41,290 bases of DNA from Candidatus Kaiserbacteria bacterium. Its GTDB lineage: Bacteria > Patescibacteriota > Minisyncoccia > Phycocordibacterales > Phycocordibacteraceae. Both the position numbers and the translations under genes were made by a program. This document shows, piece after piece, positions 1-41,290 of the stretch; positions within the stretch are counted from its first letter, which is position 1, and every line of letters starts with the position of its first letter. The DNA lies in the NCBI GenBank assembly GCA_029288865.1, contig JARIGM010000021.1, positions 1 through 41,290 on the forward strand, read 5' to 3'. The notes beneath the pieces were generated by a model. That model had not been told where the DNA came from. It did not search any database and was given only the letters and a program-made list of their open reading frames with translations.

Positions 1-141
1 ATAGCTGAGGAAACCTTGATCTTTCGACGTGCGGGGTTCTCACCCGCATTGTGGTTACTTGTACCTGCATTCTCACTTCCGTACGCTCCACCGTGGGTCA
101 CCCCTTGGGCTTCATCGCAGAACGGAACGCTCTCCTACCGC

Positions 142-662
142 TTGTGCATTTCATAGAGGGCACGAGTGTTGTTTGAAAGAACATGAAATATGTCGCAAAT
201 GACTGGACTCGAACCAGTATTCCTGCGCTTGATGGCAGTGCTCTACCATTGAGCTACATTTGCACATATTCAGAAACACACTCGCACCAAACGAAAGCGA
301 AGACAGAGGTGTAATGGCATTACGATGGTTCGTTTCTTTAACGCGGTCGAGCTTCAGACCACAACTTTCAACCTTCTCCAGCTGATCGTCAAAACGAATT
401 CCCACCTTGATTTTTACTTCTGATTCTCATCATCAGTGAAATCACGCTCACAGTGAAGTTTGGACCTCCCCTGTTTCCCCACAAGTTTTTACCGAACATT
501 CACCGCGACACACTGATCCGCGATTACTAGTCCTACTTATGAGATTCATATTACACATCTCGATGATTTAGGTCCGTTAGAACCTCTGTTTCTCGAGACT
601 CCTTTTCAGGACTCCGCCTGCTCTTGAGAGTATCCATCGGACACCCTCTATGAAATGCACAA
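142..662 (-). ncRNA. Intervening sequence (IVS) in 23S helix 45, highly structured, apparently non-coding
   Basis: Inserted between conserved ACCGAAACTGCGGG (~664-677) and GGTAGGAGAGCG (~128-139). Closed by the perfect inverted repeat ttgtgcatttcatagaggg (142-160) / ccctctatgaaatgcacaa (644-662). Nested internal stems 163-177/269-284, 303-310/582-589 and 462-467/570-575. Confidence 0.9.
194..263 (-). tRNA. tRNA-like element (pseudo-tRNA, ambiguous anticodon CAA/TCA) inside the 23S IVS
   Basis: GCAAATG-TA-GCTC-AATGGTA-GAGC-A-CTGC-CATCAAGC-GCAG-GAAT-ACTGG-TTCGAGT-CCAGT-CATTTGC-G. Acceptor, D and T stems are perfect; the anticodon arm is 4 bp plus an 8-nt loop; followed by ACA rather than CCA. 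Confidence 0.8.
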
Positions 663-740
663 ACCCGCAGTTTCGGTATGATACTTAACCCCGATCATCT
701 TCGGCGCAAGAACCCTCGATGAGTGAGCTGTTACGCTATC

Positions 741-772
<32 letters not shown>

Positions 773-1341
773 TCATTGTCAAAGGATTCTCACTTCCTTG
801 AGTTGTACTCAGTATCAATTTAGGGACCTTAACTGGCGATCTAGGCTCTTCCCTTTTTGACTCATGGAGCTTCGCCCCCATAGTCTAACTGCCATGCTGT
901 AACTTCCGGTATTCGGAGGTTGATAGGAATGACGAGATTTCTCCCTGTTCATCCCTTCCAGTGCTCTACCCCCGGAAGGATCACATGACGCCAGCCCAAA
1001 AGCTGTTTCGGAGAGAACCAGCTATTACCAAGTTCGATTAGCTTTTCACTCCTTACCACAGGTCATCCCAACGCGTTGTACGACGTACGGGTTCGGTCCT
1101 CCATCTGTCTTTCGACAAACTTCAACCTGCCCATGGTAAGCTCACTTGGCTTCGGGTCGTATGTATGACACGATCGCGCTATTCACACTCGGTTTCCCTG
1201 AGGCTCCATCCCTTTACGGACTTAGCCAGCGACATACATACACTCGCAGGTTCATTCTTCAATAGGCACGCTGGAATGGATGTAAAACCCACCCCAACCC
1301 TTTGTAAGTACACGGTTTCAGTACTATTTCACTCCCCTCTC

Positions 1342-1387
<46 letters not shown>

Positions 1388-2144
1388 TTAGAAAGTATTT
1401 AGCCTTACCGGTTAGTTCCGGCAGATTCATCCGAGCTATTCATGTCTCGAACTACTCAGGAATAGAAGCACAAAAGAGATTTATATTTCGCGTACGGGGC
1501 CATTACCCTCTGGGGCGTTGCTTCCCAGCAACTTCCGCTATATAGATCCTTTGTAACTTTTGCCATACAAGTATGGAGCTTCTACCCTACAACCCCATAT
1601 ACCGAAGCATATGGTTTGGGCTATCTCCCGTTTCGCTCGCCGCTACTAAGGGAATCGCGAGAGTTGCTTTCTATCTGCTCGAAGCATCGAACAGACAGAA
1701 AGCAACTCGCTGTTGTTTTATTTTCCTCTTGGTACTGAGATGTTTCACTTCCCAAGGTTCGCTCCTCATTCCATACGGAATGGGTAATCCATTAAGGATT
1801 GAGTTTCCTCATTCGGAAATCTTCGGATCAAAGGTTACAAGCCACCTCCCCGAAGCTTATCGCAGGCTAATAACGTCCTTCATCGCCTTTCTAAGCCAAG
1901 GCATCCACCGTGCACCCTTCACGTTTCCTGTGCGGAAACCTGAACACCACAATATCTAATGCAATATCAATTCACGCTATTTCTAGCGGTATTGATTACC
2001 TTTTATACATATTCAGTTTTCAAGGTGCACGTGGACTTTTCAAGAAAAAAGCCGCCTCAGGAGCGGTTAAAAGAGGTCGTTCGACCGTCCTTCATTGACC
2101 CCTCCTAAACAGTGATTTCTTCGTGAATATAGACACGTATAGCG

Positions 2145-2173
2145 AGTATACGCGGCCTGAAATCCCCTGTCAA
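2145..2173 (-). promoter_or_regulatory. Sigma70 promoter for the stand-alone 23S gene
   Basis: Minus strand TTGACA-17 bp-TATACT; a boxA-like CACCTTGAAAACTGAATA lies downstream in the leader (~2010-2028). Confidence 0.8.
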
Positions 2174-2190
2174 ATGGGCAATGTTTCGGC

Positions 2191-2748
2191 CTAGTTACAG
2201 ATTGAAAAGTCGCTCTGGGTGCAGCCCTGGGATATAGAGAAAAAAGGGCCGTATAGGTTTGATCCCGCATGGGAATACGGCGGAGCAGTAACCGGTGGTA
2301 TTTCCACGTAATTATTCCATTTCACCCCGGTCTTATTCGGGGCATTCGTTGCGAGATAGGTACTGAGGACATATTTCGTTCCCCCTCCGTTATAGAGATA
2401 CTCCCCGCAATTTGAGCACATGTATCCTTCCCCCTTACCATTATATGGATCGACTGGGAGGGTTGAAATATAGGGAGATAATACCGAAGCCAGACTCGCC
2501 CAGTTCGTCGAGTTTCGGGAATCCACTCCGAGCGAGGGGTATGTGCCATTGTGATCGTCCGCATAGAGGGTCAACGCCGTTGAGATTTGCTTAAGCTGAG
2601 CCTCGCGCTGCGCATCATCGGCTTTCTGTCGGGCATTATTGAGCGACGTGAGAATGACTGATGAAAGAATGCCTATTATCGCGATGACGACAAGCAATTC
2701 TATGAGAGTGAATCCTTTCATTCCTTTACGCTGCAGATTCTTTACCAT
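2191..2748 (-). CDS. Type IV pilin / GspG-like prepilin
   Basis: KG|FTLIELLVVIAIIGILSSVIL N-methylation motif, ARQKADDAQR helix and LPVDP motif; start taken at MVKNLQRKGMKGF. Confidence 0.9.
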   Translation of the reverse strand: MVKNLQRKGMKGFTLIELLVVIAIIGILSSVILTSLNNARQKADDAQREAQLKQISTALTLYADDHNGTYPSLGVDSRNSTNWASLASVLSPYISTLPVDPYNGKGEGYMCSNCGEYLYNGGGTKYVLSTYLATNAPNKTGVKWNNYVEIPPVTAPPYSHAGSNLYGPFFSISQGCTQSDFSICN

Positions 2749-2791
2749 TCTTTCAGAATACCACTGACCTGGAGCTAAATTTATCTTAATC

Positions 2792-2823
2792 AACACAAAA
2801 AGCCCTTTCGGGCTTTTTGTGTT
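2792..2823. terminator. Rho-independent terminator (after the CmpX-like gene)
   Basis: aacacaaaaagccc-tttc-gggctttttgtgtt hairpin with A/T tails. Confidence 0.7.
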
Positions 2824-2841
2824 CTCCCTTGTGAATGGAGA

Positions 2842-3519
2842 CTAACGCATCTCTTCACGCATGTGCTTGATCGTGTCTGCAGCTGCCTGCTGACCGCCAA
2901 GGCCGAATGCGAGACCGAATGCGAGCGAGAACGCCACCACGACCCCTGTGAAGAGCGTCTGGATGAATGGCGTGACGCCGAGCTGGTCAAGCGCTGCAAG
3001 AAGAGCGAATATCCAGATAGCCCAACGAGCGATCAAACCGAGCAGGTTCGCTGAGCGAACGTTCGCTGCGGCCGCTGATCCCGAGATAACGCGCTGCGCA
3101 GCATTTGCGAGTACTGCTGCAACCATAAGGATAAGCACTGCGATGATGACATGAGGGAGATACGTCAGTACAACAGAACGAAGGAATGCTGTGACATCAG
3201 TGAGACCCAAGATGTCGAGAGATGCGAGAAGGAAAACGATGATAAAGAACCATTTCACCAAGAAGCCGAGGAACGCGCCCGAGTTCAATTTCCAACCAGC
3301 ACGCTCGACGACACGGTCGACGCCGGCCGTACGAAGGGCCTTGTCCACATGTATCGCATGCACTGCCTGCGATACCAAGCGACCGAGCCCAGCTCCGACA
3401 AGCCAGCCGACAACGAAGATGATAATGGCGAACAAAAGGTTCGGAAGGAAAAGCACAAGTCCGTACGCGAGGTTCTGGAACGACTGCGTCAAGACATCAG
3501 CCCACGTAGTAATAATCAT
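2842..3519 (-). CDS. CmpX-like / MscS-associated TM-helix repeat membrane protein
   Basis: Two repeats of FLPNLLFAIIIFVVGWLVG / YLPHVIIAVLIL and C-terminal FGLAFGLGG, typical of the CmpX family. Confidence 0.8.
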   Translation of the reverse strand: MIITTWADVLTQSFQNLAYGLVLFLPNLLFAIIIFVVGWLVGAGLGRLVSQAVHAIHVDKALRTAGVDRVVERAGWKLNSGAFLGFLVKWFFIIVFLLASLDILGLTDVTAFLRSVVLTYLPHVIIAVLILMVAAVLANAAQRVISGSAAAANVRSANLLGLIARWAIWIFALLAALDQLGVTPFIQTLFTGVVVAFSLAFGLAFGLGGQQAAADTIKHMREEMR

Positions 3520-3608
3520 AGTAGTAAAAACGAATCGTTAACGAGCCAAAGGCTGTGTTTATAAAGGCTTCCGCAGGTGAAATGCCTGCCTCTATAAAGT
3601 GTAGCAAG

Positions 3609-4181
3609 CTACTGCATGCCTATCTTGTCGAAGATGACGCGGTGTGGATAGTCAAAAATGTCCCGAACGAGGCGGTCATAGACGCCGACTCGATAACGGA
3701 AATCCTCTGTGGAGAAGGATGCGTACCGCAGTTCACGCCCTAATTCAGCCTCGAGCTCGTGAATAGACTTTTCAAGGCGTTTTTCGTCGAGCTTATCCCC
3801 TACTACTATAATGTCAGCTTTTGTCTCGATAGCACCCGTGAAGAGACCTGAAAGAGTGACCAGGCGCAGATTCCCTGCTTTTTTTATCTCTGTGACAATA
3901 CGCAGATCACCCACTTCTGTCGTATCTCGCAAGAATACCAGGAGCGGTTGGTAGTGAACGAATCGCTTATTGGCGATATAAACTACCCCGTCCTTCCCTG
4001 CCTTCTTGCGAATGATGCGGGACGTGAGCAACACTTTCATCTCTTTTCGAGCAGAGTCCTTCGGGACATTCACGCGGAATGCAGCATCCGTTACCGAGAA
4101 ACCTGCATCGTCATTAAAGAGGAATAATCTGAGAAGCTTCAGTCGAGCTGAAGAACTGAACAAGCGAGCCAAGGGATCCAT
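3609..4181 (-). CDS. Conserved hypothetical protein: winged HTH plus degenerate nucleotidyltransferase-like domain
   Basis: N-terminal LFSSSARLKLLRLFLFN wHTH-like segment; C-terminal SGLF...ADIIVVGD...ELGRELRY resembles the minimal NTase fold; start at MDPL (TAGAAT 7 nt upstream). Confidence 0.6.
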   Translation of the reverse strand: MDPLARLFSSSARLKLLRLFLFNDDAGFSVTDAAFRVNVPKDSARKEMKVLLTSRIIRKKAGKDGVVYIANKRFVHYQPLLVFLRDTTEVGDLRIVTEIKKAGNLRLVTLSGLFTGAIETKADIIVVGDKLDEKRLEKSIHELEAELGRELRYASFSTEDFRYRVGVYDRLVRDIFDYPHRVIFDKIGMQ

Positions 4182-4225
4182 TCCGAGCATTCTACCTCGC
4201 CTGGCAGGTACCCGCAAAGCATTGA

Positions 4226-4289
4226 CAGAACCAGGAAATACAAAAAGCAGCCCTAAATGACGGGCTGCTTTTTGTATTTCCTGGTTCTG
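4226..4289. terminator. Long (28 bp) perfect hairpin terminator after rplL
   Basis: cagaaccaggaaatacaaaaagcagccc / gggctgctttttgtatttcctggttctg. Confidence 0.75.
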
Positions 4290-4291
4290 GA

Positions 4292-4771
4292 TTATTTGAG
4301 GGTAACCTTTGCGCCAGCCTCCTCAAGCTTTGCCTTGAGAGCTTCTGCATCGTCCTTACCGACATTCTCCTTCACCATCGAAGGTGCGCCATCGACAAGG
4401 TCCTTCGCCTCCTTAAGGCCGAGACCAAGGATTTCCTTGACTGCCTTGATGACTGCGATCTTGTTGCCTCCTGCGTCGGTGAGCTCGACATTCATCGTGC
4501 TCTTGCCTTCGTCAGCTGCTGCGCCGCCTGCTGCAGGTCCTGCAACTGCGACAGCTGCTGCTGATACGCCGAACTTCTTCTCGAACACCTTAACGAGCTC
4601 GTTGAGCTCAAGAACGGTCATCGCCTCGATTTCAGCGACGATCTTCTTGAATTTCTCAGGAACTTCAACTGTTGCTTCTTCTGCTGCCGGCGCTGCAGGA
4701 GCAGGAGCCGCTTCCATTTCTGGAGCCGTCTCAACTACTTCTTCAGCTGGAGCTGTTGTTGTCTCATCCAT
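4292..4771 (-). CDS. rplL: 50S ribosomal protein L7/L12 with acidic N-terminal extension
   Basis: [55 protein letters not shown]. Confidence 0.97.
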
Positions 4772-4794
4772 ATGATTTCAGTACGGTTTATAAT

Positions 4795-5301
4795 TTAAGC
4801 CTTTTTCTCGGCAATCTGATTAAGAACGATTGCGAGACCCTGGATAGGTGAATTGATCACGTTCACGAACATGCCACGGAGAACAGGTACCGGCGGAATA
4901 GTCGCGATGGCATTCATGCCATACGCATCCTGGTACGAGTTCTCGAAGATACCTCCCACGATGGAAAGAGACTCCTTGTGCTTCTTGCTGTGCTCGTAAA
5001 TATTGCGTGCGACAAGCGTCGGATCGCCAGAACCTGCTTCCGCAGAACTCCATGCGATTGCGATCTCTCCAGGAAGCTCAGGCAATGTGCCTGTGTATCC
5101 CTTCGATGAAAGCGCGTGACGAATGAGTGTTTTCTTTGCAACCAAGTACTGTACCCCTTCGCTCTTCAGCGCCTTACGCATCGCGCTCGTGTCCCCCATG
5201 GAAAGTCCCTTGAAGTGCACGAACACGACTGATGCTGCATCAGCAATAGCGTCACCTACCTTTGCGACGATTTCTTGCTTTTTTGCTTTAGTAATTGCCA
5301 T
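4795..5301 (-). CDS. rplJ: 50S ribosomal protein L10
   Basis: KKQEIV...FKGLS...MRKALK...VAKKTL; directly upstream of rplL; start MAITKAKK. Confidence 0.95.
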   Translation of the reverse strand: MAITKAKKQEIVAKVGDAIADAASVVFVHFKGLSMGDTSAMRKALKSEGVQYLVAKKTLIRHALSSKGYTGTLPELPGEIAIAWSSAEAGSGDPTLVARNIYEHSKKHKESLSIVGGIFENSYQDAYGMNAIATIPPVPVLRGMFVNVINSPIQGLAIVLNQIAEKKA

Positions 5302-5324
5302 AGATTGGTGTTGTGTACGAAACG

Positions 5325-5450
5325 GAAAAGCCCCGCTCCTTTGCAGGAAACGAGACCGTGGAGACATCGACGCCTTCTGATCCTGAGATCAGAAGTAGTT
5401 CCTCGGCCGGTCTTCTACTCCCTTCGGAGTTGCCAGCTGTCTTCGGTCCG
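5325..5450 (-). promoter_or_regulatory. L10 leader (autoregulatory cis-RNA)
   Basis: Minus strand GACCGAAGACAGCTGG...CCGGCCGAGG...CTCCACGGTC matches the recalled L10-leader kink-turn consensus, directly upstream of rplJ. Confidence 0.75.
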
Positions 5451-5467
5451 TACAAACGCACTATACC

Positions 5468-5569
5468 TTATGGCGTGGGAACCGTAAAGATATGCAGGAG
5501 CAGGAGCGCTCCTACCAGGATGAAGGCGAATCCACCCACGAATTTAATAAAATCCGTAAAGTACGTCAT
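5468..5569 (-). CDS. Small single-TM protein, 33 aa (MTYFTDFIKFVGGFAFILVGALLLLHIFTVPTP)
   Basis: Hand-translated ORF below the track cutoff; one hydrophobic helix; extended -10 TGaTATGCT 7 nt upstream of the ATG. Confidence 0.55.
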   Translation of the reverse strand: MTYFTDFIKFVGGFAFILVGALLLLHIFTVPTP

Positions 5570-5614
5570 TTCATATAGCATATCATGCGCCCCGCCGAGC
5601 CTGTGTATAAAACA

Positions 5615-5642
5615 AAAAACCACCCTTGCGGGTGGTTTTTTG
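5615..5642. terminator. Terminator after the surface protein gene
   Basis: aaaaaaccaccc-ttgc-gggtggtttttt. Confidence 0.75.
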
Positions 5643-5685
5643 TTCACTAACTAATCAGTCAGGTGATTTAGATCCGAGCTAAGAA

Positions 5686-7626
5686 TTAGCTGTGGAGGTA
5701 AACCGGGCCAGTCTGGTAGTTGGTTGTAAGTGAGGTTGACGATGCTGCTACAGTAGCGTCGGTCGTTCCATAGTGGAAGCTATCGAGGATCGCGCTAAGA
5801 GAAGCGTTCGTACCTGCAGGTACAGTTACCGTTACAGTGATGCTCTTTGTCTGGCCGCTGTGAACAACATAGTTGTTGCTGTTGCCAGAGCTGGTGTCAG
5901 CTGTAGAAGTGAGAGCAGTCGAAGATGCGACAGTGCTTGTAGCCGTTCCGTTTGCAAGGAGGCGACCACTAACAGCTACGCTTCCAGTCTTCGAGAAGTA
6001 AACATCCTGACCAAACGCAGTTACGTTGAAGGTGAAGGTGAAGTTACCCTGCTGAGTACCAGATGTACCAACTGAAGTTGCAGTTGCAGAAGTTACAGGG
6101 TTGGTGTCGAAGCTAAGTCCGATGGTGCGGAAGGTAATTGCATTACCAGTAACAGTACCGGTTACGCTAACCTGATCACCATTTGCATTCTCAGCATCGA
6201 AGTTACCTGCGGTGTTGATAGAAACCTTTACAGAAGATCCTTCTGGTACGACTGCGCCGTCAACTGAGTTGATATCAGCCTGTACCGAGAAGCTCTGGGT
6301 TGAACCAGCTGGAATCTTGATGTTGAGGTTCTTGAACGTGAAGTTGTTCGATGCACCAGCACCAATGCTCTCAGTGTCAATCAAAGTTGAACCCTGGTAG
6401 AGCTTGAAGCTGCGAACGATGTTCGTAGCAGTTGCGCTGGTTGTAGCGACAGTTGCTGGGATCGTGTACACGCTCACATCTGAATCCTTCGCCTGGAGGG
6501 TGAAGGTGGTAAGAACTACGCCAGAAGTCTGAGCGTTAGTGCTTGCCTGTACAGTTGAGACCTGTGGGTTGTCAGAACCAGTTGAGAGAACGAGGCTACC
6601 AGTGGTGTTGTTGGAAACCGAAACGGTTGCCCAAGTAGTACCAGTGGTTGAGTACTGCTGAAGACCCATAGCGTCAGTAGCGCGAACGCCCTGAGATGCG
6701 AGAGTTACAGAGTATGTACCACCTGCGTTGCTGTTGCTGATAGCGTTCTGAGTAGAAAGCATCAAGTAGTAATCAGCTGTAGTATCCATCTTTACAACGT
6801 CCTTGAGGCCGTCGAATCGGATGCGGTAGATCTGATTGCTGTTTGAAGCTGTTCCATCTTCGCTCCAGTTGCTCATGTTAGAAGCATCGACTGAAGCAAC
6901 AGTCGTGTTTCCATGCATGAGAGTAGCCGTCTTGAAGATGCTCCATGGGTGCGTAGCACCTGAACCAGCGCTGAGGTATACATCGTAGTCAACACGGCTG
7001 ACAGCGAGGTCAGAGCCAGTTGCCTTGAACTCGAAACCATAAATGGTGTCAGAGTCAGATGCATTGAGCGAAGTGTTGGTTGCACCGACAATCTTGAAGT
7101 TGTCGAGAGAACCTTCACCACCTGAAAGAGTACCAGTGGTGGTTGTACCGCCAGTAGTAGTCGTAGTCGTAGTGGTGGTTGATCCACCCATAGAAGCTAC
7201 CTTAGCGCGCGTAAGCGGACCGAAGTAACCTGCTGCTGGTGAAACACCGTTAGCTGCCTGCCATGCTGCGAGAGCTGCCTTCGTCTGTGCACCGAAGTAT
7301 CCGGTTGCGCCAGCTGAGATGGTGAAGCCCTTGCCGATAAGCCAGGTCTGAAGAGCTGTAACATCAGTACCATGTGATCCGATCGTAAGATCGCGAGTGA
7401 AGGTAGCTGAAGTAGTCATAGAACCGCCCTGTGAAGCTGAGAGCATAGCCTGAAGCGATGCGATCTGAGCTGTAAGAGCTGCGATCTGAGCTGCGTAGTC
7501 AGTTGATGAAGTCGTAGTTGTTGTAGTCTGAGCTGCTGCAGGAACTGCGGCAATGAGAGACATAGCAACGAGACTTGCACCAGCGACTGAAGCACCAGTC
7601 TTCGCGATGAAGTTTGCAATAGTCAT
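5686..7626 (-). CDS. Large secreted Ser/Thr-rich surface protein with peptidoglycan-binding domain (S-layer-like)
   Basis: Signal peptide; IAALTAQIASLQA coil; PG-binding repeats TRDLTIGSHGTDVTALQTWL and GYFGAQTKAALAAWQAANGV..GYFGPLTR; beta-rich Ig-like remainder. Confidence 0.85.
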   Translation of the reverse strand: MTIANFIAKTGASVAGASLVAMSLIAAVPAAAQTTTTTTSSTDYAAQIAALTAQIASLQAMLSASQGGSMTTSATFTRDLTIGSHGTDVTALQTWLIGKGFTISAGATGYFGAQTKAALAAWQAANGVSPAAGYFGPLTRAKVASMGGSTTTTTTTTTGGTTTTGTLSGGEGSLDNFKIVGATNTSLNASDSDTIYGFEFKATGSDLAVSRVDYDVYLSAGSGATHPWSIFKTATLMHGNTTVASVDASNMSNWSEDGTASNSNQIYRIRFDGLKDVVKMDTTADYYLMLSTQNAISNSNAGGTYSVTLASQGVRATDAMGLQQYSTTGTTWATVSVSNNTTGSLVLSTGSDNPQVSTVQASTNAQTSGVVLTTFTLQAKDSDVSVYTIPATVATTSATATNIVRSFKLYQGSTLIDTESIGAGASNNFTFKNLNIKIPAGSTQSFSVQADINSVDGAVVPEGSSVKVSINTAGNFDAENANGDQVSVTGTVTGNAITFRTIGLSFDTNPVTSATATSVGTSGTQQGNFTFTFNVTAFGQDVYFSKTGSVAVSGRLLANGTATSTVASSTALTSTADTSSGNSNNYVVHSGQTKSITVTVTVPAGTNASLSAILDSFHYGTTDATVAASSTSLTTNYQTGPVYLHS

Positions 7627-7982
7627 AAACGAGATTGCTTTGTTAATTATTGAAGTGAGAAGGAAAGATGTTTACTAATAAATATCATCTTCCGCTTCCC
7701 TCTTTAGTTTTAATAAGTTTGTTTGTCGAACGTAACTTTCACACTATCCGACGAGGTACAGTATCGACCCGTATCTCATCGGCTAGTTGGCAAAGGTTGG
7801 GTTTTCGTGTCATCCGTTTCTTCCAAATCAAATCGTACTTCCGTTCTGTTCCCATCCTTGTATATAAGGACGGGCGCCTCCGTAATTTCTTACAGAAGCT
7901 ATTTGAAGACCTGTATCGTATTGTCAACGAACACAGCCGCGTAGAAATAATGCCCCTTCTCTACGGCGTACTGTTAAGTATA
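7627..7982 (-). promoter_or_regulatory. Promoter (-10 TATACT at 7977-7982) plus ~345-nt structured 5' leader
   Basis: Series of hairpins on the minus strand, e.g. cttctgtaa-gaaa-ttacggagg, cccgtcctt-atatac-aaggatggg, ccgatgagatac...gtacctcgtcgg. Confidence 0.5.
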
Positions 7983-8141
7983 CCGAGGAGAAAGCTTAAT
8001 TCTTGCGGAATTTGTGTGGATAACGGGATAAACAGAGCCAGAGCCAAAGACGCAATGGTCCCCAGCTCTGGTTCATTACCCCCTTATTTAGTTCCCGTTA
8101 TCACACATGAAGACTACACGCTTTCTGGCCAAAAGTCAATG

Positions 8142-8951
8142 CTAGGCAAGGGTGTATTGGGTCCAGCGGCGCTCCCCTGTTTTCTCGACTTTGCCTGCCA
8201 AAACGAGCGATTGAAGCTCACGCTGAATAGTCTTTTCGCTCACATCCTTAATTACTGTCGAGATATCCTTTATATATGAAGTGCCTTTTGAACTGAGAAC
8301 TGCGAGAATCGCCTCCTGTCGGCTCGATTGACGTGGATTGTCCGATAGATGTCCTTTAGAAGAGACCTCTTTTGCTCTACTCTTAGACCCTGCTTCCCCA
8401 CCCTTCTGCTGTTTCCGTTCAGGCGATACAACAGATTCAATTGGTCCGGTTCGAGGCAGGGGACGAGCATCCTGACGAGTCGCATTCCGCGCGAAATCTG
8501 CAAGCGTTGGAACATCCTCCAACGATAAGCGCGGCTCCTCATATCCCGCGATTTCTTCGAGGAGCAAGTGCGTCTCGCGGATGATGAGATCCGCATTCAT
8601 CTCTGAAAGAAGTGAGGTCGAGCGAGCTACTGAGAGCATGCTCGAGAGAGCCAGCAACTCCCGAGATAATGCCTCGCGAGCTGAAGAAGGGGGCAAGATG
8701 GCTGCATCGATCAGCGCTACCGAAATCTGATCGAGACGCTGCCGGAGAGAGGGAGTCGTATTGAAAGCTGGGGCCACGAGGTGTATGGCTTTCGCGAGGC
8801 GCTCGCTCTTGCGATAGATGTACACCCGCTTTATGTCTTTTTCAAATACGTTAGAGAATATGAGTTTATCTAGGACAAAATCAGAGTTTCGGCTCACTGA
8901 TTCGTGAGTTCTTACATTCCGTGTGTCTCTTATTTGTCTCTTATCTTCCAT
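8142..8951 (-). CDS. Four-helix-bundle (IVP/Avd-like) plus C-terminal DeoR-type wHTH protein
   Basis: N-terminal YRKSERLAKAIHLV...SMLSVARSTSLL; C-terminal RQEAILAVL...IKDIS...VSEKTIQRELQSLV..G.VEKTGERRWTQY. Confidence 0.7.
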   Translation of the reverse strand: MEDKRQIRDTRNVRTHESVSRNSDFVLDKLIFSNVFEKDIKRVYIYRKSERLAKAIHLVAPAFNTTPSLRQRLDQISVALIDAAILPPSSAREALSRELLALSSMLSVARSTSLLSEMNADLIIRETHLLLEEIAGYEEPRLSLEDVPTLADFARNATRQDARPLPRTGPIESVVSPERKQQKGGEAGSKSRAKEVSSKGHLSDNPRQSSRQEAILAVLSSKGTSYIKDISTVIKDVSEKTIQRELQSLVLAGKVEKTGERRWTQYTLA

Positions 8952-9089
8952 GTATGTCCTATAGATTTGCCATTGCTGTCAAGGACAAGTATACGCCCTT
9001 TGTGGCCGTTGGGAAGAGACACGTCATGTCTCAGAAACCTTTTGTTTCTGGCCTCGCAGTATTAGGCCAGCAAGTGATAAAATGAACTG

Positions 9090-11288
9090 ATGAAACGCAA
9101 GAGACGCCGTCCTAAGACCGAATCCTCGGTGGTAATTCGAATGACCCTCGGGCTCATCCTTATGGTCTTCGGACTCATCCTCGGCCTCGGTGCGGCAGGT
9201 CTTGCCGGTGAAGCCAATCAGGCATTCTTGTTCATGAGCTCGATCTTCGGTTTCGAGTCATACCTTCTTCCTGTGGTCTTCATTGGGATTGGGATTGCCA
9301 TACTCGGCAAGAAGCTCTTCGCTTCCGTGCGGACCTCAGCCGGAGTCTTCCTTATATTAGGATCAGTGCTCAGCGCAGTCGGAGTCATCTACCATCCAGC
9401 AACCAGCCTCATGACAGGACCAGCTGGACTCGTGGGTAACTGGACAGGCATAGAGCTTCAGACACTCTTCGGAGCGCCGGGAGCCATCGCGATTCTCCTC
9501 ACGCTCGCCATCCTCGGTCTCGCACTTGCGACTGACATCGTTCTCCTTATCGAGCTGGTACGAAAAAGCACAGGCCAGGCATCGAGTTCACTAGGTGCAG
9601 TACGCCTCCCTTCTATCGGCCGTAAGGGGGAATCTGAGAGCGAAGAGGAAGTTCCTTTTGAGGAGGAGGCAGCTGATGATCAGGAAACCGAAGAAGCTCC
9701 TACTGCTCCTGTCGAGAAAGAACCGACGGTTACCATGTTCAATCGTCCCGATCCGGTCGTAGGACCAGCCGTCACGAACACGGCCATTCCCAACTTCGAT
9801 GCCGAATATAACCCTCCTCCCCTCTCGCTTCTGAGCGAAGACAAGGGCAAGCCGGGCGTCGGCGATATCAAGGCAAACGCAAACATCATCAAGCGCACCT
9901 TCCAGAACTTCGGCATTTCCGTCGAGATGGATGAGGTTTCAGTCGGCCCAACAGTAACCCGCTATGCTATCAAGCCAGCCGAAGGCGTCCGCCTCCAGAA
10001 GATCGTCACCCTCCAGCAGAACCTCGAGCTCGCCCTTGCAGCCCATCCAGTCCGTATCGAAGCGCCAATCCCGGGCAAATCGCTCGTCGGTATCGAAGTC
10101 CCAAATGCCGCAAAAGCCATGGTCGGACTCGGCGGCGTACTCAATTCTCCAGAATGGAACACGAGCACCAAGCCGATCCTTGCTGCTATCGGGCGCGATA
10201 TCGCTGGCGCGCCACACTACCTGAACATCGCGAAAATGCCGCACGGCCTTGTCGCTGGTGCGACCGGTTCTGGTAAGTCAGTCGCTATCCACGCCATCAT
10301 CACCTCCCTGCTCTACCGCCACGGACCGAACCAGCTCCGTTTCATCATGGTGGACCCGAAGCGCGTCGAACTCACTCTCTATAACGGCATCCCGCATCTC
10401 CTGACGCCGGTCATTACCGACCCACGTAAATCGATCCTTGCACTTAAATGGGCAGCGAAAGAAATGGACCGCCGCTATAACATCCTTGAAGGCGAAGCGG
10501 TGCGTGATATCGAGTCTTATCACAAAACCATCGTGGAGCCAGCCAAAAAGAAAGGTATGGATCCCCTTCCTGAGGCAATGCCGTATATCGTGATCATCAT
10601 CGATGAGCTCGCAGATATCATGCAAACCTATCCTCGTGAGCTTGAAGCGGGAATTGTACGACTCGCTCAGATGTCTCGTGCCGTGGGTATCCATCTCGTC
10701 CTCTCGACCCAGCGCCCATCGGTAAATGTCATTACCGGCCTCATCAAGGCGAACGTACCGACCCGCATGGCCCTCCAGGTGGCTTCCCAGATCGATTCCC
10801 GTACTATTCTGGACGGTGCAGGCGCTGAAAGCCTCCTTGGCGCTGGAGATATGCTCTACCTCTCTTCAGACATGCAGAAGCCGGTACGCATCCAGACTGC
10901 GTATATATCTGAAAGCGAGGTAAAGAAGGTGGCGAGCTATATTAAAGAGCATAATGCAGGCAGCTTGGCTTCTTTGGATCTCGGTACGAGTGGCACAGCC
11001 GTTCATGAGCCAAATGATGCGATGATGCTTGCGGGAGACGCAGATGACGATATCGACGACGATATGTACGAGCAGGCAAAAGAAGCCGTCGAGGAAGCTG
11101 GCCGCGCGTCTACCTCATACCTCCAGCGAAAGCTTCGAATCGGCTATTCCCGAGCAGCACGCCTCATGGATATTCTCGAGCAAAAGGGCGTTATAGGGCC
11201 AGCTGACGGCTCACGACCGCGCGATGTCCTCTCCCGAGCTGGAGCAAAGGCAGCAAGTGAGCCTGCTGCCGAAGAACCAGACTTCTAA
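9090..11288 (+). CDS. ftsK: DNA translocase FtsK/SpoIIIE
   Basis: N-terminal TM helices, Walker A GATGSGKS, IIDELAD, STQRPS, gamma domain STSYLQRKLRIGYSRAARLMD. Confidence 0.97.
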   Translation: MKRKRRRPKTESSVVIRMTLGLILMVFGLILGLGAAGLAGEANQAFLFMSSIFGFESYLLPVVFIGIGIAILGKKLFASVRTSAGVFLILGSVLSAVGVIYHPATSLMTGPAGLVGNWTGIELQTLFGAPGAIAILLTLAILGLALATDIVLLIELVRKSTGQASSSLGAVRLPSIGRKGESESEEEVPFEEEAADDQETEEAPTAPVEKEPTVTMFNRPDPVVGPAVTNTAIPNFDAEYNPPPLSLLSEDKGKPGVGDIKANANIIKRTFQNFGISVEMDEVSVGPTVTRYAIKPAEGVRLQKIVTLQQNLELALAAHPVRIEAPIPGKSLVGIEVPNAAKAMVGLGGVLNSPEWNTSTKPILAAIGRDIAGAPHYLNIAKMPHGLVAGATGSGKSVAIHAIITSLLYRHGPNQLRFIMVDPKRVELTLYNGIPHLLTPVITDPRKSILALKWAAKEMDRRYNILEGEAVRDIESYHKTIVEPAKKKGMDPLPEAMPYIVIIIDELADIMQTYPRELEAGIVRLAQMSRAVGIHLVLSTQRPSVNVITGLIKANVPTRMALQVASQIDSRTILDGAGAESLLGAGDMLYLSSDMQKPVRIQTAYISESEVKKVASYIKEHNAGSLASLDLGTSGTAVHEPNDAMMLAGDADDDIDDDMYEQAKEAVEEAGRASTSYLQRKLRIGYSRAARLMDILEQKGVIGPADGSRPRDVLSRAGAKAASEPAAEEPDF

Positions 11289-11290
11289 CC

Positions 11291-11617
11291 ATGCTGATAC
11301 GGACCACAATAATCATCGTTCTCGTGCTCGTCTGCGGTTATGGGCTTAAAGAAGCGATCCCCTTCCTGACCGGCCCCGTCCTCAGCCTGGCTTCCCCAAA
11401 AAATGGAGAAAGTTTTCATAACGGCTTTATAAATATTTCAGGTTCGGCAGTTCATACTCAAAGCGTGAGCCTTGATGGGAGTCCCTTGCTGACTGACCAG
11501 AACGGCCACTTTTCGACTGAGCTGACGCTTCCCCGCGGGAGCGCTATACTTACCTTAACCGCTACCGACCGTTTCGGAAGGATCACGACCGAACGACGTA
11601 CGGTATTTGTTCCCTAA
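11291..11617 (+). CDS. Membrane-anchored Ig-like (glucodextranase-B-like) hypothetical protein
   Basis: N-terminal TM, then [10 protein letters not shown]...ISG...NGHFS..L.L..G...[10 protein letters not shown]. Confidence 0.6.
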
Positions 11618-11631
11618 TCATATTCAACCTT

Positions 11632-12699
11632 ATGCCCGCAAAGAAAACCGCTAAGAAAGCAGCAAAGACCGCACCCCTTACTGAGGATGAAATCGAAGCT
11701 GCAGAGTCGAGTCCCGATGCGAAACGAAAGTCCATCGAGCTCGCGATAAAGGAAATAAAGACTAAATTCGGCGACGAAGCCATCATGACGTATGGCGCTG
11801 GAAAGCCTGCAGCAATTCCAGCGATCTCGACCGGTTCGATCGGCCTTGATGCCGCACTCGGCGTCGGAGGACTTCCCCGCGGCCGCATCATCGAGATCTA
11901 TGGCCCAGAATCATCTGGTAAGACAACCCTCGCACTCCACTCAATCGCTGAGGCACAGAAGAAAGGGGGCGTCTGCGCATTCGTAGATGCAGAGCACGCG
12001 CTTGATCCCGAATACGCCCAGAAGATCGGCGTAAAGCTCGAAGAATTGCTCATTTCGCAGCCAGATACGGGCGAACAGGCACTCGAGATAGTTGAATCGC
12101 TCGTCCGTGCTGGATCCGTCGATATCATCGTCGTGGACTCTGTGGCTGCGCTCACGCCAAAGGACGAGATTGAGGGTGACATGGGATCTGCCCAGATGGG
12201 TAAGCAGGCGCGCCTCATGAGTCAGGCGCTCCGCAAGCTCACCGCTATCACCTCGAAGTCAAAGACCATCATCATCTTCATCAACCAGATCCGCATGCAG
12301 ATCGGCGTGATGTTCGGCAATCCTGAGACCACGACGGGTGGTAAAGCGCTTAAATTCTACACATCTGTTCGTCTCGACATCCGCCGTATCGCGCAGATCA
12401 AGAAAGGAGAAGAGATCGTGGGCGGTCGCGTGCGCGTGAAGGTCGTGAAGAACAAGGTCGCTGCACCATTCAAGACCACTGAATTCGACCTCATGTACAA
12501 CGAAGGCATCAGCCGCGAAGGTGAGATCATCGCACTTGGTGAGAAGTATGAGATCATTCAGAAGTCCGGCTCAAGCTATAGCTATGGCGAAGTGAAGATG
12601 GGCCGCGGCTATGACGCGACTCGCACCTTCCTCCGCGAGAACAAGCCGATCGCGAACGAGATCCTCAAGAAGATCCGCGAGAAGCTCGCTGAAATCTAG
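11632..12699 (+). CDS. recA: Recombinase RecA
   Basis: [39 protein letters not shown]. Confidence 0.99.
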
Positions 12700-12710
12700 A
12701 AGCAATCTCC

Positions 12711-12746
12711 AAAAGAAAAGGCGCTTACTCAAGCGCCTTTTCTTTT
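12711..12746. terminator. Bidirectional terminator between convergent genes
   Basis: aaaagaaaaggcgctt-actc-aagcgccttttctttt. Confidence 0.8.
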
Positions 12747-13092
12747 ATCCCCCTACCGTATATCTCATTGTTTGCTGAAGTAATCTAACCAGGTTATACG
12801 CGAACCAGATGCCTGCAGTAACGACTGCGAGCACGAGAACTTGCACTGCAAAGCGAGTATTCAGGAATGCGATCTCTGCAAAGCGCGCAAATGCGTCCAC
12901 ATGTACTGGCGATGGCATGTTCTGGAACACGCGCGCGACCCATACTTCCCTCCCGATTCCCCATACAGCCAGGAGCAGGAACAAAATAGATAAAACAGTT
13001 GGGGTCAGGAATACGCGCAGGATATACATCCGACGGACACGTCGCATCACGACGTTCTCGATATTGGAAATAGTCATATCATTTTTCATCAT
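12745..13092 (-). CDS. Two-TM hypothetical protein, candidate anti-sigma factor
   Basis: Overlaps the 3' end of the ECF sigma gene; short IENVVMRRV cytoplasmic helix followed by two hydrophobic segments. Confidence 0.55.
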   Translation of the reverse strand: MMKNDMTISNIENVVMRRVRRMYILRVFLTPTVLSILFLLLAVWGIGREVWVARVFQNMPSPVHVDAFARFAEIAFLNTRFAVQVLVLAVVTAGIWFAYNLVRLLQQTMRYTVGG

Positions 13093-13681
13093 ACGATAAC
13101 TGGCTCTCGGCCACTTCTTTAAATAAAATCTTTGCGCGATGTACCCGCGTCTTCACAGCTGCCACGCTCGCTCCTTCCACCTGTGCGATCTCTTCCTGAG
13201 TCTTCCCTTCGAGGAACTGCAGCCGCAAGACACGAGCTGCTGCTTCAGGAAGCTTGGCGAGGACCATGAGCACTTGGTCCTGGAGCGTCAGCTCTTCGAG
13301 GAACTCTGTATCGTCCCGCAGGCGCTCATATGCCTCAGGATCGAGTTCAGTGGTGCGGCCGCGCAGCTTCTTGAGCTTCTGGTATCGCGTGAAGCAGAGG
13401 TTCGTAAGGATCGCATATGCCCACGACGTGAACACTGCCCCTTCTTGAGCGTGATAGCGATCTGCGTAGAGATAGATACGTGTGAATGTATCTTGCACCA
13501 CCTCTTCGGCGTCTTCGCGGGAATAGAGAATGCTTTGCGCTTTCCGCAAGAAAGCGCTCTCATGTCGCGCGACAAGCACAGAAAATACGTTCGGATCCTG
13601 CCGAGACGCGGCCAAGACTGCCTCATCCGTGGCATCCTGGTAGCTTTCCATGGCTTTCTGCCGCCTGTTTACCTCTCCCAT
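13079..13681 (-). CDS. ECF (sigma24-family) RNA polymerase sigma factor
   Basis: Region 2 DAEEVVQDTF...FTSWAYAI; region 4 L.KLPE...L.L...EGKT.EEIA......VKTRVHRAK; start uncertain (13681 or 13651). Confidence 0.92.
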   Translation of the reverse strand: MGEVNRRQKAMESYQDATDEAVLAASRQDPNVFSVLVARHESAFLRKAQSILYSREDAEEVVQDTFTRIYLYADRYHAQEGAVFTSWAYAILTNLCFTRYQKLKKLRGRTTELDPEAYERLRDDTEFLEELTLQDQVLMVLAKLPEAAARVLRLQFLEGKTQEEIAQVEGASVAAVKTRVHRAKILFKEVAESQLSYDEK

Positions 13682-13782
13682 GATGTCATGTATCATACAG
13701 CAAACCCGTGCAAAAGCAGTGCTGGGCATTTTTTATAACGCGCCCCGCGCCCTGCAGGTTACTTACTTAAACACGCTACGCT

Positions 13783-14358
13783 ATGGCAATCCTCTCATAT
13801 AACGAAATCGTTCAGAAAAAAGTGATCGAATATAACGGCGAACCGTACGAAGTCCTCTCTTCGCACGTCTTCCGCATGCAACAGCGCAAGCCGGTTAACC
13901 AGACCAAGATGAAGCACCTCGTGTCAGGCAAGGTTATCGAAATCTCATTCCACCAGAACGAGAGCATGCCTGAAGCTGATATCGAGACCATCAATGCGCA
14001 ATACCTCTATACCAACAAGGGAGAATCCTGGTTCGCAGAGGAGGGTAACCCAAAGAACCGTTTCTCGTTCCCTGAGGACGCAGTACACGAGAAGATTCAG
14101 TGGCTCAAGGCGAATGCGACCGTCGAGGTCATGCTTTTCAAGGAGAAGCCAGTGACCATCAAGATTCCCGTGAAGGTTGAGCTCAGGGTAACCGATGCGC
14201 CTCCAGCAGTTAAGGGAGACACTGCAACCGGCGGCAGCAAGCTTGTGACCCTCGAATCAGGCGCGCAGATCAACACCCCACTCTTCATCAACGAAGGCGA
14301 TATTCTCCGTATCAACACCGATACCGGCGAGTATAACGAGCGCGTCGAGAAAGCTTAA
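13783..14358 (+). CDS. efp: Elongation factor P
   Basis: KGDTATGGSKLVTLESGA, PLFINEGD, NTDTGEY; atypical tip loop RMQQRKP. Confidence 0.95.
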   Translation: MAILSYNEIVQKKVIEYNGEPYEVLSSHVFRMQQRKPVNQTKMKHLVSGKVIEISFHQNESMPEADIETINAQYLYTNKGESWFAEEGNPKNRFSFPEDAVHEKIQWLKANATVEVMLFKEKPVTIKIPVKVELRVTDAPPAVKGDTATGGSKLVTLESGAQINTPLFINEGDILRINTDTGEYNERVEKA

Positions 14359-14372
14359 ACAGCAATGAAAGT

Positions 14373-14409
14373 AAAAAATCCCCGAAGCGAAACGCTTCGG
14401 GGATTTTTG
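14373..14409. terminator. Bidirectional terminator after efp
   Basis: aaaaatccccgaagcg-aaa-cgcttcggggattttt. Confidence 0.8.
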
Positions 14410-14425
14410 ATTTGATAGATCGTGA

Positions 14426-14521
14426 TCACGCGAAAAGGACAACCGCTGCGAGAACGACCGACAAAAACAGGCCCACTGCGAACGTATTGGATTCCCACCA
14501 CGACTTCTTTTGAGCATTCAT
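14426..14521 (-). CDS. Small single-TM protein, 31 aa (MNAQKKSWWESNTFAVGLFLSVVLAAVVLFA)
   Basis: Hand-translated; Shine-Dalgarno AGGAG(AGG) just upstream; sits alone between two terminators. Confidence 0.55.
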   Translation of the reverse strand: MNAQKKSWWESNTFAVGLFLSVVLAAVVLFA

Positions 14522-14591
14522 GACAACCTCTCCTGTTCTAGACGTACAGGATCATCTGCACGCTAGTGTAAGTAAACCACCGTTAGGAAAA

Positions 14592-14623
14592 AATAAAAGC
14601 CTCTTCAGGAGAGGCTTTTATTT
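14592..14623. terminator. Terminator after rpsR
   Basis: aataaaagcctct-tcagg-agaggcttttatt. Confidence 0.75.
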
Positions 14624-14640
14624 TAAACGTGCTGTGTTCT

Positions 14641-14847
14641 TTACGCAGCCAGGTATGGCAAGAGTGCCATGAAGCGAGCGCGCTTGATAGCAAGTGCGAT
14701 CTGGCGCTGCTTGTCTGCAGCCATGCCGGTGCGCTTGCGAGGAAGCATCTTCGCGTGCGGGTTGGTGAACTGGCGCAAGTACGCGACGTCCTTGTAGTCG
14801 ACGAACTTCTTGTGCTCTATTTCTTCTCGTTCTGCTTGGTGTGCCAT
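14641..14847 (-). CDS. rpsR: 30S ribosomal protein S18
   Basis: VDYKDV..LRQF....AKMLPRKRTG....QRQIALAIKRARFMALLPY. Confidence 0.97.
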   Translation of the reverse strand: MAHQAEREEIEHKKFVDYKDVAYLRQFTNPHAKMLPRKRTGMAADKQRQIALAIKRARFMALLPYLAA

Positions 14848-14867
14848 GATAATTTGCTTAATTTGTA

Positions 14868-15356
14868 TTAAAACGGAATGTCTTCCGGATTGATCTCTTC
14901 ATCAGGATACTGGATCTCGTCGCCTGAAGGAGCGGTGCCCGTCATCGAGCCCATTCCCATCTCCGCGTCAGCTGGAGAAGATTCCCGAGCTGGAGCTGAA
15001 GGGCGGCTTCCGTCTGAGCCTCCTGCACCTGGTGCTGAAGGGCCGAACTGGAAGTTATCGATGATGATCTCAGTGCGATAATTCTTCTTGCCTTCTGCTT
15101 CCCATGAGCGGGTCTGGATGCGGCCTTCGACGAAGAGCGGGCGTCCTTTCTTCATGTACTGGCCGATAACCTCTGCCTGACGACCGAATGCGACGATGTT
15201 GTGGTACTCGGTTGAATCCTGCTTGCGGCCGTCCTTATCAGTGAAGGTGCGATTCGTTGCGAGGGCGAAGTTTGCTACCTGCTGTCCCGACGGAAGCGCG
15301 CGAAGTTCAGGATCGCGAGTGAGGTTTCCGTACAAAAAGACTTTGTTCAGGTACAT
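14868..15356 (-). CDS. ssb: Single-stranded DNA-binding protein
   Basis: LNKVFLYGNLTRDPELR, VEGRIQTRSW, acidic C-terminal EDIPF. Confidence 0.98.
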   Translation of the reverse strand: MYLNKVFLYGNLTRDPELRALPSGQQVANFALATNRTFTDKDGRKQDSTEYHNIVAFGRQAEVIGQYMKKGRPLFVEGRIQTRSWEAEGKKNYRTEIIIDNFQFGPSAPGAGGSDGSRPSAPARESSPADAEMGMGSMTGTAPSGDEIQYPDEEINPEDIPF

Positions 15357-15363
15357 ATAGGTA

Positions 15364-15876
15364 TTATACGCCTACTTCTTTGAGAGCTGCATCGAGTTCC
15401 CCTTCTGCAGCGACCTCTTCTTCCCCAGCGCCAGCCTGAGTAAGAGCCTCAGGAGCGCGGCGGTAGAACTCATGCATCTCAGCAGAGTGCTGTGCAGCTT
15501 CGCGGCTCGAGCGGAGGTCGAGGAAGCGGATCACGCGGGTATCGCCAGTAACAGTTTCAAGGAGCTCCTGGTGACCTTCGCCAGTGGTCTCATATGAGAT
15601 CCAGCCGAAATATGCCGAGTTGAAGTCGCGGCGGCCGGTGGTCTCCATGCGAGAGATAGTGTATGCGAGCGGAATCTTCTCGATTTCGCCTTCTGCGATA
15701 ACGGTTCCCTTGCTCGAGATCAGGTCACGAAGCGACTGATAAGCTTTCTTTGCCTCCTCCTGAGGAAGCTCAGGATCGAGGTGGAAGCCGAGCTCGTACA
15801 CACGCGGTTCAGCGTGGTCGCCCTCCAGCTCCATATCTACGTCCTGTTCCATTTCCACATCCTTATTTTTAGCCAT
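15364..15876 (-). CDS. rpsF: 30S ribosomal protein S6
   Basis: VYELGFHLDP, KIPLAYTI, VIRFL; canonical rpsF-ssb-rpsR order. Confidence 0.9.
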   Translation of the reverse strand: MAKNKDVEMEQDVDMELEGDHAEPRVYELGFHLDPELPQEEAKKAYQSLRDLISSKGTVIAEGEIEKIPLAYTISRMETTGRRDFNSAYFGWISYETTGEGHQELLETVTGDTRVIRFLDLRSSREAAQHSAEMHEFYRRAPEALTQAGAGEEEVAAEGELDAALKEVGV

Positions 15877-15936
15877 GATTGCCGCATAGTAGCACGGTAT
15901 TTTGGACTGCGCAATCAAATCTTTATGAAGGCAAAA

Positions 15937-16731
15937 TCAAATAATCCTGAGTTTTTGACGGGCATTCTGAAGCATGGCCTGCTGCACCGTTTCGAGCGAT
16001 TCTGCCCTTATTTCAGCCAACATTCGCACCACTTTCCGGACGGCCAGCGGATCATTGCGTTTTCCTCGGTTTGGGGCTGGCGCCACATAGGGAGAATCGG
16101 TCTCTGAAAGGAGGTTTTCGAGCGGAATATACCGAATTACCTCGTCATAGTCCCGGGCGAAAGTAATAACGGCCGTATAGGACATAGTGAAGCCCAGATC
16201 GACGAAATCCCGTGCTTCCTCTACCCCGCCCACGAAGAAATGCATGTCTCCCCGGAGCCGGTCGCCATATTCTCGCTTTTTCGAACGGAGGATGTCAATC
16301 GTCTCGCGGTACGCGTCCTGACTTCCCCTCGATGGACGCGAATGAATCACGAGCGCCTTGTCGTGCTTTACCGCGAGCTCGATATGCTGCTCAAACACCT
16401 CATGCTGTTTCTCTTTCGCATGCTCTACATCCTCAGGACGATAGAAGTCGAGGCCGCACTCGCCGATTGCAACTACCTGGGGCGCACGGACCAGCTCTTC
16501 AAATGCAGCCACGTCGAACGGCTGGCGAAGCACTTCATTCGGATGCAAGCCGACTGCAGCTGTGAGATTCTCCCGACCTGCAACGAGCTCGACTGCGGCT
16601 TTTGACGATGCGAAATCACACCCGACGACCAGGCCGCCGACCTCAGCTTCTGCCATCGCAGCGAGCACGGCTTCGCGGTCTTTGTCATATGCGTCGAATT
16701 GCACATGGCAGTGCGCATCAAAATATTTCAT
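15937..16731 (-). CDS. tatD: TatD-family DNase
   Basis: DAHCH, GLHP, IGECGLD, IHSR, ETDSPY, RGKRN. Confidence 0.95.
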   Translation of the reverse strand: MKYFDAHCHVQFDAYDKDREAVLAAMAEAEVGGLVVGCDFASSKAAVELVAGRENLTAAVGLHPNEVLRQPFDVAAFEELVRAPQVVAIGECGLDFYRPEDVEHAKEKQHEVFEQHIELAVKHDKALVIHSRPSRGSQDAYRETIDILRSKKREYGDRLRGDMHFFVGGVEEARDFVDLGFTMSYTAVITFARDYDEVIRYIPLENLLSETDSPYVAPAPNRGKRNDPLAVRKVVRMLAEIRAESLETVQQAMLQNARQKLRII

Positions 16732-16734
16732 ATA

Positions 16735-18174
16735 TTAAGCGAGGCGCGGAAAGAGATTCTCAGGCTTCTTATTTTCTTGGACCGCACGAAGAATAGTTTC
16801 AGAGGTGGTTGGCATTGCGACAGCGAGGTGTGCAGCGATCTTTGCGAGGTGAGACGCAAGGAGCGCAATGTCCTGCTTCCCTTCTGCACGAATGGACTCG
16901 TCCTCGCCCTTCACCTTCTTGAACGGTGCGCGGTCGGTCATGACAGCATCACACTCCGCGATCATCTCGAATACATAGTCCATCGCTTCATCGAACGCAA
17001 ACGCATCAAGCTTATGCTGAAACGCTTCGTCTGGTTCCTGCGCGGACATCTCAATCGGTGCGTCGAGATTGTCTTCCGCAAGCTTCATTATGCGTGCGAC
17101 AAGATTGCCAAGTCCGTTCACGAGGTTCGCGGTGTACCACTCGTCGAGTCGTTCCCATGTTACGTCCGAGTCATCAACTGGATGCACATGACGAAGCAGC
17201 ATGTAGCGAGTCGCATCGATGCCATACTTCGCGACTAGTTCGTACGGACTGATCACGTTGCCCGTGGATTTGCTCATGCGCTGGCCGCCTGAGTTGATGA
17301 AGCCGTGATAGAAGACCGCATCGGTATTCTTGATCTGCGCAGACATGAGCATTGCCTGCCACATGATGGACTGGAAACGGACCTGATCCTTCCCCGCCAT
17401 CTGGAGCGTCGCGCCGTTTCCCCAGAATGTATTGAAATTTCCAGCTACATCCTCCGGGAAGCCGAGCACTGAAATATAGCTTGGGAGCGCATCGAACCAC
17501 ACATACATGACCTGCGAATCGTCGCCGGGTACGGGCACACCCCACGAGAGACGCGCGCTTTCGCGCGAGATACTGAAATCCTCAAGGCCGTGCTCGACGA
17601 ACGCGAGCGCTTCCTCGCGACGCCACTCCGGCACGATCACGCCTGGCTGCGAGAGATACTCCTTCAGGCGATCCTGATACTTCGAGAGCGCAAAGAAATA
17701 ATTCTTTTCCGAGAGTTCCTGGAGTTCGAGCGTCGAGTGAAGCAAGCAGTGGCCGGATTCGTCCAGTTCGCGCTCGGTCTTGAATGCCTCGCAACCAACA
17801 CAATACATGCCGGTGTAGCTTTTCTCGTATATGTTCCCTGCCTGGTCGCAACGGCGCCAGATCTCTTGCGCTGCTTCGATGTGAGACTGGTCAGTAGTAC
17901 GAACGAACGAATCGTTGCTGAGATTTAGCGTATCCTTCAGCTTTTTGAATTCCGCTGCATAGCGATCCACGTATGCCTGTACATCTTCTCCATTTTGTTC
18001 GGCCTTTTCAGCGATCTTTTGTCCGTGCTCATCGCTACCAGTATTGAAAAAGACTTGGTCGCCTCGCGCGCGCCATGCACGTGCGAGCACGTCGGCCTGC
18101 ACGATCTCAAGTGCGAAACCAAGATGCGGATCGCCGTTCACGTATGGAAGAGTGGTGGTGATGTAACGGTTCAT
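16735..18174 (-). CDS. metG: Methionine--tRNA ligase (short form)
   Basis: TTTLPYVNGDPHLG, GSDEHGQK, YVWFDAL, RMSKS; start MNRYITTT. Confidence 0.96.
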   Translation of the reverse strand: MNRYITTTLPYVNGDPHLGFALEIVQADVLARAWRARGDQVFFNTGSDEHGQKIAEKAEQNGEDVQAYVDRYAAEFKKLKDTLNLSNDSFVRTTDQSHIEAAQEIWRRCDQAGNIYEKSYTGMYCVGCEAFKTERELDESGHCLLHSTLELQELSEKNYFFALSKYQDRLKEYLSQPGVIVPEWRREEALAFVEHGLEDFSISRESARLSWGVPVPGDDSQVMYVWFDALPSYISVLGFPEDVAGNFNTFWGNGATLQMAGKDQVRFQSIMWQAMLMSAQIKNTDAVFYHGFINSGGQRMSKSTGNVISPYELVAKYGIDATRYMLLRHVHPVDDSDVTWERLDEWYTANLVNGLGNLVARIMKLAEDNLDAPIEMSAQEPDEAFQHKLDAFAFDEAMDYVFEMIAECDAVMTDRAPFKKVKGEDESIRAEGKQDIALLASHLAKIAAHLAVAMPTTSETILRAVQENKKPENLFPRLA

Positions 18175-18211
18175 AGAGGGGTATGGCAGATGCGCGTTCG
18201 CAATTGCGCGA

Positions 18212-19279
18212 CTACGCCGAGCGCTCCTTCGCAAGTCGTCGCTTCCGGCGATCAAAGTCGTTCAGCACCTCACGCAGTACGGCTGCAAGCGGCACGGCAA
18301 GCAGCACTCCCAAGAATCCTGCGAGCTCTCCACCCACAATGATCGCTAGAATCACGAGAAGCGGCGGCACACCCACCACTTTGCGCACGACGAGCGGATG
18401 GATCAAATTCCCTTCGAACTGATTCACGATGATGAACAGGCCCGCGACCATGAGCGCCGCGATGACGCCTCCAGCGCTGAATGCCGTAATAACAGCAGGA
18501 AACGCAGCGATGAGCGATCCGAATATCGGGATGATGACCGCAACGGCAGTGAATGCGCCGAGCAGCAACGCATTCGGCACATGAAGCAAGACGAGTCCGA
18601 GATAGATAGTTATTGAGATGATGAGCGACATGATGAGCTGCCCCTGCATCCACTGGCCGATCTTCACGCGCGCACGATTCCACAAGTTGATGACATATTC
18701 CTCATATTGCGGAGGCGATACGAGCTTGAGGAAGTCCACGACGCCCGTCTCCTGAATCGCGAAATAGAATGAGAGCACAGCAACGAGCAGGAGCGAGAAG
18801 ATACCACCGAAGATCGTAGAGAGAAGACGGAACGCGCCTTGCGAAGTATCAGCCGAGAAGGCTGAGCGGAATTCGAAGAGGGTCCTGATGAGCGATTCGG
18901 ACTCGTGGCCGCCAGCTACATCCGCACCGAACGGCATTGCGCCAGTAATCGAGACCGGCAGGTTCAGCGTGTTCAGGTATTGAGGGACGGTCGTGATGAA
19001 GCTCGAGGTCTCGTTCAAGAGCGGCGGAAAGAGGAAGTAGATGAATCCGAACAGGAATCCGAACACCAGGAGATACACCGCAAGCACGGCGAGCACGCGC
19101 GGAAACTTATATTTGCGGAAAAACTGCACGCCCGGCTCCATCGCCGATGCGAGCACAACGGCTGTGAGCACTAAGAGCGCGATACCGCGGATCAGCCAGA
19201 GCGCGTACGCCCCCGCCCCGATCAAGATAACCATGATGATCGTGCTCGGGGTGATCGCCACTCGAATCTCCTTATCCAT
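18212..19279 (-). CDS. AI-2E family transporter
   Basis: Polytopic; IIPIFG, NQFEGNLIHP, GVLLAVPLAA. Confidence 0.9.
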   Translation of the reverse strand: MDKEIRVAITPSTIIMVILIGAGAYALWLIRGIALLVLTAVVLASAMEPGVQFFRKYKFPRVLAVLAVYLLVFGFLFGFIYFLFPPLLNETSSFITTVPQYLNTLNLPVSITGAMPFGADVAGGHESESLIRTLFEFRSAFSADTSQGAFRLLSTIFGGIFSLLLVAVLSFYFAIQETGVVDFLKLVSPPQYEEYVINLWNRARVKIGQWMQGQLIMSLIISITIYLGLVLLHVPNALLLGAFTAVAVIIPIFGSLIAAFPAVITAFSAGGVIAALMVAGLFIIVNQFEGNLIHPLVVRKVVGVPPLLVILAIIVGGELAGFLGVLLAVPLAAVLREVLNDFDRRKRRLAKERSA

Positions 19280-19304
19280 ATGAAAGCACTATATCACAAC
19301 GTGC

Positions 19305-20714
19305 TTAGGCGAGCGCTGTCCGGATGCGTTCTGCTACTTCCTCGATCGTAAGGCGTTCTTGCTCACCAGTATCGCGGTTGCGGAGGGTGACGGTGTCTGT
19401 TAGTTCTGGATTCTCACCAAGGGTATCGAAATCGATGGTGACGCACCATGGCGTACCGATCTCGTCCTGACGGCGATAGCGCTTGCCAATGTTGCCGTTA
19501 TCATCCCAGGCGATTGCAGGATGTACTTTGCGGAGGGTGGCACGAACTTCTTGCGCCTTCGCGACAAGCTCGGGCTTGTTCTTGAGGAGCGGGAATACTG
19601 CTGCCTTTATTGGCGCGAGTTTCGGAGAAAGCTTGAGATAGACGCGCTTCTCGCCACCAAGCTCGTCTTCGGTGTATGCCTTCGCAAGCACGGCGAGCAA
19701 ATGGCGGCCAAGGCCGAATGTCGGCTCGATGACGTGCGCAACGAATTTCTCATTCGTTTCGGGATCGAGATATTGCAAATCTTCCCCACTCTCACGAATG
19801 TGATTGTTGAGATCGAAGTCGGTGCGGTATGCGATGCCTCCGATCTCCTTATATCCGTTCGGATACTTGAAATAGAAGTCCATCGTACGCTTCGAATAGT
19901 GCGCGCGATCGCTCGCTTCCACTTCGATTTCCTTGATGTCTTCCGTCTCGAAACCGAGCGAAGCGAACCATGCGTGGAACTCTGCGCGCCACAACTCGAA
20001 GAGCTGCTCCCAATCACGCTCACGTATAAAGTATTCAAACTCCATGATCTCAAGCTCGCGGACTCGGAAGAGGAACTCGCGCGGTGCGATCTCATTGCGG
20101 AACGAGCGGCCGATCTGCGCGATACCAAATGGAAGCTTCGGATGATATGAGTCGATGATGTTCTTGAAATTCACGAACATGCCCTGCGCTGTCTCAGGGC
20201 GCAGATAGACTGGAATCTCACCGCCTTCGATCGAACCAGCCGATGTCTTGAACATCATATTGAACTGCTGTGGTTCAGTGAAGCCGTTGCCATCCGGACT
20301 CTTGATGCCATTTTCACGAAGCGCTTCACCCATCTGTGCGAGTGTCATACCGGTCGGATCGATGCCAGCATCTTCGAGGAGATTGTCGGCACGATACCGC
20401 TTCCCCGTCTTCACATCGCTCACGAGCGGATCATTAAAAGTAGTCGTGTGGCCGGATGCTTCCCACACTTTCGGATTCATAAGGATAGCCGAGTCGATGC
20501 CGAACATGTCATCGCGCATGTCCACGAACTGCTTCCACCACAGCGCCTCAATGTTCTTCTTGAGCGCGAGACCGAGCGGACCATAATCGAAAGTGCCGGC
20601 GAGGCCGCCGTATATTTCGGAACCTGCAAACACGAATCCGCGGCGTTTTGCGAGCGCAACGAGCGTATCAAGCGTGAGCGGCTCTACCGCGCGGTTCTCT
20701 GAGTCCTTTTCCAT
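19305..20714 (-). CDS. glyQS: Glycine--tRNA ligase, homodimeric (alpha2) type
   Basis: KRRGF...EIYGG, YLRPETAQG, FRNEI, IEPTFG, GNIGKRYRRQDEIGTP. Confidence 0.96.
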   Translation of the reverse strand: MEKDSENRAVEPLTLDTLVALAKRRGFVFAGSEIYGGLAGTFDYGPLGLALKKNIEALWWKQFVDMRDDMFGIDSAILMNPKVWEASGHTTTFNDPLVSDVKTGKRYRADNLLEDAGIDPTGMTLAQMGEALRENGIKSPDGNGFTEPQQFNMMFKTSAGSIEGGEIPVYLRPETAQGMFVNFKNIIDSYHPKLPFGIAQIGRSFRNEIAPREFLFRVRELEIMEFEYFIRERDWEQLFELWRAEFHAWFASLGFETEDIKEIEVEASDRAHYSKRTMDFYFKYPNGYKEIGGIAYRTDFDLNNHIRESGEDLQYLDPETNEKFVAHVIEPTFGLGRHLLAVLAKAYTEDELGGEKRVYLKLSPKLAPIKAAVFPLLKNKPELVAKAQEVRATLRKVHPAIAWDDNGNIGKRYRRQDEIGTPWCVTIDFDTLGENPELTDTVTLRNRDTGEQERLTIEEVAERIRTALA

Positions 20715-20729
20715 ACATCCTTTGTACCT

Positions 20730-22637
20730 CTAATTCGCTACGCTGCCAAATTGCGGCTGGAAGCCTGGGTCTGCCACGGCGCTCGTGGAGAGCGCTGGCG
20801 CCGTATATTGGACAGTATATGGGTGAGCAGTATCCGTGCTCGCAAAACGGTCCGTGCCCGAAATGCTCTGATTCTGGATCAGGATCGGCGTCTGCCCCAC
20901 TTGCGAGCTGCTCGGCAAGAATGAGATCTGGAACGCAGCCTGGAGAGGTTTAGCGATTGTGCCAGCCGGGATATCGCCAATCTTCCATGTAACTGTGCGT
21001 GTGGCGTCATCGTAGGTGATCGTGCCGCTGCTCACGCTCGTCTTGCTGGTGAAGGTCACATAGGACGGCAGGATCATCGTCGCGGTCGCACCAGCGACAT
21101 CATTCACGTCGTTCGTCGCTTTGAGCTGCACAGTGTAGGTCGTCGGCGCATTCACGAGCGGCGGCCATGCGCCCGTATTTTGGATCGGACCGGTTGAGTG
21201 AAGGATGGAAGATGTGAGGACGAGATCAGTGGCAATGCGGATCGAGCGCGTGAGACTCGCAGCGATCGCTTGGTGCGTATTCGTATCATCCGGCGTGCCG
21301 GAGACGCCGACCGTGAGCACGATACTCGGATTGCGAAGTGAAGTGAATGCGGAGCCGCTCTTCAGTCCGATACCAAATGAGCCTTGGCCAGTATCACCTG
21401 CCTTAAGGTGTGAGAGGGTTGCTTCAGTATCGCGACTGAAGACAATCGTCGAATGAGCGGAATCATAGTATCCATTTGATGCCGTGACGTTCGATGAACT
21501 GAGCGCATTGCCCGAAAGCCGGATGCTCACTTGCCCGTTCGTAATGCCAGCTGCGAGTGTATTCGTCCACGAGACAATACCGGAGATCGGCTGTCCCGCG
21601 TTCACGACCAGCGGATCGTTTGAATTGTTGTTCAGAGAAAGCATCGCGGAAAGGAATGGACTCGTGACCGTCACAGTGTTCTGCGCACTCGCGTACGCCA
21701 CGCCAAGTGTCGGCGAACCATCATCCTTCGGCGTTCCGACGGTGAACTGGAACGTGCGCTGATCATTCTGATTGCCGGTGAGCGAACCATTAAAAGTGAG
21801 GTCCTTCTCTTCCCCCGGCTTGAGCGTGCCGATCATGAACAGCGGACCTGTTGAAGTAGCTGAGCCGGATCGTTGGGAAGAATAACCCGTCGGATATTGT
21901 GCGGACACTGCAACATTCTCCAGAGGCGAGGTTGCATTCGAACGGACTGCCACCGTGATAGCAAATGGTTGTCCGGATGCAGCGCTCGTCACTGATTTCG
22001 TAGTGATGGTGAGCGGCGAGCTCGTGATCGTGAACGAATAGTTCACTTTCTTCGTGAAAATCTGGTTAGAATTCGCCGTGTGATATTCGAATGTGACTGG
22101 AATCGTAAGCGTCTGATTCACGCTGCCGAAGAGCACGGCCTGCACCGTGAGGCTTTTTGTGCCGCCCGCAGGAACAGAACCGAGCGTTTCGATATCGCGT
22201 ACGAGCGGCTGGGTGACATCTGCGGCAGAGCGCGTGCCATCCGGGAAGTCGATGGTCACGTCAGTATTAGAAATGTCTGCAGGATTCCGATTCTTAACGG
22301 TGATGGTGAATGGCACGGTCGTGCCGCTCGCGATGTTCGTAGCTCCTTGGTTGAACGTAATATCGATTTTGTCGCTCGAGACGGTGCGGATACCCGCGAA
22401 GAGAAAGAATGCGGCGATACCCATTGCGATGAGCGAGAACACCGCAGCGAAGATAAGGAACCACACGGCAAACGAAATCCGCTTGCGCGGCTTGGGCATC
22501 GGTGGCGGCGCCCACTCACTGGTCGGAGTCTCAGGCAGTTTCGTGGAGAGCTTCGGCACTTCGAAGGACACAGGCTGATTCGGCGAATACAGCTTCTCTT
22601 CCAGTTTCCCTAACGAGCTTTTCTCCTCCGGCGGCAT
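20730..22637 (-). CDS. Membrane-anchored extracellular protein with tandem Ig-like (DUF11/CARDB-like) domains
   Basis: Single N-terminal TM; repeated beta-rich units (FTITVKN...DVTIDFPDG; VTWKIGDIPAG); start MPPEEK with TATAAT 6 nt upstream. Confidence 0.7.
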   Translation of the reverse strand: MPPEEKSSLGKLEEKLYSPNQPVSFEVPKLSTKLPETPTSEWAPPPMPKPRKRISFAVWFLIFAAVFSLIAMGIAAFFLFAGIRTVSSDKIDITFNQGATNIASGTTVPFTITVKNRNPADISNTDVTIDFPDGTRSAADVTQPLVRDIETLGSVPAGGTKSLTVQAVLFGSVNQTLTIPVTFEYHTANSNQIFTKKVNYSFTITSSPLTITTKSVTSAASGQPFAITVAVRSNATSPLENVAVSAQYPTGYSSQRSGSATSTGPLFMIGTLKPGEEKDLTFNGSLTGNQNDQRTFQFTVGTPKDDGSPTLGVAYASAQNTVTVTSPFLSAMLSLNNNSNDPLVVNAGQPISGIVSWTNTLAAGITNGQVSIRLSGNALSSSNVTASNGYYDSAHSTIVFSRDTEATLSHLKAGDTGQGSFGIGLKSGSAFTSLRNPSIVLTVGVSGTPDDTNTHQAIAASLTRSIRIATDLVLTSSILHSTGPIQNTGAWPPLVNAPTTYTVQLKATNDVNDVAGATATMILPSYVTFTSKTSVSSGTITYDDATRTVTWKIGDIPAGTIAKPLQAAFQISFLPSSSQVGQTPILIQNQSISGTDRFASTDTAHPYTVQYTAPALSTSAVADPGFQPQFGSVAN

Positions 22638-22657
22638 GGGTCGATTATACCGCACTC

Positions 22658-23233
22658 TCAAAGACCGGAAGCTGCGATGCCGCGATTGATGCGGAGGATG
22701 TAGTCTGCGCGATGATCGATGATCTCTTGCAGGATGGGTTCAGAAAAGTCGACACTCAGCCCGCCCGGGATCTCCCCCGCCTCAAGCCCGAGCAAGCGAA
22801 GATAGCGAAGCACCGCGAGGCACTCGATCGCATCTTGTAGCGATTCATCCGGCTGATCGGCAAGGACCGCGACGAACGCCATCGTAAGCGTATAAAAAAG
22901 TGGATCGAGCGATTCGCCATGCACCATGCGCAAGAGCAGGCCAATGGTGCGACCGATGCGCGTACGCGCTGTGCCGCTCTGGATCTCTTGGAACCAGTTC
23001 TTGCCAAGGACGGCACCCGAGAGGCGCCAGCCTTCCTTCCCTCGCACGAGAATGATGTCGCTTTCCGCGAGGGTCTGGAGTGCAGCCGCAAGCTTTGCGC
23101 CGGATGCACGCGCGCTTTGCGCGCGTGCTCGCACCAGCCCCAAGTCTGGCGTAAGGATCGTCACGAGTACGCTCGCTTCCGCGATCGGCGTTCGCGAAAG
23201 GATCAGCCCGGTTGTGGTGTATTTATGCCTCAT
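22658..23233 (-). CDS. recO: DNA repair protein RecO (short)
   Basis: N-terminal OB fold GLILSRTPIAEASVLVTILTPDLGLVRARAQSAR...KLAAALQ. Confidence 0.85.
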   Translation of the reverse strand: MRHKYTTTGLILSRTPIAEASVLVTILTPDLGLVRARAQSARASGAKLAAALQTLAESDIILVRGKEGWRLSGAVLGKNWFQEIQSGTARTRIGRTIGLLLRMVHGESLDPLFYTLTMAFVAVLADQPDESLQDAIECLAVLRYLRLLGLEAGEIPGGLSVDFSEPILQEIIDHRADYILRINRGIAASGL

Positions 23234-26200
23234 TCGCGCGAGGGATAATAGTGAACGAGACCGGACCGGTTGAGAGCTCTACCTTCGTGCCCTCAAGGAC
23301 ATCACCGAACGAGACAGACTCGACGCCCGGGAGGGTGGCGCCAGCGAGAACAGGTTCAGCTGCTGCTGACACCACAAGCACCACGCGGTCACGGGGCGCA
23401 AGGCCTGCGGTCTTACGCGCATCAGCAAGCGCACGTAAGAAATCACGCACGTCCCCTTCCTTGATAAGCTCCGGCGTGAGTTCGGTATCAATAGTAGATT
23501 CTCCTTCTCTTTCAAGTATTTCCTTTACATTTAATTCATCTTTCAAAACCTGTATTAGGTCTGGCATATTCGGAATAATATTTGCCGAAAAAGAATTTAA
23601 CGGTTGACGTACTTTTATTCCTGCCTTTTGTCGCAACATCAACCCTTCAGATGCCAGATCCCTAACTAATTGCATATCAGCAAATAGTGCACCATTCTCA
23701 TATGTACTTACTATCGACATTTCAGGCCATTCGCAAAGATGCACACTCTCCGGTTCGCTCTCGCCTTTCGTTGCTTGGAACACTTCTTCTGCGATAAACG
23801 GCATTACCGGTGCGATTACCTTCGAGAATGTGTTGAGCACCCGACGGAGCGTCTGGAGCGCGCGGCGCTTATCTTCCTCATCGCTTCCCTTCACGCGATC
23901 ACGCGACCGGCGAACATACCACGTCGAGAGATCATCGATGAAGTCGCGCATCGGGCGTGTACCTTGCGGCACTTCGTAGCGATCAAACGAGGTCGTCACC
24001 GCCTGCACCGTTTCAGAGAGGCGACTCAGTATCCATCGATCAAGCACGTTCGTGCTCTCCCCTGCGAGCTCTTCGCCTTGTTCGTCCTTGAAGAGCTGAT
24101 AGAACGCGAGCACGTTGCGCAGCATGTTCACCACGCGATTCTGAATCTCCTTCACATCATCATCTCGGAACGAGAGATCTTCTGCCTGCATCACTACGCT
24201 CGACATCAAGTAATAGCGGAACGCATCTGCACTGAATCGGTCGAAGAGAATATATGGGTCGGTAAAGTTGCCCTTACTCTTCGACATCTTCTCGCCGTCT
24301 GCAGCAAGGATGGTTCCCGTCGTGATGACGTTCTTAAATGCATGGCTACCAAAAAGCTCGACGCCGATCGCGTGCATGTAGTAGAACCACGCGCGTGTCT
24401 GACCGATGTACTCTGAGACGAAATCACCTGGCGTGCGTTTCTCGAATTCTTCTTTGTTTTCAAACGGATAGTGATACTCGGCAAACGGCATCGAGCCTGA
24501 CTCCACCCAACAATCCACGACTTCAGGAATACGCGTGAGTGGTTCCCCCGCTTCGGTCATGAGCTGTACCTGATCGATATACGGAAGATGGAAATCGAGT
24601 TCGTAGTTGCGGTTGTGCGGCAACGGAATGAAATTAAGCGGATACACTTCTCCGTTTGCAATAGCAAAGTTAATGATGATCTTACGCGAATCATGTGCGT
24701 TAGCGCCTGCTGTTATAGCCATGAGTGCTTCTACTCCCGCGCCGTGAGTCACGATGAGAATTGTTTGGTTCTGCTCCTTTTGTTCGAGTTCGTAGAGAAA
24801 TTCCCCGAAACGATTCTTCACCTGTTGATCGCTTTCTCCATTCGGGAATGCTTCATCGTATGGATGAGCACGACGATACGTCCGATACTCTTCGATCGAT
24901 TTTCCATTTAGATCTCCTGCATTAAATTCTCCTAATCGTGAGTCATACACGATATCGTCTTCTGCAATACCGAGTTCCTTCGCAATAAGCTGCGCCGTCT
25001 CTCGCGTCCGAGTGAATGGAGATGCGTAGATGCGTGTTGGGAGTTCTTCACGAATCACCGGTATTGCCGCTTTTGCTTGTTCCTTACCCGCTTCTGATAA
25101 ATGGTATCCATCCTGAGGATCGGAGCTGAGGATGTTCACGATATTATTCTCCGCCTCTCCATGACGCATCGCGAAGTAGCGATTGCCGCTTTTCTTCGTT
25201 CGAGTCTTGAGCTCGTCGAGCGAGCCGATCACAGTCACGTTCCCTGCTGCGTCTTTCCAGATCGGAAGCGGCGTTGCCCAGAAGCGATTGCGCGAGATAG
25301 TCCAGTCTGGTGCAGAATCGAGATTGTGCTGGAAGCGTCCGTGCTTCAGATGTTCCGGTATCCAGTTGATGTGCTCGTTTTCTGCGAGCATCTTTTCTTT
25401 TACTGCTTGAATGTTGATGAACCAACTTGAGACAGCATTGTATATGAGCGCAGTGCCGCAACGATAGCAGTGCGGATACGAGTGCGTATTCGGTGCCTTC
25501 GCGAAGAGCAGCCCGCGGGATTCGAGATCTTCCTTGATTGCAGCTTCTGCTTTCTTGATGTACTGGCCCCGAAGGAATTCCGGCGCATCATCATTGTATG
25601 TACCGTTGCCGTTCAAGAGCTGCACCATCGGCAACCCTTCCTTCATACCTAGATTGAAGTCGTCTTCACCGTATATGACTGCGGTATGCACGACGCCCGT
25701 ACCATCGGTAGTCGTAACGAAATCTGCGCCAAGCACTTGGTACTTCTTCCCAGCATGCGCCTGCATCTTCGGTACTTCGTAGAGCGGTTCGTATTCGATA
25801 CCAACGAGTTCAGCGCCAGTGCGCGTCTGAACAGGAGCAGCGAGGCCTGCAGCCTCGCTCCGCTCTGTTGCAACAACTACATACGCACCATCCTTTTCGT
25901 ACACTCCGTATGAAATTTCTGGCCCCACAGCAAGCGCGACGTTTCCCGGGAGCGTCCACGGTGTCGTGGTCCACGCAAGAATAAATGTGTTCTCAGGAAG
26001 TCCGTGCGCTGCGGGATTCTTTATTTTGAACTTAATAGTGACCGTTTCTTCCGTCACGTCTTTATAGGTGTTGTCCATCGCGATCTCAGCTTTCGCGAGC
26101 GGTGTCTCACAGTGCGGACAATACATGAGCACCTTGCGGCCTTCGTATAGACGTCCCGCATCGTGTATCTGCTTGAGTCCCCACCACACCGATTCCATGA

Positions 26201-26696
26201 ACGTCGGGTCCATGGTCTTGTATGAATTATCAAAATCAACCCATCGTCCGAGACGTTCGATGTATCGCTTCCACTCATGCACATACATGAGCACCATCTC
26301 GCGTGCAGTCTCATTGAATGTCTGTACGCCGAGCGTCAGAATCTCTTTCTTGTTCTTAAGGCCAAGCTGCTTTTCCACCAGCGACTCGATCGGAAGACCG
26401 TGCGTGTCCCATCCCCACCGACGACGCACGCGATAGCCGCGCATGGTCTTGTATCGCGGAATGAGATCCTTAGAAGTAGAAGCAAGGAAGTGGCCAGGAT
26501 GCGGAAGTCCGGTCGCGAACGGAGGCCCATCATAAAATACGAACTCGCCATTAGGCGCTTCCTTCTGGAGGGACTTCTCAAAGATGCCCTGCTCCTGCCA
26601 GAACGCGAGCATCTCCTCTTCGCGTCGTGCAGAGTCTGATTTCTGCATCTCTTCCCGGCTCTGCGGGTTTTCCTGCTCTTTTGCGTCTTTAGCCAT
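23223..26696 (-). CDS. ileS: Isoleucine--tRNA ligase (type 2) with inserted histidine-phosphatase domain
   Basis: FYDGPPFATGLPHPGH, GWDTHGLPIE, WTTTPWTL, DWTISRNRFW, KMSKS; internal RHGE...SPF.R..ETA...VTHG domain. Confidence 0.96.
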   Translation of the reverse strand: MAKDAKEQENPQSREEMQKSDSARREEEMLAFWQEQGIFEKSLQKEAPNGEFVFYDGPPFATGLPHPGHFLASTSKDLIPRYKTMRGYRVRRRWGWDTHGLPIESLVEKQLGLKNKKEILTLGVQTFNETAREMVLMYVHEWKRYIERLGRWVDFDNSYKTMDPTFMESVWWGLKQIHDAGRLYEGRKVLMYCPHCETPLAKAEIAMDNTYKDVTEETVTIKFKIKNPAAHGLPENTFILAWTTTPWTLPGNVALAVGPEISYGVYEKDGAYVVVATERSEAAGLAAPVQTRTGAELVGIEYEPLYEVPKMQAHAGKKYQVLGADFVTTTDGTGVVHTAVIYGEDDFNLGMKEGLPMVQLLNGNGTYNDDAPEFLRGQYIKKAEAAIKEDLESRGLLFAKAPNTHSYPHCYRCGTALIYNAVSSWFINIQAVKEKMLAENEHINWIPEHLKHGRFQHNLDSAPDWTISRNRFWATPLPIWKDAAGNVTVIGSLDELKTRTKKSGNRYFAMRHGEAENNIVNILSSDPQDGYHLSEAGKEQAKAAIPVIREELPTRIYASPFTRTRETAQLIAKELGIAEDDIVYDSRLGEFNAGDLNGKSIEEYRTYRRAHPYDEAFPNGESDQQVKNRFGEFLYELEQKEQNQTILIVTHGAGVEALMAITAGANAHDSRKIIINFAIANGEVYPLNFIPLPHNRNYELDFHLPYIDQVQLMTEAGEPLTRIPEVVDCWVESGSMPFAEYHYPFENKEEFEKRTPGDFVSEYIGQTRAWFYYMHAIGVELFGSHAFKNVITTGTILAADGEKMSKSKGNFTDPYILFDRFSADAFRYYLMSSVVMQAEDLSFRDDDVKEIQNRVVNMLRNVLAFYQLFKDEQGEELAGESTNVLDRWILSRLSETVQAVTTSFDRYEVPQGTRPMRDFIDDLSTWYVRRSRDRVKGSDEEDKRRALQTLRRVLNTFSKVIAPVMPFIAEEVFQATKGESEPESVHLCEWPEMSIVSTYENGALFADMQLVRDLASEGLMLRQKAGIKVRQPLNSFSANIIPNMPDLIQVLKDELNVKEILEREGESTIDTELTPELIKEGDVRDFLRALADARKTAGLAPRDRVVLVVSAAAEPVLAGATLPGVESVSFGDVLEGTKVELSTGPVSFTIIPRANEA

Positions 26697-26769
26697 GTAT
26701 TTCCTTATCCTAGCGTTTTACAGCCCAAAAAGAAACAGCCCGCCGCTTTATGCGGAGGGCTGCGAAATC

Positions 26770-27093
26770 TTACGCGATGATGTATGGCCGCTGGTCGCGC
26801 TTCATCAGGACGATGAGTGCGCGGACGCACTGCGGAATGAGCTGATCGGCGGTAAGCCGGGTTTTAGCGGCATGGCTCTGAAGAGCCTCGGCCGCCTGGC
26901 TTGCCCGCTGACGCAGACGCTTCTTCGACATGTGAGTTGAAAGAGAATACGCCGAATGGTAAATGTCCTGGACGGTGCAGTGAAATCTGTGACAGATTTC
27001 CCGCAGCATCTTTTGCCAGGCCGACACTTTCTTGGTCGGCACATTGACGGCACGCAAACGCGAAACAACTTCATCCCTATCGAATTTATGCAT
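26770..27093 (-). CDS. Hypothetical basic protein (107 aa)
   Basis: Fills the argS-ileS gap on the same strand; purine-rich AGGGGA upstream of the ATG; no recognised motif. Confidence 0.45.
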   Translation of the reverse strand: MHKFDRDEVVSRLRAVNVPTKKVSAWQKMLREICHRFHCTVQDIYHSAYSLSTHMSKKRLRQRASQAAEALQSHAAKTRLTADQLIPQCVRALIVLMKRDQRPYIIA

Positions 27094-27200
27094 TCTGATC
27101 CCCTGTTGGACAGATATGCCAATCTACCCTATGTAGAAGGCATAGAGATGAACATACTCCTTCTGATGAGCTTAGGCAAGAGGCTTTGGAACTTTCCTGT

Positions 27201-28922
27201 TTACATCTTCTCCGGAACCGGGATGCCGAGGAACGAGAGACCATTCGTCATTATCTCGACAAAGGCGCGAGCGAGCGCGAGTTTGTATGCCTCATGCGTG
27301 CCGCCGATGATACGTTCTTGCGCGTAAAAAGAGTTCCACTCGGCTGCAAGCTGGGTGAGGTACGTGACGAGGTGGTTCGGCGCCTTCTCTTCCGCGGCGC
27401 GAGCCACCACGCTTGGGAAACGCACAAGCATCCGCTCGAGCGCGTAGCATTCGGTCGGCAGGCTTTCATCTGAAGACTCGGGAGCGTTCGCAAGAATAGA
27501 TTTCGCGCGGACTGTTGCGTATTGCAGATACGGACCGGAATCCCCTTCCAAGGAAAGAGACTGCTCGGGATCGAAAATGATATTGGAACCAGGCGCTGCG
27601 CGGAGGATCATGTATTTAATCGCGGCAACAGCAACTTGCTCGGCTACGATCGGGTCGTCGTTTTTCTGTCGTGCAGCTTCAATAATCTCAGAGATAAGGC
27701 CAGCTGCAGTCACAACATTCCCTGCACGCGATGACATCTTCCCCGTCGTGAGCTGCAAGAGACCGTGCGGCACATGATGCGTCTTTTGCGCGACGAGCGG
27801 TGCAATATCTTCGAGTGCACCGAGAAATACTTTGAAATGCCCCACTTGTTCGGAGCCGGTGAGAATATATGACTCATCATTCGGCATGCGCTCTTCCTTT
27901 AGGAATGCGAGGCCAATGTCTTTTGTTTCATACGTCGGCGTGCCGCGCGAGGTAATGAACACGAGTGTATGCAAGCCCTTCTTCTCGCCACGATAGATGA
28001 TCGCACCTTCGCTTTCTTCAAATACTCCCTTCTCTACGCCATCACGCACAACGCGCATGCCGATCGGCGTGGTCTCGCTTTCAAAGATAAAGTAATCAAA
28101 TTTCGTGCCCACGACCTTATAGATATCGCGGAACGCTTCGAGCGCGAGCTCGCGACCAATGCGCCAGATCTCCAGGAGGTTCTGCTCTTCGGGCGTCAGG
28201 GTTTCAGCCGCTGTCTCGCCTTTTTCAACTGCTGCATACAGCGAAACATTCAATGCGTCGATTTCCGCTTTCGCTTTTTCGCTTTCTTCGTATGAACGCG
28301 ATCCGTGCTCATACGCAGCGCCAATATCTTTCGCGCTCGATGGCTGCACGTCTCCTTTCTGCTGCAATGCCCAGATAGCCTTCGCGACATGCGGCCCGAT
28401 ATCGCCGCCATACGAATCGCGGAGGACCGTTGCGCCCGATGATTCGAATAGACGTGCGATCGCCTCACCCACTATGGTGCTCATGAGGTGGCCGATATGC
28501 ATTTCCTTGAAGGGATTCGGACACGAGTACTCCACGACGACGCGCTTCCCTTCTTTCGCATTCCCTGCGCCATATGCAGCGCCAAGTGCGACCGCCTCGC
28601 GAACCTGTTCGGCGAGATACTCACGAGAGAGTGTGAGGTTTATAAATCCTGGGCCAGCGACTTCTACTTTCTCGATCTCATAACCAAGCTTTTCTTGCAG
28701 GCGAGACGCGAGTTCGCTCGCGAGTTCACGCGGATTCTTGCCGAGTGTCTTTGCCGCGACGAGCGCTGCATTCACCGCGTAGTCTCCATGCGCGAGTTCA
28801 GTCGGCCATTCAACGACAAAAGATACTTCCCCAGCTCCAAGCTCGGAAAGCGCTTCTTGCGTAGCAGTGCGAATCTTTTCCTCCATTGATTCGAGTGTAA
28901 CAGACGTATCGGAAACAGCCAT
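27201..28922 (-). CDS. argS: Arginine--tRNA ligase
   Basis: HGDYA.N.A, VAGPGFIN, EYSCPNPFKEMHIGH, KMSSRAG, GPYLQYA. Confidence 0.96.
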   Translation of the reverse strand: MAVSDTSVTLESMEEKIRTATQEALSELGAGEVSFVVEWPTELAHGDYAVNAALVAAKTLGKNPRELASELASRLQEKLGYEIEKVEVAGPGFINLTLSREYLAEQVREAVALGAAYGAGNAKEGKRVVVEYSCPNPFKEMHIGHLMSTIVGEAIARLFESSGATVLRDSYGGDIGPHVAKAIWALQQKGDVQPSSAKDIGAAYEHGSRSYEESEKAKAEIDALNVSLYAAVEKGETAAETLTPEEQNLLEIWRIGRELALEAFRDIYKVVGTKFDYFIFESETTPIGMRVVRDGVEKGVFEESEGAIIYRGEKKGLHTLVFITSRGTPTYETKDIGLAFLKEERMPNDESYILTGSEQVGHFKVFLGALEDIAPLVAQKTHHVPHGLLQLTTGKMSSRAGNVVTAAGLISEIIEAARQKNDDPIVAEQVAVAAIKYMILRAAPGSNIIFDPEQSLSLEGDSGPYLQYATVRAKSILANAPESSDESLPTECYALERMLVRFPSVVARAAEEKAPNHLVTYLTQLAAEWNSFYAQERIIGGTHEAYKLALARAFVEIMTNGLSFLGIPVPEKM

Positions 28923-29072
28923 AAGGCGACTTATTCACGGCCTAGTTGTAAAAATCGTTCAAGCACATACTTGCGTAAGCACATTGAAGGTAAGCCGTGA
29001 ATAACTTGCTTCATGGAGGAGCCCGTTACGTAGCTATATAATAGCACGCACTTATTTTCGCGTCAAGACCGA

Positions 29073-30356
29073 CTACACGAACGTCTCGGGAACAGGATGC
29101 GAGACAGCAAGCTCGTGAATTGCAGCACGTGCGTTTGAAACAGTCGCATCATCGCGTTTCGTGAGGATCTCCACCATGAGCTCTGCGACCTGCGCGCAGT
29201 CTGTTTCATTGAAGCCGCGTGTGGTAATTGCTGGCGTACCGAAACGAATGCCCGATGGATCCATCGGCTTACGCGTATCGTCTGCGATCGCATTCTTGTT
29301 GAGCGTGATGCCTGCCTGATCAAGCAGCTTTTCCGCTTCCCCACCGGAGATGCCGAGCGATCCGAACACGTCCGCAAGGATCAAGTGATTATCCGTACCG
29401 CCCGTGATCATACGTACGTTATGCGTCTTAAATACTTCTGCCATCGCTGCAGTATTCTTCACGATCTGATGCGCGTACGTCTTGAATGATGGCTGCAGCG
29501 CTTCGCGGAATGCGATCGCCTTCGCAGCGATCTGGTGCATATGCGGACCGCCCTGGAGGCCCGGGAATACGGCCTTATCAATCTTCTTTGCGATCTCTTC
29601 TGCACGTGCCTGATCTCCACCGCCAGTCGTGAGAATCATGCCGCCACGCGGACCGCGAAGCGTCTTGTGCGTGGTTGTCGTAAGTACATCGAATCCGTAA
29701 TCAAACGGATTCTTTGCGGCACCGCCCGCAATGAGTCCGGCGATATGCGCCACGTCAGCCACCGCGTACGCGCCCACCTCCTTTGCGATATCAGAAATCT
29801 TCTGCCAATCCAGTTCGCGCGGATATGCAGAGAATCCTGCAAGAATTACTTTCGGCTTTTCGGTGAGTGCGGTCTGACGAAGCGCCTCATAATCAATTTC
29901 CCCTGTCTCGACATTCTTCATGCCGTAGCGAACGAACCGAAACACTTTTGAAATGTACGTGACGGGGTGGCCGTGCGTGAGATGCCCTCCATGCGAGAGA
30001 TCCATGCCAAGGATCGTGTCTCCCGGCTCCATGAGTGCCATGTACGCTGCGATGTTCGCATTCGCGCCGCCGAGTGGCTGCACGTTCGCATATGCTGCAC
30101 CGAAGAGTTGCTTTGCACGCTCGATTGCGATCGTTTCTACCTGATCAGTGAACTCTTGGCCGCCATAGTAGCGCTTGCCTGGGTACCCTTCCGAATACTT
30201 GTTCGTGAGCACGGAAGACATTGCTTCGCGCACAGCAAGCGATACATAATTTTCAGAGGGGATAAGCTCGATGCCTTCACGTTCACGCTTCTCTTCGCCT
30301 TCGATCGCGGCGTATACGTCAGGGTCTTCGTTTTTGATGTGAGAATAGAAATCCAT
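29073..30356 (-). CDS. glyA: Serine hydroxymethyltransferase
   Basis: ELIPSEN, NKYSEGYPGKRYYGG, GGHLTHG, TTTTHKTLRGPRGG, SGIRFGTPA. Confidence 0.98.
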   Translation of the reverse strand: MDFYSHIKNEDPDVYAAIEGEEKREREGIELIPSENYVSLAVREAMSSVLTNKYSEGYPGKRYYGGQEFTDQVETIAIERAKQLFGAAYANVQPLGGANANIAAYMALMEPGDTILGMDLSHGGHLTHGHPVTYISKVFRFVRYGMKNVETGEIDYEALRQTALTEKPKVILAGFSAYPRELDWQKISDIAKEVGAYAVADVAHIAGLIAGGAAKNPFDYGFDVLTTTTHKTLRGPRGGMILTTGGGDQARAEEIAKKIDKAVFPGLQGGPHMHQIAAKAIAFREALQPSFKTYAHQIVKNTAAMAEVFKTHNVRMITGGTDNHLILADVFGSLGISGGEAEKLLDQAGITLNKNAIADDTRKPMDPSGIRFGTPAITTRGFNETDCAQVAELMVEILTKRDDATVSNARAAIHELAVSHPVPETFV

Positions 30357-30438
30357 AGTAGTGGAGTTAGCTGAATAAATCGGATGTCGGATTTCTTATC
30401 TCATAAGCCTCGTTGGTACTATCGTATCACGATCCAAT

Positions 30439-30861
30439 TTATTGGTTACCCACTTCCAAAAACGCTCTTATCAAGGCACGTGCTGCCTCGGGCTGGTCAT
30501 ACTCTCTCACGAAAAAGAAGGGGTTCCCCGCAATCATCGCTGACAGGCTCTTTCCTTCAATTTTTCTAAACAAACAGAGTGTCGGCTTATTCATTGCTTC
30601 TGCCTGACCTAGTTCATAGCCCACTCCAAGACTAGGTTGGGTTACTTCTGCAACTATCACATCCGCCTCACGAACCCAATCCATATCTCTTTTAAAAATA
30701 TCTTCTTCCTCGATATCTTTATCTCCCTGGTCGGTCAATGACTCATGCCCAAAATGTTCGGTCAGCACCTCACCAAATTCTTTCAAAATTTGAATCAACG
30801 AAAAATATATTTCCCGATCATCTCTTCCTCCGCGTATGGAGCCAGCAAAATATATCTTCAT
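30439..30861 (-). CDS. Nucleoside 2-deoxyribosyltransferase / DNPH1(RCL)-like 2'-deoxynucleotide N-hydrolase
   Basis: KIYFAGSIRGGR, VLTEH, ADVIVAEVTQPSLGVGYELG, LSAMIAG; ATGA overlap with the tmk stop. Confidence 0.9.
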   Translation of the reverse strand: MKIYFAGSIRGGRDDREIYFSLIQILKEFGEVLTEHFGHESLTDQGDKDIEEEDIFKRDMDWVREADVIVAEVTQPSLGVGYELGQAEAMNKPTLCLFRKIEGKSLSAMIAGNPFFFVREYDQPEAARALIRAFLEVGNQ

Positions 30862-31547
30862 ATCAGACCTCCCATTATCTTCGCCACTTCTGCATGGATA
30901 TCTTCTCGGGTGCGCATGCCTCCCGCACCATCGGCACAATCAATGATGTGCCAATTGGGCTGGTGCGCAGCCAGCCAGTTCGCAGTCTCATGGCTTCGCT
31001 CAAGATAGGTGCGATCTTCTTCGACTGTATCCTTCTGCCCGTCTGCAAGACCTTGGATTTTTGCTGCGCGCTTTTCAGTGAGAAGCTTTAAGCTGATCTC
31101 AAGCGGCACCTTCAAATAGATAATTGAATCTGGTCGTGGAATACCGAGCACTTCATGCTCCATTCGATCGAGCCACTGTATGAAATCTTCGCGTTCTGCC
31201 TCGTCGCTAATCTTTCCTCCTTGATGAATCTGGTTCGAACTTGCGAATCGATCGGCAATCACCACCTTCCCTTCTGCAAGCGCTGCCTTGATGCGAGGCG
31301 TTGATTCGAGCCGATCGAGCGCGTAAAGGCTCGATGCGATCTTTGGATCAAGATGTACGAAATCGCCATGCTGACCCATCAGGCATTCACCGATAAAGCC
31401 ACCGAAGAAGTTTCGATCATATGAGGGGAAATCAAACTTCTCGTGCGAGATGCCGCGCTTCGCCAAGAATTCCCCAAGCAGCGCCGTCTGGGTTGCTTTT
31501 CCCGAGCCGTCATTCCCATCCAAAACCACGAAAATTCCCTTTTGCAT
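30858..31547 (-). CDS. tmk: Thymidylate kinase
   Basis: FVVLDGNDGSGKATQ P-loop, LYALDR, IADRF..SN..HQG. Confidence 0.92.
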   Translation of the reverse strand: MQKGIFVVLDGNDGSGKATQTALLGEFLAKRGISHEKFDFPSYDRNFFGGFIGECLMGQHGDFVHLDPKIASSLYALDRLESTPRIKAALAEGKVVIADRFASSNQIHQGGKISDEAEREDFIQWLDRMEHEVLGIPRPDSIIYLKVPLEISLKLLTEKRAAKIQGLADGQKDTVEEDRTYLERSHETANWLAAHQPNWHIIDCADGAGGMRTREDIHAEVAKIMGGLI

Positions 31548-31553
31548 GTATCT

Positions 31554-31561
31554 AGTATACT
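31554..31561. promoter_or_regulatory. Palindromic bidirectional -10 element AGTATACT
   Basis: TATACT on both strands, each exactly 6 nt from the ATG of tmk (31547) and of thyA (31568). Confidence 0.65.
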
Positions 31562-31567
31562 GGAGAC

Positions 31568-32398
31568 ATGGAAAAAGCTTACTTGGACGCGCTCCAAAAC
31601 ATAATGACCAATGGTATCGATCGAACAGGCCGAAACGGCGATACTCGTGCTTTATTCGCGCTGCAAATACGCTGCAATCTTCAAGACGGCTTCCCTGCCC
31701 TTACCACTAAGAAGCTTGCATTTAAGGCGGTGAAGAGCGAACTGCTCTGGTTCCTCGAAGGATCAAACGATGACAATCGTCTCAAGGAACTGAACGGCAC
31801 GGATACGACCATCTGGACCGCGAATGCAGAATCGGATTATTGGAAACCAAAAGCGAAATTCCCTGGAGACCTTGGCCGCATCTATGGCGTGCAATGGCGC
31901 AAGTGGCAGAAACCGAATGGCGAGACCGTCGACCAGATCGCACGCGTCGTAGACAAGATCAAGAACGATCCAAACGATCGTCGCCTTATCGTGACTGCCT
32001 GGAATCCGGGAGAGATCGAAGATATGGCGCTTCCTCCGTGTCATATGTTCTTCCAATTCTTCGTCGCAGGAGATAAGCTCTCGCTTCACATGGTGCAGCG
32101 CTCGTGTGACATGTTCCTCGGCGTACCGTTCAATATTGCATCATATGCGCTCCTCCTCTCAATGGTCGCGCAAGTTACTGGCAAGATCCCGCACGAACTC
32201 GTCATGAGCTTGAACGATGCACACATCTATCACGATCATTTCGATGCGGTGAAGGAGCAGCTTGAGCGCGAGCCGCTTCCTTTCCCGAAGCTCTGGCTTA
32301 ATCCTGAAGTCACTGACATCGACAAATTCACCATGGATGACATCAAATTGGAGGGCTATGAGTCGCACCCTCCCATAAAAGCAGCAATGGCCGTATAA
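31568..32398 (+). CDS. thyA: Thymidylate synthase
   Basis: [42 protein letters not shown]. Confidence 0.98.
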
Positions 32399-32419
32399 TT
32401 TGGGTCTAATCATCTACAC

Positions 32420-33121
32420 ATGGCACTCTCAGACAAACGCATCAAAGAACACATGAAAGCGGGCACGATCGTTATCGACCCGTTCATTCCAGAAAACCTC
32501 GCGACCTCAAGCTACGACGTTACCCTTGGCGAATGGTATTTCCGTGAACAACAGCCGAAGGAATACAAGAATATCTATAATATATACAGCAAGAAGGACA
32601 CTGAGCTCATCTGGGGCACCGAGCCGCTTCGCGCTGAACGCGCGAAAGAAGCACTCGCCCACTTCAACTTCTCATTCGACGGGATCCGTGAAGACGACAA
32701 GGTCATCTTGCTCAAGCCAGGAGAGACGATTCTCGCCCACACCAATGAATACATCGGTGGACGCGACTCTGTCACGACCATGATGAAAGCTCGCTCTTCG
32801 ATGGGTCGTGATTTCATAAACGTATGTAAGTGCGCTGGTTGGGGTGATGTCGGGTACGTGAACCGCTGGACCATGGAGATCAGCAATAGTTCCCAGCACT
32901 ACATCATTCCGCTCGTTGTTGGCCGTCGTATCGCGCAACTCGTGTTTTTCGAGACCGGACCAATCGAAGCCGGAGACTACAGCTCAACTGGCAAGTACTC
33001 GTCCTCAACGGACCTCAAGCAACTCAAAAAGGATTGGAAGCCTGAACTCATGCTTCCAAAGCTCTGGGCAGATCGCGACATTAAGAAAGTACAGCCATGG
33101 CACAAGAAGGCACAAAAATAA
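32420..33121 (+). CDS. dcd: dCTP deaminase
   Basis: LSDKRI...IDPF, SYDVTLG, ARSSMGR, GDVGY..RWTMEI.N, RIAQLVF. Confidence 0.88.
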   Translation: MALSDKRIKEHMKAGTIVIDPFIPENLATSSYDVTLGEWYFREQQPKEYKNIYNIYSKKDTELIWGTEPLRAERAKEALAHFNFSFDGIREDDKVILLKPGETILAHTNEYIGGRDSVTTMMKARSSMGRDFINVCKCAGWGDVGYVNRWTMEISNSSQHYIIPLVVGRRIAQLVFFETGPIEAGDYSSTGKYSSSTDLKQLKKDWKPELMLPKLWADRDIKKVQPWHKKAQK

Positions 33122-33615
33122 GCCTCATTGCAGGCATCGGGCGAAATCGCGAGCTCGGCAAGAGCAACGAACTCCTCTGGCGTGTTCCTGACGACCTCAA
33201 GCGCTTTAAGATGCTTACGACCGGTCATCCGGTCATTATGGGCCGCAAGACCTTCGAATCCATCCTTCATTCCCCGCTCGGCAAACCGCTTCCGGATCGC
33301 ACGAACATTGTCGTGACTCACGACCCGGACTACGCCGCACCCGAAGGCGTGATCGTAACCACGACATTTCCTGAAGCGCTCTCATATGCCAAAGATGCAC
33401 CAGGAGCCGACGAAATATTTGTGATTGGCGGTGGGCAGATTTACGAAGCAGCGATTCCTTTTGCAGACCGTCTCAACCTTACTCTTTTCGATGCAACGGC
33501 AGATTCTGCAGACGCCCTCTTTCCACCATACGATAATCAATTCACCCGTGAGATATTTCGTGAGGAACGCGAACACGACGGCCTCAAGTACACATGGGTT
33601 GACCTTGAACGCTAA
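33097..33615 (+). CDS. folA: Dihydrofolate reductase
   Basis: LLWRVPDDLKRFK, VIMGRKTFESI, PLPDRTNIVVT, VIGGGQIY. Confidence 0.97.
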   Translation: MAQEGTKISLIAGIGRNRELGKSNELLWRVPDDLKRFKMLTTGHPVIMGRKTFESILHSPLGKPLPDRTNIVVTHDPDYAAPEGVIVTTTFPEALSYAKDAPGADEIFVIGGGQIYEAAIPFADRLNLTLFDATADSADALFPPYDNQFTREIFREEREHDGLKYTWVDLER

Positions 33616-33711
33616 CAATGTGCAGTAATTTATCCTCTTCGGCTGCTTGCGTACCACCTGCGCAGAGCTATAGTGTCGACAGGTGAAACAATTTCACCTA
33701 TGGAGGCGACA

Positions 33712-33990
33712 ATGGGCGTAAAGAGGGTACATTTCGAAAAACCAGTAGACGGGAGAGGCCCAGGACACATCGTTCTTTTCAGCCGCAATGGGAACATCTC
33801 GCGTGACGCCGTGCGGTCTATCGAAGAGATTGATACCTTGCTCTCGGTTCTTATCACCATGGGCGAAATAAGGTTTAGCAGGAAGAAAACCATCATTAGA
33901 CAAGCAAATGATATTTCGTTCCCCGCAACCTATGGCGACATGCTAGTCAGAAACATTCCGGAAAGACGACCGCTCGTCCTTTCCGCATAA
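33712..33990 (+). CDS. Hypothetical protein (92 aa)
   Basis: GGAGG Shine-Dalgarno before the ATG at 33712; no recognised motif. Confidence 0.5.
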   Translation: MGVKRVHFEKPVDGRGPGHIVLFSRNGNISRDAVRSIEEIDTLLSVLITMGEIRFSRKKTIIRQANDISFPATYGDMLVRNIPERRPLVLSA

Positions 33991-34048
33991 TACTGAAAAG
34001 GCCACGCTCACGCGCGGCCTTATTCTTTTTAGGAGATTTATTCTAGTG

Positions 34049-34468
34049 TTACTTTACCTCAACTCCCATCGAGCGGGCTGCACCTTCAACCATGCTCATC
34101 GCTGCTTCGATCGATCCAGCATTCATGTCTGGCATCTTCTCTTCAGCGATTGCGCGAACCTGGTCCTTAGTGAGAGTTCCTACTTTCTTGGAAGGAGCCT
34201 TACCTGAACCCTTTTCCTGGTTGATAGCCTTGAGAATGAGGCGAGGGGTTGGAGGAGTCTTGAGGACGAACGTGAAAGTTCGGTCATCATAGACAGTCAT
34301 GTCCACTGGGATAATAGAACCCATCTTGTCGCGAGTTGCCTCGTTGAACTTGTTTACGAAGTCAGCGATGTTAACGCCCGCAGGACCAAGAACGGTACCG
34401 ATTGGAGGTGCCGGAGTCGCCTTCCCTGCTGGGATTTGGAGCTTGATTTTCTTTACTGGTTTTGCCAT
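34049..34468 (-). CDS. rplK: 50S ribosomal protein L11
   Basis: [43 protein letters not shown]. Confidence 0.98.
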
Positions 34469-34517
34469 AGGTAGGAAGACTATAGCCCAGATACGCGGCA
34501 TCTGCAAGTTCGGCTCC

Positions 34518-35101
34518 TCACCAGCCGTTTGCCGGGGACTTTGCATTACATACGAGCGCGCCAGGAGACCAGACGCCGATGGCGAAAGACGGCATATTCG
34601 GGCCTGGCCGGCATGGATCGACCATATTCATGGTCTTGAACTGCGAATCGGCATACTGGGCCGTCTGACAGTTGAAATCCATGATCTTATAGTCTTTCCC
34701 GTCTGATTTATACATATAGCAGCACGAGCCACGCACACCGTTATTGATCTTGGAAATATCCATTTCTGGATCGTGCGGAATTGTGGGGAGATACGTAGGA
34801 ACCAGGCCAGGAATGACCTCCTCGGCAGGCAAACTGCCGCCAGGGTATCCAGCCGCAAGCGGACATTCCGAATTCCAGTACGTGCCCGATCCGGCACTCA
34901 TCGGGTACACGCCATTATTACTCGCCGCGTATGAACCGAGCGCCTTCTGCATGATGCGCAGGTCACTGATGCGGCGAAGTCGGTTTGCATGCGGATATGC
35001 TTTCGTGAACATGGCGTACGACAGAGTCGCCAGTATGGCGAGAATCGCTATCGTGATGAGTATCTCGATCAAGGTAAAACACGCAGCGTTTTCATATTCA
35101 T
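34518..35101 (-). pseudogene. Type IV pilin / GspG-like gene with a 1-nt frameshift at the prepilin cleavage site
   Basis: ATG AAT ATG AAA ACG CTG CGT GTT TTA CCT TGA. Adding one base (CGT GGT TTT ACC TTG ATC GAG) restores MKTLRG|FTLIEILITIAILAILA joined to the 184-aa ORF. Confidence 0.7.
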
Positions 35102-35193
35102 ATGAGATGCATAACTGATATGCATCCTATGAAAGCGCAAAGCGAATGATATTTCCCTCAAAAAATTCTCAAATCTTCCTGAAGATAAAGACA

Positions 35194-35261
35194 AAAGAAA
35201 ACACCGCATGGAGGCCGTCCCGAACGGGTTGGTTCAGGCCTCCATGCGGTGTTTTCTTTTG
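35194..35261. terminator. Long hairpin terminator after nusG
   Basis: aaagaaaacaccgcatggaggcc ... ggcctccatgcggtgttttcttt. Confidence 0.7.
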
Positions 35262-35263
35262 TT

Positions 35264-35833
35264 TTAGAGTTTGCGAACCTGGAGAAAATCGAGCTCAACC
35301 GGCGTTTCGCGGCCGAACATAGCCACGAGAACCTTTACCTTGCCACGCTCTTCATCGATTTCGCCTACCTTACCTTCAAGATCCTTGAACGGACCATCAG
35401 CGATGATAACGAGGTCATCCTTACCAAGATCGATGCGGTGCTTCGGAGCTTCCGCGCCCATGCGCTTCATGAGCGTCTCGACTTCTTTCTCTTCCATCGG
35501 TACTGGAGTGACGCCTGATCCGACGAATCCGGTCACGCGAGGAGTGTTGCGGACGACGAACCACGAGTCTTCATCCACGATCATGCGCACGAGGATGTAG
35601 CCCGGGTAGATCTTCTCTTCCTCGACGACACGCTTACCGCCCTTCACGCGAATCTTCTTTTCAGTCGGGACTACCACTTCGAAGATCTTGTTCTCCATGC
35701 CGAGCGACTCGATGCGCTGCTTGAGATTACGCTCAACAGCGTTCTCGTATCCAGCGTATGTGTGGATGGTGTACCAACGCGGGTTCTTGTCGAGCGCGTC
35801 GTCGTTAAACTGTGGTGCTGAGGACATTTCCAT
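35264..35833 (-). CDS. nusG: Transcription termination/antitermination factor NusG
   Basis: WYTIHTYAGYE, KIYPGYILV, VRNTPRVTGFVG, KOW DGPFKD, FGRETPVELDF. Confidence 0.98.
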   Translation of the reverse strand: MEMSSAPQFNDDALDKNPRWYTIHTYAGYENAVERNLKQRIESLGMENKIFEVVVPTEKKIRVKGGKRVVEEEKIYPGYILVRMIVDEDSWFVVRNTPRVTGFVGSGVTPVPMEEKEVETLMKRMGAEAPKHRIDLGKDDLVIIADGPFKDLEGKVGEIDEERGKVKVLVAMFGRETPVELDFLQVRKL

Positions 35834-35843
35834 AGTTCGAGAG

Positions 35844-36038
35844 TTAGAAGTTGTAATGGGAAACGACGTAGTTCACGCCTGTCGTGAATACGTAATCGAG
35901 GCCGGCAATGAGGAGGGCGGTGATTGCAGAGATGAGCACGACTAATACCACGTCAGTGATGGCGCGGTGCTGGCTCGGCCAGACAATGTGCGTGAATTCG
36001 GCGCGTACTCCTTGGAAATAGCTGATGAGTGCTTTCAT
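35844..36038 (-). CDS. secE: Preprotein translocase SecE
   Basis: YFQGVRAEFTHIVWPS plus one TM with a conserved D; upstream of nusG. Confidence 0.93.
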   Translation of the reverse strand: MKALISYFQGVRAEFTHIVWPSQHRAITDVVLVVLISAITALLIAGLDYVFTTGVNYVVSHYNF

Positions 36039-36141
36039 AGCGTATGGCTTATCGATAATGCTCCCAATTTAAAAAGGCCCGCAGGCCTTTTTAGATGTAG
36101 CATTATGATACTACCCGCACAGGAGGGTGTCAAACCCGTTT

Positions 36142-36942
36142 TTAGTGGATTTCGTACGTTACCGACACAGTATCGGTGTACTCGTTCTGCCCTACCGGAA
36201 CCGTCGCATGTTCAGGAGCAACCGCATCGGCAGTCGCGCCCATAGACATGGTCTTGTAATACGGCTGAGGACCATTTCCGCCATCACTGAAGGTCACGAC
36301 CTTGCCAAGATGGACGCCGAGCTGCTGCGCAAGCACTTTCGCGTCAGCCTGGGCCTTCGTGATCGCCTGCTGGCGCGCCTGCTGCATCACCTTCTGAGTA
36401 TCGTCCACGACGAAATCAGGACCTGAGATGTTTGAGACATTCGCCTTTCCGAGGCCACTGAGTACATCTGCTACTTTAGCGGTGTCATGAATCTTGATCG
36501 TAACCGTTTCAGAGACGTCATACCCAGAAGTCTTCGTGCCGTAGTTCGGACAAAGGAGACCAGGACCGCACGATGACGAGACGTAATGAGGAGACACGTT
36601 GTAGGAGCTCGTCGTCACATCCTTGTCTTCGATTCCTGCTGACTTCACGCTTGCGAGCGCTGCATTTACCGTGTCAGTCATCGTTTTCTGTGCAGTCGCA
36701 ACATCGGCTGCAGTTGCAGACGCAGTGAAAGAGATCGTCGCAGTGTCAGGGATTGCAGTCGCTGTGCCGGTACCACTCACCGTGATAGTATCTGGACCAT
36801 TTGAGTCTGGCTGACCCCAATTATGTAAACCGTCGATCGTGGCGACAAGCAAGAACACCGCAAGCATCGAGAGCGCTGCAGCAGCTGCGAGACGCACCGG
36901 GCGGCTTGCCTTCACTATAGTTTCTTTCCAAGATTCATTCAT
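36142..36942 (-). CDS. SIMPL (DUF541) domain protein
   Basis: TITVSGTG....PDTA, DVTTSSYNVSPHY, ARQQAI..A...A..LA..LG..LG, V.V.YEI. Confidence 0.9.
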   Translation of the reverse strand: MNESWKETIVKASRPVRLAAAAALSMLAVFLLVATIDGLHNWGQPDSNGPDTITVSGTGTATAIPDTATISFTASATAADVATAQKTMTDTVNAALASVKSAGIEDKDVTTSSYNVSPHYVSSSCGPGLLCPNYGTKTSGYDVSETVTIKIHDTAKVADVLSGLGKANVSNISGPDFVVDDTQKVMQQARQQAITKAQADAKVLAQQLGVHLGKVVTFSDGGNGPQPYYKTMSMGATADAVAPEHATVPVGQNEYTDTVSVTYEIH

Positions 36943-36982
36943 ACGAGCAGATTATGGTTAATTTCGTTAAGTGTAACACTTT

Positions 36983-37684
36983 CTAGAGATCGCCTACTTG
37001 CAGCGTTGCGAGCATCTGCGTGAGCGCTTGATGCTGCGGCAATGCTGACACGTTGAGGTTCGGCTCTGTCCAATTCGTCACATCGCGTTCAAGCACTTCG
37101 AATCGAAGTATCTTATCTGTTCCGAGCAAGTAATACGCACTGTGAATCTGGCCTTCGAATCGTTCAAGCACGACTGTATAGAAAACTTTCCCACCAATGG
37201 TCACTTTCTTGAACTGATTCGTCGAGGTCGCTGTCATACCTGATGATTCGAACATGGTGTTCTGGATCATCGCTTGTTCTGCAGACTCCCCTGCCGGAAT
37301 CGGATATGCCCGCACGACTATCGCATGAGTCGTCCCTGCGGTAGCTGCTGGCTTTTCATATGCAGCAAGTAAAGTCGTGTCTGAGCCTAATGCTTTCGGG
37401 TTCGCCTTATACCCGCTCGGCAACACGAACCCTACAGTGGTTGAACCGGCCGAAAGCTCCATATTTGGAAGCGGACACGCTGCGAACTGGCAGCTCGGTC
37501 CGGTTCGTCCGACGGCAGATCCATCCGGACATACCTTCGCCTCGTCAGTACATGCTTGCGCAGGGGTGGAGGTCGATGTCGGGTTGGTTGCTACGCTGGC
37601 AGGACGCTCTATCTCGTACCGATACAAGAACGCGACGAGACCAAGCACGAGGATTAAGACGGCTAAGCCGAGCAATTGTTTCAT
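36983..37684 (-). CDS. Membrane-anchored secreted protein with a four-Cys CTxEAKxCPDG motif
   Basis: N-terminal TM, Thr/Pro linker, ACTDEAKVCPDGSAVGRTGPSCQFAACP. Confidence 0.65.
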   Translation of the reverse strand: MKQLLGLAVLILVLGLVAFLYRYEIERPASVATNPTSTSTPAQACTDEAKVCPDGSAVGRTGPSCQFAACPLPNMELSAGSTTVGFVLPSGYKANPKALGSDTTLLAAYEKPAATAGTTHAIVVRAYPIPAGESAEQAMIQNTMFESSGMTATSTNQFKKVTIGGKVFYTVVLERFEGQIHSAYYLLGTDKILRFEVLERDVTNWTEPNLNVSALPQHQALTQMLATLQVGDL

Positions 37685-37703
37685 ATGCTCAGATTATACC
37701 AAC

Positions 37704-38117
37704 TTATGGCTTCTTTTGTTCTTTCAGCGTATCGCGAATTTCCTTAAGGATACTCACTTCTGGACTGTCCTCTGGAGCTGCGGGTGCCTCTGCTGCCTTC
37801 TGTTCGCGCGCTGCTGCGACCGCACGCAGCTTGTTCACCAACCGAACAACCAGGAAAAGTACGAATGCAGTGATAAAGAACGTGATGAGTGCTTGTATGA
37901 AAATCCCGTATTGGATAGACGCCTTCCCTCCCAATGGGATGACGAGGTCTTGGAAATTCACCCGACCAATGATGAGACCGAGGGGTGGAGTGATCACGTT
38001 GGTCACGAGTGAGTTCGTCACATTGTTAAATGCTGCTCCAACCACGACGCCCACTGCGAGGTCTATGAAGTTTCCCTTGAGGGCGAACGTCTCGAATTCT
38101 TTAAAAAAGCTTTTCAT
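37704..38117 (-). CDS. mscL: Large-conductance mechanosensitive channel
   Basis: FKEFETFALKGNFIDLAVGVVVGAAF, YGIFI, LKEIRD. Confidence 0.97.
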   Translation of the reverse strand: MKSFFKEFETFALKGNFIDLAVGVVVGAAFNNVTNSLVTNVITPPLGLIIGRVNFQDLVIPLGGKASIQYGIFIQALITFFITAFVLFLVVRLVNKLRAVAAAREQKAAEAPAAPEDSPEVSILKEIRDTLKEQKKP

Positions 38118-38159
38118 ACCTCTACCTTAACAAGCTCAACATGAAAAACAAATAAAGTG

Positions 38160-38232
38160 GGCGGCTATCGGGAATCGAACCCGAATTGACAGAGCCACAA
38201 CCTGTAGTGTTAACCGTTACACCATAGCCGCC
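38160..38232 (-). tRNA. tRNA-His(GTG)
   Basis: G(-1)GCGGCTA...ACAGG-TTGTGGC-TCTGT...TCGGG-TTCGATT-CCCGA-TAGCCGC-C; full CCA not encoded. Confidence 0.93.
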
Positions 38233-38342
38233 ATGTATCGCTGCGTATGCGCAGTCGTATAGGGTTTATAACACATTCCCGGCATTATCGGTACTAAAAA
38301 CAAAAGCACCGCCGCATGCGATGCTCTTTGTTTTTTATTCTG

Positions 38343-38424
38343 TGCCCAGGAGAGGACTCGAACCTCCAAGCCTTGCGGCATATGCACCTCAAGCATACGC
38401 GTATACCAATTCCGCCACCTGGGC
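38343..38424 (-). tRNA. tRNA-Leu(GAG)
   Basis: GCCCAGG...TATGC-TTGAGGT-GCATA, variable arm GCC-GCAA-GGC, GGAGG-TTCGAGT-CCTCT-CCTGGGC-A. Confidence 0.95.
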
Positions 38425-38438
38425 ATTTCTGACTCTTA

Positions 38439-39113
38439 TTACTCGCCATATGGCAGAGTAAGTCCCACTATACCTAGAATGCGCCGAATTTTCAATCTTT
38501 TCCGTGTCAGACTCTTTTCTGTATGGGAATGATACATTTGTGCCAACACGATAACCGATTCTCTTTTCGCATATTTCAAGTTAGTCATGGGTCGGACTTT
38601 TCCTGTGGTGGTTATGTGTCCTCGTACCCCACAGAGGCGAAATGTACTCTCCTGAAGCCAAGATATGTGCGGAGGACTGGCGGATATGAAGGTAAGATAA
38701 AACATGTAACTATTTTTCCAACGAGGGTCTAGGTAGCCATAGAAGCACCCATCTCCGTCATGACTTCCACGAAGGAAATCGAAAAAGTATTCATCCGGAA
38801 CCTTTAACGCGCCTAAAGTAAGAGACTTATTCGGCGTCAGGCCAATATCAATTAGAAATTTATAGAGCGATACATCTCCCCACTGCAGCCTATAATATGT
38901 GGTTTTCTCATCGGCCCAACTTTGATTTCCCGTAGAATGAATCTTTATTTTTGCTTTGAGCTTTAGGCACTGTTGAATATTTTCGAGCTGCTCTCTATCT
39001 TTCGATACCACAGTCAGATGCCGGCCATCGGATGATAAGCAGCCATCCGTCGCAATTAAGCCGACTACATATGCCAAATCTGATGACCACACGATTTCTC
39101 TTCTCCTTGCCAT
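38439..39113 (-). CDS. Free-standing double-motif LAGLIDADG homing-endonuclease-like protein
   Basis: LAYVVGLIATDGCL and FLRGSHDGDGCF motifs, GLTPNKS; visibly more AT-rich than neighbours. Confidence 0.88.
   Translation of the reverse strand: MARRREIVWSSDLAYVVGLIATDGCLSSDGRHLTVVSKDREQLENIQQCLKLKAKIKIHSTGNQSWADEKTTYYRLQWGDVSLYKFLIDIGLTPNKSLTLGALKVPDEYFFDFLRGSHDGDGCFYGYLDPRWKNSYMFYLTFISASPPHISWLQESTFRLCGVRGHITTTGKVRPMTNLKYAKRESVIVLAQMYHSHTEKSLTRKRLKIRRILGIVGLTLPYGE
38467..38495 (-). promoter_or_regulatory. Sigma70 promoter for tRNA-Leu, embedded in the LAGLIDADG 3' end
   Basis: TTGAAA-17 bp-TATAGT, about 40 nt upstream of tRNA-Leu. Confidence 0.6.
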
Positions 39114-39144
39114 CGCAAAAAGTAAAACATATCGAGATCAAATA

Positions 39145-39179
39145 AAAATGAAATCCGGCTCAAGGCCGGATTTCATTTT
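39145..39179. terminator. Terminator after rplS
   Basis: aaaatgaaatccggc-tcaag-gccggatttcatttt. Confidence 0.75.
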
Positions 39180-39196
39180 AGTTCTTCAGTTGCGTG

Positions 39197-39754
39197 TTAC
39201 GCAGGAGTCTCTTCTGAAGGAGCTGCCTCGGTCTCTTCGACCGTTGGAGCTTCTGGCTCGCCGGCTACTTCCTCAGCTGGAGTTGCCTCTTCTCCTGATT
39301 CGGTCTGCATTGGATCCTTCTCCATGACCTCTTCAGCAGGCATCTCTGGGGTTTCAGCCTCAGCTTCTACCTCTGGCTCTGCGAAGTCATCAGTTGAAAG
39401 ATTGACCATGCGCATGTTACGGAGCTGGCGGCGAACCTCACGAGCTACCTTCTCACGAATGAAGTAGAGCTTCGCGCGACGGACTTTCGAACGGCGGACG
39501 ATCTCGATCTTCTCGATGAAAGGAGCGTAGAGCGGGAAAATCTTCTCAACACCGATACCTGACATAGTTGCACGAACGGTGAAGGTAGCGCCTGGCTCGG
39601 TGCCGTGCTTCATCGCGATAACGAGGCCCTCAAACGTCTGGATACGAGTCTTTCCGCGCTCCATGATCTTCTGGTGGACACGAACAGTGTCTCCAGGACG
39701 GATGCCGAGCTTGACGCGCTCCTCGGTTTTTACGGGAGTAATTACTGAATTCAT
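39197..39754 (-). CDS. rplS: 50S ribosomal protein L19 with long acidic C-terminal tail
   Basis: [39 protein letters not shown]. Confidence 0.97.
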
Positions 39755-39824
39755 AGTGCGAAAACTGTACCACAACCCGTTTCTAAACGCAAAACTACCT
39801 ACAGGCCTGTTATACTTGATCTAT

Positions 39825-40193
39825 ATGCCTCCCACCTCAGACACTAACCTCCCAAATTTCTCTCCTTACGAGTTCTTTTGGACAAAGCAGCTACAAAAGC
39901 CCCAGGGCTCTGGTGCCAGCTTTGTCTATATTCTTATGTGGATCGTTGAGATGTTTGGAAAAGTATTGATAGGATTTGGATTATTATTCCTTCCTTTCCT
40001 CTTTTTATTCTGCGATTCGCCCACAATTTGTTCTACCGGTGCTCAATTTCTGCCAGTCGTGATGATTGCGTTCTATAATCTCCTCGTGTATGTCGCCTGT
40101 CTTTGTTACAGAAAGACAACCTATTCATTGGCTTTCTTATTTTGTTTAGCTGCCATAGGAATCTCTATACTGATTTTCAAAATGCCTGCGTAG
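39825..40193 (+). CDS. Hypothetical three-TM membrane protein
   Basis: AT-rich ORF MPPTSDTN... with three hydrophobic segments; TATACT shortly upstream. Confidence 0.55.
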   Translation: MPPTSDTNLPNFSPYEFFWTKQLQKPQGSGASFVYILMWIVEMFGKVLIGFGLLFLPFLFLFCDSPTICSTGAQFLPVVMIAFYNLLVYVACLCYRKTTYSLAFLFCLAAIGISILIFKMPA

Positions 40194-40902
40194 AAAATAG
40201 GGCGACAGCTGGAGCCAGATCGGCAGGGATCGGCGCAGTAAAGGTCATACGCTCGCCGGACGGCAACGGAATGTCGAGTTGGTATGCATGGAGTCCTAAC
40301 CGGTTGAATTTGAGGTCACAGGCGCGTTTTGGGGCGTAGAGCGGGTCGCATACGATCGGATGGTGAATCGCTTTCATATGCACGCGCAGCTGGTGGGTAC
40401 GTCCCGTCTCTGGCATCAGCTTCATGAATGAATGCGTGCCGATGTCGCTGATGATTTCGTATTTCGTGATCGCTTCACGAAGTGTTCCTTTCGCCTTCGG
40501 CTGCGCACTGCGAAGTCGGAAATCCTTTCGGGACCGACCGATTGAGAATTCGATAGTCCCCTTCCGTTCTTTCGGAACGCCGTATGTGAAAGCGAGGTAG
40601 GTTTTATGCGCTTCGCGAGTCTGAAACGCTTCCTTTAAGAGCGCATGCGCTTCTGGAGTTTTAGCGAGCACCAGCACGCCAGAAGTTTCGCGATCCAAGC
40701 GATGCACGATGCCTGGGCGCGCGATCTCGGTTCCGTCTGGCAAACGCTGCAATTCTCCAACTTCTTTTGAGGCCGGATAGTGCGCCGCGAACCAGTCACT
40801 GACGGTTTCGTCAGTGGTGTGGCCGTCCGGGTGAGTCATGACGCCTGCCGGCTTATCTATGGCCACCACATCGGCGTCTTCATACAAGATAGTGAGTTCC
40901 AT
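40177..40902 (-). CDS. RluA-family (RluD-like, no S4 domain) pseudouridine synthase
   Basis: DKPAG, GIVHRLDRETSG, TGRTHQLRVH, HPIVCDPLY, LHA. Confidence 0.95.
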   Translation of the reverse strand: MELTILYEDADVVAIDKPAGVMTHPDGHTTDETVSDWFAAHYPASKEVGELQRLPDGTEIARPGIVHRLDRETSGVLVLAKTPEAHALLKEAFQTREAHKTYLAFTYGVPKERKGTIEFSIGRSRKDFRLRSAQPKAKGTLREAITKYEIISDIGTHSFMKLMPETGRTHQLRVHMKAIHHPIVCDPLYAPKRACDLKFNRLGLHAYQLDIPLPSGERMTFTAPIPADLAPAVALFSTQAF

Positions 40903-40906
40903 ACCA

Positions 40907-41176
40907 CTACCGTATCCTAAATTCGGTAAAAGCGCTCGTCCCAGCGCTCCACGAGACTGAAATATGCTCGACATGCGAGAAGAGCGGGCCGCGATGCAAC
41001 TGTACGATAAGGCGCTCTAACGAGTCGCGTTCCCCTTCTGCAACAACACGGACCGTCCTATCCTCAAGATTTTCAACCTCGCCGACCAGCTTCAATCTGG
41101 TTGCTTTATCACGTACAAAATAGCGATACCCCACGCCCTGTACCTTTCCCGATACGATCGCGTCCATCCGTTCCAT
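40907..41176 (-). CDS. acyP: Acylphosphatase
   Basis: VSGKVQGVGYR, GEVENLEDRTV, GP. Confidence 0.95.
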   Translation of the reverse strand: MERMDAIVSGKVQGVGYRYFVRDKATRLKLVGEVENLEDRTVRVVAEGERDSLERLIVQLHRGPLFSHVEHISVSWSAGTSAFTEFRIR

Positions 41177-41251
41177 ATATGTAAGTATACTCGCCACCCC
41201 TACCCTGCTGGGAATTTACGTGGAGCAAATGATTTGGTATGGTATGTGCAC

Positions 41252-41290
41252 GCGCGCTTAGCTCAGTTGGTAGAGCAACTCATTTACACT
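41252..41290 (+). tRNA. tRNA-Val(TAC), truncated by the window end
   Basis: GCGCGCT-TA-GCTC-AGTTGGTA-GAGC-A-ACTCA-TTTACAC. Confidence 0.85.

Follow-up and report, generated by a model that had tools for sequence, protein, structure and literature searches.

A tRNA-shaped module in a family of helix-45 intervening sequences from 23S rRNA genes of Candidatus Kaiserbacteria and related bacteria

Classical intervening sequences (IVSs) of bacterial 23S rRNA are excised by RNase III, a reaction that leaves the 23S rRNA in pieces and the ribosome unharmed (PMC8708148, PMC4990558, PMC2801512). The IVSs described in these accounts are hairpins of 100-200 nt (PMC8708148) or, alternatively, carry an open reading frame (ORF) for an S23p-type protein (PMC4990558), and the reason that bacteria keep them is said to have been unclear since their discovery (PMC8708148). 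Among CPR bacteria, 77% of 23S rRNA genes contain an insertion of at least 100 nt (PMC9297842). The relevant sections of that study, which cites Brown et al. 2015 for the absence of such insertions from transcripts, treat them as introns or unspecified insertion sequences, use the term “tRNA” once and in another context, and describe their contents as largely uncharted (PMC9297842).

The insertion described here lies at positions 142-662 of contig JARIGM010000021.1 from a Candidatus Kaiserbacteria bacterium (“the window” denotes the whole 41,290-nt stretch that was analysed), and it is a genuine helix-45 IVS of the 23S rRNA gene. Like the classical helix-45 IVSs of Salmonella, Yersinia, Campylobacter, Coxiella and Leptospira, it occupies this site, ends in an inverted repeat that forms an extended stem, is found sporadically among close relatives and comes from a genome with an RNase III gene, and in these four respects it fits the RNase III-type IVSs. 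Unlike them, it is 521 nt long without a family-matching ORF, and the family to which it belongs has tRNA or tRNA-like modules as cargo along with a conserved GUUCUUU motif, look-alikes of rRNA being present in a few members; excision is here predicted by analogy.

Other systems also embed a tRNA shape in a longer RNA. The tRNAs of 16S-23S spacers share a transcript with rRNA, lie between processing stems and are freed by RNase III, RNase P and 3' trimming, whereas the elements of this family lie inside the 23S gene, are mostly unable to decode and duplicate ordinary genes. In mascRNA (the 3' end of MALAT1) and in mitochondrial tRNA punctuation, a non-decoding tRNA shape marks RNase P and RNase Z cuts. 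The family module resembles these in having a tRNA shape without a decoding role, but they are eukaryotic or organellar, cleavage at the family module is a proposal, and the leader-trailer helix of the window copy may hinder cleavage; a literature search found no bacterial rRNA example of a tRNA-like processing signal. The 3' tRNA-like structures of plant viruses (“genomic tags”) are CCA-ending, tRNA-shaped domains placed close to the 3' terminus of a longer RNA. By contrast, the 45-80 nt that lie 3' of the family module would need trimming, the window copy lacks CCA, and nothing indicates an aminoacylation or replication role for the family module. A literature search covering the full text of articles returned no description of a helix-45 IVS bearing a tRNA module; the family is apparently undescribed, in agreement with a preliminary description of this DNA, made from the sequence alone, which knew of no such IVS.

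The 23S gene lies on the minus strand and is truncated by the contig end (Table 1), and its 3' part is absent from the assembly. The preliminary description was silent on the strand, yet gave its hairpin in the RNA sense. Alignment to the Rfam LSU model shows a single insertion, which interrupts the hairpin loop of helix 45 after model position 1218 and before position 1219. The perfect 19-bp terminal stem reported earlier at this site was confirmed by this alignment and by 100% complementarity of the two arms, and approximately its first 9 bp correspond to native helix 45. The gene is unlinked to a 16S gene (a protein ORF lies upstream, and the 16S gene is on another contig), and no further copy of the insert was found in the source genome.

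Table 1. Features of the 23S rRNA gene fragment and its helix-45 insert, in window coordinates (IVS position n = window position 663-n)
Feature	Position	Strand	Basis
5' part of 23S rRNA gene	1..1931	-	Rfam LSU, model 1-1363 of 2925; gene cut at window 1
Helix-45 region with 521-nt IVS	142..662	-	LSU alignment; stem complementarity
Basal stem, 5' arm, 19 bp	644..662	-	Complementarity; family pairing
Small 5' hairpin atop basal stem	629..645 (IVS 18-34)	-	Fold
GAAA-loop hairpin with internal G.G mismatch	595..615	-	Fold
16S rRNA look-alike (~16S 1310-1395, around helix 43)	480..564	-	Rfam SSU; blastn
Interior without homologue; local hairpins, no family match	292..479	-	Comparison with 35 other inserts; fold
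Inner stem, 5' strand, enclosing tRNA-like module	278..288	-	Fold
Leader strand of leader-trailer helix, prolonging acceptor stem	264..271	-	Alignment by eye
tRNA-like module with intact acceptor, D and T arms	194..263	-	Rfam tRNA; ARAGORN; alignments
Trailer strand of leader-trailer helix; CCAUG here in sister inserts	186..193	-	By eye
GUUCUUU motif	176..182	-	Family conservation
Inner stem, 3' strand	159..169	-	Fold; 2-nt overlap with top of basal stem
Basal stem, 3' arm, 19 bp	142..160	-	Complementarity; identical RNA contigs end at 142

The insert is not unique: related genomes yielded a set of 36 distinct inserts in helix 45, each 50 nt or longer, to which it belongs; nearly all of these have the 19-bp basal stem, and the tRNA-shaped module is the recurrent cargo. 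The 23S flank was found in 84 of the 201 genus genomes searched. Helix 45 is the plain hairpin of 22-26 nt in 59 of the 84 and a bare extended stem of 54-56 nt in five, and it measures 88-101 nt in three and 182-619 nt in the remaining 17. When one genome from each species was scanned for the pattern, 32 stretches emerged; both flanks were present in 27, whose inserts measure 50-619 nt and include 12 new ones, and the stem signature occurs in six other genomes from four other families among 400 genomes sampled in the order. Carriers are metagenome-assembled genomes labelled Candidatus Kaiserbacteria, Paceibacterota or Parcubacteria, and one member resides in a complete chromosome with a full-length 23S gene. 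Presence is sporadic even between the nearest relatives by flank identity, G240 (97%) having 619 nt and G169 (96%) 24 nt. When the window insert was compared with 100 relatives by blastn, no full-length relative was found; all matches were short, those to 16S genes covering query 99-165 and those to tRNA genes 393-472, with a further one to the G028 stem.

The basal stem covaries. Across the 36 inserts, 680 of 684 cells at stem positions 1-19 are paired with many compensatory changes, and pair types interchange (CG in 19 and AU in 12 inserts at position 6; AU in 17 and UA in 15 at position 14), while pairing at position 20 falls to 18 of 36. Conserved, covarying structure in homologues, which the preliminary description proposed to look for, exists both in this stem and in the stems of the module (see below).

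No evidence was found that the insert is coding. The region is overlapped by 15 ORFs of 20 aa or more, and seven of these lie on the minus strand; the longest one in the RNA sense, 84 aa with a GTG start, traverses the tRNA-like element, and the start codon of a 28-aa ORF at 551-637 is not preserved in sister inserts (by eye). Five of the seven minus-strand ORFs were searched against Pfam and matched no family at E <= 1, and the window insert has no conserved, family-matching ORF of the kind carried by S23p-type IVSs. A cmscan of window 1-830 at E <= 10 returned LSU, tRNA and four chance-level matches (E 2.5-4.3) only, with no covariance-model match to a group I or II intron, GOLLD, ROOL or another large non-coding RNA. 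These results uphold the earlier view of the insert as non-coding, and they supply the Rfam comparison that accompanied it as a suggestion.

As the preliminary description had recognized, the insert contains a tRNA look-alike, which matches the Rfam tRNA model (RF00005) on the minus strand with 57 bits against a cut-off of 29. ARAGORN, which labels it “tRNA-???”, gives it an anticodon of two bases and hence a 6-nt loop; by eye, the anticodon arm has either 4 bp and an 8-nt loop or 5 bp, including a C.C mismatch, and a 6-nt loop. Because the canonical arm (7-nt loop, U33, purine 37, 5-bp stem) is not formed, we regard the module as a tRNA-like element and not a tRNA gene. At its 3' end, a discriminator G is followed by ACA in place of CCA, which alone would not exclude a tRNA gene, since CCA is encoded, by a loose test, in only 18 of the source genome's 38 ordinary tRNA genes. 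Forcing the cloverleaf in the whole-insert fold costs 2 kcal/mol. The trailer is paired with the leader (by eye), the loss of CCA being offset by leader changes that preserve this helix (alignment by eye), and a constrained fold gives a shifted alternative in which 265-271 pair with 179-185; the module sits on a long, almost continuous helix. Lacking CCA, and with leader and trailer paired up to the acceptor stem, the window copy should be a poor substrate for RNase P.

Across the family, 28 inserts have a length of 150 nt or more, and ARAGORN, run on the 23S strand only, detected a co-oriented tRNA or tRNA-like element in 20 of them. Between the last element and the 3' end of the insert there are 52 nt at the median (range 45-185), whereas the distance to the 5' end varies from 37 to 496 nt, and the 3' tails read NCCA in 18 of the 20 inserts. 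Rfam tRNA matches above the cut-off numbered 14 in 11 of 19 loci and nine in 6 of 6 loci, all on the LSU strand. Among the eight long inserts in which ARAGORN reported no element, L116 has an Rfam tRNA match, and L051, L055, L110 and L118, which were among the 19 loci scanned, have none above the cut-off.

In most family elements the anticodon arm is disabled and the acceptor, D and T stems are intact and covarying. Within 15 elements, 96.3% of cells in these three stems are paired, compared with 70.8% in shuffles and 42-48% in slid controls, and 14 of 16 stem pairs change on both sides. Part of this covariation reflects descent from different tRNAs, so that only the positional orthologues (the window copy, L037, L039, L097 and L100) speak for constraint in place; in this set of five sequences, a small number, 98.8% of cells are paired and 9 of 16 pairs show two-sided changes. 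Their anticodon arms all differ, with a 7-nt loop in L097 only and a GUAA tetraloop in L037 (by eye). The possibility that insert tRNAs are the sole genes for their anticodons was rejected for Ala in G138, which has a second Ala-UGC gene, and for Thr and Phe in G241, whose complete 617-kb chromosome has ordinary Thr-CGU and Phe-GAA genes besides two insert tRNAs. G189 has, besides its insert copy, two full-length matches (92% and 90%) to the tRNA-Lys-CUU of the source genome, which may be further genes for the same anticodon. For Cys in G181, a genome 92% complete, the insert tRNA may be the sole gene, no match to the source genome's tRNA-Cys having been found at 1e-5. Nor are the insert tRNAs recent duplicates of ordinary genes, with which they share 54-55 identical positions of 74-78.

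The insert as a whole is highly structured, with a minimum free energy (MFE) of -185 kcal/mol; the value for 100 shuffles is -144.2 +/- 6.4 (z = -6.3), and none of them equals the insert. Only IVS positions 1-66, 134-183 and 372-521 have homologous counterparts in the 35 other inserts; the first block, which includes the small 5' hairpin, is common to four sister inserts. The preliminary description had listed GNRA-type hairpins and nested long-range stems, and both survive in part. The hairpin at 595-615 does have a GAAA loop on 4 bp, and its shape recurs with altered pairs in L097 and L039 (alignment by eye), but its stem is interrupted by a G.G mismatch before three further pairs. The stem given as 163-177/269-284 refolds as 278-288/159-169 plus 274-277/171-174 and is preserved in L037 and L039 by compensatory changes (alignment reading). 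The other two, 303-310/582-589 and 462-467/570-575, are perfect complements of 8 and 6 bp, respectively, the latter as read from the sequence, and we consider them unsupported, since they are outside the MFE structure and common to no homologue. Near the 3' end, the motif GTTCTT occurs in 20 of 28 long inserts, compared with 2.6 expected and a maximum of eight in 1000 shuffles. It was absent from the 60 nt upstream of all 39 tRNA genes of the source genome, ruling out a general tRNA leader signal.

The rRNA look-alikes are of a different character. The 16S-like piece is a decayed copy of ~75 nt: an Rfam SSU local match links 502-529 to model positions 1336-1363 (14.9 bits, E 0.17), and blastn aligns it to true 16S genes of relatives at up to 94% over 33 nt and to the 16S gene of one relative at 75% over 67 nt (IVS 99-165). 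The collinear similarity thus extends beyond one hairpin, as expected of a pseudogene fragment, and the piece is nearer to consensus-like 16S rRNA than to the 16S of its own genome (the latter by eye). Several “30S-head mimics” had been proposed; one such piece has tool support, and it recurs in a single one among the 35 other inserts, L037 (84% over 50 nt at 480-529, within surroundings that do not align). With 2 of 36 inserts, it is not a family trait. Since two sister inserts, L037 and L051, carry a look-alike of the 23S 5' end instead, we read these pieces as captured relics and not as a designed mimic of the 30S head. The occurrence of 16S-like before tRNA-like sequence in the window insert, together with the 23S-like pieces of L037 and L051, suggested a relic of a 16S-spacer-tRNA-23S operon, an idea dropped on finding the order 16S-like, 23S-like, tRNA-like in L037, which is not collinear with an operon. 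A metagenome scan with a degenerate 19-mer from the 16S-like junction, a pattern too short and narrow, returned 96 stretches, none with 16S-like context.

Enzymes suited to processing are encoded in the source genome, which has an RNase III gene (TIGR02191, 257 bits against a cut-off of 166; a 232-aa open frame at G000:C11:21812-22468) and RNase P RNA (114 bits; cut-off 100). Excision is weakly hinted at by RNA contigs. Contigs from RNA libraries of two studies (X1, 441 nt; X3, 616 nt) are 100% identical to window 1-142 and end exactly at 142, and a separate RNA contig of X1 (387 nt) matches 487-630 of the insert at ~95%, with a depth of 6.8 versus 18-27 for the flank contigs. These are assembled contigs, and one may end at 142 simply where strains branch; 24 of 348 loose ends were listed, and one at 142 may lie among the rest; a contig of X6, a run guessed to be DNA, continues through both 23S-stem junctions, and a contig identical in both flanks carries a different 332-nt interior. 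The search stretch, window 1-1900, was long, so that runs were found mostly through conserved 23S words, and no run held half of the words. Cover in the RNA runs is absent over 193-448, which is uninformative either way, and the very high depth at 449-576 comes from true 16S rRNA of other bacteria. Comparison of the contigs also suggests that the interior differs between near-identical strains. The earlier proposal that the insert is released 1:1 with each 23S rRNA is plausible, its basis being the weak hint from these contigs.

Taken together, we think it probable that the insert is an RNase III-type helix-45 IVS carrying a tRNA-shaped structural or processing module and rRNA-derived relics. 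The family has a fixed frame. From 5' to 3', the 19-bp stem is followed by variable cargo, usually GUUCUUU, and then a single co-oriented tRNA or tRNA-like element or a pair of them, with the 3' NCCA of each base-paired to the leader of that element; a closing hairpin and the stem's 3' arm complete the insert. In the window copy, the unique interior of ~190 nt would, like the 16S-like piece, be captured or decaying filler. The insert would be transcribed within the pre-23S rRNA from the promoter region of the 23S gene itself. If, as in classical IVSs, the basal stem is a substrate of the genome's RNase III, the insert would be cut out and the 23S rRNA left in two pieces, of ~1.2 kb and the rest. 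The cargo appears dispensable for the role of the stem, given that five species carry the bare stem alone. The module, presumably kept for its shape and not for decoding, would most likely offer a handle to the enzymes that process tRNA (RNase P, 3' trimming, the CCA-adding enzyme), or alternatively form a rigid structural end that decides between maturation and degradation of the excised RNA. The window copy is, on this reading, a long, derived variant that has lost CCA and has a 6-nt anticodon loop, its other stems having been kept through compensatory changes.

More tentatively, helix 45 might act as an expression platform that, by means of the 19-bp stem, releases a stable RNA with each round of rRNA synthesis and hence at a fixed ratio to ribosomes. 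A 3'-anchored, anticodon-less tRNA tag, with CCA in most members, would recruit the tRNA maturation machinery and define, protect or time the decay of the released RNA. The cargo ahead of the tag would vary, from the rRNA mimics of the window copy to the small ORFs that follow Shine-Dalgarno-like sequences in L098, L140, L143 and L162, some of which read as hydrophobic peptides.

Both readings give the module a role, and it seems rather unlikely that it has none. Were the tip of a dispensable RNase III stem simply to collect pieces of highly expressed RNA genes (tRNA genes, fragments of 16S and 23S, small ORFs) that are carried along and decay, one would expect the very fast interior turnover observed (three homologous blocks among 35 inserts, and the 332-nt replacement between identical flanks), rRNA look-alikes in a few inserts only, tRNAs redundant with ordinary genes and a bare stem in five species. 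Neutral decay, however, should strike all arms equally, whereas the acceptor, D and T stems are 96-99% paired and the anticodon arms have been variously rebuilt; the module also keeps a fixed distance from the 3' end, NCCA tails are present in 18 of 20 inserts versus 18 of 38 ordinary tRNA genes in the loose test, and GUUCUUU and the leader-trailer helix recur. It is improbable that the insert is instead retained as an expansion segment, so that the mature 50S surface displays a 500-nt branch with a tRNA-shaped terminal domain. Helix 45 is a surface helix tolerant of insertions, and ribosomes with unprocessed IVSs are described as functional (PMC8708148); the long, near-continuous helix under the module would also suit such a branch. 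Yet a conserved, perfect 19-bp duplex is the type of structure cut by RNase III, which the genome encodes, the RNA contigs of the 3' flank end at the stem base with the interior in a separate, shallower contig (a weak argument), and the variation of interiors between near-identical strains is hard to square with a ribosomal role.

The proposal that the released RNA is a mimic or decoy, titrating ribosomal proteins, tRNA-binding enzymes or toxins that target tRNA or rRNA, draws on the 16S-like similarity to L037 within unalignable surroundings. Many tRNA-binding proteins read the tRNA elbow and acceptor arm. We nevertheless judge it highly improbable: the 16S-like piece occurs in two inserts and does not fold as the helix-43 hairpin, and a decoy for anticodon nucleases, as suggested in the preliminary description, is unlikely because the anticodon loop, their target, is exactly the part that is least conserved. 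That fragments of 16S and tRNA genes were mis-joined into a 23S contig during assembly is barely credible. The contig does begin inside the 23S gene, and 33 nt are nearly identical to ordinary 16S genes, which draw huge read depth at 449-576. A chimera, however, is not expected to place a perfect inverted repeat precisely at helix 45, the independently assembled L037 has the same architecture with the 16S-like piece in the same place, the X1 RNA contig (487-630), from another data set, joins this piece to unique insert sequence, the X6 contig spans both 23S-stem junctions, and a family member lies in a complete chromosome.

For work on these genomes, the inserts mean that programs for finding tRNAs will list spurious or supernumerary ones within 23S genes, and that the 16S-like piece, which draws 16S reads, may confuse assembly and binning. 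For their biology, the family offers a clear and testable anatomy, with a 19-bp stem that covaries, a conserved motif, and a tRNA-shaped module under selection for its shape and not for decoding, and the insert suggests an unusual route by which rRNA may be cut or other RNAs launched. With the module as a processing handle, this would be the first bacterial rRNA to borrow tRNA enzymes within its gene for maturation or fragmentation. Should the module instead tag a released RNA, transcription of rRNA would also serve to deliver other RNAs, and an expression platform at helix 45 would be a bacterial equivalent of tRNA-like 3'-end formation that links the synthesis of ribosomes to other RNAs in a new way.

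The window, C9, is one of the 36 contigs of an 842-kb assembly, and the 23S rRNA gene lies on the minus strand at its edge. The contig end truncates the gene, whose 3' part the assembly lacks. Upstream, the gene has a region of its own that follows a protein ORF, and the gene does not adjoin the 16S rRNA gene. Alignment to the Rfam LSU model places a single insertion within the helix 45 loop, and the inserted RNA folds at -185 kcal/mol, compared with -144 +/- 6 kcal/mol for shuffled sequences (z = -6.3). No intron or large-ncRNA model in Rfam matched the insert at E <= 10, and Pfam returned no family for the five RNA-strand ORFs searched of the seven listed. The insert is neither an intron nor an ORF-bearing intervening sequence (IVS), and by four of five defining features it is a helix-45 IVS, the fifth being excision. 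An RNase III gene and RNase P RNA are both present in the genome. The preliminary description, of a non-coding helix-45 IVS with a perfect terminal stem, without a convincing ORF and built from tRNA and 16S rRNA look-alikes, agrees with these results and with the matches tabulated below, except that we found no support for two of its long-range stems.

Coordinates of features in the window and in the loci of relatives carrying helix-45 inserts (L-numbers)
Feature	Position	Strand	Description
23S rRNA gene	window 1931-1	minus	Rfam bacterial LSU model 1-1363 of 2925, 1038.7 bits
Helix-45 insert	window 142-662	minus	521 nt; IVS n = window 663-n
Terminal stem	window 142-160/644-662		perfect 19-nt inverted repeat
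tRNA-shaped module	window 194-263	rRNA strand	Rfam tRNA, 57 bits
16S look-alike core	window 502-529		16S positions 1336-1363; Rfam SSU local match, 14.9 bits, E 0.17
Second 23S insertion	window ~1657-1714	minus	54 nt more than the Rfam LSU consensus, around model position 228
ORF directly upstream of 23S	window 2191-2796	minus	hydrophobic N-terminal segment, which we take to resemble a type IV pilin/pseudopilin signal
ORF	window 4292-4771		ribosomal protein L7/L12 likeness, by eye
ORF	window 4795-5367		ribosomal protein L10 likeness, by eye
23S look-alike	L037, insert 146-225		81 nt, 23S positions 48-129
23S look-alike	L051, insert 130-208		as in L037
Insert element	L088 192-267	minus	intact cloverleaf, ACCA end, 8-nt anticodon loop; four-base anticodon 'ttag' per ARAGORN
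Insert element	L274 (G241) 163-238		ARAGORN Phe, anticodon AAA with unusual first base
Insert	L098 141-392		Shine-Dalgarno-like sequence and small ORF upstream of module
Group I intron match	L133 3400-3649		51.4 bits (cut-off 50), 3' end of 23S gene

Around model position 314 the 23S gene has a further insertion, of 19 nt, and RNA contigs from other organisms skip 58-74 nt at the second insertion.

Using the 141-nt 3' flank as query, we searched 201 genomes of the genus and extracted helix 45 from every genome with a 23S region (84 of 201). Helix 45 is a plain 22-26-nt hairpin in 59 of these, a bare 54-56-nt extended stem in 5, 88-101 nt long in 3 and 182-619 nt long in 17. Scanning one genome per prokaryote species for the 3' arm joined to the flank returned 32 stretches. 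In 27 of them both flanks are present, around inserts of 50-619 nt (12 new, 15 identical to those from the genus search); they are labelled Candidatus Kaiserbacteria, Paceibacterota or Parcubacteria apart from a few evident mislabels. Among 400 genomes drawn evenly from the order, the signature occurs in six other genomes from four other families, and one family member belongs to a complete chromosome of 617 kb whose 23S gene is full-length. Because of this scattered occurrence across the genus and the order sample, we conclude that the family is old or mobile and sporadic, and it is commonest in the genus of the window. The genus also has other extensions of helix 45, 54-101 nt long (L057, L065/L066, L081, L082 and L085), whose stem sequences are unrelated, and helix 45 seems to have gained extensions more than once. 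The relative with the group I intron match also has a helix-45 insert, whose tRNA element is found by both Rfam and ARAGORN.

When positions 1-19 are set against their mirror positions across 36 distinct inserts, each at least 50 nt long, 680 of 684 cells are paired, and pairing falls to 18 of the 36 inserts at position 20. Pair types alternate freely (CG in 19 and AU in 12 at position 6; GC in 10 and AU in 23 at position 19). A duplex of fixed length maintained by compensatory change is under selection as an RNA structure, and it is a plausible RNase III substrate. Of the 28 inserts 150 nt or longer, 20 have a tRNA or tRNA-like element detected by ARAGORN on the 23S strand. The last element stops a median of 52 nt short of the insert 3' end, with three outliers in which Rfam detects a second element, and lies 37 to 496 nt from the 5' end. 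As we read the alignments, the ~50 nt 3' of the module comprise a trailer paired with the leader (via CCA itself in most members), a closing hairpin and the 3' arm. The hexamer GTTCTT is present in 20 of the 28 long inserts, compared with 2.6 expected, and upstream of none of the 39 tRNA genes of the window's genome.

ARAGORN labels the window's module 'tRNA-???', with a 6-nt anticodon loop, and because it fails the anticodon-loop test this element is not a tRNA gene. In relatives, 23 insert elements exceed the Rfam tRNA cut-off (32-74 bits), and anticodon arms in most insert elements are, by eye, unable to decode, having 6- or 8-nt loops, tetraloop-closed stems or a 39-nt insertion. In 15 elements, 96.3% of the cells of the acceptor, D and T stems are paired (70.8% for shuffles, 42-48% with a slid partner), with two-sided changes at 14 of 16 pairs, a pattern that in part reflects common descent from tRNAs. 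A sharper set, the five elements at the equivalent position in alignable sister inserts (the window's own, L037, L039, L097 and L100), is paired in 98.8% of cells with two-sided changes at 9 of 16 pairs, and the anticodon arm is different in every one. The covariation sought in homologous insertions is present in the module stems as well as the basal stem. In the window's own lineage four acceptor pairs have changed on both sides, ACA replaces CCA, and matching changes in the leader preserve the leader-trailer helix (alignment of the sister inserts, by eye). The module appears to be retained for its shape.

Ordinary tRNA genes accompany the insert elements. G241, a complete genome, encodes Thr-CGU and Phe-GAA in ordinary genes beside the insert 'Thr-CGU' and 'Phe-AAA', G138 has a second Ala-UGC gene, and G189 has, beside the insert copy, two full-length near matches to the window genome's tRNA-Lys, matched by sequence and not by anticodon. 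Insert copies and ordinary genes share only ~70% identity. In these three genomes the insert elements are not needed as decoders; the Cys element of G181 may be an exception. ARAGORN finds a single CAU tRNA and no tRNA-Ile-UAU among 38 ordinary tRNAs of the window's genome, where at least one of initiator tRNA-Met, elongator tRNA-Met and tRNA-Ile2 is unassembled or undetected.

Only IVS 1-66, 134-183 and 372-521 are common to the window's insert and any of 35 other inserts. The first is common to four sisters; the second, the 16S-like piece, is found in L037 only (84%). A blastn search of the insert in 100 relatives hits their true 16S genes, with 94% across 33 nt and 75% across IVS 99-165. 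The 16S likeness is real and extends past its core; the piece is nearer to consensus-type 16S than to the 16S of its own genome. The 23S look-alike in L037 and L051 is 76% identical to the 23S of the window's genome (E ~1e-11), sits in the 23S gene's own helix-45 insert, and stands in place of, or beside, the 16S-like piece. Fragments of rRNA genes have thus been captured within the window's sub-lineage. Small ORFs with Shine-Dalgarno-like sequences also lie, by eye, upstream of the module in L143, L140 and L162, with predicted products of ~75 aa in L162 and, in L098 and L143, of ~23-30 hydrophobic residues.

We also compared the locus with public runs at the level of assembled contigs, including 24 of 348 loose contig ends. 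Contigs of 441 and 616 nt, identical to window 1-142 and from RNA libraries of two different studies, stop exactly at 142, the final base of the stem. A separate RNA contig, of 387 nt, spans window 487-630 at ~95%, stops ~30 nt inside the insert 5' end, and has a depth of 6.8 compared with 18-27 for flank contigs. This pattern, expected for a cleaved stem and an insert surviving as a separate RNA, is a weak hint, as contig breaks may also come from strain branches and RNA libraries can contain DNA. A 703-nt contig (contig 25) from X6, a run that we guess to be DNA, crosses both 23S-stem junctions outside the original assembly: it contains window 1-167, 332 other letters replacing 168-638, and 639-768, with the same flanks and outer 24-26 nt of the insert. 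Strains otherwise identical at this locus seem to differ in the interior of the insert. Because both junctions, as well as the point where unique insert sequence meets the 16S-like piece, recur in independent data, and L037 agrees, an assembly chimera is for practical purposes ruled out.

Our data favor, with some confidence, a reading in which the insert would be transcribed within pre-23S rRNA, RNase III would cut the 19-bp stem, leaving 23S in two pieces, and the module would then steer the fate of the released RNA. For the window's own copy, a handle for RNase P, 3' trimming or the CCA-adding enzyme is about as probable as a rigid structural end, because the missing CCA and the closed leader-trailer helix oppose efficient RNase P cleavage. 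The insert might instead be neutral junk, which we consider unlikely, or be retained in the ribosome as an expansion segment, which is improbable. That the RNA serves as a mimic or decoy is less probable still; the apparently better preservation of the 16S-like piece than its surroundings, in two inserts only, is the sole point favoring a function for that piece.

Earlier work describes classical IVSs as 100-200-nt hairpins cleaved by RNase III (PMC8708148) or as bearing an S23p ORF (PMC4990558), and rRNA insertions in CPR bacteria as frequent and mostly intron-like (PMC9297842). Compared with the classical IVSs so described, the insert is 521 nt long and contains a tRNA-like module. A search of full-text literature, with subscription papers and supplements outside its range, found no description of a 23S IVS holding tRNA or tRNA-like elements. 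What makes the finding interesting is that this insert has an anatomy clear enough for bench tests.

Follow-up and report, generated by a model that had tools for sequence, protein, structure and literature searches.

At its start, the window (the whole stretch of 41,290 nucleotides analysed here) carries the 5' part of a 23S rRNA gene, which is cut by the contig end (Table 1). The genome (G000 in our labelling, where G, C and L stand for genomes, contigs and loci) comprises 842 kb in 36 contigs, with the 16S rRNA gene on contig C7 and the 23S rRNA gene on contig C9, so that the rRNA genes are unlinked, a condition mentioned in the initial annotation of this DNA. Contig C7 also holds a tRNA-Ile gene (1811-1884) downstream of the 16S gene, without a 23S gene. 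The Rfam match of this 16S stops at model position 1520 of 1533, and at its 3' end (L001:1200-1240, G000:C7) the tail past 16S helix 45 reads GGAACAUAUCC, with no CCUCC-type anti-Shine-Dalgarno sequence. Upstream of the 23S gene (window 2190-2760, minus strand) lies a gene whose product, judged by eye, may be type IV pilin-like, with a putative N-terminal hydrophobic helix.

Table 1. Features of the 23S rRNA gene and its insert, in window coordinates.
Feature	Position	Strand	Evidence
23S rRNA gene, 5' part, cut by contig end	1-1931	minus	Rfam LSU_rRNA_bacteria, 1038.7 bits, model positions 1-1363
Intervening sequence (IVS) including closing stem, 517 nt (interior 161-643)	144-660	minus	Rfam alignment and flank distances
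Closing stem, 5' arm	644-660	minus	Perfect complement of 144-160; paired in whole-IVS fold; stem conserved across many families of the order
Closing stem, 3' arm	144-160	minus	Pairs with 644-660, 17 perfect bp; paired in whole-IVS fold
Sub-domain closed by GGACCU/AGGUCC (arms 570-575/462-467), holding the 16S-like stretch	462-575	minus	Local fold
16S-like stretch: h42, linker, h43 and following strand to CUUGU	481-564	minus	blastn E 4.4e-7; shuffles 0/300
h42-like hairpin GAGAU/AUCUC (arms 557-561/541-545)	541-561	minus	Local minimum-energy fold; this genome only
Conserved h43-like core: AGUA, 8-bp stem ending in an A-G pair, UCAG-type 7-nt loop, GAAU	498-528	minus	Rfam SSU local match, model R1, covariation
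tRNA-like element, 6-nt anticodon loop, no encoded CCA	192-264	minus	Rfam tRNA, 57 bits; ARAGORN 'tRNA-???'

In the alignment to the Rfam model, the loop of an 8-bp hairpin at LSU model positions 1206-1226 is longer by about 500 bases; we take this hairpin to be helix 45, the classic site of intervening sequences (IVSs) in bacterial 23S rRNA. With its long closing stem paired, the predicted fold of the whole IVS is far stabler than those of shuffled sequences (z -7.8). The initial annotation had described a degenerate piece of 16S rRNA embedded in the 23S gene; the piece is indeed inside the gene, but outside the 23S core, in the helix-45 loop insertion. What had been overlooked is its host, an IVS that is probably cut from the 23S precursor and that also contains a tRNA-like element. 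As a separate observation, comparison with the Rfam model length points to one more additional hairpin, of only about 54 nt, in the 5' domain of this 23S gene (window 1657-1710, minus strand). Genes for RNase III (138.5 bits; C11:22052-22435) and for RNase P RNA (114.4 bits) are present in the genome. Among the sequencing runs, the best one contains 0.15 of the sampled words of the stretch, approximately the share of the conserved 23S flanks.

A group I or group II intron with a homing endonuclease was rejected, as no Rfam intron family matched window 120-680 up to an E-value of 10 and none of the four insert ORFs tested had a Pfam match. The 16S genes of the order are themselves interrupted: in 15 genomes (L085-L098, L100), insertions of approximately 420-1300 nt lie a few bases past CUUGUAC, of two recurrent types as judged by their first bases, and presumably represent the group I introns already described from CPR bacteria. 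Since 15 of the 18 fetched 16S loci are interrupted just past this motif, near the end of the 16S likeness of the IVS, a tie between the two was considered, but it was dropped because blastn detected zero similarity between the IVS and those introns.

IVSs at helix 45 are known from Salmonella, Campylobacter, Coxiella and other bacteria, where they are reported to be excised by RNase III without religation (PMC2801512, PMC4990558, PMC11270868). The insert described here resembles them in its site, its closing inverted repeat, its patchy occurrence among close relatives and its lack of any intron signature. In 29 23S genes of the same genus, the distance from flank to flank is the basal 23-26 nt in 19 cases, 53-55 nt in three (corresponding to the long stem alone), 87-100 nt in three and 181-253 nt in four, compared with 520 nt in the analysed genome, so that the presence of helix-45 inserts is sporadic in this set. 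No homologue of the whole IVS was found in 60 relatives, and a pattern specific for the 16S-like module gave no match in the genome-contig collection. The sequence of the closing stem, in turn, recurs in metagenome and genome contigs and in many families of the order. Scans with the stem pattern also returned chance matches within a protein-coding gene (4 of 16 metagenome and 5 of 18 genome stretches, the latter in records labelled Campylobacter), and all nine were dropped; L109, L129 and L134, from the same scans, are cut at the stem. In the order-wide survey, 238 of 401 genomes had a match to the 23S flank, and 33 regions were fetched. Because the latter were chosen for matches running into the stem, stem-bearing inserts are enriched and the following tally of cargo is not a random sample: after removal of duplicates, 73 distinct helix-45 regions were obtained, of which 49 are long, and of these long inserts 26 contain one or more tRNA or tRNA-like genes according to ARAGORN, whereas seven contain an h43-like hairpin. 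Across this order of Patescibacteria, one conserved stem is thus combined with variable cargo.

The tRNA-like element of the window passes the Rfam tRNA model (57 bits against 29), and the closest of the genome's 38 ordinary tRNAs is identical to it at 57/73 positions. It has no readable anticodon in a 7-nt loop, ARAGORN assigning it a two-base anticodon, and its anticodon arm is shortened relative to homologues. In the homologues of its subfamily, a pairing between leader and trailer is kept along with the acceptor, D and T arms, while the anticodon arm is not; this pattern suits a processing handle better than a decoder. Such use of tRNA-like folds has parallels in plant mitochondrial t-elements, in mascRNA and in engineered tRNA scaffolds. 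As in these systems, the element keeps the acceptor, D and T arms and leaves the anticodon arm free, but the elements described here are located in a bacterial rRNA insert or spacer, and any processing of them by RNase P or RNase Z is putative.

The insert tRNA genes, many of which look canonical and encode their CCA, occur in L164 (G277), L154, L152, L156, L148/L136, L115, L137 and others. A tRNA-Trp(CCA) was found in four inserts (L138, L139, L144, L164), and in L150 (G334) and L152 (G233) ARAGORN reported insert tRNAs with the anticodons TTA and CTA, suppressor-like, which would read stop codons. In G277, the chromosome has a further, divergent copy of both insert tRNAs, tRNA-Gly(UCC) (56/74 identical) and tRNA-Trp(CCA) (45/75 identical), with CCA encoded in the insert copies only. 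The tRNA cargo therefore appears redundant and foreign-looking, and the idea that insert tRNAs are the sole genes for their anticodons is ruled out in this genome, in which both are duplicated.

Other inserts contain small ORFs of about 23-76 codons (L047/L125 from G019, L137 from G273, L149 from G129, L161 from G416, L165 from G206 and L166 from G459), several of them hydrophobic and preceded by an AGGAG-like (Shine-Dalgarno-like) sequence. Further rRNA-like pieces were also observed. In L124 and L135, 80-100 nt resemble the 23S 5' domain with 76-78% identity (E 2e-12 and 2e-10), and the GGGGAAAC at 473-480 of the window may be what is left of such a piece. The L138 insert (G341) has an additional hairpin, GGGGAUUAGAUACCCC, like the 16S 790 loop, and that of L139 (G435) includes a copy of the 23S strand preceding helix 45.

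We then focused on the 16S-like stretch. The minus-strand sequence quoted in the initial annotation is present at 494-561, and the 16S likeness extends further, over 481-564. When the IVS was compared by blastn with 48 16S-bearing loci of the order (118,539 letters), the best match related IVS positions 98-181 (window 564-481) to the h42-h43 region, with 66 of 91 positions identical, 10 gap positions and an E-value of 4.4e-7. Moreover, local alignment to the 16S of relatives scored 36, compared with 15.4 ± 1.8 for 300 dinucleotide shuffles, none of which scored as high. The 16S likeness of window 481-564 is real, and its description as a degenerate h42-h43 segment holds. The SSU covariance model tells less: its local 28-nt match (window 502-529) reached 10.2 bits, with an E-value of 1.3 over 4227 families and a gathering score of 50, so that by this test alone, of a kind suggested in the initial annotation, the likeness is non-significant. 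Alignment to the genome's own 16S confirmed divergence, with a score of 21 against 14.7 ± 2.0 (2 of 300 shuffles as high) and a weak blastn match to contig C7 (34 nt, E 1.2). As the h43 stem of this 16S is unlike that of the IVS copy, the stretch is no recent copy of the resident gene.

The GAGAT/ATCTC stem attributed to h42, and the GGACCT/AGGTCC stem said to enclose the module, both exist in the local minimum-energy fold, but the stability of that fold is no better than that of shuffles (z -1.27) and neither stem was seen to be conserved in the nearest homologue, L124. In this independent assembly, the order of parts is 16S-like, then 23S 5'-domain-like, then tRNA-like. Between its insert and that of the window, the 16S-like module aligns at 84% over 50 nt and the tRNA-like part at 74% over 171 nt, with nothing alignable in between, and the module is the best-conserved stretch of the interior. 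The hypothesis that the insert preserves a segment comprising the 16S 3' end, a spacer and a tRNA was not supported, given that the blastn alignment never extends past CUUGU into the 16S 3' minor domain and that the parts in L124 are ordered differently.

It could be argued that a 16S read from another organism in the same assembly was fused to the 23S contig, as the 23S gene lies at the end of a contig and misassembly is common in rRNA regions. We regard such an artefact as extremely improbable. The stretch is at best about 72% identical to any 16S examined, differing by roughly 28% mismatches and by indels, and it lies deep (80-plus nt) inside a continuous insert that is closed by a perfect stem. 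In addition, L124 and other independent assemblies contain homologous inserts with their parts in the same order.

The conserved element within the module is an h43-like core (Table 1), complete in six inserts (those of this window, L124, L105, L111, G341 and G435); in a seventh insert, L106, the stem and loop are present without the AGUA and GAAU flanks. A covariance model, R1, was built from the six IVS copies, that of this window included. Over the 842-kb genome, R1 scored the insert at 47.9 bits and the true 16S h43 at 27.9 bits (E 1.2e-4), with nothing more below an E-value of 0.7. Over 150 genomes of the order, it matched true h43 nearly everywhere and is therefore unable to separate IVS copies from true h43, but it also revealed two further contexts, described below; one match, in G230 (L206), was taken as chance, being AT-rich and devoid of the flanks of the motif. 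In the wider class, 67 of 151 genomes matched, with one match each except for G608, which had two, at contig ends. These matches are presumed to be true 16S, and no extra copy of the hairpin outside the order was seen in the approximately 150 class genomes at an E-value of 1e-4.

The ten non-16S copies, from all three contexts, were used to assess covariation, a test also run with seven copies. In this alignment, 86% of the stem cells are paired compared with 66% when shuffled and 35-59% in slid registers, and six of the eight pairs have changed on both sides. None of 500 shuffles reached the observed score, although the set consists of ten related sequences, few in number, for which a shuffle control overstates significance. 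A second comparison is provided by 35 distinct true 16S sequences of the order, in which stem pairs 1-3 are invariant and pair 4 is G-C in 33, whereas pairs 1-4 all vary, with compensation, in the six IVS copies. The insert copies are therefore not the result of repeated fresh capture from 16S, but evolve as independent helices, without re-copying.

Compensatory changes in a recurring core favour a selected structure over a mere relic, although the relic reading deserves careful consideration. It holds that a piece of 16S was captured by illegitimate recombination and has since drifted without function, its recurrence being due to common descent of a mobile IVS. The first half of this proposal, already raised in the initial annotation, stands, as the segment is derived from 16S. 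Its decay is also suggested by several features: the hairpin occurs in a minority of the long inserts (7/49), the h42-like part is unconserved, the window's own copy has deletions relative to 16S, other rRNA-like scraps lie in the inserts (the 23S 5'-domain-like pieces of L124 and L135, the 790-loop-like hairpin of L138, the 23S-flank-like copy of L139), and the IVS tRNAs of G277 are redundant with chromosomal copies, as would be expected of passenger DNA. Nevertheless, drift should break stems, which is not what the paired cells and double changes indicate; the module, moreover, is the part of the interior best conserved between the window and L124, and the core recurs in two other genomic contexts. 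On balance, we consider a functionless relic unlikely, though a serious contender.

The first of these contexts is intergenic, where a free-standing RNA approximately 170 nt long was found at L204:408-592 (G149), L208 (G170) and L205 (G044), with G398 (L210) having its 3' part only. This RNA has a terminal stem and a U-run, and carries a hairpin like 23S H13 followed directly by the h43-like hairpin. The H13-like hairpin, which corresponds to Rfam LSU positions 238-261, has the same AGUA...GAA layout as the h43-like one, and the RNA matched no Rfam family at gathering score. The second context is the 23S-5S spacer of G480 (L242:1466-1624, minus strand), where a tRNA-like fold of about 159 nt keeps the acceptor, D and T arms and has the h43-like hairpin and a further hairpin in place of the anticodon arm, an arrangement that again recalls t-elements, mascRNA and tRNA scaffolds.

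Recurrence of this kind could also be explained if the hairpin were a self-folding block borrowed from rRNA that acts in cis, aiding folding, excision or nuclease resistance of the insert without titrating any protein. This would agree with a shape kept while stem identity is free, with the company of other compact folds (the tRNA-like elements and the H13-like hairpin with its AGUA...GAA layout) and with the highly structured character of the whole IVS. However, AGUA, the A-G closing pair, the loop's UCA and GAA are invariant in all ten copies, and the invariant loop and flank nucleotides coincide exactly with the conserved ones of 16S, as if the sequence were read, beyond its shape. Most inserts also manage without the hairpin, and the free-standing RNA contains it together with a U-run end of its own. 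A purely cis-acting role therefore seems improbable to us. It should be added that the hairpin is absent from the predicted fold of the whole IVS.

Overall, the reading we put forward, with about as much confidence as doubt, is that the segment is 16S-derived cargo of a helix-45 IVS, whose hairpin has been kept by selection and is released from the rRNA transcript; the presence of the hairpin in only seven of the 49 long inserts counts against it. According to this proposal, the IVS would be transcribed with the 23S rRNA and then cut out at the long stem, presumably by RNase III, with the tRNA-like element offering a second cutting site, for RNase P. The released RNA would display the hairpin, with AGUA/GAA flanks resembling the S-turn of 16S at the h29-h43 junction. 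We take these flanks to be a putative S-turn on the basis of a known motif signature and of the Rfam structure line of the similar, H13-like 23S hairpin. The most likely activity would be binding of uS7 or uS9, or of another protein that reads this motif, and each 23S transcript would yield one such RNA, in a genome in which 16S and 23S are unlinked.

Several structural reports bear on such an activity. Residues Arg5 and Arg10 of uS7 and Arg109 and Arg122 of uS9 neutralise the S-turn at the h29-h43 junction (PMC5388290), the h28-h29-h43 junction is recognised by S7 (PMC13674486), and in a mitochondrial ribosome the h43 loop docks on h42 beneath uS14 (PMC10285412). Furthermore, the own mRNA of uS7 has an rRNA-like site to which the protein binds (PMC10931766). 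Given these contacts of S7 and uS9 and this precedent of an rRNA-like mRNA site, a hairpin that binds a protein of the 30S head is the most natural function, and binding of uS7 or uS9 is plausible by analogy; which protein is the partner, and whether a regulatory effect follows, is guesswork. The initial annotation had proposed a mimic of the 30S head. Of this, the h43 core is supported, as a selected structure, but the h42 part and the mimicry of the whole head are not. The module is also devoid of the 5' strands of h28 and h29, which form the other half of the S7 site. That the module tolerates changes in stem pairs fixed in true 16S further speaks against an exact imitation of the protein contacts there.

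Among the closest known systems are the mimics used in r-protein autoregulation, such as those bound by uS7 on the str mRNA and by uS8 on the spc mRNA (PMC10931766). There, as here, a short extra-ribosomal RNA resembles the rRNA site of a primary r-protein; in the hairpin, the likeness lies in the invariant nucleotides and the kept stem shape, and any binding is putative. However, autoregulation mimics reside in the mRNAs of r-protein operons and repress translation, whereas the h43-like hairpin is part of an rRNA insert, of a spacer or of a separate small RNA. Regarding the insert itself, known helix-45 IVSs are described as empty or as encoding an S23p-type ORF, while those of this order carry tRNA and tRNA-like genes, small ORFs and rRNA-like hairpins, their excision being putative. 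A 2024 survey of rRNA insertions in the CPR includes many short non-intron insertions at 23IS2 and 23IS4, which were taken for RNase III-type IVSs (PMC11270868). Its main text never mentions tRNA, and rRNA-like cargo is absent from the passages seen, although its supplements may list such inserts. In the literature searched, which covered articles without their supplements, no description of an IVS with tRNA or rRNA-like cargo was encountered. Helix-45 IVSs and CPR rRNA insertions are thus already known, and it is their RNA-gene and rRNA-like cargo that is apparently a new aspect.

Regardless of whether the hairpin binds a protein, these inserts affect rRNA-based classification, the calling of rRNA and tRNA genes and the filtering of chimeras for these organisms, and tRNA genes nested in 23S will probably be overlooked or marked as errors. 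Moreover, helix-45 IVSs, so far treated as selfish or as empty spacers, here carry RNA genes. A bolder proposal, which we consider doubtful as a whole, is that the tip of helix 45 works in this order as a cargo bay from which tRNAs, tRNA-like handles and a 16S head mimic (S-turn plus h43) are released after being transcribed together with the rRNA, with the mimic binding free uS7 or uS9, so that 23S transcription would report to 30S head assembly or to r-protein synthesis where the 16S and 23S genes are unlinked. Should the hairpin indeed bind a protein of the 30S head, an rRNA mimic would be acting from the rRNA transcript of the other subunit. If true, this would give ultra-small bacteria, whose one rRNA operon is split, a simple way of coupling the production of 30S and 50S subunits.
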